Positions 1 through 64,000 of a DNA stretch of 64,000 bases are shown in pieces; position 1 is the first letter of the stretch, and each line of letters starts with the position of its first letter. The notes under the pieces were generated by a model. That model had not been told where the DNA came from. It did not search any database and saw only the letters and a program-made list of their open reading frames with translations. A program made the translations under genes and the position numbers. The stretch lies in the NCBI RefSeq assembly GCF_037042905.1, contig NC_087247.1, positions 12,276,001 to 12,340,000 on the forward strand. Reading direction: 5' to 3'. The stretch is from Lytechinus pictus (lineage: Eukaryota).

Positions 1-3000
1 TAAATAAAGATTATTTGTTAAATAATGAAATATCTACTTCATTATTTATAAATAATAATTTTGTTTCAATATCCCATTAATCATTATTTATAAACAATTT
101 TTACAGTTTGCCATTATATACAAATAATCATTATTTATATACAAATAACCATTATTTATTAAATAATGCCATTATTTATTAAATAATGCCATTATTTATT
201 AAATAATGCCATTATTTATTAAATAATGGAAAACTCGCTATAACATGCAAATGTGGGACCGCCCATGATATGAATATTCATGATGCGATTTCCTTTTTCG
301 TGATTTTTCTTCACAAATTTTTGTCCATTTCCTCTTCATAATGACATTTCTTGAAGCAATTTTCTAGGGATATGGTCTGATTGTAATATTCTTCATTTTC
401 TATATAACTTCGTCTTCGTAGAAATATCAAAAAGTGTAATTTTATACGATTTTTCCTACAGTTCACAATCCCCATAGGCGCGCGTGTACGGTAGGGACAA
501 CCGGTGAATCGACGGAGTGCTCTTCATCGAAATACTACGTTGGTTGGTCCCCCGAAGTGGCGGGCGGAATTTAGCCCGAATCCTCGATGGAAGTCGATCA
601 AGTGCATATGAGCTGAGAGAGTGAAATATCAGTGTACTTGTACAGGCCCTTCTACTTTTTATAAATATTTCTTGTTGCTTTTTTTGTTAAGTTAATTTTT
701 CCTGGTGTAGAGATAAGTTTCAGTTCTAATAATGCACTTCAAATACATTTTGGAGTGTCTGTTTGGGGCGTTTGGGGCGATTTCACCCTGGCCCCAAAAT
801 GCTCGCAACGACAATACGGGGGCATGATGACCCCTAAATTTTTAAAAACTTATTTTTCTATTGAAAATTATCACAAAATTCACCAAAAGTGTGCACGAAA
901 GCCTTCGTATTTCACTTTTAAAACTCCAAAAAGTGCCCAAATGACAAGCTTGGTCGCTTCGCTGTGTCGCTTTCAACTTGAGAAAGTTTACGCGTCTGCT
1001 TCCCCCCCCCCCCTCCTCCGAAAGAAATTATGTATACGGCCATGCTCTAAAGAGCCTGGCACATTGATTTATGTATACTTCCATTTTCATTATTTTTATC
1101 TCATTATCAACATGGCCTTACGCAGAATTTTTTCCAGGGGGGCCGAGGCCGGAGCATAACGCGCGTAAACTTTCTCAAAAAAATCTTGAAAGCGAGACAG
1201 CCACGGGACCAAGCCCAAATGACAAGCTTGGTCGCTTCGCTGTCTCGCTTTCAACTTGAGAACGTTTACGCGCGTCTGCCCCCACCCCCCGAAAGAAATT
1301 CTGTGAACGGCCATGCTCAAAAGAGCATATGGCACATTGATTTATATGTACTTTTCATTTTCATTATTTTTATCACATTATCATCATGGCCTTACACAGA
1401 ATTTTTACCGGGGGGGGGGGGGGGGGGAGCAGCTAGGACGCGCGTAAAGTTTCTCAAAAAAATCTTGAAAGCGAGACAGCGACGCGACCAAGCTCAAATG
1501 ACAAGCTTGGTCGCTTCGCTTTTTCAAGATTTTTATGAGAAAGTTTACGCGCGTCCTGCTCCCCCCACCCCCCCCCCCGGAAAAAATTCTGCGTAAGGCC
1601 ATGATGATAATGAGATAAAAATAATGAAAATGAAGTATACATAAATCAATGTGCCAGGCTCTTTAGAGCATGGCCGTATACATAATTTCTTTCGGAGGAG
1701 GGGGGGGGGGGGAAGCAGACGCGTAAACTTTCTCAAGTTGAAAGCGACACAGCGAAGCGACCAAGCTTGTCATTTGGGCACTTTTTGGAGTTTTAAAAGT
1801 GAAATACGAAGGCTTTCGTGCACACTTTTGGTGAATTTTGTGATAATTTTCAATAGAAAAATAAGTTTTTAAAAATTTAGGGGTCATCATGCCCCCGTAT
1901 TGTCGTTGCGAGCATTTTGGGGCCAGGGTGAAATCGCCCCAAACGCCTCAAACAGACACTCCAAAATGTATTTGAAGTGCATTATTAGAACTGAAACTTA
2001 TCTCTACACCAGGAAAAATTAACTTAACAAAAAAAGCAACAAGAAATATTTATAAAAAGTAGAAGGGCCTGTACAAGTACACTGATATTTCACTCTCTCA
2101 GCTCATATGCACTTGATCGACTTCCATCGAGGATTCGGGCTAAATTCCGCCCGCCACTTCCGGGGACCAACCAACGTAGTATTTCGATGAAGAGCACTCC
2201 GTCGATTCACCGGTTGTCCCTACCGTACACGCGCGCCTATGGGGATTGTGAACTGTAGGAAAAATCGTATAAAATTACACTTTTTGATATTTCTACGAAG
2301 ACGAAGTTATATAGAAAATGAAGAATATTACAATCAGACCATATCCCTAGAAAATTGCTTCAAGAAATGTCATTATGAAGAGGAAATGGACAAAAATTTG
2401 TGAAGAAAAATCACGAAAAAGGAAATCGCATCATGAATATTCATATCATGGGCGGTCCCACATTTGCATGTTATAGCGAGTTTTCCATTATTTAATAAAT
2501 AATGGCATTATTTAATAAATAATGGCATTATTTAATAAATAATGGTTATTTGTATATAAATAATGATTATTTGTATATAATGGCAAACTGTAAAAATTGT
2601 TTATAAATAATGATTAATGGGATATTGAAACAAAATTATTATTTATAAATAATGAAGTAGATATTTCATTATTTAACAAATAATCTTTATTTATAAATAA
2701 TGGAAAACTCGAACATTAAATAATGATTATTTATAAATAATGAGAATAATGGTGCACTCGAAAAAATTATTTATAAATAATGAAGTAGACGTTTTCATTA
2801 TTTAACAAATAATCATTATTTATAAATAATGGAAAACTCAACAAATTATTTATAAATAATGAAAAACAAATAATCATTATTTATAAATAATGAAAAACTC
2901 AACAAATTATTTATAAATAATGAAAAACAAATAATCATTATTTATAAATAATGAAAAACAAATAATCATTATTTGTAAATAATGAAAAACAAATAATCAT

Positions 3001-3495
3001 TATTTATAAATAATGAAAAACCAATTATCATTATTTATAAATAATGAAAAACAAATAATCATTATTTATAAATAATGAAAAACAAATAATCATTATTTGT
3101 AAATAATGAAAAACAAATAATCATTATTTATAAATAATGAAAAACAAATAATCATTATTTATAAATAATGAAAAACAAATAATCATTATTTGTAAATAAT
3201 GAAAAACAAATAATCATTATTTATAAATAATGAAAAACAAATAATCATTATTTATAAATAATGAAAAACAAATAATCATTATTTATAAATAATGGAATGT
3301 CGAACTATTATTATTTACAAATAATGAAGTATTACTTGGAATTATATATAAATAATTAGAAATGATATTTTATATAATAGTAGTTATTTACAAATAAAAT
3401 GTAAATTATATATAAATAATAGTTATTATTTAATAAATAATGATTATATAACAAATAATTGTTCTATATAATATTGGTACATTCGGCGCCTCATA
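1..3495. mobile_element. Foldback-type (TU-like) long-TIR element; left end outside the window
   Basis: 1-~1200 is the near-perfect reverse complement of ~1500-2694; outer AT-rich tandem domain runs to ~3480; ~280-bp direct repeats at the centre; no transposase. Confidence 0.85.
2855..3295. repeat. 31-bp tandem array (tttataaataatgaaaaacaaataatcatta)n, outer domain of the foldback
   Basis: Period 31; repeated palindrome cattatttataaataatg. Confidence 0.9.
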
Positions 3496-4339
3496 TTTAT
3501 CAGCATAATCCAATAAACTCCAAGAAGTCCAAGTACCATTAAACTTCTTTCAATTTAAACATTTATTTTCTTGATGAAAGATGGTCTTTTTCTAGTAAAA
3601 ATATTTCATTAAAAAATTGTCAAAAGCTCTTGAAACGAATGAAATTAAGAACAAACTAGCCTTATTGTTTAACAATAATAGCTAGCAGTCTATAAATGTC
3701 ATTTTCTGAAATCAATGATTATAACAACCAATATTATCACTTATTTCCATGTTATGTGCTTTAGACGTATGTCAAGTAAATAAAAATATCACAAATCTCA
3801 TGTTCATGCTTAAACTACAGTGCAGTATTTTATGTAACATTATTCGTTCGGATGCAGTCCTTGCAGGTTTTATTGATAAGTTGCATATATATATATTTCA
3901 TTGTTTTATTTCCTTCTGTACTAAGTTGCACTAAGGATTATTTCATGTTTTCCCCTTTAAATTACTATATCCTCTCAATATATTCATATACAGTTCGTGA
4001 TATTGAATAACTAATTCTATGTATACTTTAAAACTAAATTAGCACTTATAATTGCATGTATCTTTTTAATATAGATGTATTCCTGTAGTTGAATGTTTAT
4101 AAGACTGTTTTCACTGCACTTATTTACACAATATTTATTTCCCTTTTAAAAAGCAATCCTTTAATCATTTTTTTTTCATCTAACAAGCTCAGTATATTTT
4201 ATATCAGTGTGGAACTGAATGTGATGCTCATTAATCATAATTATGTATTGCACTCCATAATTTTATATCTTTTAGTTTTGTATAATTTTAGCCAGGGAGA
4301 GTGAAGATTAATCAATGTTTAATAAAATTTGATAATGAA

Positions 4340-5146
4340 ATAATAAAAGTGAAGGTGGTAGAGTGTCCATATTCCAACCAGAGCAATGTCTTTATTAGGA
4401 GACTTCATGGTACACTAGGTATCTTTCATGGGCATAAGTTTGGTCTTCAGAAGGAGCGCCTGCATGACCGCCTTGCTGTATGCCGTGCAGAGTGCTAGGT
4501 GCGGATCCAGCCGGATTAGACAATTTCCGATTTAGGGGCCATATTTTTATTGCACAAAATTAGTTGGCCTCTCAAAACTAATGGCCCGATTTCACCAAGG
4601 TGGTTTTGAAAACCATCGGTTGAACACATGTTATTTGCAAATTTTCTGCAGCTTAAATAGTGCTTCAATTGTCCAATGCTGATGTGTGCTCGTGTCACAG
4701 TACACCAAATTGATGCCTGTTGCCATGGTTGAGAATGCTATTTTATTTATGAGTCCACCGTTTTGAGCAGTGGACTCATTAATGCAAAACAGTGGACTCA
4801 ACCATGAATAAAATAGCGTGGATAACCACGGCGACATACAGGCATCAATTTGGCGCACTGGAACAAAAGCGTGCATCACTATTGGTCATTTGTTGAGATA
4901 CACTGTCAATTCAGTGTAAATTATACAGGAAATCTACATACAGTAAACCATGGGCTCAATCAATGGTTTTCAAAACCACCTTTATCAATTAAGGCTGTTG
5001 TGTCTATTCCGGCTGGATTAGCGCAGGCTGGAGTGCATTGGATGGTCCCATTCAGGACCAAATATATGCCAATGGAAGATACATAGTGTACTATGAAGCC
5101 TTTACATTAATTCATTCTCTACCATCAGAAGCTATTTCATTTATTA
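4340..5146. mobile_element. Degenerate TIR element
   Basis: cttcatggtacactaggtatctttcatgggcat (~4403) pairs with atgccaatggaagatacatagtgtactatgaag (~5066). Confidence 0.55.
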
Positions 5147-5550
5147 ATTAACTATGCTGGTAGGTCAAAAAAAAATCAGTAGAAATATCTAAATCATGCT
5201 ATGTGAGACCTTGTAAGAAATATAAGATCTTTGCAATGTTCAGAAAAATTAGAAGTTTTTTAATTCATCTAATGAAAGCCAAGTATTTTAATATTACTCA
5301 CTCTTTTTCATGCTTGAATTCAAAGAAATATGCAAAAAAATGGTAGAAAATAATGCAGAAGCAAAAATGATAAGCAATTTAAAGACAAAACAAGCGATCA
5401 AATTTTTATTAATGTTATTTTTCATAAAGAAAATGAACTTAAAACATAGATCTTGGTTTTCAACTTCGCTTTTTGTTGTGATTGAACTGAAATGAAATTG
5501 ATATTCTTTAATGTGAAGAATGACTTTGAAATTGTGAATCTCTTTTCTAG

Positions 5551-5601
5551 GTACATCCAGGCGACAAGCTCTCCAAAGGATGTCATGATCCTTATTGACT
5601 C
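5551..5601 (+). CDS. CACNA2D: CACNA2D exon: (W)[16 protein letters not shown](S), start of VWA
   Basis: ttttctag|...|gtgagt; phase 2-2. Confidence 0.95.
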
Positions 5602-8600
5602 GTGAGTTTATTGCAAAATATTTTTTTTGTCATAGGAATTGATTGTGCTATTATGGAAGAGTAGTGTCTAAAGGCCATCCATAAAAACAAAACCAATACC
5701 TCACATATGCTCTACGGCGGCCGTACGGTGACCGTTTTATTCATTTTTTTCATTTTTATTCAAATCTCCTATATGTAGCTATAATTACAATAAATGTTAA
5801 AACAACTTTTTTTGACTTGCAGTATGGCCGCCATAGAACAAATGTGACTGAGGTATTATTGTATGACTAGTTACATTTTCTTTAGCCAATGATGGGAGCA
5901 CACTACCTATGGTATGGTTCTGGTCAAATCTCAACTTAATTTGCATTCGATATAAAACTTTGCGCTCCAAAATGCGAACTAGGAATTTGATCTCTGGTGA
6001 TGATAAATCATGATTGGATTTTCAAGTTTAGCCAATAGGAACGGGAACTATCAAGAATCTGACTCGAACATGAGAAAGGGTCACCATCAGTTGTCAACAA
6101 AACTTGAGGAAATGTTTTGAAACTTTTGTGTATTTCTGAGATTAGAACAGTCATTTGATGATGGGATTCAAGATTTCAGTTACGGTGATAATATATATTT
6201 TGGGTCATCTGACTGGAATGGAAGCGAAATACCACCAGGAGCTGGACATAGAGGAACAGAAGATACCTCATCTAGAACTGAACCTTATGTACATGCATGG
6301 ATGTATATGATTCACACATGTATGTATGTTCACAAAATTGCTACTGTTTCCATAACTTTCTTCTTTCTAAACTTCTTAATAGGAGCGGAAGCACATTTGG
6401 AATGACTCTGAAGATCATCAAGGTCTCTGTTTCAAAGGCACTGGACACCCTTGGAAATGATGACTTTGTCAACGTAGCATGGGTAAGTGATATACCTAGG
6501 TTTCTCCTACATGTATAACAACATTTGACTAGGCAATAAATCTGTTAGGGAAAGTTGTTAGCACTGACAAGTTTTCATTGTTTGATAATTGATAGTAACC
6601 ATAGTAACAACCCGCAACTGGTGCTTCTCAGCCTATCAAAAACTATGGAACAGCCATGATTGATAGTAACACTGCTTTATCTTTTGTGTTGTGCATCATA
6701 GATATTGGACAGATAGTGTCATAAGGGACCAGATGTAGAAAAGATAAATCAGATAAACAACAAGATGCAATTCTCGTTTGTGATTTAATTTGAAATCATG
6801 TTGATTGCAACCTTTTCTGCAGAGGATACCTGGGGCTGTTTCATAAAGAGTTACACCTATGGTGACTTTGCCATACCATGGTTACAGGACTCAATAGCCA
6901 TTCAGAATCAAGGTTTTCATGGTAGTTACAATAATGACCTATTTACCATCATGGTCGTATGCAGAAAATTTTCCCTGGGGGGGGGGGCCAAGACGTGTAA
7001 TAATTTATGAAGAAATGCAAAAGAGAGAGACCAAAGGTTCTCATGGGGGTGCTTTTGCATTTTCAAAAGTGAAATTAAAGGATTTTGTGCACACTTTTGG
7101 TGAATGTTATGATTATTTTCAGTAAAGAAATGTAGGTTTTCAAAATTTCTGGGGGCAACTGCCCCCTTCCCCCCCAGCTATGTATGGCCATATTTACCAT
7201 GGTTGTTAGTCTTCATGAAGTGGGTTTCAGGTCATATATGAAATCCTAGAGTCTGAATCGAACTGTCTGATGATCAGAGCAGAATTGCAAAAGTTGATAT
7301 GAATTTTCCAATTTTTCTGATTCCAGTTTAGTAAAGATGTCCAGAATGTAAGCTGCTTCAATACCTTTGTTCAAGCTAACCTTAGGAACAAGAAGGTAAG
7401 ACCCTCCTTTAGCATCATTATTGTACACAGATATACTTGATATATTTGAAGATATAAAGATTATTGTGAGCAGCATATAATTGAAAAAAAAATCATCACT
7501 GCCAGTTTGGAATTTTCATCCTTTGATGATTCTCATGTCATTCCATTTGTAAAAAAATATGTTTATACTTAGAAAGCAAGCTTGTTCTTACCTTGATGAA
7601 TTTAAACAATTGAAGTTTCTAGATTATATACATTTAAAAAATCTTGAATGCTCTGGTTTTATATTGATGGCTTTTTAAAAAGGTGAATTTGAAAAAAAAG
7701 TAAAATTAACTTTAAAATTAATGAATTTGTGGATATCTGAAAAAAGTGTTGTTTATATTATTGTATTAGTGTGTTGTGTTCTTGATTTATTCCGAAGAAG
7801 AATTGCGATGAATTTTGAAATAACTTGAATCAAATTTCACAGGAATTGAACAACAAAGTACAGACTGAAGTTAGAGCAGGTGGGATTGCTGATTTTGCAA
7901 ATGCTCTGAACTACGCTTTTAATGAATTTGAAAAGGTGAGTGTCTGTATTGAAAAACATTCTGAAATGATAAACTTCAATCACTGAACATGTCGTTAACC
8001 CCCCCCCCCCCCATTCCGAAGAAAAAGTAAGAAGCTGCTGAAACTTCAGGTTATAATAAAAAGGCACATTAAACACATGTTGTGAGTTTTTAGTTTATTG
8101 CACAGGAAAAGTATTTTTGAACAGGGAAACTTGTTGAACTTTTCCTCGATATTGATACCAAAACAATTCTGTGGCCCACTTTTTTCCCTTCATGATATTT
8201 ACTGTTTTTTAAACCCTGAATGCCAAACCCGACTTTTGCTGTAAATCCCCTTTAATTGGTTTTGTCTGCAAATAAACTTGCATAAGTTGCCCTTCTAGAA
8301 GTCTTATATTCTCCCAAGTTGAAGCAATTTTTTTTAGACCAGATTGTGCAAACATGTATTATATATATATACGTCTTATAGATTAAATTTCTCCTTAAAG
8401 AAATATCTGAAATCGCAAATGATTTAACTTAGTCAAAGTTACATGTATATAGCATACAGGTCTCAGTGAGACACAACCTCTTGTGAGAGACCTATGACCT
8501 TTGACATTCTTTGTTTTACAGTTCAACAGGACAGAGAGGCTCGGTGGTGAGGGAAATAATCAGGGCGCAGACTGTATCAGAGTGATCATGATCTTTACTG

Positions 8601-11600
8601 ATGGTGGAACGTCCTCTGAGGAGGCCATATTTGAGGCTCGAAACAGAAATCCATTCAAGGTAGGGGGAGAGAACGGAGGGAGGGGGAGGAGGAGGGAGGG
8701 ATTGGAATGGAGGAAGTAGTGGGGAAGGAGGAGGAGGGACGGAGGGGGATGGATTAAGTATTGGGGGAGGGGGAGGGAGGGGGATGGAGGGTGGCGGAGG
8801 AAATCATGGGGAGGGGGAGGAGGTATAGGGGGAAGGGAATAGAGGAAGGAGGATGACGGGAGTCGGGTGGGAGATGAGGTAGTGGGGGAAGGTGGAGGGG
8901 GAAGGGGGTTGGAGGAAGTAGTGGGAGAGGGGTAGGTGGGAGAGGGGGGAGAAAGACGGAGGAAGTATTGGGAAGAGGGAGGGAAGAAGTAGTGGGGAGG
9001 AGGAGGTAGAGGAGGAATGGGGGGGTGGGAGAGGGACAGGAAAAGTAGTTGGGGAGGGAGGGGGTGGAGGAGGGAGAGTTGGCAACATGCATTTTTCTTG
9101 TCAACTACGCCTGTTGCCCTTGGTTAAGGTCCTAGTTTGTTTTTACAGCATGGCTAAATTTGACCCCACTTTTGATCAATCATTATTTGGCAAATTATTC
9201 ATGGGGACAATATATCTCATGGTTTCAAAGCTTGCAATATTCTAAAACCAAATGATCCCAATAACCTAATATCATGCACCCATATTTGCCATTTCCCACC
9301 CAAGTGTATAGAAAATATTGGTAGAAACAAAATGTTTGAAAAGATTATGTAGTCTTGTTGATCAAGGTTGTAGATAATGGAGATGGCCTTATGCACTTTT
9401 AAATGGATCTGAAAATAATATGAATATCTTTATCTGTGAAAATTTTTACTTTGTATTTTTGTAGGCTCGAGTTTTTGTGTACAAAGTGGGTGCTGATTCT
9501 ATGGTGTCTTCCGATGGTATCAGAGACATGGCCTGTACAAACAAAGGTAATTTCTTATCTAATTCATTAATTTAATTAGTTTTGTTTATTTCAAAATGGT
9601 TTTATTCCTGATACTGTTTCTATTAATATGTGGGTCCCATTTCATAAAGACTTGTTATAATAACAAATGCACAATTTCTATAACAAATTTACTATCAGCC
9701 AATCAGATTAAATGCTTTCAGTAGCTTTAAACTGTTATTGTGAATTTGTTATTGTAACAAGTTTTATGAAACGATCCCAGCACTGTACATAATTAGGATT
9801 CACCCACAGCAAATAATGAATGATTAGAAGTCTAGCCAGCCTGGAAATTATTTCAGCACGAATGGGCATAGCCATTCATAAAACATCCACAGTCATTAAT
9901 TATTATTGTGTTTAAGATGAAGTTTTTTATGATATGATAGGGTTTTTATAAGTTTGATCTGGATGTGTGTGATTTTTTTTCGGACAAGGAAATAGTCACA
10001 TATGTGCATGAGAATGGGCTACATGTACATCCATATATACAGAGGTTGCTTTTTCTTTGATATTTTTTGTAACCTTATGTAATATTCTTCTTTTTATTGG
10101 TATAATTGATGAATTGTTTTACTGTCTCATTGTAGTAACTTTCTTGTTATAGGGTGCAATAGTGCAGTCAATTCTTTAGTTGTAAAGAACAAAGAAAACT
10201 GCACAAATTATTATGTGATTAATATAAGTATTCTTTATGATGATGATGATGATGAAAGATGGAATTCATCTTTTTCACATGAATATTTCTTTCCAGGTTA
10301 CTTCAGCACAATCCAGTCATTTGGAGCTGTGAGACTCACTACTTTGGTACGCACTGTTGGCTAATTTCTCCTTGGTGTTAATTATGGCCCTTAATTAATC
10401 CTTTGATAAAAAGAGTATTATTTGTGTAAAATGAAAGAAAAATTAGAGCGTTCTGTGAAAGTTTGAAGGAAATCTGACCCCAAATGATTAAAGAAAAATG
10501 GTTGTTTCAAACTGAGATTACTATTGACATTGGTAGTGTGGTAAACACTTCTTATGTACCTTACTAGCAGGAATTATGTGTTTTTCTCCTGTGTACATTA
10601 ATATAAAAATATAATGTAGAGAGGGTTATATGTGTAAAAGATGACATTTTAATCATTTTGTGTAGTAAAACAAATAGAGGAGTAATCCTCACTCAACATC
10701 CAGTTTGAATTCCCCATAGGTATAATGATTACAACTTTACATAACTCTGAAAAATATTCATATATTTCTAGTTGTTTGACTGGTTTTGCTGAAATATTCA
10801 CCTATCTGCTTTTTTTCAAATGATATTGCCATTTCGAATGAATTTCTATTCCTATTTTAATATTTTTTAAATATAGGATTATGTGCCAGTGGTCAGCAGG
10901 CCGATGGTCCTAAGTGGTCACAAGAACTTCCAGTGGTCAGATATATACTTGGATGCCCTGGTAAGTCTTTGGGTGTAATTGTAGAAGTGGAGGTAGCAGG
11001 TGGGTTGGTGGAAGAAAAAAAAGTAGAAGTTGGTAATGATGGCTGTAGTAGTAGTAGGAGTNNNNNNNNNNNNNNNNNNNNNNNNNNNNNNNNNNNNNNN
11101 NNNNNNNNNNNNNNNNNNNNNNNNNNNNNNNNNNNNNNNNNNNNNNNNNNNNNNNNNNNNNNNNNNNNNNNNNNNNNNNNNNNNNNNNNNNNNNNNNNNN
11201 NNNNNNNNNNNNNNNNNNNNNNNNNNNNTTACCCTCATACTATTACTTCCACTGCAACAACTTTTATTTCATCTACCACTACTTCTTCTGCTGTGGTAGA
11301 TGAGATAAAAGTTGTTGCGGTGGTGATAGTAGTAGGAGGGTAGGAGATATAGAAATAAACAGAGGAGAGGGGGGTCATAGCCACTTTGCTGGTCCCCATT
11401 GTTCTGGCTATTGTAGAATATGAGAATTAGAAGAGAAAAAGGCGGCTTGGGTTTCCTGCTAAAAACATGCATTGGAGGGGGAACTAAGAGATAGATGGAG
11501 AGGCAGAGAAAGAAGAAAATACAAGACATGGTTATTATATATATGAAGTTTTAGCATAAAATGAACTGAAGTACTGTGTATTTTACCAATTACTAATAAT

Positions 11601-14600
11601 TTTGTTGGAACTGTGATTTAAGTTTTTGGAATGTTTACATGTTTCATGTCAGCCATGCCATCATATCATTTTAAAAGCAGAAAACTTGTAGGTATATGTA
11701 TGTATATAACAATTGTCCCAAAATGTTTATTTGTGCCATGTTTTACAAAAAAATACACTCTTTTTGTAGGGTCTTGGAATGATGACTACATTGACCTTAC
11801 CTGTTTACAACACATCAACTTATACTGTAAGTAGTTTTTATTTCAGTGGTTACTCCCTGGCTTAGCTTATTTCAATCTTGTAAATCTTTCTATTACCATT
11901 TATGCTATGAAGATGAGTATTGCAATTGAAAGGTCTTTTCATATTTTCTTATGACTGTATTGAAAGTTGATGTGGTAAATGAGAACACTTCATTGTGTTG
12001 GTGCAAGAATGCCCCTAACACCACACTTTCGCATATCGCATGGGCACAAAAATGCACTGAGCAGCATGCATTAGTGCATTGCAACTATGCGGTGTGCAAG
12101 AATGTTTTGCAAAAGGGCGTTCTTGCACCGACACAACAACTTACTTTACCTTTCCATCGAGTAAATGGCACGAGTGTTATCTTCATCTGATGAACAACAA
12201 ATCAATCTAGAGGCTGAGTTGAAAGTGAGATGAGTATTGCTTTCCGATATTATATATATTTCACCCCAGATAATTTATTTTGCATTAATGAAGAATATAT
12301 ACGCACCAAACAAGCTGGAAGTCCCCCTTGATCTTAGATGATTATTTTAAAGAATAGAAATTTCAGAGGATCACATTGATGATGCTTGGCATAACTAAAG
12401 CCATCAATAAACAGCAATTATTTATTGATTTTCATTTTATTTTTATTTTGCGACCTCAAATGCTCTCCATAGGTCATGTATTATAAAGTCCACAATTTGC
12501 AATTGTCAGAAAAAATTGAACACGATTTTACCTGTTCATTCAGTATGTACTCAGATGCAATCAGATGCTTATATGAAAATATGTATTTGATAATCAAGAA
12601 CCACTAAAAAAATACACGTTTAAGAATTTAGAACAAATTGCTTATGGAGGAGTTGCTTGAATGTGATGTTACCGGATTAAAACTACTGGTATGAAAATTA
12701 TTAATATTCATCCTTGTTTGGGTTTTAGCCAAACCTTTGTGACTTTGTTTCTTTTACCTTTTTTTCCTGTTTAAAAGTTAATATTGGAATGGACTTCGTC
12801 TTGGAAGCCTGAATTCACAATATCATTCAACCTCAGGAACTTCTTTATTGCAATGCCCTTTCAAGAAATCTCAGAATGAAATTATGGTCAACATTCATAA
12901 GAATGGTTTTGAATGGATTGTTGATACATGGATTGTGCATGTTTAATACATTGATTAATGACGTGCATACTGTACATTGAGAAAAGGTCAATGGATGAAT
13001 ATGTACATTTTTCATAGGGTGTTGAAATTTATGCTCATTGCCATGGGTTGAATATAGGCCTAATACTCTTTACAGACTTAAATCAAAAGATAAAGAGTTC
13101 ATTAATGCTAAAATGTTTTAAAAAATAAAATTTTATGCCCATTCATTTTGTCTCTCAGTATTAATCATGAACAGAAAACAGTGCACTTAGAAATGCTTGT
13201 ATTGAGCATCCTATTAATTTTTTGTATTATAGTTATTATTACTAACAATCATGAATTTAGTGCCCTGTGAGCACAGTTTGTATATATTCACAATTTTTTT
13301 GTTTCAATATGCTTGCAGTCTGCATAAACCTGATGCAAGATCACCTTTGTGAATTCTGGATTGTTTATTTTACACATCCACATAAGAAATGTTCACTTTT
13401 TTTCCATTTATGTAATTTTGTGTACATACTACATGTTATAAAGCACTTTTTACTCTTGGTTTATAGAGGGTTAAGCAGTACCGCTTTATACTTGTGGTTT
13501 ACACATTTCACTGAATTCCAGCGGAATTGTTTATTGTGTATAACAGAGTTATGACGGCTCTGACATCGCATTAATATCAAGTGCCTTTTTTGTTTGACTT
13601 CTTCATCAAAGGATCCTGGATCTAATGAAACTCGAAAGGTAGTATTATCATGCCAAAACATTTATAAAAGACTTCCTTTGATCCCCGTTGCCCTCCTCCT
13701 ACCTTTTATTATGTATACCTCAAACCAGAGCATGTTCATCTTCATCGATAAAACATTGCTTTGCCTTTTTCATTAGCATTCATGTATAATCAGTTCCAGT
13801 GTATATTTTTTTTCTTCACTTTGCTTCCGATTTGGTTATATCTTTTGCTGAGGATTTGGGGGTTTTAACAGGGGCATGAAGTCAACTTTAGTTTATTTCT
13901 GTTAAAAAATCATCGTGCATGCCATGTGAATTCATTTTCAAGTGCTCTGTTTAATAGTGGTATTTTTCTTTGGATTTTTAGAGAGGTAATTTGAGATGGA
14001 AAATTTGTCCTTTGTTATGATGACAATATTGAACTTCAAATGATTCAAGCTATTCTAGATTATTGAGCTAATATGTTAAACACTAGGCCCATCCAGATTG
14101 TTTATTTCAGTTTATTGCTGAATTAAGTTTATAATTGTTATTTTTGTGACCTTTTTGTGCCTTAATCATGCTTTTCCAATGGAGCTTTTTCCAAATCAAT
14201 GGTATCACTTCAATCTGTTGCACATTCACTAGAAAATTGTCTATAGCACTCATTCAAATCATCATATAGTGCTAGTTGACTGTCTACCAATATCATTTGC
14301 ACAATTACATTTGACGTGAAAATTTTAATTTTTATCATTATCCTTGTTGAAGCCTTGTGGAAGTATGAAGAATCATTTATTTAGTTAATCAATTTCAGCT
14401 CAGAATTCTGTATAAAGCTGTGTTTTTTATGTAAGGGTAGTGACAGGTTTGCCATTGATCAGCATGAGAAAGAGTCATTTTTTATTTTATGATCTGGGGG
14501 CCGTAACACAAAGCTTGGCAATCATTTTAGAACATGTTTTTACAATTGATTGCATTGACTACAATGTACGATCAATTGTGGAAATCAAGTGTACGATTAA

Positions 14601-17600
14601 TCGCTAAAATTTGTGTTAAGGAGCCCAGTACAAGTACCAACTGAATAACTATTTGCTTTGATCTGGTTCTCCATATGATATTTCCAGGACCTGTATTCCA
14701 TCCAAGATACCCTGCCAACCAATCCTGTATTCACTATTACTTTTCTATTAAAAAAAGAATAATTATTATTATTATTATTCTTTTTTTGGGGGGGGGTTTA
14801 TTGACGCTGTTTTACTTCGATATGTCCATTTATGGGTGGCGGAGCAGAGGACACCCCCCCCAACACAAAAGAAAAATCCTCTGCTCCGCCGCCCATGCCT
14901 ATGTCACTCTTTCTAACATGATCTCCACAGTTCAATGGGATTTCATTTGGTATTTAATGAAGTCACTTTTTATGCCATTAAGACTTCCCAGATATCCTCC
15001 CCTCTAGTCCTGTATTTATTCAATTTCTTTTTATTGTATTGATATTCCCCCCCCCATGAGTACTCTGTCTAACACGATTTCCACATTTCACTGGGATTTG
15101 GTTTTGTACTTGATAAAGTCATTTTAAATTTATGTTGTTTAATAAAACCTCCCAGATACCCTCCTCTCCAGTCCTGTATTTATTCATATATTTTTTTGTT
15201 AGCACTCATTTCTTCCCTTGAGAACTCTCTCTAAACAGGAGAGCCACAGTCCAATGGGATTTGATTTGGTATTTAATAAAGTTACTTTTTATGCCATTTA
15301 AACTTTTTTTTTGTTTTTGACCTGTATCCATTATTCAAATTTAATATCTTGTCTTGAAATTCCTTTACCCCCTCAACCCAAACCCCATCATATTTTGCTG
15401 TTAATCATCCCATTTTTATGGTCAACTTTGAGCATATTCAACCCCATCCCCTTTGAAAATATTAATTCACTCATGTATTTCTTACAATCCCTGTATTCAT
15501 TGTTATCTCATACCTTTGATATCTTTATCCATATCGAGTTTGAACCCTTATCCTTCTCCTAATGGTGGGACTAGTAAACGGAGAGAATATTTTTTTCTAT
15601 AGATGTAAATGTAACTTTGAGTATACGTTTATTTAAAACTTTGTACTCAGAATGCATTATATGTAGGTTAGACTATTTTGCTTTGGATAATTTGCATTGA
15701 TTATTTTCTTTTGAACGGATTTGCCTTGGTTTCACCATTTTATTTCTCTCTTGGTTTACATCTCCTACACAATTACATTCAGAGGCTGTTTTAATAATCA
15801 AATAATTAAAAAGATATACAGTAATAATGCAATTTTTCATCAAGAGGGAGAATAAGCAAGTGTACTTCACTGGCGTACAGATGGGGGGGGGGGGGGCAAA
15901 ATTTTCACGCCAAACAAAGGAGGATAAGTAAGAAAGGAAGGGAAAACAGTGAAATAGGATATCGTTTTCTGAAATGTTATGTCAAAATGTATCACAAAAT
16001 TTGTTTTTTTTTATTTAAAAAAAAAAAAATTTTGTTAAAAGAAATTAATTTTGTCCCATATAGACCTACCATGTCTTGCCCCCTCAAGATTTCTTTGGCC
16101 ATTCTTGGTCACGTGTATGACCAAAAATATGACAAATATTGATTTTAATTAGTTATAAAAATCTAAAAATTGTAGAGATTTAGTAATGTTTAGACAGCTA
16201 TTATTTGGAAATAGTTATTGCTGTCACCAATATGCAGGTTCAAGGTCAGAGGTCAAAAGAAGCAGGTCACGTGTGTGACTTCACACAGAAGCATGATTTT
16301 GAAAGTTTGAAAGTTTAATTTCATTTTGAAATTCCTGTTAATTTCAAAATGAAATGAAACTTTCGAAATCATCATAATTAGTTATAAATCTCTAAAATTT
16401 ATAAGTCATTATTTCGGTCACATGCATGACCGAGAATGGCCCTTTATGGCTCATTACACTACTGGTGCACTTGTAGTTGTGGCATTATGTACATAATAAA
16501 TCAAGAGATCTGGTCAACATGAGGAGGACTGCATGATTTATTAACACCAACTTAAACCCATTGGACAAGATTTGAGTATTATTATGTCTCCTAGTGACCA
16601 CATTCTTGGTTATCTTTGGCCTGGGGCTTTGTGTCAAAATCTGATATTGTCTTGATGAATTAACTTAAAATAGTAACAAAATCTTTAATCCAGGAATAAA
16701 AGTCGTAGTGGTTCTCCTAGACTATGGAGAGCAAAATAATTGGGTCTAAAAAAATGGGTGGTGTTGACACCTTTGTAACCATTCTCTTCTCAAATGCAAT
16801 GAATTAAGGATGATATCCATTTTTGAATAGTTTTTCTTTCTGTTTTCTTTTTCTGATTTATAACAATCTGAGGCAATATTTTTGTCGGAAATAGTACCAA
16901 GAGATTATGATGAAAATGTAAGGCAAATGTAAAATGTAATTCCACCCAAACTAAAATAGAGTACTGGTAATTCTTGAAACAAAAACTGGTCATAAGCAAA
17001 AGAAAAAAAATGTGGCAGATTTGTTCTTACACTTGCTGAATAACTTTTTTGAAAACTGCAAAGTGATTCATCAAGTTACATAGGAGTGAGTACACAGGAG
17101 TCTGGAACACTCAGACTAACTAATTTGCTTCCAAAGCTATTGTGGGAACTTAATTTTTGTGTTATATTTGAATGAGAGATGTGTTAACTAACTTTTGTCA
17201 TTATGGAAGGTATGTCAATGCTTTACATTTATGTTTTATTTAAAGAAATTGTGTATTTTGTTTCTATTCCATGCTTGTCAAAACCAGAGTCAGCAGTTGC
17301 TTGGTGTTGTGGGGACTGATATCACTACCAAGAACATGGCCGATACAGTTCCTATGAACAAGGTATTTATCTCCTTTATCTTTCATGTGCAAAGCCTACA
17401 GTTAGTTTAAGTTGATAAATCATCAAAATTTTAAACTTGTGTAACATAAAACAGAATGTCAAGACAGTGATCGTGGTTGAGTGAAACTTGCCAGATTAAT
17501 TGTTGCTATATTTGTTGCTCTTCAGTTGGTATTGTTACTATTTCACGAAGCAAAGAAATATATCTTTTGGGGATCATTTAGGGTCTTCTTTGGAATGATT

Positions 17601-20600
17601 TATATGAAATCCCTATTGGCCAAAATTACATCATTACACTTGAAGCGAAGGGAATATTTCTTGAAGTTCAAGGAATCATGTTTGGTGTCTGTCTTCAGTC
17701 TCTTATATCACAGAAAAGGATGATAACAATAAAAAGATTTTATGTTGTGCACATCACAAAAAGCAAGTATGTCTCTATGTGCCACGGGCGTAGATTCGAG
17801 CAGTGTACCTGTTGTTCAGGGGGAATGATCTATTGTTTCACCCCCCTGAATAGCGTGACGTCACGGCTCTATGCCAATGCTGTGTGTTTCAGAACATAGA
17901 GAAAAGAAAGAGTCATGTCACTGAGTTCACTTTGTTTAATTGAGGTACATTTTGAAATAAGTAAGTTTTAAGAACTGTTTTGAATTTGTCTAATGTGTCA
18001 GTTGTTTTAAGTGAATTTGGAAAAGCTATGCCATTTAATCTGGGGCAGCACAAGCAAATGAATGTTTGCAATATGTTTTTGTCTCACCTGCATAGCAGAG
18101 TGAGACTATAGGCGCCGCTTTTCCGACGGCGACGGCGGCGGCGGCGGCGTCAACACCAAATCTTAACCTGAGGTTAAGTTTTTGAAATGACAGCATAACT
18201 TAGAAAGTATATGGACCTAGTTCATGAAACTTGGCCATAAGGTTAATCAAGTATTACTGAACATCCTGCCTGAGTTTCATGTCACATGACCAAGGTCAAA
18301 GGTCATTTAGGGTCAATGAACTTAGACCATGTTGGGGGAATCAACATCAAAATCTTAACCTAAGGTTAAGTTTTTGAAATGTCATCATAACTTAGAAAAT
18401 ATATGGACCTAGTTCATGAAACTTATACATAAGGTTAATCAAGTATCACTGAACATCCTGCATGAGTTTCACGTCACATGACCAAGGTCAAAGGTCATTT
18501 AGGGTCAATGAACTTTGGCCGAATTGGGGGTATCTGTTGAATTACCATCATAACTTTGAAAGTTTATGGATCTGATTCATGAAACTTGGACATAATAGTA
18601 ATCAAGTATTACTGAACATCCTGTGCAAGTTTCAGGTCACATGATCAAGGTCAAAGGTCATTTAGGGTCAATGAACTTTGGCCAAATTGGGGTATTTGTT
18701 GAATTACAGCCATAAATTTGAAAGTGTGTTGGTCTAGTTCATAAAACTTGGACATAATAGTAATCAAGTATCACTGAACATCCTGTGCGAGTTTCAGGTC
18801 ACATGATCAAGGTCAAAGGTCATGTAAGGTCAAAGAACTTTGGCCACGTTGGGGGTATTTGTTGAATTGCCATCATATCTCTATAAGTGTATTGGTCTAG
18901 TTCATAAAACGTGGAAATAAGAGTAACCAAGTATCACTGAACATCTTGTGCGAGTTATAGTAGTTTTCAAAATCAGCACTGCTGCTATATTGAATCGCGT
19001 GATGCAGGTGAGACGGCCAGAGGCATTCCACTTGTTGTAAAGATAGAATGAATGATTAAAGGATTCATTCTGAACTTAACATGGTGAGATGATTGCTGAT
19101 TTCTTGTGACATCTTCCAGGAAACATTAACAATTTTGGGTGCTATGAAAGTACAGCTCCCCCTCATTTATTGTTATCATCCTTCAAAATTGATTGTTATC
19201 ATTATCTGAACTTTGCTCACTCTATTTCTTAAGCAAGACACAAATCTGTGCAATTTTCTTGATATTGTGATTGCTCATTGTTTTTATGGGTAAGAAATAG
19301 ATTTACATAGTTTAGTATTAGGCTATGTGGAAGTCCGGGCCCCGTTGCATAAAAGTAGTCATTATGGTAACTTGCATGGAATCCTTGATTTTGATAGGCT
19401 GTTGATCATCGTAACCATGGTAGTTACCATTGGATGGCAAAGTTACCATAATAGTAACGTTTATGCAACGGGGCCCTGTTCTTTGTTTCAACTTTATGCT
19501 TGATGTGACTATGGGCAAGCAAATCACAATATTTCAGTGAACAATATCAGTCAATTTATGAACAATAAATTGAGCAATACTGGTATTTGAAATATCAAAT
19601 AAGGAGAGTGCTTTACGGAATAAGGAGTGATAAGATGGTTTCTGCATGGCGTTGCTTCTTTACTAACCGCATGTTGTCATAGCAACATAATCTCGCAGTG
19701 ATAAGTATATAGGGTTAGCATCCTCATCATTTCAATTGATATTACACATATACTATTTCTGGTTGCGTTAGAATGTTGTTTTCAGTTTGGAGTGTAACTT
19801 CAGCATGTTGAACCGGGTATTTTGATATAACGTATTTTTGGTCAATGCACATCATCATCATCATCATCATCGTCATCATAATCATCAATATCATCAATTT
19901 AAATTTTATTGGAATAAACTATGGCAATCAGGCTGTATGAATCTGAGAAAAATCAATTTGATTCTGGAGAGAAAGTTTCTTATTTACATTATCAAGAAAA
20001 CTATGTGAATCCCCTGTAAGGTAATATCAAAATTGATGTTTTGTACTGAAAAATCCTTATCTCTTCTTTATAGAAAAATATCACAGTACTTCAGAGTAAA
20101 ATCTAATTATGGTTCATTTAATTTTTGTATCTGCAAAGTATGAGTGCTTTAGAGAAAGCAACACGCTTTTATGAAAGAACGGATTTCAAGTATGTAGTGA
20201 AATGCACATTCTGGATATTTATGTTATTCCTTCCTTCATGTATGCACTTCTGAGAAAGTGAAACGGTTTATAATCACTTGGTCTACCGTCCTCTCAGATA
20301 GTCTAATACCACATTGGCTTAACCCATTCGGACAAGTTTAAATTCAGTCTAATAAACATTTTGTCTAATGACCAGTTGGTCTAATTTCTATTTTCATCTA
20401 CTTGTCAGTTATCAGTTTTTACTTTGTCAACTGAATTGTGGTTTGAAAATAGTCATTCTAACCAGTTATTAAACCAAGTGGATATTGGATGTAGACTAAG
20501 AGGCAGTTAGATTAACTTTTGATTAAAATAAGCGCCTTTGAATGTCTTTGACAGATATATGTCGCTATACAAATGCTGTGTGTCATCATCATCATCATCA

Positions 20601-23600
20601 AAATAACTGATTGTAGATAAAAAAGGATTAGACTATGAGACCAAACGGGCTGTAGACAAAGTTCTTATGAACCAGTCGGCAATTTACTTGTGTAAATGGT
20701 AGAAATCACAGCACTTCTCTCTCTGGAAAACTCAAGAAAAATATATATCACTTGATGTCGTTTGATCCTATCTTTTTTTCAGCCTGAGTATAATTCTTCA
20801 TTCAGTCAATCTGTAAGTGTGTGATGTGTTACGCCGCAATATTCTATTAACCCGAGCATGTGTAGCCGGATGTGTAAAGTACTTTCTGTAAACCTGTTTT
20901 TTCCTCTCTAACTATTCTTCCTTTATTAGTGAAGCAGTGTGTTATAGACTACTATGTAGTTATAGTTGAACTTGTATGCGTATTCATTAAATATGTCATA
21001 TGTTGTTCAATGTGTTTGCATTGTCACTAATGCTTCTTCTGTAGATGTCATGCTACTTTAACATAAAACTGCAGTTGCCTTGGCAATACTAACACCACTA
21101 TTGAATCTTATTTAAGTACTGGGGCCAATAATTATAAGCTAGAAGTTTGTATTGTCATTAAGAAAGAGCTCATTACTCAAAATAACCATGATTATACTAT
21201 ATACGTATTCATGATTAATTCGTTGTATAAACAAATTTATTAATTGTTCATTTTTCATCTTACTATAACTGAGCTAGAAGTTTGTTTTGTCATTAAGAAA
21301 GCTATAATTCATTACTCAAAATAACCATGATTATACTATATACGTATTCATGATTAATTTGTTGTATAAACAAATTTATTAATTGTTCATTTTTCATCTT
21401 ACTATAACTGAGCTAGAAGTTTGTTTTGTCATTAAGAAAGCTATAATTCATTACTCAAAATAACCATGATTATACCATATACGTATTCATGATTAATTCG
21501 TTGTATAAACAAATTTATTAATTGTTCACTTTTCATCTTACTATAACTGAGCTAGAAGTTTGTTTTGTCATTAAGAAAGCTATAAATCATTACTCAAAAT
21601 AACCATGATTATACTATATACGTAATCATGATTAATTAGTCGTATAAACAAATTTATTCATTGTTCATTTTTCATCTTACTATAAACATTTTTCACCTTT
21701 TGTACATTCATCCAATATTTTGTTTTATTTTTATTTTTTTTCATTTTGTATCTCATATTAATCCATCTTTGAATTGTTTATCATTTATTAAACTTCATTA
21801 ATCTCTTCTTCACATTCTTGTCTGGCCCACTGGAGTTAAATTCAAGAGTGAGGGATCCAAATGGGATCTGTACACCATCCATATGTAATAAATATCAAAG
21901 CTAGGGTGCAAGACTGTGGTGGTGATGACATGTCAAAGTCAAAGGTCATTTGAGGTCATATGTTTAATAAAGAACAATTGCAATACCTTTTTCTTAATTT
22001 TACTTGCAGATGCTTGGATATAACAATAAAACTTGGGTCTTATATGCCCTTTAGCATACCTTTACATTATCATGCTTTCTGAAGTCACTTAATAAGGTCA
22101 AAGGTCAGTTGGAGGTCAATTGGGGGTGTAAGGTCAAACATTACAGTGTACCTGCAAGAATTTCTCATTCTTTTCTGCTGAGATGTATAGTTGAGGAGGG
22201 AACGATGCAAGCGTTCTTAGAACGTAATTTGTGGGTGAGACACAATATGGTGAATGCCCAGTTTCTTTCATTTGTATACTTTGTTCTTTTGTTTTATTCA
22301 TCTCATTTTTAATCAGCTGTCAAGATTTCATTTACCATCGTATCTCTCATCACATAAGCTTGTAATTCACTCACATACATTTATTTGTCAGTATGGTTTT
22401 ATTAATCAATTGCTACTTTCAGTTCTCATTTCATTTTCATTGAATGTATATATTTATCAAAATTTAATTGTTATTCATAAGAAAAAAGTCATGCTGTAGG
22501 CTGTGATGTGTCAGGAATCCAAAAGTTTTGAGAGTCTGTGTTTAATACTCATTCTAAACAATGAAATGCTTGTATTTAACCAGGGGACCGTTTCATAAAG
22601 CTGTTCGTAAGTTAAGAGCGACTTTAAGAACGACTGGTGATCCTTTCTTGTGGTAAATAATATTCACCACTCATGTTTATTGGCAATTATTTTGCGTGTA
22701 AGAAAGGTTCACCAGTCGCTTTTAAATTCGCTCTTAACTTATGAACAGCTTTATAAAACACCCACCTGAACATATTCAAGCATTGGGCTGAACCCTTAAG
22801 AGTTACTGATAGTTTTATGTGATCATCATACAATTATTTTTAGAAAATCTTTTAAAACTAGTGGCCTTGACAATTGGGTGTGTATGACATTACACCTTCA
22901 TACTTCAAGGGGAATCCAACCTTCAAAATATAGATGACTTATGCTTGCTTAGATTTGAGTAAAACTGTTACAAAAGATTTTAGTCATATTGTGGATTGGA
23001 TCGAATGCCTTTTCCCAGCATCATAATGGCATCACATATGCCTTAATCCCCCTCTAAAATTATTTTTTTTAATCTTAACAACAGTCTTCCTCTTGGGTTG
23101 GATTCCCCTTAAGTATGTTTTTGTTAGTTGAAATGACAATTACATTTACCTTTCATTTAATTGCATGTTTCATGCTTTTTACATCTTAGTAATTTACATT
23201 TCCAATGTTTTACCTGTTGATATGATTGCTATCAGTTATACATGTTTTTGCTACATGGTTAACCTACATTTTTAATCTTTCATCATATTTCAATTTTCTA
23301 GTGTTCTTAGGAAACGAATAGGGGATACAGAATTTTCGTGTCACACATTGCATCTATTTGCGTCAGAAATAATATAACAATATAATATAATATATCTTTT
23401 AATATTATTGATTCATCCATTCATATTATTGATAAAATAATGATACACAGGTTACTTGAGCATCAGATTGTGCTGATATACCTTATTTTGTAGACAAACA
23501 TTCTGCCCTTGTAATCATCTAAATCTAGTAAATCTTGTATTATCTTCCCACCTCTAGTTTTTATTTGAAGATTGCATTGAATTAGCTATAGATTTTGCTT

Positions 23601-26600
23601 AAATGAAAATACTGACACAAATAATCTGCCCTTTTCTAATGTATAAGTAAAGAAGGACAGAATTATTGATTTGGAAAGTGAGAAATCTGAAAGTTCCAGC
23701 TTGTTTTGTAACCCCAAGGCCCTATTGCAGAAAACATTGCATTTAAATTAACTCCAATATCGAAGGCAACTTAACTTAATTTACAAATGACCGGTGATCT
23801 GGTGATTAATGGTGATCTTTTCTTGTGGCAAATGGTATGCATCAAGTGTTCATTGGTGACCATTTAGCACCTAAGAAAGGATCACCAGTCGTTATTTAAG
23901 TAGCAAGTAAGTTACAAATGGCTTTATGACAACCTATATAGGAGGCCTGACAATATCTATTCTACGTCTGTCAAGGAGGTAAACTATCAAAAGCTGGGTG
24001 CGTTATGAACGCCTAGCTTAGCCGGGTAATATAGGAGCGCCTTGAGCACCTAACAAGGTGGATATGTGCGCAATATAAATACCCTATATTATTATTATTA
24101 TTATTATTATTATCATAAAAACCATTTAGCTCTTACTCATGGATGTCTATGAAAATTATGATTATTGGGATTCGTAAAAGTTTTTTTTTATGGGGAAAGG
24201 GAAGCACTAACAATGTAACAACTTAATGGTTAATATGAGAATCAATGTACATGAAATGTAACCAGGGCTTCAGTTTGAATGGAATTCTCTAACCTGTGGG
24301 TTGCAGCAATTCATTCAGTTTGTTTTTGCCTCCCATGCACAGATGATGTCAACTAAATAATAATAAAAGTATAATTGTTGATACTTTTCAAATTTTGTTT
24401 TCAATGTTGTCTGCCTGCCCTTTTTTAATTTTATACTTGATTATTTGGTTATTTTTGGCATTTGTCTTTAATGAAGTTAAAATTGTTTGATCTATATTTA
24501 TTGTTTTTATATATTTTCTATGACTTGCATGGTTTATTACAAATTGTTAAAATTGAAAATGACAACTAACTCAGAAATCAGAACGGGTAAGTTGACTCTG
24601 CCACAAATATAAAAAAAGTCATGCACCAATGCCTATGTAAATTTCCCTTCATACACATAAATATAATATATCATCTATAATATGCAACATTAAATATCGA
24701 TATGATTATGATGTTATTGACAAAGTTTTGAAACTCAATTGATTGAAGCATTTTTGAAAAGACATCTTCCATCCATGAAAGATTCAGTATTTTGCATAAA
24801 TTCATCATGCTTTGTATCCATTATATATTCAATATATTGCTATTTGATTTTTAGATTGGACCTCAGGCCTATGTGTTCGGTGTCAACAGTAATGGCTATA
24901 TTTTATTACATCCCAGATTGAAAGCAGAGGTAAGAGATGACTATTTAATGAAATTAATCAAAAAAGAAATTGTGAGAATATTATATTTACAAATCTCTAA
25001 CATTTCACAATTGAATCTGAAAATAACCTCGCAAAGTATGACCTCCTTTTGGAGTACCCATATATATCCAGACACCAAATTATCGAATTAACGAGGTTTA
25101 TACATCATGCTGTTCCCACGCTGTCCCGACACAAATCCATGTTTAGATGATGTAATCATAAATAATATCCTGAAACAAATGATTTACTAATATCAGAAAA
25201 CAAATTTGATACTTCACTGCGAAAACTCCGGTGTTGATTTAACACCAGACCGGAATATATATATGTCCACACCAGAGAAGAATTGAAACAACACCAGTTT
25301 GGAATCAAGCGATGCTGTTTTAATACTAATTGGTGTTGTATGAACACCTATCTGGTGTTAGACCGAAACCAAACTGGTGTTGTTTAACACTTCTCTGGTG
25401 TGGACATTTATAGATTCCAGGCTGGTGTTAAATCAACACCGGAGTTTTTGCAGTGTATTTTAACTCAGAGAGTTCTCAAAACATACTTTGCTTTCTACAT
25501 GTCCTGTGGCATGCTTAATCTTTTCAAATGACAATAATTCAATGTTCTCCTCTGGATCTGAACAAGCTAGATGCTAGTGAGAGAGTGAGAGTGCCTGTTT
25601 TATACCATGATGTAGATAGAAATGCTATATTTACTAACACTTGTTGCTATTGTTAACATTCTGTTCCGACAGTATCTGTACTATTTTCCCTAAATTGTCT
25701 GTGTGCATGCTTCTGCGATATTATTCCCCAGAGCGAGGAGTAAAAGAATGAACTTAATTATTCTTCATAAAAAATAACTCTCTAGTCTCTATTAGGTTCT
25801 ATTGGAATTATACAGGCTATAATTGAAAAGTCAAATTACAATTTTGATGATTATTTTAGTGTAAGGTATTTAAAAGAAAAGATGTTGCCATGCGCCAATT
25901 AAAAAGACTAAATGAATGAGGATTAGAGAAGTATGTAAAGATGAATATGTTTATGAAAGGGCAGTACATTTTGTTACATTATGTATATATATCGAATATC
26001 ACTTTTACTCATGTGTTAGTAGTAAATCAGGGAGTATATCTATTTTCATTTTGTTTAATTAATTGAAGCTATTAAAAGAACAACTCATGTGTAGTTGGCA
26101 ATGTGTTATGAAAAATAGTAAGGAAAATTTGATGTTTAGTCTAGAAATAGGAATTTGTCCTAGTGAAAAAATGTAGGCAATAATTTCAAGTATGTCTATG
26201 TTTCAGCTGTCCTTTTATTTTACCCCCATCTTTTTGAAATAAGAGAACTGGTGATATGTCAGTATGTAAGGACAATTAATATGGTAATAAGACTGAATGG
26301 GATTCGTAATATACAGAAATTTAAGTTTATCTCAGATGCCTTTTTAGCTGAATGGAGTGACTTGTTATTACACAAGCATGATTGAAGTTATCACTTTTTC
26401 ACCCTTTTGCATTTTTTAAACTTTATTTTCTTGCATTTCTAGTAAGACACCAGTGTATAGTAATCTTGCATTCCCCAGTTTACATCCTAAAGTCAGTCAC
26501 CTTTGGGAATATAGTAGAAAGGAAATTAGTATAGTCTACGAGAATGGCAACTGAGCATTAATACATGTATATAGGAGTGATCTGGCAGTTGCTGCCATAG

Positions 26601-29600
26601 CCCAATTTTCTGCATTTATTGTTATTTTAATAATGTACGTCTTTGTTTGACGGTAACCAAGTTTTTTTTTCCACGGGGTATTTTAATGGAATGTAGACAA
26701 TTCAAACTTCTGTTTACATTGTCATTTAAGCCATTTAAATCGCTTAGTGATAATTGCTTAATGCATTTATACGAATGCCATAAAGCGTATTTCATTCTGT
26801 TTATCTTCTATCTCTCAAAAGAGGGAGATTATTTGCTGAGAATTTTTATGGAGATGAGGTGGATGAGACAAAAACTGTTGATAAACTGAATAATAATCAT
26901 TGCAATTGACTTGTTTCTGCTATATCATGTGCTTTTGATTACTCTTTCACTGAGAATAGTCTCATCTGAGGGGTAAAAACAGTTATTTGTCATCAGAAAA
27001 AAGAATGAGGAATTTAGGATCAGCAAATATAAACAACTTTATTCTAACTGATGAATAGAAAAAGATGAATCAAATTTCATGAGAGATGCGAAGCATGTGC
27101 ATTGAGGTTAATCATATAATGAACATGCATGTTATTATTGTCAAGTCATTTCAGTTTATAACTATCAAAGAATCTTGTCATGGGTCAATTTTGATAAAAA
27201 TCCAACATCACATTGAATCATTTGATTTTTATATGGGCTATTGTTTTTTTTTTTTCATGGACCATATTCATGAAAATTCATCATCATCATCTTCACTAAT
27301 ATTTTGGTTTGTGCTGGGGTGCCATTATCAAGATGTTTCAGATATATATTACCAGGATTATTGTGTGAGATTCTTTAATCTTGTAAGTCTCTAAAATCCT
27401 TTTCAGTTTGGTCATGCGCTAAAAATTTACCAGCCATCATTACATATGAATTAATTTGATTTTGCTTTCCTTTTTGTATTCACACCAAGTTTGTTTGGGA
27501 ATATCACGTAATGATACTCATATCCTCCCCCCCCCAAAAAAAATATATATATATACAGCACAAGTATATTCCTCATCAGCTCATAGAACCCTTCATTGTA
27601 TTCCAAAATCACAATTACTTTTCCCAATTTTCTTGATTTGTCAGTATTTATTTCTCCTAACCAGCAACAAAAGAAAACCTTTAAATATATATTGTTATGA
27701 AACTTTTGACATATTTTAATGAACTCTAGGATTGATTTTTCTCTGAATGCATGATTAAAGAAACAAAAACCCATGTAAGCAGTTGATGCATGAACAACTG
27801 AATTAGAAATTGCTGAAAAGGATACTTCCGATAAATACATTTATCGTGATAACTTGTCTCCCCAGACACCTTTGGAATTATAGCATATTGAAACGGACTG
27901 TACTTGCATATTACCTGGTACCTTTCAATATGAAGGTGTAAATTTTATTTTACTCTGCATGACATAGATAAAAACTGATTAAAAAAGTATTACTTACCAT
28001 GCAGAAAAACTTACTTGTGCCTTATGTAACAAGGATGCCCATGCATTTTCAGTATATGTTTGGGCTAACAATAGAAGATTAAAAGACCTTACAAAAAAAC
28101 CACAAATCTTCCATCAATAGAAACAGTACCATTTGATTTTATTTAACATCCTGATATGTTTAACTCATGATTTTCTGTTGCTCTTTATTTTTGTGACATC
28201 CAAGAATGCAAACATATTACTACTCTCATCATCCTTCTTTTCCATTTCAAATTTCTCTTCTTTTTTTGTGTTGGTGATACTAACAGGAACTGATCGAATC
28301 AATTCTCGAGGTACCCTTAAAAACCATATCCCCCCTCCTCCTCTCTCTTTAGTTCCCATTCTGCGGGAATACCCCCCCCCCACAAGTTAGTGAGAGAGCG
28401 AGTGGATGGTTCTCTCGTACACTCCAAGTTGTATTTATTTGATTCTGCAACCTATATCATATCTATCTCCTTATACTCTCATGAAGTGTATGTGTCTTGT
28501 CTATGCATCTCATATACTCTATGTAGTCGTGTGCAGGGTTGGCTGGTGTGGACTGTATGTATTGTTTTCTCACAAAATCAAGTCTGCTTGACACGTCAGT
28601 AGACAATATTAAAAAAAAATCTTATTTCTCCCCTCCTCCACAGTTAACACATTATGTTGAAAATAATCACGATCAGTCGGCATGATGATGACGTCAAAAA
28701 GTATCGAGCCAGAAAGGCTCTGGATTGCTCAGTGCATGTGCAGTATTATGATTTTAAAGAATTTTGCCTCAGTATGATTAGTGAATTGAGTTTTGATTAA
28801 TGCAGAAAAGGCTTTAGATTAATTACTTTGTTTGCCAACTATTATTATGGGTAGTATGGAATACATGCAATGTGCATGAATTATTTTGCCTGCTTTTGCA
28901 AGTGACAACACTTCTATTTTGAATAGCAGTGGATCACCTTATCACTTATTAGAATGATTGGGTAGATGAGAAAGAAATTTATATTTTCTTTTAATATGGA
29001 AACCCCTGTATCTATAAAGACAGAATTAAATTATATAAGAATTCATAAACTGGTTAAGAGCTGCGTATGTAATTAGATCTTACAAATATTTTAAGAGATG
29101 ACTATAATTTCTAATGGAGCAAAATTTAAACTTTGTATGGATACATGGAAATATATTCCCAAAATGAATCATAAGTAAGTTGGGACATATGCTGTAAGTT
29201 TAAGAGAGATTATCTGATAATATAAACTGGGTTTCAAAGAAACTGATTAAACTTTTACAAAGGCACTGTACAAATTCCACTCAGTCAAAATGAACAATAT
29301 TTGTACACAGGCTAGCTTCAATTATCTTTACTAAGCACACATCAATAATTCAGAGATTGGTTCAATCACAGAGAGCTAGCCATAGCCTCTCACATCAATT
29401 GGTTTCTTAATCCAAAGTCACAAAATAGCAAAAAAAAGACCAATTAAAATAAGATGGGATTAAACAAGCTTCCCAGTTTATTACACATGTCCTTCACAGG
29501 CATGTTTAAGTTTAAGTGATTGGCTCAATCACAAAGATGCTTCAGAAAGTTAACATCAAAATTTTAAATGACTGGAACAATCACACCGCCACATAGATCC

Positions 29601-32600
29601 CGGTAAGTGGGGGATAATGTGAAAACTGTGTGTACATGTATCTGTGTATCTCAAACAGCCACACACACACACACATACAGACTGTGTTCAGATTGAGCAC
29701 TTTTAGAAATGTACGTCGACATAGAGGACTGGTACGAGATGACGTCATTTTTTGGCCTGCCATATGCCTCATGTCCTCACACACGTCCACTATCAGAATC
29801 GAGAACCTCGCCACATCCATTTTGCGGTTCTCCTAAATCACAGTGGACGTGTACGTGAGTGACGTCATTTTAAACCGTTCAAGCCCAGCATAAAGATCAA
29901 CCTTTCCCTTTTAAAACACAGTTTTCAGTGACTTTTCACAAAATTAATGTAAATTGTACGATGCACTATGTTTATCATATTTGGAATTGCTTTCTGACCT
30001 CCAAAATATATATCAATATATATCCTAACTCGCGTAAAAAGGAATCAAAGCAAGTGAAAGGGCACGTGTGCACAAGTTGCACCTTCGCATCACCGACCGG
30101 GTCGCCAGGCGATGGTGCGCCAGATCTTCTGGGTCGGGCAGCGTGTCATGACCCGCTGGTTATCGCGCTGTTTCACGTGGACGTACGTACACATACAAGT
30201 CGAGTGAAATCTTAAGTATTCGCATCTGTAGTGAACAAGGGCAGACGACGATGTTGACTCGAACGATCAGAAGACTGCTACGTCGTTCTCGTTCACTGCT
30301 CCTAAAACTCTCTATTATCTCCCCGCTTACAGAGACATCTCCGTGAGATCTGTGTGTGGTTGTGTGATTGTTCCAGTCATTTAAAATTTTGATGTTAACT
30401 TCCTATCACTTCTTTGTCATTGAGCCAATCACTTAAACATGCCCATGAAGGATGTGTTTGATAAACTGGGAAGTTTATTTAATCTCATCTCATTATCAAT
30501 GGTCTTTCTGTTTCCATTTTGTGACTTTGGATTCTGAAATCAATTGATGTGAGGGGCTTTAACATCTCTGTGATTGAACCAATCTCTTTATTGGCATAGA
30601 AGATATTATCAAAGCTAGCTAGCCTGTGTAAAAATATTGTTCATTTTGACTAAGTGGAATTTGTGCAATGCCCTTGTAAAAGTTAGATCAGTATCTTTTG
30701 GAACCCAATTTAGAAAGGAGGTTTTTTTGTCTGGATCTGTCAGGGTAACATATTTTGTAAAATATAAATGGATTAGATAAATTATTGATCATCCTCATTT
30801 TCTTTTATAAAACTTTATAAGTAGAAAGGTTAAAAAAATATAACATGTCCTATCATACAGGTAGTTGTTTGTACTGGTACTGGTTAGATGGATATGTTAA
30901 ATGATATTGACATTGGTGTGGTGTTTTTTAACAATGATTTATATTTTACTAAATTTTCATCTCATACAGTTTACCTAATTTTGATGATTTGTACTCTGTA
31001 TGTTATTAATATTCTATTAACAAGTCACTAATATCACTTTTGTAAAACACATTGAAAAGTGGTGTTTGAGCTCATATCTTGTATGAACATGGTAAATAAA
31101 AATGTAGCATTATGAATGTTTGCTTAAATAGAAGACCCTATTTCAAAAGTATTATGGACTTTGTAATAACATTCAGAAGCATAGGTCTCAGAAATGCAAA
31201 TTAACTTTTGAAATATGATACAAGGAGTTAAACGAGTAACATTTGCATGATGTATCATTTATTAAGTTATTTTTGTAGAGTTAACTTTGTCTATGTTTCC
31301 CACATTAAGGCATGATAGGGAATGTAATGAAGTACATCCATTATCTAAATTAATGACACATGGATGAGATGTTCTAATTTCATGTCTTCATTTTTAGATT
31401 TTCAAGTTTTTTTTAAGTGGGGATCTTTACTTGATTTGTCATAGTGGCTTATTCAAAGCTTTTGATGTGTAACGACCATAGATGAAACTACTCCTTTAAT
31501 CAAATTTGATAACTTTCATGTTTAAACAGAGAATAGAATGGGGAAATTAGTGTAATATCCCTCAAGAATGGGCACCAGAACTTTTTACCTGAATTCCATT
31601 ATTACAGACTTCGTTTTTTAGGTACAAAATTTCTATAAAGTTATTCTAAACAACCCAATGTTGAATTCAAAGATTCTACTCCTTAGCAAAATAATTGTAC
31701 CACGTGTTTTTTTTTTCAATGACCCCACCCATATAATCTTTATTTTTGCGCTGGTCCCAGTTTGCCCCCAAGCCAGTTTTGTGTGAAACATCCCTCTAGG
31801 TATCTTTGCTCCTCTTGATTCAACCACATATAACATGAGTCAACCCTGTAACCCTGTTTCCCAAGCTTGATAGCAAGTTACGCTTGAAAAGTAATTTTAG
31901 AAATGGATATATGTGCCTTCGAAAATGATAGTTTTCTATACTTATTGGCAGCCTTGATAGTGTGAAAAATCCCTATGATAATGATCATTACTTTCATTTT
32001 ACATACAATCTTATCTAAATCATTTTTATTTCACTCTTAGTGATAATCTTCTCGTGTTGAAATTTCCAGAAAATAGTGACTTGGTATCGGGGTTGGATTT
32101 CTCTTCTAATAAATCAGCAAAATTTTCTGTTCTTAGTTTGTCCCTTCGTACTTCATTCTCCTTAGGGTTTTCGTTTCTATCCCTTTTTCAATTTGTTCAC
32201 ATTGATTTGATTTTAAAAATGACATTGCGTTAATATAGCATGTTTTCATCTTGTTATCAGTTGATGTGACACTTGCTCATGTGGCAGTTGAGTATCGTCA
32301 GTCTAAAGCTCTCCGAAGACAAACAAAGAGTTTTAATAGGGGTAGCCCCCATGTTAGCTCAAGGCAACAAGGCAGTAGTTGCCTTGGGTACCGGTACCAT
32401 CCTTGTCTGCCTTGCTGCCCTTGAAATTTCCTCTCACATCTAAAGAAGTTTTAATGCAATTTTTCAAGCGTGCTAAGAAAGCACTGCTTAGTCCTCTTAG
32501 GTGGTTGCTGGGACAACCAGGTGGGTGTTTCATAAAGCTGTTCGTAAAGTTACGCACAACATTAAGCACGACTGGAACATGATCTTAGGTGCTAAGTGAG

Positions 32601-35600
32601 CTACGTAGGGATAGTGTGGCACAAGAAAGGATCACCAGTCGTGCGTAAAGTCTTGCGTAACTTTACAAACAGCTTTATGAAACACTCACCGGGGAGGCGT
32701 TTCACGAAAGGACTTGGCGGATGTTTTATCCGTCAAGTCCAATTTGATCTGACAGTAGCAATAGTAACAGCGCTTCTCATCAGCCAACCGGAATCACTGA
32801 AAGATGTTAGGTCTGGCAACTCGTCAGACAAAAATGTTGATGAAACTGCCCCTTAGAAGGGGTTATGGTCCGTAGTTCCAATAATTTTAGGATATGGGTG
32901 TTGGACATTGATGGCTTCCAAAATGCGGATTCGGGAGCAACTGCTGCTTGAGTAAGTGTCACAGAGTCTGCTATCGTCCATCTTAGCTGTTTTTGGTAAC
33001 TCCTTATGTGTTTAAAAGGTGACCATTTCCGTGTTGTTTTTAAGACTGAGAAGTTGTGTTTCTCCAAGTTGTTTCATGGTGATCCATCTTGCTTTCATTT
33101 CATCTTCAGTTGCTCTTGGTTTGAACCCCCACCTTATCATCATTACCGTCTCCATCCCCGTCACCATCATCATAAATTTGTATTTTCCCAACTTTCATTC
33201 TAGTCCTCTCTCTCTTCATCCCCATTCATCCATCTGTTTTCACCCATTTTTTATGATAATTATGATTTCATTTTGATAGTGTTTCGTTCATGCTCCATCA
33301 TTCCATGTCATATAATTTTACCTCACCCATAGTTTACGCCATTCAAAAACAATTATGCAGACAAAACACTTCATCGATTGAACAATGATTTGAGTAACTA
33401 TAAATTCTCCAATGGTGTAAGATCTCTTTTATATTTTTTAAAGTAAATCAAATAAGTTTGCTTGCACAGTTAATTGATTGACAGAAAGGCTATTAAATCG
33501 ATATAGTTTCACAATAGTTTTTGTAAAGCCCTTATATATTTTTTTTAAATTCAACTTTCCTTCTTTAGAATTTTTATTTTTTTCTTTAAATTTGTTTAAA
33601 TAATATTTATCTAGAAGTCACATCTTAATGTTTCACACATGTAATTGTAAGTTGATCAGTTATTTCTTTTAAAATTTGATGGCCTCTGCATACACTGAAC
33701 ACAATTTTGTGTAGATGGTACATCATAAAGAAGTGAGAAGCCTCCATTATTTGGCCATTTGAATTTTGAAATAGCATTTATGCTACTTTAGAGATTTTTT
33801 CTCTACACCCTCCCTATTATCATATAGAAGAGTGGTTTGCTGTGTTGTGGTATTCCATTTGTTTCATTGTTTCACTATGTCAGTGGGTAAACCTTGCCCC
33901 GGCGTTCCATTGACTAAGAAAGGTTTGCAGTGAAATGTTCATGGAATGGTATGTGTTCATATTCCCCCAGTTATACACGTTTTCATATCCCCAATGCATG
34001 TATTATTTGCATGAAGCCAAGAGGATGTTTAATACTGTAGAGTAAGTTTGAAGGTGGTCATTCAATCTTTCATGACCTTTAAAAACCATTTTTTCCATTT
34101 TGATGGGTTTATTTACTTATTTATTCTTCATCTGTCATTGTTATTATTACTTGTAGTTTATTGATTTTATTTTATTTGATTTTTTTTGGGGGGAGGGGGC
34201 TTGAAAGAATATGGTTATATACACCATTTTATTAGGCTTTTAGTACTTTATGAAACCAAGTAGAAAGTGGAAACCTGTCCTTCCAGTTGACAGAAATTTG
34301 AATGAATCCTCTCACTTATTGATTTAATACTGATATATTTCTAGAAAATAATGTAGAATGGATACAGATCATGTGATATTCCTCACTCACTGGGAGAAGA
34401 AAGCTAGACTTTTTTGAGAAAAAAAACAAGGGTACCTTAATATGACTTTGCATTTATTCTGAGGGACGTGTTACCCCATGATACTACATAGACAAACCTG
34501 TTTTAGTGACATCCTTTATAGAAGGACCACCAAATACCACAGGTTTGATTTCCCTGGAATAGAATTACCTGATAATACTATAGGGAGATTTTGCAACCAC
34601 TACGCAGAAGCTTTCTGGAACATAGAGAATCTATTGTCAAAGCCCTTCATGATAAAGGATGTCCTCGTTGAAAATCGTTGAATCAAAACAGCAGGGTCAT
34701 CCTGGACCCTTGACAAACAACATATATTTGCAATTTTTGACAGCTCCGAATCTTGGGTCAAAGCCGGCCAGTGCCCCCCTTTTTGAGAGGCACAGTTAAA
34801 ATTTGTTAAGTAAAAATACTGTTAAAACAGAAGTGTGCCCCCCTCCTTTGAAAGTGAATACCTTTTTGGGGGGGTTAAAAACCTTCTTTCTTTTTTTTTG
34901 CTTGTCAAATTTTTCCTCTGGAAAATGTGCCCCCCTTTCGGAAAATCCTGGATCTGCCCCTGATTACAGGAACCTGTCCATGAATACCTCTTCACTTGGG
35001 TTTGCTTTTCTTGTCTCTTACAGTGTGGTCTGACAGTTGATTTTGAACTTGAGTTGCTGTATTAGAAATAATTGTTCTACTAAATGAGCAATTGTGGGTT
35101 AGGGTTGGTATTTTTTTAAAGAAGATATCCTACTTTAATGTGTATTTAAGAATTAGATGGAATGAACCACCTTCACTCTTGTGTAACATCTCTCTAGAGA
35201 GTGCTTCATGGAGCTTCTTGTCAGTGGTTTTTGCTGACAAACTTGCTCTGAGCCAATCAGATGCAAGGATTTCAGTAGCTTATGTAGTGGAAATCGATCA
35301 TTGTTATCATGAAAGTGCTCCCTTGGTTTCAGCAGATACCTACCGTGTATGATGAACCCAATAACATCAAAAGGCCACTACAACATAAATGAATAAGAAT
35401 TTCTGTGAAAGTGCAGTGCTGCATACTACTCGTATTTTGTTACTCGTGTGAATCTTCCGAAGTGATATGTTGGAATGCCTAACATAGCAATCAATCAGGC
35501 ATGGTATGGTCCTTTTTCTGAAGGGGCTGTCATCCATTGAAATGCTATAAAACTCTCTCGTATCATAATGAATTCCAGCTGAAGCTATGGAAATTACCTT

Positions 35601-38600
35601 TTGGGAATTTTCAGATTGTGAGACAGCTCTCCAATTATGGTCTAAGAAAACAGTTTCATTTAAAAGAAAAACACAGATGATTGAATAATGAATTATGAGT
35701 TTTATGCAGTGGTGCACTTGAACATGAACGTTGTGGTTGATATATACTGAGTTCATACATGTATTTCCCAATACCCTCATCGTATCATATCATTGGTCCT
35801 TGTCCTGTTGTATCCCTCCACACATGTAATGTACCCCTATTCTATCCAATACTGTAAAACCATTGTCACTGCCAGAGTATGAAATAAATTAAAGACCAAC
35901 CCCACCCTTTTCTGTTATTTTTCTTTTATAAAGTACAGTAATACTTACTAAAAGTTCTTAGATCATCAATATTTAAAAGACCCTATTACTGTCATATATC
36001 TCAGATACCATACTCACTTTGCGTGGTGTGGAGTAATTGTTATTATCAATACTGTATTGGTATATGTTAGACACTGTATATATTTTGTAAAATTGTATCA
36101 TTTTTGTAATCTTTTTTATTAATTGACGAAATATCAAGATTACCTTTGTAATTTTAAATGACATATTTGATGAGGTAAAAGAAACAAGTGTTGTAGGAAA
36201 TCATGTAGCATTTAATTGTCCATGGATGGGGATTTTTTTTTTAATGCTGAGATCTTTAACCTGTTTGCATGTTCTGACTATGATGAACTTCAATAGCTTC
36301 ATATTCATGGCTGTGTCTTTGTTTACTAACCGCATGGCACTACCGCCCATGCATGTTTCTGTTATGACATGGCCTGCTTTATCATATCATCCATTCTCAT
36401 CTTATTTTAATTGTGTATATTGCATGTCATCAGTCGACCCTTTTCACGTTTCATGATTTGTTCTGCATGATGTTAATCACTTTTTATTGGATGATTTGTC
36501 ATTTATCTTCTTGAAACACTCTTAAAGTTTTAATAGCTCACAACTTTGTTACATGCTTGTTTGTTCCTGTGGTGTCAAGCCGACTCAGAATGGCACTTGC
36601 AAGTCAAGGTGACTCTTTTTCTGGGTCATTTTAACTCAGAATAGAGTTAACTTTTCATTTTAAATCAAATTTGACACTGCAGAATTAAGAGTGGTCATTA
36701 TCCGACCCACAAGATTACTACTTGATACCTATTCAGCTGTCCACGTCTAGTTTGGTGGGGATTCTTTGATTATAAGAGCAAATAGTTTCCCTCAAATTGT
36801 TAAATACTGATCACCAGCTCAAAGATTTTGTTTTACTGAAATCTAATTTGTTATATTTCTTTGAGAGATAGTTAATTCTGTAAAGAATATATTAATAATA
36901 GGATTGATATGTAACCTTTTTCATCAATTTCACCCTAAATTTATAATCATTTATCTATCAAATGACTGATGCTAGTAAAGTAATGAAAGTTTCATCATTC
37001 AATGGTTACTTTGATTTCAAATTTGTATTGTTAACATATCAAACATGGTAAATATGTTTCATATTTGTGTTGAATGGGACATTCGTATGAAGACATATGC
37101 CTCTTTTTTAGCGTTTGGAAGTTTATTTCCAAAATTGTTTTATTTGTCAGATGACACCATTTATTTCCTAATTGATCTGGAAATCCTTATACGTTAATGT
37201 TTTGGAAAAAAGTATTTTAATTGTTATTCCACGATACATTGATGCCTCCTTTGAAAGAAGTTTGTTTGTGTGATTTTGAAATATTTTCTTTGTTTCATAG
37301 TTCACGTATAACTTACAGTTATACTCAGTAATAGATTTGATGCTTTCTTTTGAACTTAAATGTATTCTAGCTGTCTTCTTTAATCTTTGTATTCTGTAAA
37401 TACAATCAATGTTTATATTTTAAGACGCTTTTGCATGCCAAAAAGCATGGATATCAGATTTGATAAACCCTTAGTTGTTAATTTGTATTATAGTTGTATA
37501 TACATGTAGTGCATGATAAAATAACGATTATAGAAATGATTTATGTACAGTAATGGTTGATTGCACAATGTTGTATACGCGTGTTTTAGAATTTAATAAC
37601 TTTTGTAAATCAGTAGCAGATCCGAATCCCAATAAAGTTTGAAACACTTGTAATGACTTGTAAGTAATTTCAGTATTTATTTACCTTTCAAAAAAAAAAA
37701 ATATGTTACAATATAAATAGTGCCATTTTGTAAGTTTAGGTATGACTTCATTTTTTCCCAAATAAAACTTGACTTTTTTTGCATGGGGTACATATAAATC
37801 AAACCACTCAAAAATTTCTGAAGTATTATTATGTCCCCCATTTACATTATCCAATTGTTTCAATAATGCACTTTGAAAGGCAATGCTATTTTGTGTTGAT
37901 ATACCAGGAAATTGGTCGAATTCTGGCACTATAGGATATTCCTTGATGAAATGTTGATTGCTTACACTAACAACTTTGATAGTGAAGTCATTGACCCTAT
38001 TACTTTTAATGTATAGTTTGCACTTAGTTAATGGCCCTTCACAGCAATATACTCACTTGATGGCAAAATTGAATGTTATTTGTGCTATTTCCTGTATCTG
38101 TGTAGTTGAACTATTTGTCTGATCCGCCAAATGTCGACTTCTTGGAAGTAGAGTACGAGACGGAAGAAAAGAAAGTGGTGAGTGGTTGTCGACTTTTGAT
38201 GATTCTCCATCGCAAAATAGATCCTGTAAATTGGATCTATATTTCAATGAATGATTGAGATCATTTCACTGCACTTATTTTTAGAATTGGTACATTTTGA
38301 TCTATTCTGATGTCAATCATGTAGAATATCCGTATGACTTTAAACATGCCTGTCTGATCTTTAAAACAATGGCAAAGTGATGAACATTGAAATTGGGAAT
38401 CGGTGAATATGTTTAAAATGTGGCATCATTTTTGTACTATTGAAGGGTCGAGATTCATATAGATTTCCCTCTTAAAATGATAAGAAGGTCCCTTTTTTCC
38501 AACATTTTTAGTGCAGAGTCAAATAAGGTTGTATTTCAATGTTAAATGATGAAAAATGTTTTCAAATTAAATTGAAAGAATTGTATTTTCTCTCAGTTAA

Positions 38601-41600
38601 TTTTTAATCGATATTAGTTATATGATGGGTGTCTTATTTTTGGTTTGTGTTCAAGTGCTTTTTCCTAATGATTGCAACTTGATTCTTGAGAATACTATAT
38701 TACACAAATTCAAAATCAATATTCATTCTCAGTTGCGGAGAGACATGATCGACAGGAAATCAGGCACTGTTGAGCTGGAGACGCCAATCATGTCCAGAGA
38801 TGAGGTAAGAAACACATAAACTGACATAATCACTAGATTGCAAGGATCATTCGAACCCATTCAAATTGGCAACATGAATCGAGTCGCATTTGTAGTATGC
38901 ATTATTTTAGATTTAGATTTTTTAAAAAGTATTTGAACACCACTCTTAAGAAAAAGGGAAGAATAAAGAACTTGAAGGAATTCAGAATTTAGTGTTCAAA
39001 TTTATTGAATTAAGTAGTGAGAGTCATACTATAAATTGAACCAAATATTCCTGATAAAGAAATTCTTATTGAAGAGATTAAATAAGTGTAATTTCATGTT
39101 TTTTATAATATGTTTTGATAAGTTGTAATAATTGGGCTGCCAGAACTTATGGGTACGTTCATTTTTTACTACTTTATTTTACAGTTCACATAACAGGATA
39201 AGTTATTATTATTTTTCTTTAGATTTTCAAACAATTAATTTTGAGAGAAAGAAATTGCTTCTATCTTATTTAATTTCTCTTTTTGTCACAGAGATATTTG
39301 GAATATGTGAACATGACCTATTCTTATACATTCATTGACAACACAACGTTCAGGTAAGAGTGCTTATAATTCAAAGGAACATTTCACGAAACAAAATTTG
39401 ATTTTTTTTTTTCCTTGAACCGTTGTCCTAAGCTACCAAAATTCCTGCTAGTTTGTCGGTGAAAATCATTTACAATTATATCCTTCCTCATTACCTGGCT
39501 GTAAAAATCCAAGTTAGGTTTTAATGCCATGAAAACCAGCTAAAGAACTTATGAAGCAGTTTGATAATTTATATGGATTGAAGAACATATTGATCATTTA
39601 ATCATTTTGGCATTGTGAAGAACATTTTTTTAAATATTTTTGATGTTAAGAATTCTATTCTAAGATTGGTCAAAATTCAGCAAAAGTGATGGAAACTTAA
39701 TTAGTGTTTTGCTGACCATTTCAGCCCATATTTAGAGCCCTTATGCATTATAACGATAATTGCATCTAGCTTGCCTATCACCTTAAATAGTAATTATTTG
39801 CTTACTTTGTTGAAGAAGTAAGTTAATTTTGACATTAATGGAAGGTAGATTGTAGGAATTAGTGGAAAGTACATGTATTTCTACAATTATTCATGTTGGC
39901 TCCATTCTTTAGCTTTGTTTCTTCATCTATTTTACAGTGTCGCAATTGCTCAGCCCAGCTTCGACCTGTATCAACTCACACCTCCCGAAAATATGAATCT
40001 GGTTATGGGTAAGTAAAATCAACCGCACCCTAAGATTTGCAATTTGGAAAAATGTTGAATAGTGTCTATATATAATACCATATCTTAAAAATCTTTTTAT
40101 GATCAATAAATAATGATGATGATAATGATGGCTGGTTTGTCAGGGCCGAGTTTAAGTGGCAATTTTGCAAGTTAGTTTGTGAGATGATAGAATATGACCA
40201 GGAACTTTGGCAGATAAATCCTCTATCTATGCGTCCTATCCAAATCTGCCAATCTAGTGTCAATTAATTTTATATTTGAGCGGGCTGAAATTTCTGGTGA
40301 TGTAAATCTTCTTTGAAGGAGGAAAGATAATTTTCCTTCTTTGTGAAATGACATTATAGATGTTTTCATTCAAGATAATTTTATGTCCATGAGGTCAATA
40401 TTTACAATGTCTGGATTACTATTTTAGTAATTATCATTTGGAACATCAAAGAGGGAGACTGATGAAGTAATATGTAAAAGCTCTTTGTTGAATTCAAGTA
40501 TTGAATTTTGTTTTCTTTTATTTTCAGAGCTGACTAACATCATGGATAGAAGTGATATACTCATTGCTCCTTGGTAAGTTGAGTAATCTTCACAATTCCT
40601 TCTTTGGCCGAAGTTTCTATCATTCATGAAGTCAAAAGCCCTTTATACATGTAGTCCCCAATGTTTTTATTGTTACAAAGGGCCTATACTTATGCTACCA
40701 ATTCAGTGCATATATGTTTCAAATATTAGTTTTGTTTATTTATATCTTGCATTTCCATTCATATTTTTTCTTGTTTCTCAATAGTGATGCATACATTTCA
40801 TGTTTGGACCATACATCACTCTGGATTTTCCCCCTCTTAACAGATATTCATTTTCTGAGTATTTTCCCTTATTTCATTTGTAATTAATTCTATTAAACAG
40901 AATGAATAATCATCATAAATTCTTGTATAATTCCCCTTTAAAAAATTACATGGTACAATTATCCTGCATAAACCCTAATTAATTTTTACCTCTTATAACT
41001 ACAAGATCACATAAGATAAAGCAAGTAACGAAGGGGAAAGTAGAGAAATGCATGAGAAACTGAAGAAAAAGGTGTTAAAACTTTATTAAGATCCATTTTA
41101 AATGAAGAGAGGTATGGATATGTCTTAAAGCAGATATTAACTAATTGCACCATTTTGAGTCCTCAACTACTCATACCTGGCCAGTTTCCTGACCCCTAAT
41201 GCTAGTGAAGTCTAGTAATATAGACCCACTTGAATGATAACATGCTAATTAACAACTCAATACAATACATTTATATCGCAATAATTATGTTACCAAGAAG
41301 CAAAACAATTACTTTTCCTCTCAAAACATTTTAGTTTCTCTATACAAATACAGGTCAAGTTATTCTGTAGTATTAGTACATGAAGATATCTGAAAAAGTA
41401 TAACGTATGATTACTAACAGACCTTGCAAGCATGAGGGATGTGAATAGGTACTTTCAAGGAGGACATATTGTTATATTTTGTTTGAAAAATTAATGGAAA
41501 GATGCCTTTCGTATTTGAATACTATAACACTATACACTAAAAAGACAGGAATTTGAAATCCATTACTGCTCTGAATAGTGACCAGTCGATATTATGATTT

Positions 41601-44600
41601 AAAATCAATCTTTAAAAATTTAAATGTAAATCTTAAAGATTGATTTTTAAATCCAAATGTATTAGAATTTAAATCTTTATGGATTAATCTTAAATCCCAA
41701 CATTGACTGGTCACTGTTCATAACTGTAATGGATTTATTTTAAGTCCTTATAATTTAGAGTGTACATTGAGAATGAATATTCACGTAGTTAACATGTCAT
41801 TCTATATAATTCACGTCAGCAGTGAGTTATTAACATTTCACATGACTATAGAAGAATTAACTTTTTCTATTAACGTGAAGATTTAATCCAGCTGAAAAAC
41901 AATTGAGCACTGATATTTTGTTTCTTTTGATGAACCTCTGCAGGGAATTTTGTGAGCAGTTTGTTGGAATGGATCCTGCTAACATTTCAACAGAAGATAT
42001 CAAATCAGCTATCCAGGATACTATTAAGAATAACAGTATAGGACTCGGAAGTGGTGGAGTTATTGTACTACAAAAATGTAAGTTTGATTCATAACTTTAG
42101 TAGTTAAGAGCATGCTACTGAGACAAAGAGAGAAGAGAATGAAAGGTGTGTGAAACAGGCCCGTACCCTGTCTTACAAAGAGTTACAATTGATCCGATCA
42201 ATCTCAAGTATATGGTAATCCAGCAATGTCATAAAGTTTTCTTTAGGAAATTTGCTCAATGTCCTTTGAAAACAAAGAGAAGCATACTGAATTGTCAAGA
42301 AAACAGTGAATGTATGAATATACATCATTTCGAGAAAACATTTTGAACAAACATACATTTTTAGATGTTGACGTTGCTGGCTTTCCATAATTGCCGTTGA
42401 TCGGATCAATCACAACTCTCTGTTAGACAGGGCAGAAAGAGGATTGATAGATCTATATATTTTATCATCATTTTATTTTTATTAAGAGAACTTTGGCATG
42501 TGTGAAATATGCATGTAATTTGCTTTTTTTGTGCTTCTATTCATCAGGCAATGATGAGATGGTGAGAAAACTCCTTGTGGATGCAGAAGTAACAAGTAAT
42601 TTATCCTCCTACTGGGAAACAAAGACTGATGATATGGAAGAGTAAGTTTATGTCTTGAGCTAAGTTAAAGGGCAAGACCATCTTAACATAATAAAACAAG
42701 TTGGATTTGATTAAAAAGCCAAAAACTGAACAAGCTTAACACTGAAAATGGCTTCAAAGTTGGCTTTCAAATAACAAGTTTTTTTAATTTCATAAAACAA
42801 TTATATTCACATTCTGGTAGTTATGACGTTGCCCTTTTGTATTTTATTAATCAAAAGATTTTAATTTTAACATTATGATGTTTAAAATGTGGAATTGCCA
42901 TTGTTGTTAATAAAAATAGTGAGTGACATCATCGACTCTCATTTTCATATGACTGTGTTGCCATGTAACTGTTATGAGACAAATATGCAAAAAAATTTAA
43001 TGCTATAACTGTCTTATTGTACATTCGATTTTGATTATTTTTTTGTGTTATGTTTGTTTGACATTGGCCCATACATTACATACACCCCTCTTATTCTCCT
43101 CCTCCTCATTCTCATTCTTCTCCTTCCTCTTCTTCAGGGTTTCTGATTTTTTAATACATTGTACTCCTGCATTATCTGTTCTTTATAAATAATAATGATG
43201 GAAAATATTCATTGGATTAATGCATACCACACCATAATTCTCTCCAGAGGAAATACATTTTCCCTTACGAAGTCAACCTCTTGTATTAAAAGTTGAAATT
43301 ATTTTATAGTCAAATATTTGTACGAAGCCGCTGCATTTTATCATCCATTGTCATTTTTAAAAAGTAATGTCAGTCAATTTCTTTGTAAATAAAAGCTACA
43401 TCATCAGTCCTTAAGGGTTGACTTTGGCAAATTTGTTGTAATTGAGTACAGTATATATTTTTTCCATTTCTCCCCCACAGTAACGGCATCATTTTTGTCT
43501 TGGCTGCTACTCAGGGTGGTCTCATAAAAGTTTTTCCTAAAAGGTAAGTTTGTTTTTGTGATGTATTTTCTCATGTTTGTGGAATCGTCGTGGCGTAGTG
43601 GTTCTAACTCTTGCCTTTCGCTCAGTGGGTCGTGGGTTCAAATCCTAGTTCAGGCGTCAATTTCTTTCAGCAATAAAATATGTTCACATTGGCTGCCCTT
43701 AACCCAGGTGAGGAAAATGGTTGTGCCTGTTAGATGTATGTTCTTTGATACATAATGATACGGCATGCTCTTTAAGTGGTAGATAACTTTTTCTTATCAA
43801 TTTAATTTAATTCAGGTTTGTTTTACGAAAATAAATTTGTTTCATATAATGTACCTCGTAGTTCATGTTGTCCGACCAGCTGAAAATCAGAAGCATCGGA
43901 ATTGAAGGTAATTCAAATTGAACTTTTGATTCATATTAGAGAAGCTTTTCACATTGATTGAAAAAGAATGTTTTTCTTCCCATGCAGCACCATATCAATG
44001 TGGAGTGCAGACGAAATCCAAAGAATGCAAGACCCATGGGAACAGAGTTATTATCAACGCAGTCTGTACACAGATAGATATGTCTTTTCTGTTCCATACA
44101 ATGATGGTATGAAATGTCGATTTTTATCTTGATATGTATTCTTTATGCATTCTGTGCACACAGGGTTTTAATTCTCCACCACTACATGTATTTTGTTTCT
44201 CTTCATAATGTTTATCGGGGGGGGGGGGGGCATCCTGGTCTAGTGGCTACGACTCTTGTCTTTCAATCAAAGGGACATGGGCGAGATATTTACCCACATT
44301 ATGCTGCACTCAACTCGAGTGAGGTTAATGGGTACTTGGCTGTATTAATTCCTTGAATGCTCTGAGCGCTGAAAGGCAGCTCGAGATAAAGCCGGGGTAA
44401 TGATAAAAATAGCAATGTACCTCGGAATAGATTATTTCTAAATAGATGGCACTATATAAATGCCTATTATTATTATTATTTTGATTATTATTATTATCTG
44501 CTTATTGATATGCAAGGTTCTCGAGATGTTGCCTTCTGGATTTGCATAGTGAGGTGGCTTTAAAAGCTTCCAAATATCTAACTGATGTTTGTTTCTTCTT

Positions 44601-47600
44601 TTTGTGCTTTTTTTACCAGGTGAAGGACCTCTCGGTAGTTTAACAGAGTTCCGTTCAAACATCACCATCAGCAAATCAGTGCCTCTTGATAACCAAGCAG
44701 TTCCTGCAGGTAAGAAATTTTAATTCATCAATTATTTTTGTTCTTAAATTGATTAACCTTCTTGTATATGTCAATTTATCAATCATCAGTGTATCAACTT
44801 TTCGACTCACTCGGATTGTGGCACGCACTGTACTCAAATAGAACTTTTCGCTTTGACTTTCAGTGACTATACAATGACTTTAAAAAAAAAATTTGCTTAT
44901 ACATATACTGCATGAAAATTTTTTATATTTGTTAATGTGTGTAACCTCTACATTATTTAAAGTCAATTTTTTTTTAATATTCTGTTAGTTCTATGTGAAA
45001 TGTATTTCAAGTTTCAGTGAGAATTTCCCCTCTTGTATATAACATATGCAATTTAGTGTATGCTGTCACTAATAAATCATATTTTGTTTGAATTTTTGAC
45101 GAAATTCCAAATTTATTTGTGAATCCAATCTGTTTTTGATTAAAATTAGTATTTTCTTATACAAAATATCTATCTTTTATCATTTATTTCAGTTGTCATG
45201 GTCATGATGGATCCAGCTTTTTTCAATGATTCTTGGGATCAGACCTCGAAGGTAAAGAAAAGGACACTCATGAGTATTTAGAAAGAATGATTAAGACTCA
45301 TCCATTTGTGACCAACTCTGACCAAAGATAGTGGCTACTTAATTTCAGAACTCCCATGGGTTTTTTTACAGGGAAACACAGTTCCAGTTGGCAATGCCCT
45401 TTTAGCAGTTGTCTAACATTGAATTCCCATGTTCTTTGGCCCGTATTCTGAAGTCGGGTTTAACTTAAACTCGGGTTTAAAGTTGTGGTTTAAGTGTGGA
45501 TAGCCAATTGTTACATAAATCACCAACAGTAGAGATATAATATTTCAGCTCATTTGACTCTCAAATGATTCATAATTGTCTAGGAAGTATAGATAGATGA
45601 TTGTCTTCACCATTGAAGAATCGGGAGAGAGCACAGTAAATATAAGAAACATACAACTATATAAAAACTTTGACACTTTTGGCTTCCCATAATTTTAGCA
45701 CAGAGTTAGACCATGGTCTAAGTTAAACCTGACTTCAGAATACGGGCCTTTATGTATTGTTAGTATTAATCTCAGCAATTTGATAAGTTCAGTAATTTTG
45801 CAGAGAGTGATATTTTGTTGTATTGGTGTAATGGTTCTGGCTCTTGCCTTGTAATCAGAGAGTCAAAGCCCACCGCTGCCGAGTGTCCTCTGGCAGTGCG
45901 TAAATAAACATTTTGCCTCTCTCCACCCAGGTGCTTAATATGCTACCCAGTAGGAGGTGAAAGTCATTGTCGCTTGTCCAGTGCTGTGTGCGACTCAATG
46001 GCAACTGGCTGAAATCCCCCCCAGGGAGTGGAGCATGTGAATATAATTTCTGCGCAGGAATGACTGAACGAATCTGATGATGGGGGTGATAATAAATCTG
46101 TAAGCGCTGAGACACGTTCAATGCCTTATAAACCTTTGTTATTGCTATTATTATTTTAAGATAATGATATATATGTAACTTGCTTCTGATTTGTTTTCAG
46201 GGTTTCAACGATCATACATTGGAATACTCCTGTGCAAACATGGTGAGTTTTTCTTGGTGAAGGGGCTTGTGCCATCACAACGGGTTATGGTGTCTGGTCG
46301 GGCAATCACGTGACGCAACTGTTCGAGAAAAGGGCTCCCTAAATTTCAGTTTACCAGACCTTTTGTTTATTTGGCTCTAATTTTCACAAAACATTTAAAT
46401 TGGACCTGAACATTTGTTTATGCGACTGATAATTTTCACAAAGTATCGGGTAAACTGGACCCGACCTCTTGGGAATTTAGTGGGCCCTTTTCTCGAATGG
46501 TCTGGTTACGTGATTGCCTGACCGGACGTGATAACCCGATGTGATAGCACAAGCCTTGTGAAGGTCAAGGGAGTTGGTAGGGGTAATAAAGCAAAATCCT
46601 AGTGGCAGTTTCTGATTGTGCAGATATTGATATCAGGTTTGCGATTAATCGCAAAATGAAATGGTCTATCAAGATCATCGTTGCATGTGGATTTTGTTCA
46701 GTAGGAACCAATCACAGTTGCTCTTTCAAATAAGCGATTAATCGCTAACCTTTGTGTTACGGGGCCCTGGTTGATGAAAGGTAGAACAGGGAACGAAGAC
46801 CTACTTGTATAGTCAAACCCTTCTATTAAGGCCACACATGGGAAACAAAAGAAGTTGCCATTGGTGAGAGGTTGACTTTATATACAGGTTCTATAATGCA
46901 TTCCTTTCAAACGGGGTCTTTAAAGACAGGATTCCTCTTGAGACAGGTATGTGATAATGAAACACAAATGCGTCACACAAATGCGTCAGGAGAAGTTGCA
47001 AACTTTTGAGCAGAGTGATGGTTTTGTAGCTTCATTGGAAAATGGAAAAACAGAACATTTTCATGATGGAAATGACAGGAAATAAATAATAAAAATGCTT
47101 TTGAGACGGTCTTTAAAACTTTTCCTCGTAATGAGTTTCCAATAACATGGATATCATCAGTGAAAAACAAATATTTTTTTTATAAAGCTTAGATGTCTGA
47201 AATTTTATCCTAATCAACGTATTTTTTCTTTGAAATTAGGAGCTGAAATGTTATCTTCTTGACGATGGTGGTTTTATCATAGCTACGAACCAGATATTTG
47301 AACAAGATGAGGTAAGTTTATTGTTTTGCTCTTTCTCTTTCTGCTTTTTATTCCTTTTCTCCTTCTTGAAGTCTGCATTCAGTTGTGGTAAATCCCCCTT
47401 AAAGTGAAGGTTGCTATTCCGATCCATTCTAGATAATATGAATGTGTATGCCCTAAAATAGTTATGATATTAAGGATATTAGATGTCTGGATATTTTTTC
47501 TCTTTGATATAAAATTTTACTTTTCAAGCATGGTAAGAGCTGAAAAAGTCAGGATATGATCCTTGCCTATTACTTTCTGATAACTAATCATTAAATTTGT

Positions 47601-50600
47601 AAGATACGTGCACAGATAGTTCCACTTATTCTTCTTATCATTTATTAATGGCTGTCTAATTTATCATGATATCTGATTTGTGATATCAAAATCTTTGTTT
47701 TTTTTATCATCTAGCTGTTAAGTGATTCTCTTTTTTAGAAAGCATGTTACTAAATCAAGAAAGCTATAACCTATTAAACAAACATCAAATCTAAGTTCCA
47801 AAGAGTCTGTGCTGTAAGGAAAGTCAACTGGCCACCAATGACATCTACATGGGGTTTTGTTGTATTGTGCCATTTATGTTTGATTCTATTCTCCTGCAAT
47901 GTCATGCAATCTTCATCATTTGTCTTATTTATGGCAGGTTGGGCGTTTCTATGGAGAAATTGATGGCAACATCATGGTTGAAATGACAAATTATGGAATC
48001 TATGATCGGTATGTAGTCTTTCTGTCATTTCCAACAACTGTGGAGTGAACATGTAACTCTTACATGCAACTGTAATTCATTCCTTATAACTTGATCGGTA
48101 TTTTGTTTCAATCTCTTTAAAGTCCAGATTACTTAGCTATTTCAAAATGTATTTTTCATTATTGATTTCAGAGAGTGGATGATTACCTTTCTCCTATTTT
48201 AACAAACCCTTTAGGGTAGAAGTAACCTCCTACAGTAATATCTTCCCTTAGAATGTGATAAAAGATATTTTCAATTTGTATTTGTCAAAGTATGGACTAT
48301 AGACTGAACCACTTTAAGAATTATCTTTGTCATTATTTCTTTCAATACTTGAAAATATGACTTCTAAACTCATATCATACAATATAATTTGAAAAATAAA
48401 CCTTTTTAAGTTGGTACTTTTCAAGGACATCTTACACCCAACCATTTTAAAATTTCTCTTCATTATGATTTCCTTTCAATGCTTGAAAATATGACTTCTA
48501 AACTCATATCATACAATAGAATTTGAAAAATAAACCTTTTTAAATTGGTACTTTTTAAGGACATCTTACACCCAAACATTTTAAAATTTCTCTTCATTAT
48601 GATTTCCTTTCACTATTTCTTGGGAAAATATGACTTGTAAAGCCATATTGTACTATAGAATTTGAAAGATAAGCCTTTTTTTAATTTGGTACTTTTTAAG
48701 GACATCTTACAGCCAACCATTTTAAAATTTCTCTTCATTATGAATTTCAGCAAGCAGATGTTTGACTACCAAGCGGCTTGTGAGAGGGTTCCACCAAGTG
48801 ACAGTGCAGGCATTAAATCTTGGTTTGTGGTATGTACCTCAGGTTTCCTCACATTAAAATTACCCTTCCAAGGCTACATTCCAAATAATCTTGTGTATAA
48901 CTGGGATACATCCATTTAATCTTTTGCTAATTCATTCACTATGAATCCGTACACCGAAGACAATAGCACACAAAATTCCTTGTGCTAGCTCATCTCCCCG
49001 CGTCATAGTCAACCAAGCAAAGAGACTCCATTTCCTCTTTTCACTTTGTCCGTCGCGTGTTCGGACGTCTCAGATAAGTGGGTCTCGATATCTTGAATTC
49101 TATTCCATCCATGAATAATTATTTCACATTTGATCCTGGCTGCTTCACCTAAAGGGGAAGCGATCAAACTATCACTGTCTTGTCTCTCACTGACTGTACA
49201 ATTTCAATGGCTTGTCTTAGAATATACCTTTTTAGACAACTATGAGTGATACACAGGATGAATTAACCCATATTTCTTTTGTGTATAAAGAAACCGATAC
49301 GTTTTTAAGAGGAAAGGTACCTGTAATGTATTTATTGCAATATGAATGTAGGCCCTATTGAGCAGTGAGTAAGTGTGTTATTATGGGGGCGTGGGGGTAT
49401 CGTGGTCTAGTGGCTAAGACTCTCGTCTTTCAATCTGAAGGACGTGGGTTCAACTCCAAGCCATGGCGTGTTTTCCTTCAGCAAGAAATTTACCCACATT
49501 GTGCTGCACTCAACCCAGGTTGAGGCAGACAGGAAGTAATTCCTCAAAAAGCTCTTTAAATGGGGACTGTCCTCAAAGTTGGCCAATCAAACATGCAGTG
49601 GGGGATATAGATCCATGTGCTCCAGTGTTAGCCCTGTTACATATACCTATTTATAAAACAATTATAAATATGTTTTGAATTTTGGCATATAAAAATTACC
49701 CTAAAAATGTATGAAATAATTGCTGCCATACTGCATGTACTTTTGTGACCCAAGTCGATTTATTGTGCCTGACTTTGTCTTAGTTAACTTTGTAAAATCT
49801 TATATTTTCCATGCAAAGTTCTGCCCTTGATTGACAAGATATTATGACACACCAACAGTTTATTTATTTTCCATGTTGAAGGTGTATGCATTTAGATTCC
49901 ATTTGATTTTTTCTTTTCCAAAATATATTCATTGTCTTTTTTCATTTCTAGAAAGATTCACTTGTATATGATTTCTTTACTCACCCACTTTTTTCACAGC
50001 CAACTTTTTATGATGTATTCAATTTCCAAATATGGGCTGCAAATGCATTGTGGTAAGTCCTTTTTAAACATTAATTAAAAGATTGTAATACAAACATGTT
50101 AATTTGTAAGCCTTCTTTTCCTATCTTCTCTTTCAATAAGATTTTTTTTTTAATTCAACACCTGAACATATTAAAAACAAAAAATCTTAATATGCATGTT
50201 TGTAAATAAAAATATAATTATGAAAATTCATTTTCAAACCAGAATTTTCTAGAGAAATTTGAATTCTGATTGAAGTTCCAATGTGTGTTTATATGCTATG
50301 ATTGATATATTGAGAACTCTCTTTTAAATTCCCCAAAATTTTTTATTCTTTGTCTTTCCCCCTTAATAGGACTTTTATTCATCAAACCTTTATGGATTTT
50401 CTACTATTTGGATGGACAGATGTTTCAAGTAAGTATCTGACAAATATCTCCTTGCTTTGTAAATGCATGATATGCACTTGTCATTTGATTAATTATTAAT
50501 TTCAATTTTTGTTATTGAAAAGTAGCATTGGATTCACTTCTATTTGCGAATGTTTTGCAATGATGAGATACATACATATACAAACCAACAGTTAAAATGC

Positions 50601-53600
50601 ATTCTATATAGTCTGCATTGTCATTATTGCGCCACCAACTTAGAGGCTGAAGGCATTGCCTTGCATGCATTGTTGATATTGTCCTGATGCATCTCAGACA
50701 ACTTGCGCACATTCCTATATCCTTTGAGGGAGGGCGCTATGACATTATGATGTCATATGCATATGTCTACTTCATATATTTTCTCTTCAATATTTTTACT
50801 TTTCTATAACTCAGTGATCCATGCTGCTGAGACTACAGAATCCCTCGGCAACGTAAGCTGTATCAAACTGATAAACAACTACTACTTTGGCCAAAACCTG
50901 AGTGGAAATGGTGCCAAGGAATGTGTCAACTGCAGCAGGTCTGAATGAGATTTGTTTTCTTCTTGACATTTCTGAAAACAGTTACATTTGAGGGGAATAG
51001 ATTCCTGTGAACTTACCTCATTAAAAGCAGAGTGATGATTATTTATACTTCCTTTTTTTCTCTGACAAAATAAAGCTGCACAGCTGACTTATGTACATTG
51101 GGTTTATATTCTCACATTGGATTATAAACCTGTGTGGGCCACATTCTAATATCTTGTTAACTGTAGCCTTGTAATAATAATAATAATAATAATAATACTC
51201 AATATTTATAACGCGCTTTTCCCACATGGCCCAAAGCGCTCACAATTTCAGTTAACTTATTCATACAAACAAAAAATCAGAATGACATATTAAATGAAGC
51301 CAGTTGCCTAGAAGAAACAAGTTTTAAGGGACTTCTTAAATGACTCAATTGTTGGGGATTGTCTTATTGTGAGAGGGAGTTTGTTCCATTCCATCAAGGA
51401 TGCAACAGTGAATGTTCTATCTCTGGTCTGTGTACACTATATTTATATACTAGGCTCTTTAAGTATGCTCTCGTACTGATGAAAACTATTTGTTTATTAA
51501 CAATTATTCCCAGACAATGTAATAGAGAGAATGTGTTCTGTTAAAGTGAATGTCTTTCATCATAATCTTATTTGTATTTGCCTCTCATTGATCTATTGAA
51601 TAATTTTGCCGGAACACTACTAAAACAGCTGCTTAGAATCTAGACAACAGTACTCAAGGACTCTTCTGGCTTAAATTTATCTTTCATTGAAGACCAAAAT
51701 TTCCACAAATTGGATTTGAAAATATTTATTGATTTTCTTTTTTTTTCATCCAGGAGTTGGGCTGCTAGTCGAGTTGGTGGTACCAATCTAGTGATGCTTG
51801 TGACAGAGAGTGACCTTGATTGTGATACTTGCCCCTTGTCTGTGGTCAGACAATCGCCACAGGAGCTTGGTCCAGATATCCTTTTTAAGATAAATTTGAT
51901 TAAAAGAAAATATATACTCATTTAGTGGCAGTGAGTCATATTTTGGAGCAGTGAGTTCAGTTATATGGCTCTGTAAAAGAGCACAAGCTAAATAGATATC
52001 ACCTTTTAGGCTTCCTTGACTCTTTCTTTTGAATTGTTCATAAGTATAAAATCATTTTCACCATCACATGATCAGGATCCCCGTTTCAGAGGGATTCAGC
52101 ACCATGTATCCCATTGCTGCCACCATTAAAACCCTAGAGGGATCGAGCACCATGTATCCCACCGCTGCCACCATTAAAACCCTGGCTATGGCTCTGATTA
52201 TACTAGAGGGATCCAGCACCCTGTATCCAACCGCTGCCACCATTAAAACCTTGGCTATGGCCCTGATTATACTAGAGGGATCCAGCACCATGTATCCCAC
52301 TGCTGCCACCTTTAAAATCCTGGCTATGGCCCTGATTATACTAGAGGGATCCAACAACATGTATCCCACTGCTGCCACCATTAAAACCCTGGCTATGGCG
52401 GCTCTCATTATACCAGAGGGATCCAGCACCATGTATCCCTTTGCTGCCACCATTAAAATCTTGGCTATGGCTCTGATTATACTAGAGGGATCCAGCACCA
52501 TGTATCCCACCGCTTCCACCATTAAAACTATGGCTATGGCTCTGATTATACTAGAGGGATCGAGCACCATTATCCCACTTCTGCCACCATTAAAACCCTG
52601 GCTATGGCTCTGATTATATACTAGAGGGATCCAGCACCCTGTATCCCACCGCTGCCACCATTAAAACCCTGGCTATGGCCCTGATTATACTAGAGGGATC
52701 CAGCACCATGTATCCCACTGCTGCCATCTTTAAAATCCTGGCTATGGCCCTGATTATACAAGACGGATCCAACAACATGTATCCCACCGCTGCCACCATT
52801 AAAACCCTGGCTATGGCTCTGATTATATTATAGGGATCCAGCACCATGTATCCCATTGCTGCCCCCATTAATACAGGGATGCTATTTATCAGACTAATGT
52901 CTGAATTCAGACATTATTTTCAACCTATTTTCAGCCATAGAAAACACGTTTTTGTGTTACGAAACGGCTTGTTCCAAATGTTTTCCAGACTTTTTAAGCC
53001 ATTCTTAGTGGCATCGCCGTCTATAATGATAAAATGTCACTCCCCAATTACAATTATCCACAGTTTTAACTATACTATTCAATGCCATGATACTCCATAC
53101 AGATCTGACCGAAGAAGGGGTGATGAAAACAACACACGTGCCTAACACTGCTTGAGAATGGGAACCAAACCATAGTGCCCTCATCACATTTATTCCAAAT
53201 CTAGCAGAATATGCCGGAATGAAATGGCTATTGCCCACCACCATCCGGTCAAATCAACCCCCCCCCCCCCCCGCTATTCATCTTTCTCCCAAGCATTCAA
53301 TTCATGTTTGGTTCAAATGTTACTGAGATATGTTGTAAGAAATACTTAGTACACTGTTCAGTGTTCATTCCACTTTAAATGCACCTCAAAATTTATAAAC
53401 ATTCAGGATGACCACAAGAATTCGCCCCAGTGCAGTGAAAATTTCTAGAATGCCTAATGAATATTCACAAATGAAGCACAAACTGACTCCTTTGCAGCTC
53501 ATTCTGCCACTAGTCTGACTAACTAGTGTGCGATGAGTTGCCTGGTCAATTTACCTGATTTGAACTCCATTTTGGTGAACTGAAATTACCATCAATTTCC

Positions 53601-55112
53601 CTAATTTTTTTAAATTCCAGTTCATTCTGCTTGATCTCCTGCCGATCCAAGCAAGTGTGATGGGGCCTTGATCATAACATTTTTATGTATTTAGGTTTTT
53701 TTTTTTTTCAAAGTTGTATCCTTAACGGTTCATTAATTCACAAGATGCCCCTAGCCCTTGTGATGAGACGCCAAGATACAGAAGGAGACCTAGTGAAAAT
53801 TGTTACGCATTTAGTGAAGCTGTAAGTTCAATTATTTAATTCATGTATTTATTTATATGTTAGTGTTGGTTGGCGGAGAGTTTGTATCAGTAGACAGTTA
53901 ACTTGTGTTATTTACCTTAATCCTTAGTCTTAGTGTAATGTGAGGGTTGAGTACTGAGCATTGTCATCAATCTTACCTGTTGCCTAGGTTACTCATTCCA
54001 ATGTTCCGAAATTCGGCTTCCTTATGAAGTCTCACCTGAATCTGCTGAGGCAGCGGGTTGGAGTTGGAAATATTGCGCTGATTATGGTGTCTTTATAACA
54101 AAACAAAAAAATTTGGCTGTATTAATTTGCCCATGAATATTATAAAGAAAAGAAACATTTGAAAAAGAGTACCGGAGGGATGATGCCATGATGGTCATTT
54201 GTAATATAATATGAATGTTTCCAACTTCCAAACAAGATATCCATGTGCAAGGCATACATTGTATGATAATAAAAGTCAGGATTTGAATTGCTACTCTCAA
54301 CGACACCAGGGCCTTTTAGAAATATTTTGGCTTGACATTTTGAATCTCTATGTATCAAGACTTCAAGGTATAGGCAAATGGTTAACTGAAGGTCCCTGTA
54401 GTTCTTAACCCTTTGCCCGCCATGGACAGAATCGTGCACTCCTGCGCCACATTAATTTCAAGGTGCAACATTGAGAGGGGCTTTGCATGGACTATACTAA
54501 TTCAGCTCACAATAGCTTTTGATTGGTTTATTGTACAGAAAAGCTTTGTGTGTACACAGTACAATGCAATACACTCATCACTAATGTACGTACATATGTA
54601 TGAACAAAAGACTCAATGCACTCAATGTGTATTGTGAGCAGAGTGTGACTTGAGTCGAACTAGGCAGTCTGTTGTATGTGACTCTAGTCGAATGAAGCAG
54701 GCAAAGAGTTAAGTTACCATCTTTGCTACTACCATTCCTATATGTCCCATGGCTCAGCAGCCAAGCAAAATCAAAGTTTAATGGTATTTACTAAAATTAC
54801 AAAGTTCCCATAATATCAAGAGTTATGCATCTTGGACATCATTCAGTACAAAGGCTTATACCTGAAATATAGTTATGGTTGTAATAATAATATAAAACAT
54901 GTAATAAAAATGTACACGAAAGTCATCGTTTTAATCTGAAAAAGTCATTATAATAATATTACCATCTCTTATTATTTATTTTGTTCTCCCCTCTTTTGCC
55001 TTTCCAGGAAAATACAACCATTTGCAGAGGTGTGGTATCACTAGCATCGCCATGGTTACTTCTAATTTTACACATATTCTACCTTGGAATTGTAAGGTTT
55101 ATTAGTGCGTAA
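5551..55112 (+). CDS. CACNA2D: Voltage-dependent calcium channel subunit alpha-2/delta (5'-partial gene, 33 coding exons in window, ~862 aa)
   Basis: Hand-spliced exons keep frame throughout and give family hallmarks: [92 protein letters not shown] and a hydrophobic C-terminus. Paralog not assignable. Confidence 0.96.
5695..5857. mobile_element. Short palindromic MITE
   Basis: aatacctcacatatgctctacggcggccgtac ... gtatggccgccatagaacaaatgtgactgaggtatt. Confidence 0.65.
6383..6482 (+). CDS. CACNA2D: CACNA2D exon: [33 protein letters not shown]
   Basis: aatag|...|gtaagt; completes DSSGS (MIDAS DxSxS). Confidence 0.95.
6830..7230. mobile_element. Harbinger-like MITE interrupted by a hAT-like MITE
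   Basis: ctg-gggctgtttcataaag ... cttcatgaagtgggttt-cag. Confidence 0.6.
6950..7192. mobile_element. hAT-like MITE with 8-bp TSD TTTACCAT
   Basis: TIR catggtcgta...tatggccata; TSD at 6942-6949 and 7193-7200; body resembles 1670-1895. Confidence 0.8.
7327..7395 (+). CDS. CACNA2D: CACNA2D exon: [23 protein letters not shown]
   Basis: ttccag|...|gtaaga; matches family VSCF..VQAN.RNKK. Confidence 0.95.
7843..7935 (+). CDS. CACNA2D: CACNA2D exon: [31 protein letters not shown]
   Basis: cacag|...|gtgagt; phase 0-0. Confidence 0.93.
8522..8659 (+). CDS. CACNA2D: CACNA2D exon: [46 protein letters not shown]
   Basis: tttacag|...|gtaggg; TDG motif. Confidence 0.93.
8660..9080 (+). repeat. Polypurine (G/A-rich) low-complexity tract
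   Basis: Many GGG/GGA runs directly after the exon donor. Confidence 0.9.
9465..9546 (+). CDS. CACNA2D: CACNA2D exon: [27 protein letters not shown](G)
   Basis: tttgtag|...|gtaatt. Confidence 0.94.
9632..9778. mobile_element. Harbinger-like MITE
   Basis: gggtcccatttcataaagacttgtta ... taacaagttttatgaaacgatccc; related to 58143-58298. Confidence 0.7.
10297..10346 (+). CDS. CACNA2D: CACNA2D exon: (G)[16 protein letters not shown]
   Basis: ttccag|...|gtacgc; phase 1-0. Confidence 0.92.
10877..10960 (+). CDS. CACNA2D: CACNA2D exon: [28 protein letters not shown]
   Basis: atatag|...|gtaagt. Confidence 0.95.
11062..11228. other. Assembly gap (167 N)
   Basis: Run of n. Confidence 1.
11770..11826 (+). 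CDS. CACNA2D: CACNA2D exon: [19 protein letters not shown]
   Basis: tttgtag|...|gtaagt. Confidence 0.93.
11993..12136. mobile_element. Small MITE with ~22-bp TIR
   Basis: ttgtgttggtgcaagaatgccc ... gggcgttcttgcaccgacacaa. Confidence 0.7.
13612..13638 (+). CDS. CACNA2D: CACNA2D 27-nt microexon: DPGSNETRK
   Basis: Pyrimidine tract then caaag|...aag|gtagta; phase 0-0; NETR resembles the vertebrate alpha2delta-3 segment before LLGVVGTD (from memory). Confidence 0.7.
14494..14628. mobile_element. Harbinger-like MITE (ccgtaacacaaag subfamily)
   Basis: TIRs shared with 63136-63255 and a half copy ending ~46768. Confidence 0.7.
14700..15335. repeat. Degenerate ~165-bp tandem repeat containing a 65-bp TIR mini-element (14832-14896)
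   Basis: Recurring ccagata.cctc...tcctgtatttattc...gggattt..tttggta; TIR atgggtggcggagcagagga / tcctctgctccgccgcccat. Confidence 0.6.
15868..16464. mobile_element. hAT-like MITE (TSD GTG[T/C]ACTT) with nested MITE 16097-16441
   Basis: cactggcgta ... tacactactg; 8-bp TSD at 15860-15867 and 16465-16472; inner TIR ggccattcttggtca / tgaccgagaatggcc. Confidence 0.75.
17288..17362 (+). CDS. CACNA2D: CACNA2D exon: [25 protein letters not shown]
   Basis: accag|agtcagcag...aag|gtattt; exact acceptor ambiguous (tandem in-frame CAGs). Confidence 0.92.
18076..19036 (+). mobile_element. Non-autonomous Helentron-type element (HINE/DINE-1-like) with internal tandem repeats
   Basis: Sub-terminal IR gtctcacctgcat (18081-18093) / atgcaggtgagac (19002-19014); GGC microsatellite; about five 160-190-bp units; T-run at left end and cttgtt at right end. 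Confidence 0.8.
19337..19476. mobile_element. Harbinger-like MITE
   Basis: gggccccgttgcataaa ... tttatgcaacggggccc. Confidence 0.8.
21137..21686. repeat. 139-bp tandem repeat, ~4 copies
   Basis: agctagaagtttg recurs at ~21137, 21272, 21411, 21550. Confidence 0.92.
22581..22768. mobile_element. Harbinger-like MITE (tttcataaagctgttcgtaa subfamily)
   Basis: Long TIRs, CAG/CTG flanks; same family as 32518 and 62930. Confidence 0.8.
22908..23109. mobile_element. MITE with TIR aggggaatccaacc
   Basis: 14-bp perfect TIR, TTAA-like flanks. Confidence 0.6.
23985..24113 (+). mobile_element. SINE 3' fragment with (TTA)n tail
   Basis: gcgccttgagcacc...gtggatatgtgcgcaatataaataccc(tat)n. Confidence 0.6.
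24855..24929 (+). CDS. CACNA2D: CACNA2D exon: [25 protein letters not shown]
   Basis: tttttag|...|gtaaga. Confidence 0.95.
25215..25455. mobile_element. CACTG-terminated palindromic MITE
   Basis: cactgcgaaaactccggtgttgatttaacaccag ... ctggtgttaaatcaacaccggagtttttgcagtg. Confidence 0.85.
29223..30712. repeat. Long diverged inverted repeat (~360-bp arms) around a CpG-rich spacer
   Basis: 29223-29586 is the reverse complement of 30362-30712, e.g. atcaaaattttaaatgactggaacaatcacac / gtgtgattgttccagtcatttaaaattttgat. Confidence 0.85.
32518..32853. mobile_element. Two abutting Harbinger-like MITEs
   Basis: gtgggtgtttcataaagctg...cagctttatgaaacactcac, then gggaggcgtttca...tgaaactgcccc. Confidence 0.7.
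38106..38177 (+). CDS. CACNA2D: CACNA2D exon: [24 protein letters not shown]
   Basis: tgtgtag|...|gtgagt; VDFLEVE matches family LDFLDAE/VDLSEVE. Confidence 0.9.
38733..38804 (+). CDS. CACNA2D: CACNA2D exon: [24 protein letters not shown]
   Basis: ttctcag|...|gtaaga. Confidence 0.93.
39292..39353 (+). CDS. CACNA2D: CACNA2D exon: [20 protein letters not shown](S)
   Basis: tcacag|...|gtaaga. Confidence 0.92.
39938..40008 (+). CDS. CACNA2D: CACNA2D exon: [23 protein letters not shown]
   Basis: tttacag|...|gtaagt; phase 2-1. Confidence 0.9.
40528..40573 (+). CDS. CACNA2D: CACNA2D exon: (E)[14 protein letters not shown](W)
   Basis: ttttcag|...|gtaagt; phase 1-2. Confidence 0.9.
41533..41764. 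mobile_element. TACACT-terminated palindromic MITE
   Basis: tacactaaa...aaatccattac...tgaatagtgaccagtc / gactggtcactgttca...gtaatggattt...tagagtgta. Confidence 0.7.
41944..42077 (+). CDS. CACNA2D: CACNA2D exon: [44 protein letters not shown](C)
   Basis: ctgcag|...|gtaagt; phase 2-1. Confidence 0.9.
42166..42432. mobile_element. MITE with ~35-bp TIR
   Basis: ccctgtcttacaaagagttacaattgatccgatcaa / ttgatcggatcaatcacaactctctgttagacaggg. Confidence 0.75.
42548..42641 (+). CDS. CACNA2D: CACNA2D exon: [30 protein letters not shown](D)
   Basis: catcag|...|gtaagt. Confidence 0.93.
43481..43543 (+). CDS. CACNA2D: CACNA2D exon: [20 protein letters not shown]
   Basis: ccacag|...|gtaagt. Confidence 0.94.
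43581..43725 (+). mobile_element. tRNA-derived SINE (head and core)
   Basis: A box tggcgtagtgg, B box ggttcaaatcc, core aacccaggtgagg. Confidence 0.7.
43988..44106 (+). CDS. CACNA2D: CACNA2D exon: [39 protein letters not shown]
   Basis: atgcag|...|gtatga; YY.RSL...YVFS.P motif. Confidence 0.93.
44227..44497 (+). mobile_element. tRNA-derived SINE with (TTA)n tail, B-box region deleted
   Basis: tggtctagtgg head; tgctgcactcaac..gtgagg..aatgggtac core. Confidence 0.75.
44620..44709 (+). CDS. CACNA2D: CACNA2D exon: [29 protein letters not shown]
   Basis: ttaccag|...|gtaaga. Confidence 0.92.
45193..45251 (+). CDS. CACNA2D: CACNA2D exon: (V)[19 protein letters not shown]
   Basis: tttcag|...|gtaaag. 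Confidence 0.9.
45438..45748. mobile_element. MITE with ~30-bp TIR
   Basis: ggcccgtattctgaagtcgggtttaactta / taagttaaacctgacttcagaatacgggcc. Confidence 0.85.
45820..46156 (+). mobile_element. Degenerate SINE
   Basis: tggtgtaatgg head, ctctccacccaggtg core, tgtaagcgctgagac...ttatta tail. Confidence 0.55.
46201..46242 (+). CDS. CACNA2D: CACNA2D exon: [14 protein letters not shown]
   Basis: ttttcag|...|gtgagt; phase 0-0. Confidence 0.88.
46264..46555. mobile_element. Long-TIR MITE with a 9-bp TSD-like flank (Mutator-like)
   Basis: ~80-bp TIRs; tggtgaagg (46255-46263) / ttgtgaagg (46556-46564). Confidence 0.75.
47240..47311 (+). CDS. CACNA2D: CACNA2D exon: [24 protein letters not shown]
   Basis: aattag|...|gtaagt. 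Confidence 0.95.
47938..48008 (+). CDS. CACNA2D: CACNA2D exon: [23 protein letters not shown](R)
   Basis: ggcag|...|gtatgt. Confidence 0.95.
48338..48742. repeat. Tandem triplication of ~135 bp that includes the intron pyrimidine tract
   Basis: aaaatatgactt...ggtacttt..aaggacatcttaca..cattttaaaatttctcttcattatga, 3 copies. Confidence 0.9.
48751..48829 (+). CDS. CACNA2D: CACNA2D exon: [26 protein letters not shown]
   Basis: tttcag|...|gtatgt. Confidence 0.94.
49393..49550 (+). mobile_element. tRNA-derived SINE
   Basis: tggtctagtgg, gggttcaactcc, tgtgctgcactcaacccagg. Confidence 0.75.
50000..50052 (+). CDS. CACNA2D: CACNA2D exon: [17 protein letters not shown](W)
   Basis: tcacag|...|gtaagt. 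Confidence 0.92.
50370..50428 (+). CDS. CACNA2D: CACNA2D exon: [19 protein letters not shown]
   Basis: taatag|...|gtaagt. Confidence 0.9.
50815..50938 (+). CDS. CACNA2D: CACNA2D exon: (M)[40 protein letters not shown](R), alpha2/delta junction region
   Basis: actcag|...|gtctga; SCI...YYF...C.NCSR is the delta start. Confidence 0.92.
51754..51875 (+). CDS. CACNA2D: CACNA2D exon: [40 protein letters not shown], ending at a U12 AT donor
   Basis: atccag|...ccag|ATATCCTTTT. Confidence 0.92.
51876..53741 (+). other. U12-type (minor spliceosome) AT-AC intron
   Basis: 5' site ATATCCTTT at 51876; branch point TCCTTAAC at 53719-53726; terminal AC at 53740-53741; splicing restores frame. Confidence 0.92.
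52087..52872. repeat. 69-bp minisatellite, ~11 copies, inside the U12 intron
   Basis: Unit ctagagggatccagcaccatgtatcccactgctgccaccattaaaaccctggctatggctctgattata. Confidence 0.95.
53742..53821 (+). CDS. CACNA2D: CACNA2D exon: (E)[26 protein letters not shown], after a U12 AC acceptor
   Basis: TCCTTAAC-15 nt-ending in AC|...|gtaagt; frame consistent. Confidence 0.92.
55008..55112 (+). CDS. CACNA2D: CACNA2D last coding exon: [37 protein letters not shown]-signal-like tail
   Basis: tttccag|; C-x-G then a hydrophobic stretch and TAA. Confidence 0.93.
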   Translation, partial: ENTTICRGVVSLASPWLLLILHIFYLGIVRFISA

Positions 55113-55899
55113 TGGTGGTCAACGATTCCTGTTTTCTAATTTCTAGGTATTATTTCATGATGATATTATATAAGAATATTACTTCATGTTTTTATTGAAT
55201 TATTATATGTTGTTTCTTTTCATTAGGTATCGTTTATGTAATGTTTAAATGTGGACACTGAAAGTATGTTTATACTAAATTATCTTTGTGATGTGCTGAT
55301 ATTATTTTACCTGTCAAACAGCACTGATTTTACTTATCATGGCATTATAAGCAATTGTAATTGACAAATTTAATCAACTCTTGCTAATAAGATATCCATC
55401 TGTAATTGTAAAAAAGTGCTTTTAGACTACATAAAAGTAATCATGGTTCAAAGAAAATTACTCAAATCATTTGACACTGTATCATACACTTGATGAAATG
55501 TACTTTAGTTTCGTGAAAATCATGGAATTTTGAGTATTTTTCATGGATTAAGGTATGAAATATAGATGGCTATATAAATAGCAATCATGAATTCAAATTC
55601 ATTTATTCAAATCATTTCTGCCACTCGAACTATCCCATCATGAAGGATTTAATTTATGTAGTATGATATACATGTTCAAATTTTATCTTATGGACTATGA
55701 ATTTTATAAAATGTCAAATTGGTGAAAAATTATGTTTTGAATCTTGAACTATGGGTACACTCAAGTGAATTATATGTAAGAACTGTTTGAATATTGTATA
55801 TAATTTTTTATACTTGATGATGTAATATATCAAGTGTCTATTATTAGATTATAGTTATTTGTATGCAATGCCCAACAACTTATTTGTCTATTTTTTTCA

Positions 55900-56100
55900 T
55901 TCTCTCTCTCTCTCTCTTTCCTTTTCTCACTTTTTTCACCTTTTCTCTCTCCCTCTCTTCCTCCCTCTCCCTCTCCATTTCTATCTCTCTTTCTTTTAGT
56001 CTCTCTCTCCTATATCTCCTTTTCCTTCTCTCTATCGATCAATGAATCCTATCTTTCCTGCTACACCACACCACATTCCTTCTCTCTTTCTGTCTCTCTC
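55900..56100. repeat. CT-rich simple sequence in the putative 3' UTR
   Basis: (ct)n-rich polypyrimidine tract. Confidence 0.8.
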
Positions 56101-58072
56101 ACCTTTGCCAGGAATCGGCTTTGTGAATTAACAGCATTAATTATAGCGAGTTACACTCTTTATAGGTTTTGTGCATATAAAACTGCCTTTGTTAGTGCCT
56201 AAGTATGTTTTGCTTAATTTTTGTATGTATTACTGTGTTTGTAAATTGTTAGCTTTTAGTATATTAAATTCACAACCTTCAAAATTTGTAACAGTAATGT
56301 TGTGGTACATTCCTATGAATTATTTATTGTTATTAAAGGCTATTTGTTCATTTGAATAGCCTTATATTACATGTATATTTAAAATTCAAATACAGAAACT
56401 ATCGCTCATCTCTTATGAAAAATCTATCAAATTTAATGTTCTTATTTTGTGCAGTATTATCCCATATTGTTTCTGTTGCAGAATAAGATATATGTCTATG
56501 AATTGTACATTTCATTATATCAGATTTACATGTCAGTTGTGAATTTATCATTTCTATTATCATTATAATCATATTGACTCTCCAAAGTTTCTAAGCCAAG
56601 GATGGGCTTAACATAAGACTTGTCACTTTAAAAATATGCAAGATTGGTAGAGTATGTTAACCTAATAGAACATTGACGAAACATATATTCATATTTACTC
56701 TTAATACTATTAATCCTATTGTAATCGCCCTTACAAATATCTGAGATGATAAACTCGATATGGTAGCTTACGCATAAGTTCTAATATGAATATTCCAACT
56801 GTTGAACTAAGATAAAATTTCTTGTTAAATCACTATATAAATATATTTGTATTCTAGTACATGTATAATTTGTATATTCCTATCCAAGAGCTGAATTCCG
56901 TGAAGATAGTGAATGGTCTAATTTAGTTATATGTATTTTTTTTTTACATACCTCAATCAATTTCCTGAGCCAGTCTTTCAAAGAGTTGCAATGGATTGAA
57001 TATCAAACCCAACTGAGATTTATTTTGTAGTTGTACAAAGTACTTAAAGTCTTAAACAATAGGAGTTGATATTTGAATTGATTTTAAAGCATCATTATTG
57101 TAATCATGTTACTTTAAGAGGAATTTGATGCACTTCAGAATAAAAAAGGGTTTTTAGATAACAAACATTATATAATATATTCCACAAATGTATTCATATG
57201 TCAAAGTTATTGTATTACTCTCCTTACCCCCTTCCAAAAAAAATGAATAAATAAAAATGTCCAAGGCTGAAGTAAAATATACAGATATTTCCAGTTCTTC
57301 TCAGATTTGGGGTCAGGAAATTGTGACGTTATATCTATGGAAACTGAAGTCACAACTCTTTAATTTGAAGTCAGATATTCTAAATATAATTTTCTTCCAA
57401 AATGACTTTGAATATATCACACCCAGCTTTCTCATCACTTTTTTTTATTTCCCCCATCACTCATTCATGCACCAGTAAACTTAATGAATGTGTAGAAGCA
57501 CTTAGAAAGACAATATTTGGCAGACAAAAACCCAACTTACATTTATTTAATCAGAGTAAACTTTATCACTATTTCACATAGTCCAAGAAATTATTCAATA
57601 TGATATTTTATAAAAGTTGTTAATAATGCACCATCTATATGAACAGGCTGTTCTCAGTAGAGCAATCTTTTTATCTGTTTATTCTTATGTAAATGTGCAA
57701 TACAAGATTAATGTTGGCAAGAATACATGTAAATAGATATATATTATTGATCTTAATTAGGTCATGGCATTATTCATAGAGTGTTAGGGAAGTAGCTTGA
57801 GAAGAAAGATATATTGGGATTGTTATCTGCAATCATATTATGCTCTGATGCAAGATTTGCTGAGATTGTTCATTTTTGTTACATTTATGTTACATGTTCA
57901 TGTATACATTGTAACATTCTACTGGTATATGATAATCGCACTCTCATAAATATTTTATATTTTGTGAATTGTTGATAATGCTAATACACTGATGAATGGG
58001 CTAAGAGGATCTGTGCAGATTATGATCAACTTTGTCATGCTCTAAAGATTTTACACACTATATACCACTATG

Positions 58073-58503
58073 CACTGCAAAAAGATTGGTGTTAAAACAA
58101 CACCAGTATGTGTGTTTTTGGACTGTGTCAAGCCTTTTACACCAGGGGCCTATTCCATAAAGATTTGTTATAATATCAAATAGAATATCAGATTCTATCA
58201 GAAGTTTATGATCGGCCAATCAAATTGAATTATTTCAGCAGCTTTGTACCATTATTCCAAATTTGTTAACTGTAACAAGTTTTATGAAACGGGGCCCCTA
58301 TGTCAAATTCATCACCCTTTAAGTTGTTATGTTATATTTACACTGATTGAATATAACACTAAGTAATAGTGTAAATATAACACATTCAATGACATCAATG
58401 GGTGTTGAACCAACAGCGTAAATCTAACATTGGTTTAAAATACTTGATGCGATCCTCTCACAACACTTAATGGTGTAGATTTTAGCACTTTATTTTTAGT
58501 GTA
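58073..58503. mobile_element. CACTG-type MITE with nested Harbinger-like MITE (58143-58298)
   Basis: cactgcaaaa..ggtgtt..aacacc motifs ... ttttagtgta; inner ggggcctattccataaa / tttatgaaacggggcccc. Confidence 0.65.
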
Positions 58504-59226
58504 ATACATGACACCTGGATATGATTCCACATGAACATTTTGCTCCAGCACATCTTGTGGAGAAGAGCTCCCTGAAGTGCAAATCTCCTTGCAGAAAACC
58601 TTACCAAGAGGACAACTCCTTTTCAGTTAGCCCCCCCCCCCCCCCCGTCAAAAGTCTGTACTGTATTTTTCGCAGGAATTCCGAAAAAAGACGCCATGTG
58701 TCTTTCGCAGTAGCTTTTCTGCATTCCCTATTGTCATGTCCATGGTGGAATGTAAATAAAAAAAATTATCAATGAATGGCTGCTTGCATGTTCCAAGCAG
58801 GAAAGACGTCGTCCGACCTTTGACAAGGTCCCTTCCGGGGGGGGGGGGGCTTGTCCTTTGGAAATTTCTTTTTAGAAGTAGTTTAAAAAACGGAGCTGGC
58901 AGATTGTGAAAATTCTTTAAAGTACTAGCACTCCCCTTTGTTCATAACCAATACATGTACCTTCAAACACTTATGAAGTACGTATGCGTCATACTTGCTC
59001 ATAAATGCACATGTAAATGCATATTCATTTTTCGCCAGATTAACGTGTATTCTGTAAAGTGCTTTGATACCTCACTACATTTAATTTTCTTATAATCATT
59101 GCCTTCCGTTATAAATTCTGCAGTGAAATATCTTTTAGTTTCCATTTACTGCTCTTGAAAAAGAGTATCTGCTTGAAATGTCAAAGCCAGAATAATGTAT
59201 GACATGTAAGTCTACTTACATACATG

Positions 59227-59777
59227 CCCGGGGGGGCCACTTCCATTGACGAGTGGATACCATGCGCGAGCATGGGGTCTCGAAAAGCACCCTAAACACG
59301 TATTTTCCATATTCTGAAAATGCACCCCTTAACAAGTATTGGCCTGTGAAACCCTACCCTTAACAAGTATTGGAAACAAAACGATACTCTTGACAAGTAT
59401 TCCCTGAAATGAACCCCTAAACAAGTACAGCGATATGTCACGGGTCCCTTGGTCGTCGGTTACTTTTACACATCACTTGGTTTAGAACGGCCCTACCTTC
59501 CACACGTCGCGCAAATCGGACTCTAAACACGTAGTGTTGGAGCAAAAAGGACATCCTTTATAAAACATTTTAATTTTGTTTTATCATCCCCACAAATTTG
59601 ACCCTAAACACGTAGCTTTCCTAACGAAATAGATACCCTTTTTTCATTATTTTTGTGTTTTTGACACCCTTATCACGTTACGTACGTAACGTGCCCTATC
59701 TTGAAAAAGACATCCTTTTTACGTGTTTTTTTGGTCGCGCATGGTATCCACTCGTCAATGTAAGTGGCCCCCCCGGG
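59227..59777. mobile_element. Young non-autonomous DNA transposon, CCCGGG termini, 8-bp TSD CATACATG
   Basis: ~42-bp near-perfect TIR; TSD at 59219-59226 and 59778-59785; internal aacaagtat repeats. Confidence 0.9.
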
Positions 59778-62267
59778 CATACATGTAAGTAGAAAGTGTT
59801 CCACTGTCCTTTTTCCATGAAAAACGTGATAATTTATATTGGTTTTTCCCATAAATTTCTGTCTAAAGATGACTTTTATGTCTAAAGATGACTTTTATGT
59901 TATGTTTTGTCCTTTCTTGCCTCCTGAATTCCAATTGTCTTATTGACAAGATTGGCTGCTATTTCTTTATTGGTGATATCCTATATATTTTTAGCTCTAA
60001 AACATTGCTGTTTTCTTGGAAATCATTGTAAACTCTGGAGTGTTTTCATTTATTTTAAAGACGCATATGTTTCCATAGAAAATACCACTCATATACCCAT
60101 ATAGGGGTGTTACAGAATTTATAAGGAACTAAGATATAAGAACTATTATCTTGTTTATAAATATTCATTTATTAGGGCTATTTGAAAGTGCAGTTGGATC
60201 AAAGCATTTATATATTGTATGAGGAATGTGATGTACATAAATTCAATATAGTCAGGGGCGTGAGGGATCACAAATAAAATAGCTGAAAAAAAGCCAAAGA
60301 ATGTAAAAAAGCAGAAATTGGAAGAGCTCCTATGGCTTTTTTACATAAGAAAAAACAAGCTGGCATTGAGCTGAAAATCAGCTTATTAGCTGAATTCATC
60401 CCTGTATTTATATATGTGTGTATTGTTGCAAACATCAAGAATAGGGAGCTACAGTCTCCATTTTCTGCAAAATAAGAATACCTAGCAACAGAAAAACAGA
60501 AGTAATGACCAACAGAATTATAGCTTACAATCACACTTTATATTTAAAAAAACACCTCAAAAATAGATCTTAAATATCTTTAGAAAATACATTCCCCTTT
60601 AAGGTATCTTGCGCCCACTTTATGGCCAAAGGTTTGTTTGACTAGCGTGTGTTTGTGTGTGGTGGCTGGTATATGAAATAGTATGCCCATTTTTTACGAA
60701 ACATCAATAATGAATGCTAGAATTTTATGACAAGTTTGCTGTCAATCAAATAGCAAGATTTTGGTCATGTACAACTGTAGATTTTAGATTCAATTGGTGA
60801 AAGTATCATTAAACAGTCTATTGCTCCGTGTAACCAAAAGTTTTGATGTCAATTGCAAAATGAGAGGCAGCATTGCTGTGCATTTTGTTCTTATGACTGA
60901 CTAGTTACCGTTCAGATTATATTGAAATTGCATTTGATATCTAACCTTGTGTTTTGTGTAAAGCCCCCCCCCCCTGCCTTTATTCTTCCATTGACATACA
61001 TGGTTATACAGAATGGGAGACATTATTCGAGTGAGCTAGAGAATACTGGACATGATTAATTCAAATGTATAGCACTCATGTACATTAATTCCATGTATGC
61101 TGCCTTTATGTACATAAGTTTGTTTTATTTTGTTGTCATGGTAACATGGTACTCTTCCATGGTTTTATGATATACAGGCAGAATGAAACTAACAAAATTA
61201 GTTAATTGTAGTTTTAGACTTTTATGGAATGTAAGTTGCCAACTTGGTCAGTTATTTCAATCCTACCGGGTAGATGGCATAATGCTGAAACTTAAAAACT
61301 TGAGAAAAAAAATAGTGATTACACTAAACCTGTGTAATCAGGACTTGACCCAGGTTAACTGATGAGAAGACTGCCTAAAATACTTTGTTGCACTTGCAAA
61401 ACATTACACATACATGTTTTGAGTGTAAATTCAATGTAATATTTAATTTCATTTTACATATTTTAAGAATTATACTCCAGTCCAGTCGAATTGAAATGAC
61501 ACATTTTCAATGTCTGTTGATTTATTTTGTATATTGGTGCACATTGTTAGCAGGTGCAATTAAGTTTGTGAAAATATTCGGGCAATATGAATGCATAATT
61601 ATCATTATACACATGTATGATGTTTAGCTGTTGATATGTACATGCATATTGTATAAAATTTATCATCAAGCATCTATGAGATTGCTCATAGATCAAGGCA
61701 GTAACATTATGTAAGATCTTCACAAAGAGAAAAAAGAAGAAGAAATGTTTATTTGATTTTAATAGTATGGTATTAAATAGTGATTGTCCGAATATATCAA
61801 GTTGATAGATATCAAGAATCAGTTTTAATAGTATGGTAATAAATGGCGATTGTCCAAATATATCAAGTTAATAAATTGATAAATATCAAGAATAAAATTA
61901 AATCAAAGAAAACGTGCAAAGGTGAATTGTTTTAATGTAGCTAAAAAAAATCCAGAAGTACAGAGAATATTGGTCAGGGGTGAACATAGGTAGGTTTTCA
62001 AGGCCCTACCAATTGTATTCTTTGGTTGTCGGATATTAAGGCAGATAATGAAGTTTTTTTTTAGTTAAACTTGTTTTAAATTGTGAATGTCCAAATGCTG
62101 GAGACTAATGTGAAATCTTAAAAAATAATATTGTGAGGGATATTTGAAATTGATTTTTATGTTGGTGTGTATCTTTTATTTGCAATAAAAACATATAAGC
62201 CTATATAAACGAATAGTGTTTATAGTGATTTCTTTATGGGCAAGACCTTGAAACAATCAAGCCTTGT

Positions 62268-62540
62268 GGAGTGTTGTGGCCCAGTGGATTAGTCTTCTGA
62301 CTTTGAAACAGGGTCGTGGGTTCATATCCCAGCCATGGCAGAGTTTCCTTCGGCAAGAAATTTATCCACATTGTGCTGCACTCAACCCAAGTGAGGTAAA
62401 TGGGTACCTGGCAGGAATTTATTCCTTGAAATGCCACCACGCTGTAAAAGGCTGCAGAGCTAAAGCCAGGGTAATAATATCCAATTGAGCACATAGGAAC
62501 ACATTTGGCAGTGATATGCACTATACAAGCATGTTGGTAT
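62268..62540 (+). mobile_element. tRNA-derived SINE, near full length
   Basis: tggcccagtgg A box, gggttcatatccc B box, gcaagaaatttatccacattgtgctgcactcaacccaagtgaggtaaatgggtacc core. Confidence 0.8.
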
Positions 62541-62929
62541 TGTGTACAAGCCACAGAAATGGAATGAAATCACATAATCCATAGATTGTATAAACTGTAC
62601 TCCAGTTTTTAATTTCATATATTAAAGTCAGATGGTAAACGAACAAGTATTGGGTGGTTTAGATGTTCACAGTGAATACACTTAAAGAGTCAAACTCTGG
62701 TAGATAAAACACAAGGACATGAATAGAATTCAATATTATGAAATGATATTTACACCGTTTCATATGGGTAAACCAAGTTTAAAATCATACCATGCAGTAT
62801 CAAAATTATACAAACGATAACTAAAATCAAAACTATTTGCCATCATTGGAAAATTTCTTTCACTCCAACATATCCATATCATCTTTTTGAAAACTGATTC
62901 TGCCATAAGTTTTCAAACCTTGATTTGTT

Positions 62930-63110
62930 CTGGGGGCCGTTTCATAAAGCTGTTCGTAAGTTAAGAACGACTGGTGAACCTTTCTTACATGTACTTGCTA
63001 AATCATTCCCAATGAACATCTTGGTGTATACCATTTACCACAAGAGAGGATCACCAGTCGTTCTTAAAGTCGCCCTTAACTTACGAACAGCTTAATGAAA
63101 CGGCCCCCTG
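62930..63110. mobile_element. Harbinger-like MITE, CTG TSD
   Basis: ctg-ggggccgtttcataaagctgttcgtaagttaag ... cttaacttacgaacagcttaatgaaacggcccc-ctg. Confidence 0.85.
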
Positions 63111-63135
63111 GACTGATTTTACAGTCGGAACTCAT

Positions 63136-63255
63136 CAGGGTCCCGTAACACAAAGGTTAGCAATCGATTTTATATTGGTTGTACCCTGGGGACAATGCAA
63201 TCAATTGTAAAGACATTGTCCAACGATGACTGCTAAGCTTTGTGTTAAAGGCCCC
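63136..63255. mobile_element. Harbinger-like MITE
   Basis: gggtcccgtaacacaaaggttagca / tgctaagctttgtgttaaaggcccc. Confidence 0.75.
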
Positions 63256-64000
63256 TAACTTCACCTTACTAAAACTCATCCCTCAGTTTTTTTTTTTCAA
63301 TTGTCGCCATTGTATAGCCGCCCTCTATAAAATACAATATTATTGATCAAATAAATACCTTTTATTTAGTAACATCACTCTTAAACCAGAGATACATGAC
63401 AGCCACCCCAAAAAGAAGCCATATTGTGTATTCATTGTTATTGCTATTTCCGAATCTTTATACCTACATGTACATGTAATATAAATAACTGAACAAACTA
63501 ATCTCATCTCGGATTGTAGAAACGTGCATATGCAGTGGCCCGATAAATGCTTTCATTTTTTTTCTTGTCAACAAATGTCGACTTTGAATCGGACCTCCAA
63601 TCATCCATATTAGCAAAATCTTAAGTTTTGTTGTTAAAAGAGGCACTGCTGGTCTGCATCTATAAAACAAATAGAACAATTTCCGGATTCCTAATACCTG
63701 CCATCCCCACAAACTCAACCAAATCATACATATTATTCACATTTATCTTTTATAATGCAGTCTGATACAAATCCAGGAAAGGGGATGTAAGCAGACATAT
63801 AGATAATCATGTACAAACAATTACAAATGGCGTAACTGACCAGTTCCAACATATGTCACAATAGCAAACAATAACAATACTTGGGATGTAGCCCCGATAA
63901 GTAATAATACAAAACATGATATTGTCATATACCAAAGAACTCCCAAACTAGGCTGTTGCCTTATTAGCATATTTTTTTAGTGTCACATGGAAACATGGAG

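Follow-up and report, generated by a model that had tools for sequence, protein, structure and literature searches.

The interval 51876-53741 is spliced out of RNA as an AT-AC intron, a rare type, and the evidence as a whole makes it very probable that this is a U12-type intron of an alpha2delta gene, that it is constitutively removed, and that its orthologue is most likely the minor intron of CACNA2D1-4. The parts of this reading are of different firmness. The assignment to the U12-type AT-AC class is secure, the evolutionary reading is probable, and any regulatory reading is speculative. The intron would have been inherited from a bilaterian or deuterostome ancestor and would not be a lineage-specific regulatory device. 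It is real but ordinary: each of the four vertebrate alpha2delta genes is already known to have an intron of this kind, and no new question arises from it. Coordinates refer to the window, the whole 64,000-nt stretch of DNA that was analyzed, and the features of the gene lie on its plus strand.

The splice joint and its signals

RNA was examined in two ways. Three stranded, rRNA-depleted RNA-seq runs from the same species supplied raw reads, which were placed on 50300-55700 of the window, and the Logan contigs of one run from a second study were placed on the same interval. About 6% of each RNA-seq run was read, for a modest depth of about 10x. A joint from 51875 to 53742, skipping 1866 nt that begin with AT and end with AC, appears in 10, 9 and 8 split reads in the three runs, with 9, 8 and 8 distinct read starts (25 in all). 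The same joint is found in a 1587-nt transcript contig from the second study, which joins five exons (50369-50428, 50815-50935, 51751-51875, 53742-53821 and 55008-55700). Excision leaves G51875 joined directly to A53742, so that removal of an AT..AC segment at precisely the ends predicted for a U12-type AT-AC intron is seen in RNA. The joint has a positional ambiguity of 1 nt, from a microhomology of that length. All first mates of the exon reads lie on the minus strand, which is what a dUTP-type library gives for an mRNA from the plus strand.

The neighboring joints are all GT..AG. They are 50428 to 50815; 50935 to 51751, where a shift of 3 nt is possible and the true intron is 50939-51753; and 53821 to 55008, which is supported by 5, 14 and 12 reads and by the contig. 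The split reads at the AT-AC joint number 27, compared with 14, 39 and 31 at these U2 introns. The sequence-only reading had looked to split reads between 51875 and 53742 for support, and 27 reads and one contig carry that joint. The finding that would count against it, cDNA joined only by GT-AG at other coordinates, did not appear, since the RNA is joined at AT..AC and no alternative joint from either flanking exon rises above the listing threshold in the three runs and the contigs.

The signals at the ends of the intron are those of the minor class. The upstream exon ends in ...GAGCTTGGTCCAG at 51875, and directly 3' of it is the 5' splice site ATATCCTTT (51876-51884), which matches the U11/U6atac-binding consensus; with the preceding exon base, G/ATATCCTTT fits the /ATATCCTT consensus of U12-type introns (here and below, a slash in a splice site marks the exon-intron boundary). 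The branch-point sequence TCCTTAAC (53719-53726) is a perfect match to TCCTTRAY and lies within the range of about 10-20 nt from the 3' splice site that characterizes the class. Its end is separated from the exon by 15 nt (GGTTCATTAATTCAC), and counting back from the final base of the intron puts its two A residues at 17 and 16 nt. The optimum spacing from branch site to 3' splice site in U12-type introns is 11-13 nt, so the 16-17 nt measured here is slightly above it. The intron ends in ...TTCAC, its terminal AC occupying 53740-53741, and the following exon begins with AAGATGCC at 53742. There is no pyrimidine tract between TCCTTAAC and the terminal AC. The exon join keeps the frame in phase 1, splitting a Glu codon as G/AA to give ...QELGP.... 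The consensus donor, the branch point 15 nt from the end, the terminal AC and the frame-keeping join cca g/aa gat had all been noted from the sequence beforehand; the signals are where they were said to be, and translation agrees with the join.

Neither motif is enriched in the 64,000-nt window: each has 2 occurrences, where chance would give 1.47 for ATATCCTTT and 2.19 for TCCTTAAC. What goes beyond chance is the placement of the motifs at exon ends and not their number. Other sites that fit the donor consensus were set aside as chance occurrences. The ATATCCTT site at 50717 is inside the GT..AG intron 50429-50814 and within a repeat, and the site at 39478 and those on the minus strand are not followed by a strict-consensus TCCTTAAC.

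The genome itself (811 Mb in 368 contigs) was searched for the snRNAs of the minor spliceosome, taking Rfam matches above the gathering scores. It encodes all four minor-specific snRNAs: U12 at 4 loci (109-115 bits, best 114.6 bits), U6atac at 2 loci (best 134.8 bits), U11 at 3 loci (best 112 bits) and U4atac at 2 loci (best 91.8 bits). The U12 of this genome reads AUGCCUUAAACUAAUGAGUAAGGAAAAU, and by direct reading its segment AGUAAGGA pairs with UCCUUAAC, with a single A bulging out. The U6atac carries GAAAGGAGAGA, containing the AAGGAGA box, and the 5' end of U11 is AAAAAGGGC; both are complementary to the donor's CCUUU. U11 and later U6atac would pair with ATATCCTTT, and U12 would pair with TCCTTAAC. 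By the established U12 mechanism, it is this pairing that would drive splicing, and from the consensus we infer that removal of the intron depends on the minor spliceosome. The AT-AC minor-spliceosome intron that the sequence-only reading placed at 51876-53741 is thus borne out by the sequence, by the split reads and by the four minor snRNAs.

An AT-AC intron could in principle be removed by the major spliceosome, and a joint could arise falsely during reverse transcription or assembly. We regard either as extremely improbable here. A rare class of U2-type AT-AC introns does exist, but its donor begins with ATAAG, whereas the donor here has the U12 form, with a perfect branch site at the right distance and no pyrimidine tract before the AC. 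The positional ambiguity of the joint would leave some room for an artefact, but it amounts to a single nucleotide, and the joint was recovered from distinct read starts in all three runs as well as in a multi-exon contig from another study.

The host gene and its paralogue

Judged by homology, the host is a sea urchin alpha2delta (CACNA2D-type) gene, encoding an auxiliary subunit of calcium channels. Both the VGCC_alpha2 domain and homology to the solved alpha2delta-1 were found. Individually, the window exons have weak matches to Pfam VGCC_alpha2 (PF08473), with E values of 2e-4 and 0.02. The 122-nt exon directly upstream of the minor intron (51754-51875; RNA depth 8-14, joints on both sides) matches positions 361-396 of the model with an E value of 0.021 and 14.1 bits, below the cut-off of 22. 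P0002, a gene predicted in another urchin, matches the window exons one after another from 41957 to 51895. The second exon before the AT-AC intron (50815-50938, also with RNA joints on both sides) has a homologue in P0002 that is about 84% identical and that aligns to human alpha2delta-1 at about residues 963-1005. Taken together, the region of P0002 corresponding to these two exons aligns to residues 963-1027 of human alpha2delta-1 in PDB chains, with an E value of 8e-9. A protein search with the 40-aa exon returned three matches, two of which are urchin fragments. A search for proteins homologous to P0002 returned none besides itself, and a metagenome scan found nothing.

The AT-AC intron is the last but one intron of the gene. 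It is followed by an 80-nt exon (53742-53821) with RNA joints on both sides, encoding 26 aa, for which no PDB match and no Pfam match was found. The last intron (53822-55007) is in phase 0 and of the GT-AG type (GTAAGT...CAG), with its ends set by the RNA joint from 53821 to 55008. The coding part of the last exon (55008-55112), known from RNA and translation, encodes ENTTICRG and then a hydrophobic tail of 26 residues before the stop TAA at 55110-55112, which gives a C-terminus that resembles a membrane anchor or GPI signal. By an alignment made by eye, the two exons after the intron resemble human alpha2delta-1 at about residues 1038-1073; the human sequence from 1030 to 1073 was checked against PDB and corresponds to Pfam positions 390-431. 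The urchin ENTTICRG resembles EDYTDCGG of alpha2delta-1, and the arrangement of xxCRG followed by a hydrophobic tail fits the DCGG pattern. This supports the position in the delta-coding part of the gene that had been proposed from the sequence, with the intron lying just upstream of the anchor-signal region.

In two public gene models from another urchin, the reading frame runs on past the donor, as ..QELGRDILFK and DILLK, and the true C-terminus is lost. These read-through predictions are consistent with a conserved G/ATATCCT in that urchin and with no usable GT donor being available there. They also serve as a warning for annotation, in that a protein model running on into ..GRDILFK.. has missed the end of the gene.

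A second alpha2delta-like exon is found 2 Mb upstream on the same contig (10319691-10319891), where a Pfam search of the genome gives 23.7 bits; searched by itself, the exon scores 24.6 bits, above the cut-off. It encodes SFGVQPVPYSNLLLVIQDRDCSCNARNSIQLDPEEVIYNETAWCQRLRQFKTRRRPDTCFNYDPN uninterrupted and ends at a GT donor; a PDB search with this exon gave no match. About 1 kb downstream is a last exon encoding EDSSECGRG and a hydrophobic tail. The last U2 intron is common to both genes, at Pfam position 424 in phase 0. The minor intron is absent from the paralogue, and within 40 kb no U12-type donor abuts an exon. An occurrence of ATATCCTC in the paralogue region is inside an open exon, so it was not taken as a splice site. 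The simplest reading is that the paralogue has lost the minor intron. As the paralogue shows, an alpha2delta gene can do without this intron.

Intron retention

In the sampled RNA, the intron behaves as constitutively and efficiently removed. When the intron is divided into ten 181-nt bins (51929-53738), the sense depth is 0 except in three bins of one run, where it is 0.10-0.22; in the same ribo-depleted libraries, the exon bins on either side have depths of 8-14 and 4-6.5. No unspliced boundary reads were found in the three libraries. Full retention would give some 380 intron reads, with about half of the intron uniquely mappable. Compared with that expectation, the near-zero depth means that retention at steady state is at most a percent or two in the sampled RNA. 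The intron would make a clean assay for minor-spliceosome knock-downs in sea urchin embryos, with the neighboring U2 introns as internal controls.

If the intron were retained, translation would read through 16 intron-encoded residues and reach an in-frame TAG at the 17th codon (51923-51925). Under the 50-nt rule, a stop leads to NMD when it precedes the final exon junction by more than 50 nt. The stop at 51923 precedes that junction (53821/55008) by far more than this, which makes NMD the expected fate, and the rule predicts that a retained transcript would decay rather than yield an anchorless protein. The sequence-only reading had held that retention removes the membrane anchor and leads to a released or degraded product. 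The loss of the anchor holds up in translation; of the two fates, a released product gives way to the expectation of NMD.

It had further been suggested that the minor spliceosome gates the anchored against the released or degraded product. In its fuller form, this reading has slow or regulated minor splicing acting as a gate, such that retention either yields an anchorless (secreted) alpha2delta or switches the gene off. We consider it quite unlikely. Retention would indeed truncate the protein before the hydrophobic C-terminus. There are also precedents in mammals, where retention of minor introns can depend on the tissue (PMC6717393), where cryptic splice-site use has been tabulated around the minor introns of Cacna2d2 and CACNA2D4 (PMC6717393), and where knock-down of U6atac lowers calcium-channel expression in cardiomyocytes (PMC8767276). 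However, the RNA gives the suggestion no support: in the three ribo-depleted libraries, the sense coverage inside the intron is nearly zero and the boundaries are never seen unspliced, and the junction counts are like those of the neighboring U2 introns. In addition, the position of the stop at 51923 would lead to NMD and not to a stable secreted product, and the paralogue manages without the intron.

A related possibility is that the minor spliceosome is limiting in some cells or stages, for example, in neurons, muscle or eggs, and that retention there is a conserved way of switching the gene off, either by NMD or by yielding a product that lacks the anchor. This is speculative and, in our estimation, very unlikely. 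If it were true, the switch would control alpha2delta and hence the surface expression of calcium channels, and the paralogue would have escaped it by precise loss of the intron. The reading that we prefer remains that of a constitutively removed intron.

Relationship to known minor introns

CACNA2D1-4 are all minor-intron genes in vertebrates (Baumgartner et al. 2019, PMC6865273; PMC8767276), and the MIDB tables contain one minor intron in each CACNA2D gene (Olthof et al. 2019, PMC6717393 supplement). The human transcripts are ENST00000356860 for CACNA2D1, whose minor intron is at chr7:81959358-81959719, ENST00000479441 for CACNA2D2, ENST00000474759 for CACNA2D3 and ENST00000382722 for CACNA2D4. 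The sequence-only reading did not mention that alpha2delta genes are already listed in this way (PMC6865273, PMC8767276, PMC6717393). The minor introns of CACNA2D1 and CACNA2D2 are of the GT-AG subtype, with GTATCC donors, and those of CACNA2D3 and CACNA2D4 are of the AT-AC subtype (PMC6717393). From the same source, the individual introns are CTT/GTATCCTTT with branch site TTCCTTAAC and a length of 362 nt in CACNA2D1; ACT/GTATCCTGC with branch site CTCCTTGAC and 104 nt in CACNA2D2; GGT/ATATCCTTT with branch site GCCTTAAC and 219 nt in CACNA2D3; and AAT/ATATCCTGC and 286 nt in CACNA2D4 (PMC6717393).

The position of the urchin intron was compared with human alpha2delta-1. The split codon is 6 codons before a Cys that was aligned by eye to C1044. 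This Cys falls at Pfam position 403 in the human fragment and in the paralogue; the urchin exon that carries it has no Pfam match. The urchin site is 16 residues after the TCP motif, compared with 15 in alpha2delta-1. The equivalent human site would be between T1037 and S1038 in phase 1, where ACT T/CN gives the exon end CTT, as published for CACNA2D1. The same exon end also fits P1043/C1044 in phase 1, L1030/L1031/L1065 in phase 0 and C1059/F1060 in phase 2. The urchin position is, therefore, compatible with the exon-end context of CACNA2D1, which is not proof of orthology at the same position. These comparisons were confined to the alpha2delta-1 sequence confirmed in PDB. A candidate C-terminal peptide, KCERLKAQKIRRRPESCHGF..., is absent from every alpha2delta-1 PDB chain and was set aside, as were codon positions for CACNA2D2-4. 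By gene coordinates, the minor introns of CACNA2D1-4 presumably lie within the last few kilobases of their genes.

The urchin intron could also be of true U12 type without being the orthologue of the vertebrate one, having arisen by an independent gain or having slid to a site nearby. Its position is compatible with that of the vertebrate intron but not shown to be identical, several alpha2delta-1 sites fit the exon end CTT, one of them (between L1065 and E1066) being the site of the urchin's last, U2-type intron, and an urchin paralogue has no intron at the corresponding site. Nevertheless, we consider this unlikely. Animals seldom gain minor introns, most of which are ancient (PMC6865273). 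The gene family is the same in the urchin and in vertebrates, as presumably is the terminal region of the gene, the 9-nt donor is shared with CACNA2D3, and CACNA2D1 is compatible with a phase-1 site equally far from the conserved Cys. We, therefore, take it as quite probable that the urchin intron and the vertebrate CACNA2D minor intron occupy the same site by descent. Literature searches on U12 introns in Drosophila alpha2delta genes (stj, CG4587, CG12455) and on surveys of minor introns in sea urchins returned nothing usable, and what looked like a mention of U12 in a preprint on CACNA2D4 proved to be an affiliation number. What the urchin adds is an echinoderm data point, namely, that the alpha2delta minor intron known in the four vertebrate paralogues probably predates vertebrates, and that the AT-AC form, as in CACNA2D3 and CACNA2D4, may be the older subtype.

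In sum, the urchin intron is like those of CACNA2D1-4 in belonging to the same gene family, in its place toward the 3' end of the gene, presumably shared with the vertebrate introns, and in having a branch site of the CCTTAAC/CCTTGAC type. The likeness is greatest to CACNA2D3, with which it shares an identical 9-nt donor, ATATCCTTT, and the AT-AC subtype, whereas CACNA2D1 and CACNA2D2 use the GT-AG subtype. At 1866 nt, it is much longer than the 104-362 nt of the vertebrate introns. Unlike them, it contains a minisatellite, a 69-bp tandem repeat of 10.6 copies (52134-52871; Tandem Repeats Finder, 88% matches), which is regarded as passenger sequence. AT-AC introns are also found in the alpha1 genes of voltage-gated calcium and sodium channels, as reported by Wu and Krainer (1999) and cited in PMC6865273 and PMC8767276. 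Those introns are conserved across animals, and they share with the urchin intron the intron class, the machinery and an association with a voltage-gated channel complex. However, the proteins are unrelated, alpha1 being pore-forming and alpha2delta an extracellular auxiliary subunit, and the introns are not homologous.

Repeats and overlapping signals in and around the minor intron

The minor (U12-type, AT-AC) intron of the alpha2delta gene, at window 51876-53741, owes 40% of its length to a minisatellite with a 69-bp unit (52134-52871, and also 52088-52183; 10.6 copies at 88% identity). Because that unit equals 23 codons, the array creates a spurious open frame of 187 aa at 52050-52610. Contigs from RNA run X1 touch the minisatellite with loose ends, and therefore related copies are probably present elsewhere.

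Near the 3' end of the intron, the branch site lies within GTATCCTTAAC (53716-53726), where the branch-point sequence is overlapped by GTATCCTT, which resembles a U12-type 5' splice site. No RNA joints from this second signal were found in the reads and contigs covering window 50300-55700. The overlap is probably a chance product of two overlapping consensus sequences.

Three intronic repeat fragments carry very high summed X1 contig depth, namely 1335 at 50662-50842, 104 at 51205-51385 and 414 at 54463-54643. At all three, RNA reads hit both strands and there are many loose ends; these fragments are transcribed dispersed repeats, separate from the alpha2delta mRNA. Farther upstream, an intron of the gene contains a run of 167 N (11062-11228), which is either an assembly gap or a masked stretch.

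The exon before the minor intron

The intron preceding this exon (joint 50936-50945 / 51751-51753) has the most RNA support of any junction, 19/10/10 reads, despite its weak donor, CAG|GTCTGA; the position of its joint is ambiguous by 3-4 nt. Within the exon (51754-51875), the RNA reads carry linked variants at 51781, 51839-51840, 51856 and 51865, with some 20-40% of X5 reads and a few X6 reads containing them. The TC>AT change at 51839-51840 is predicted to replace Ser with Ile in CPLSVV; the remaining variants, three in number, are synonymous. As a set they resemble a second allele, the species being highly heterozygous.

Related genes and predictions

P0001 and P0002, two publicly available predicted genes of a different sea urchin, continue past the AT-AC donor (..QELGRDILFKMNSTDNLP / ..DILLK), and therefore the true C-terminus is missing from them, a pitfall that non-GT introns pose for annotation. 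In addition, P0002 is chimeric: its N-terminus is COG5-like, and it skips internal exons of alpha2delta.

The same contig carries, 2 Mb upstream (G000:C3:10310800-10321000), another alpha2delta-like gene, which has diverged from the first. The two genes have the position of the last (U2) intron in common, and in the paralogue one unbroken exon spans the AT-AC intron site. It appears that the minor intron has been precisely lost in one alpha2delta paralogue.
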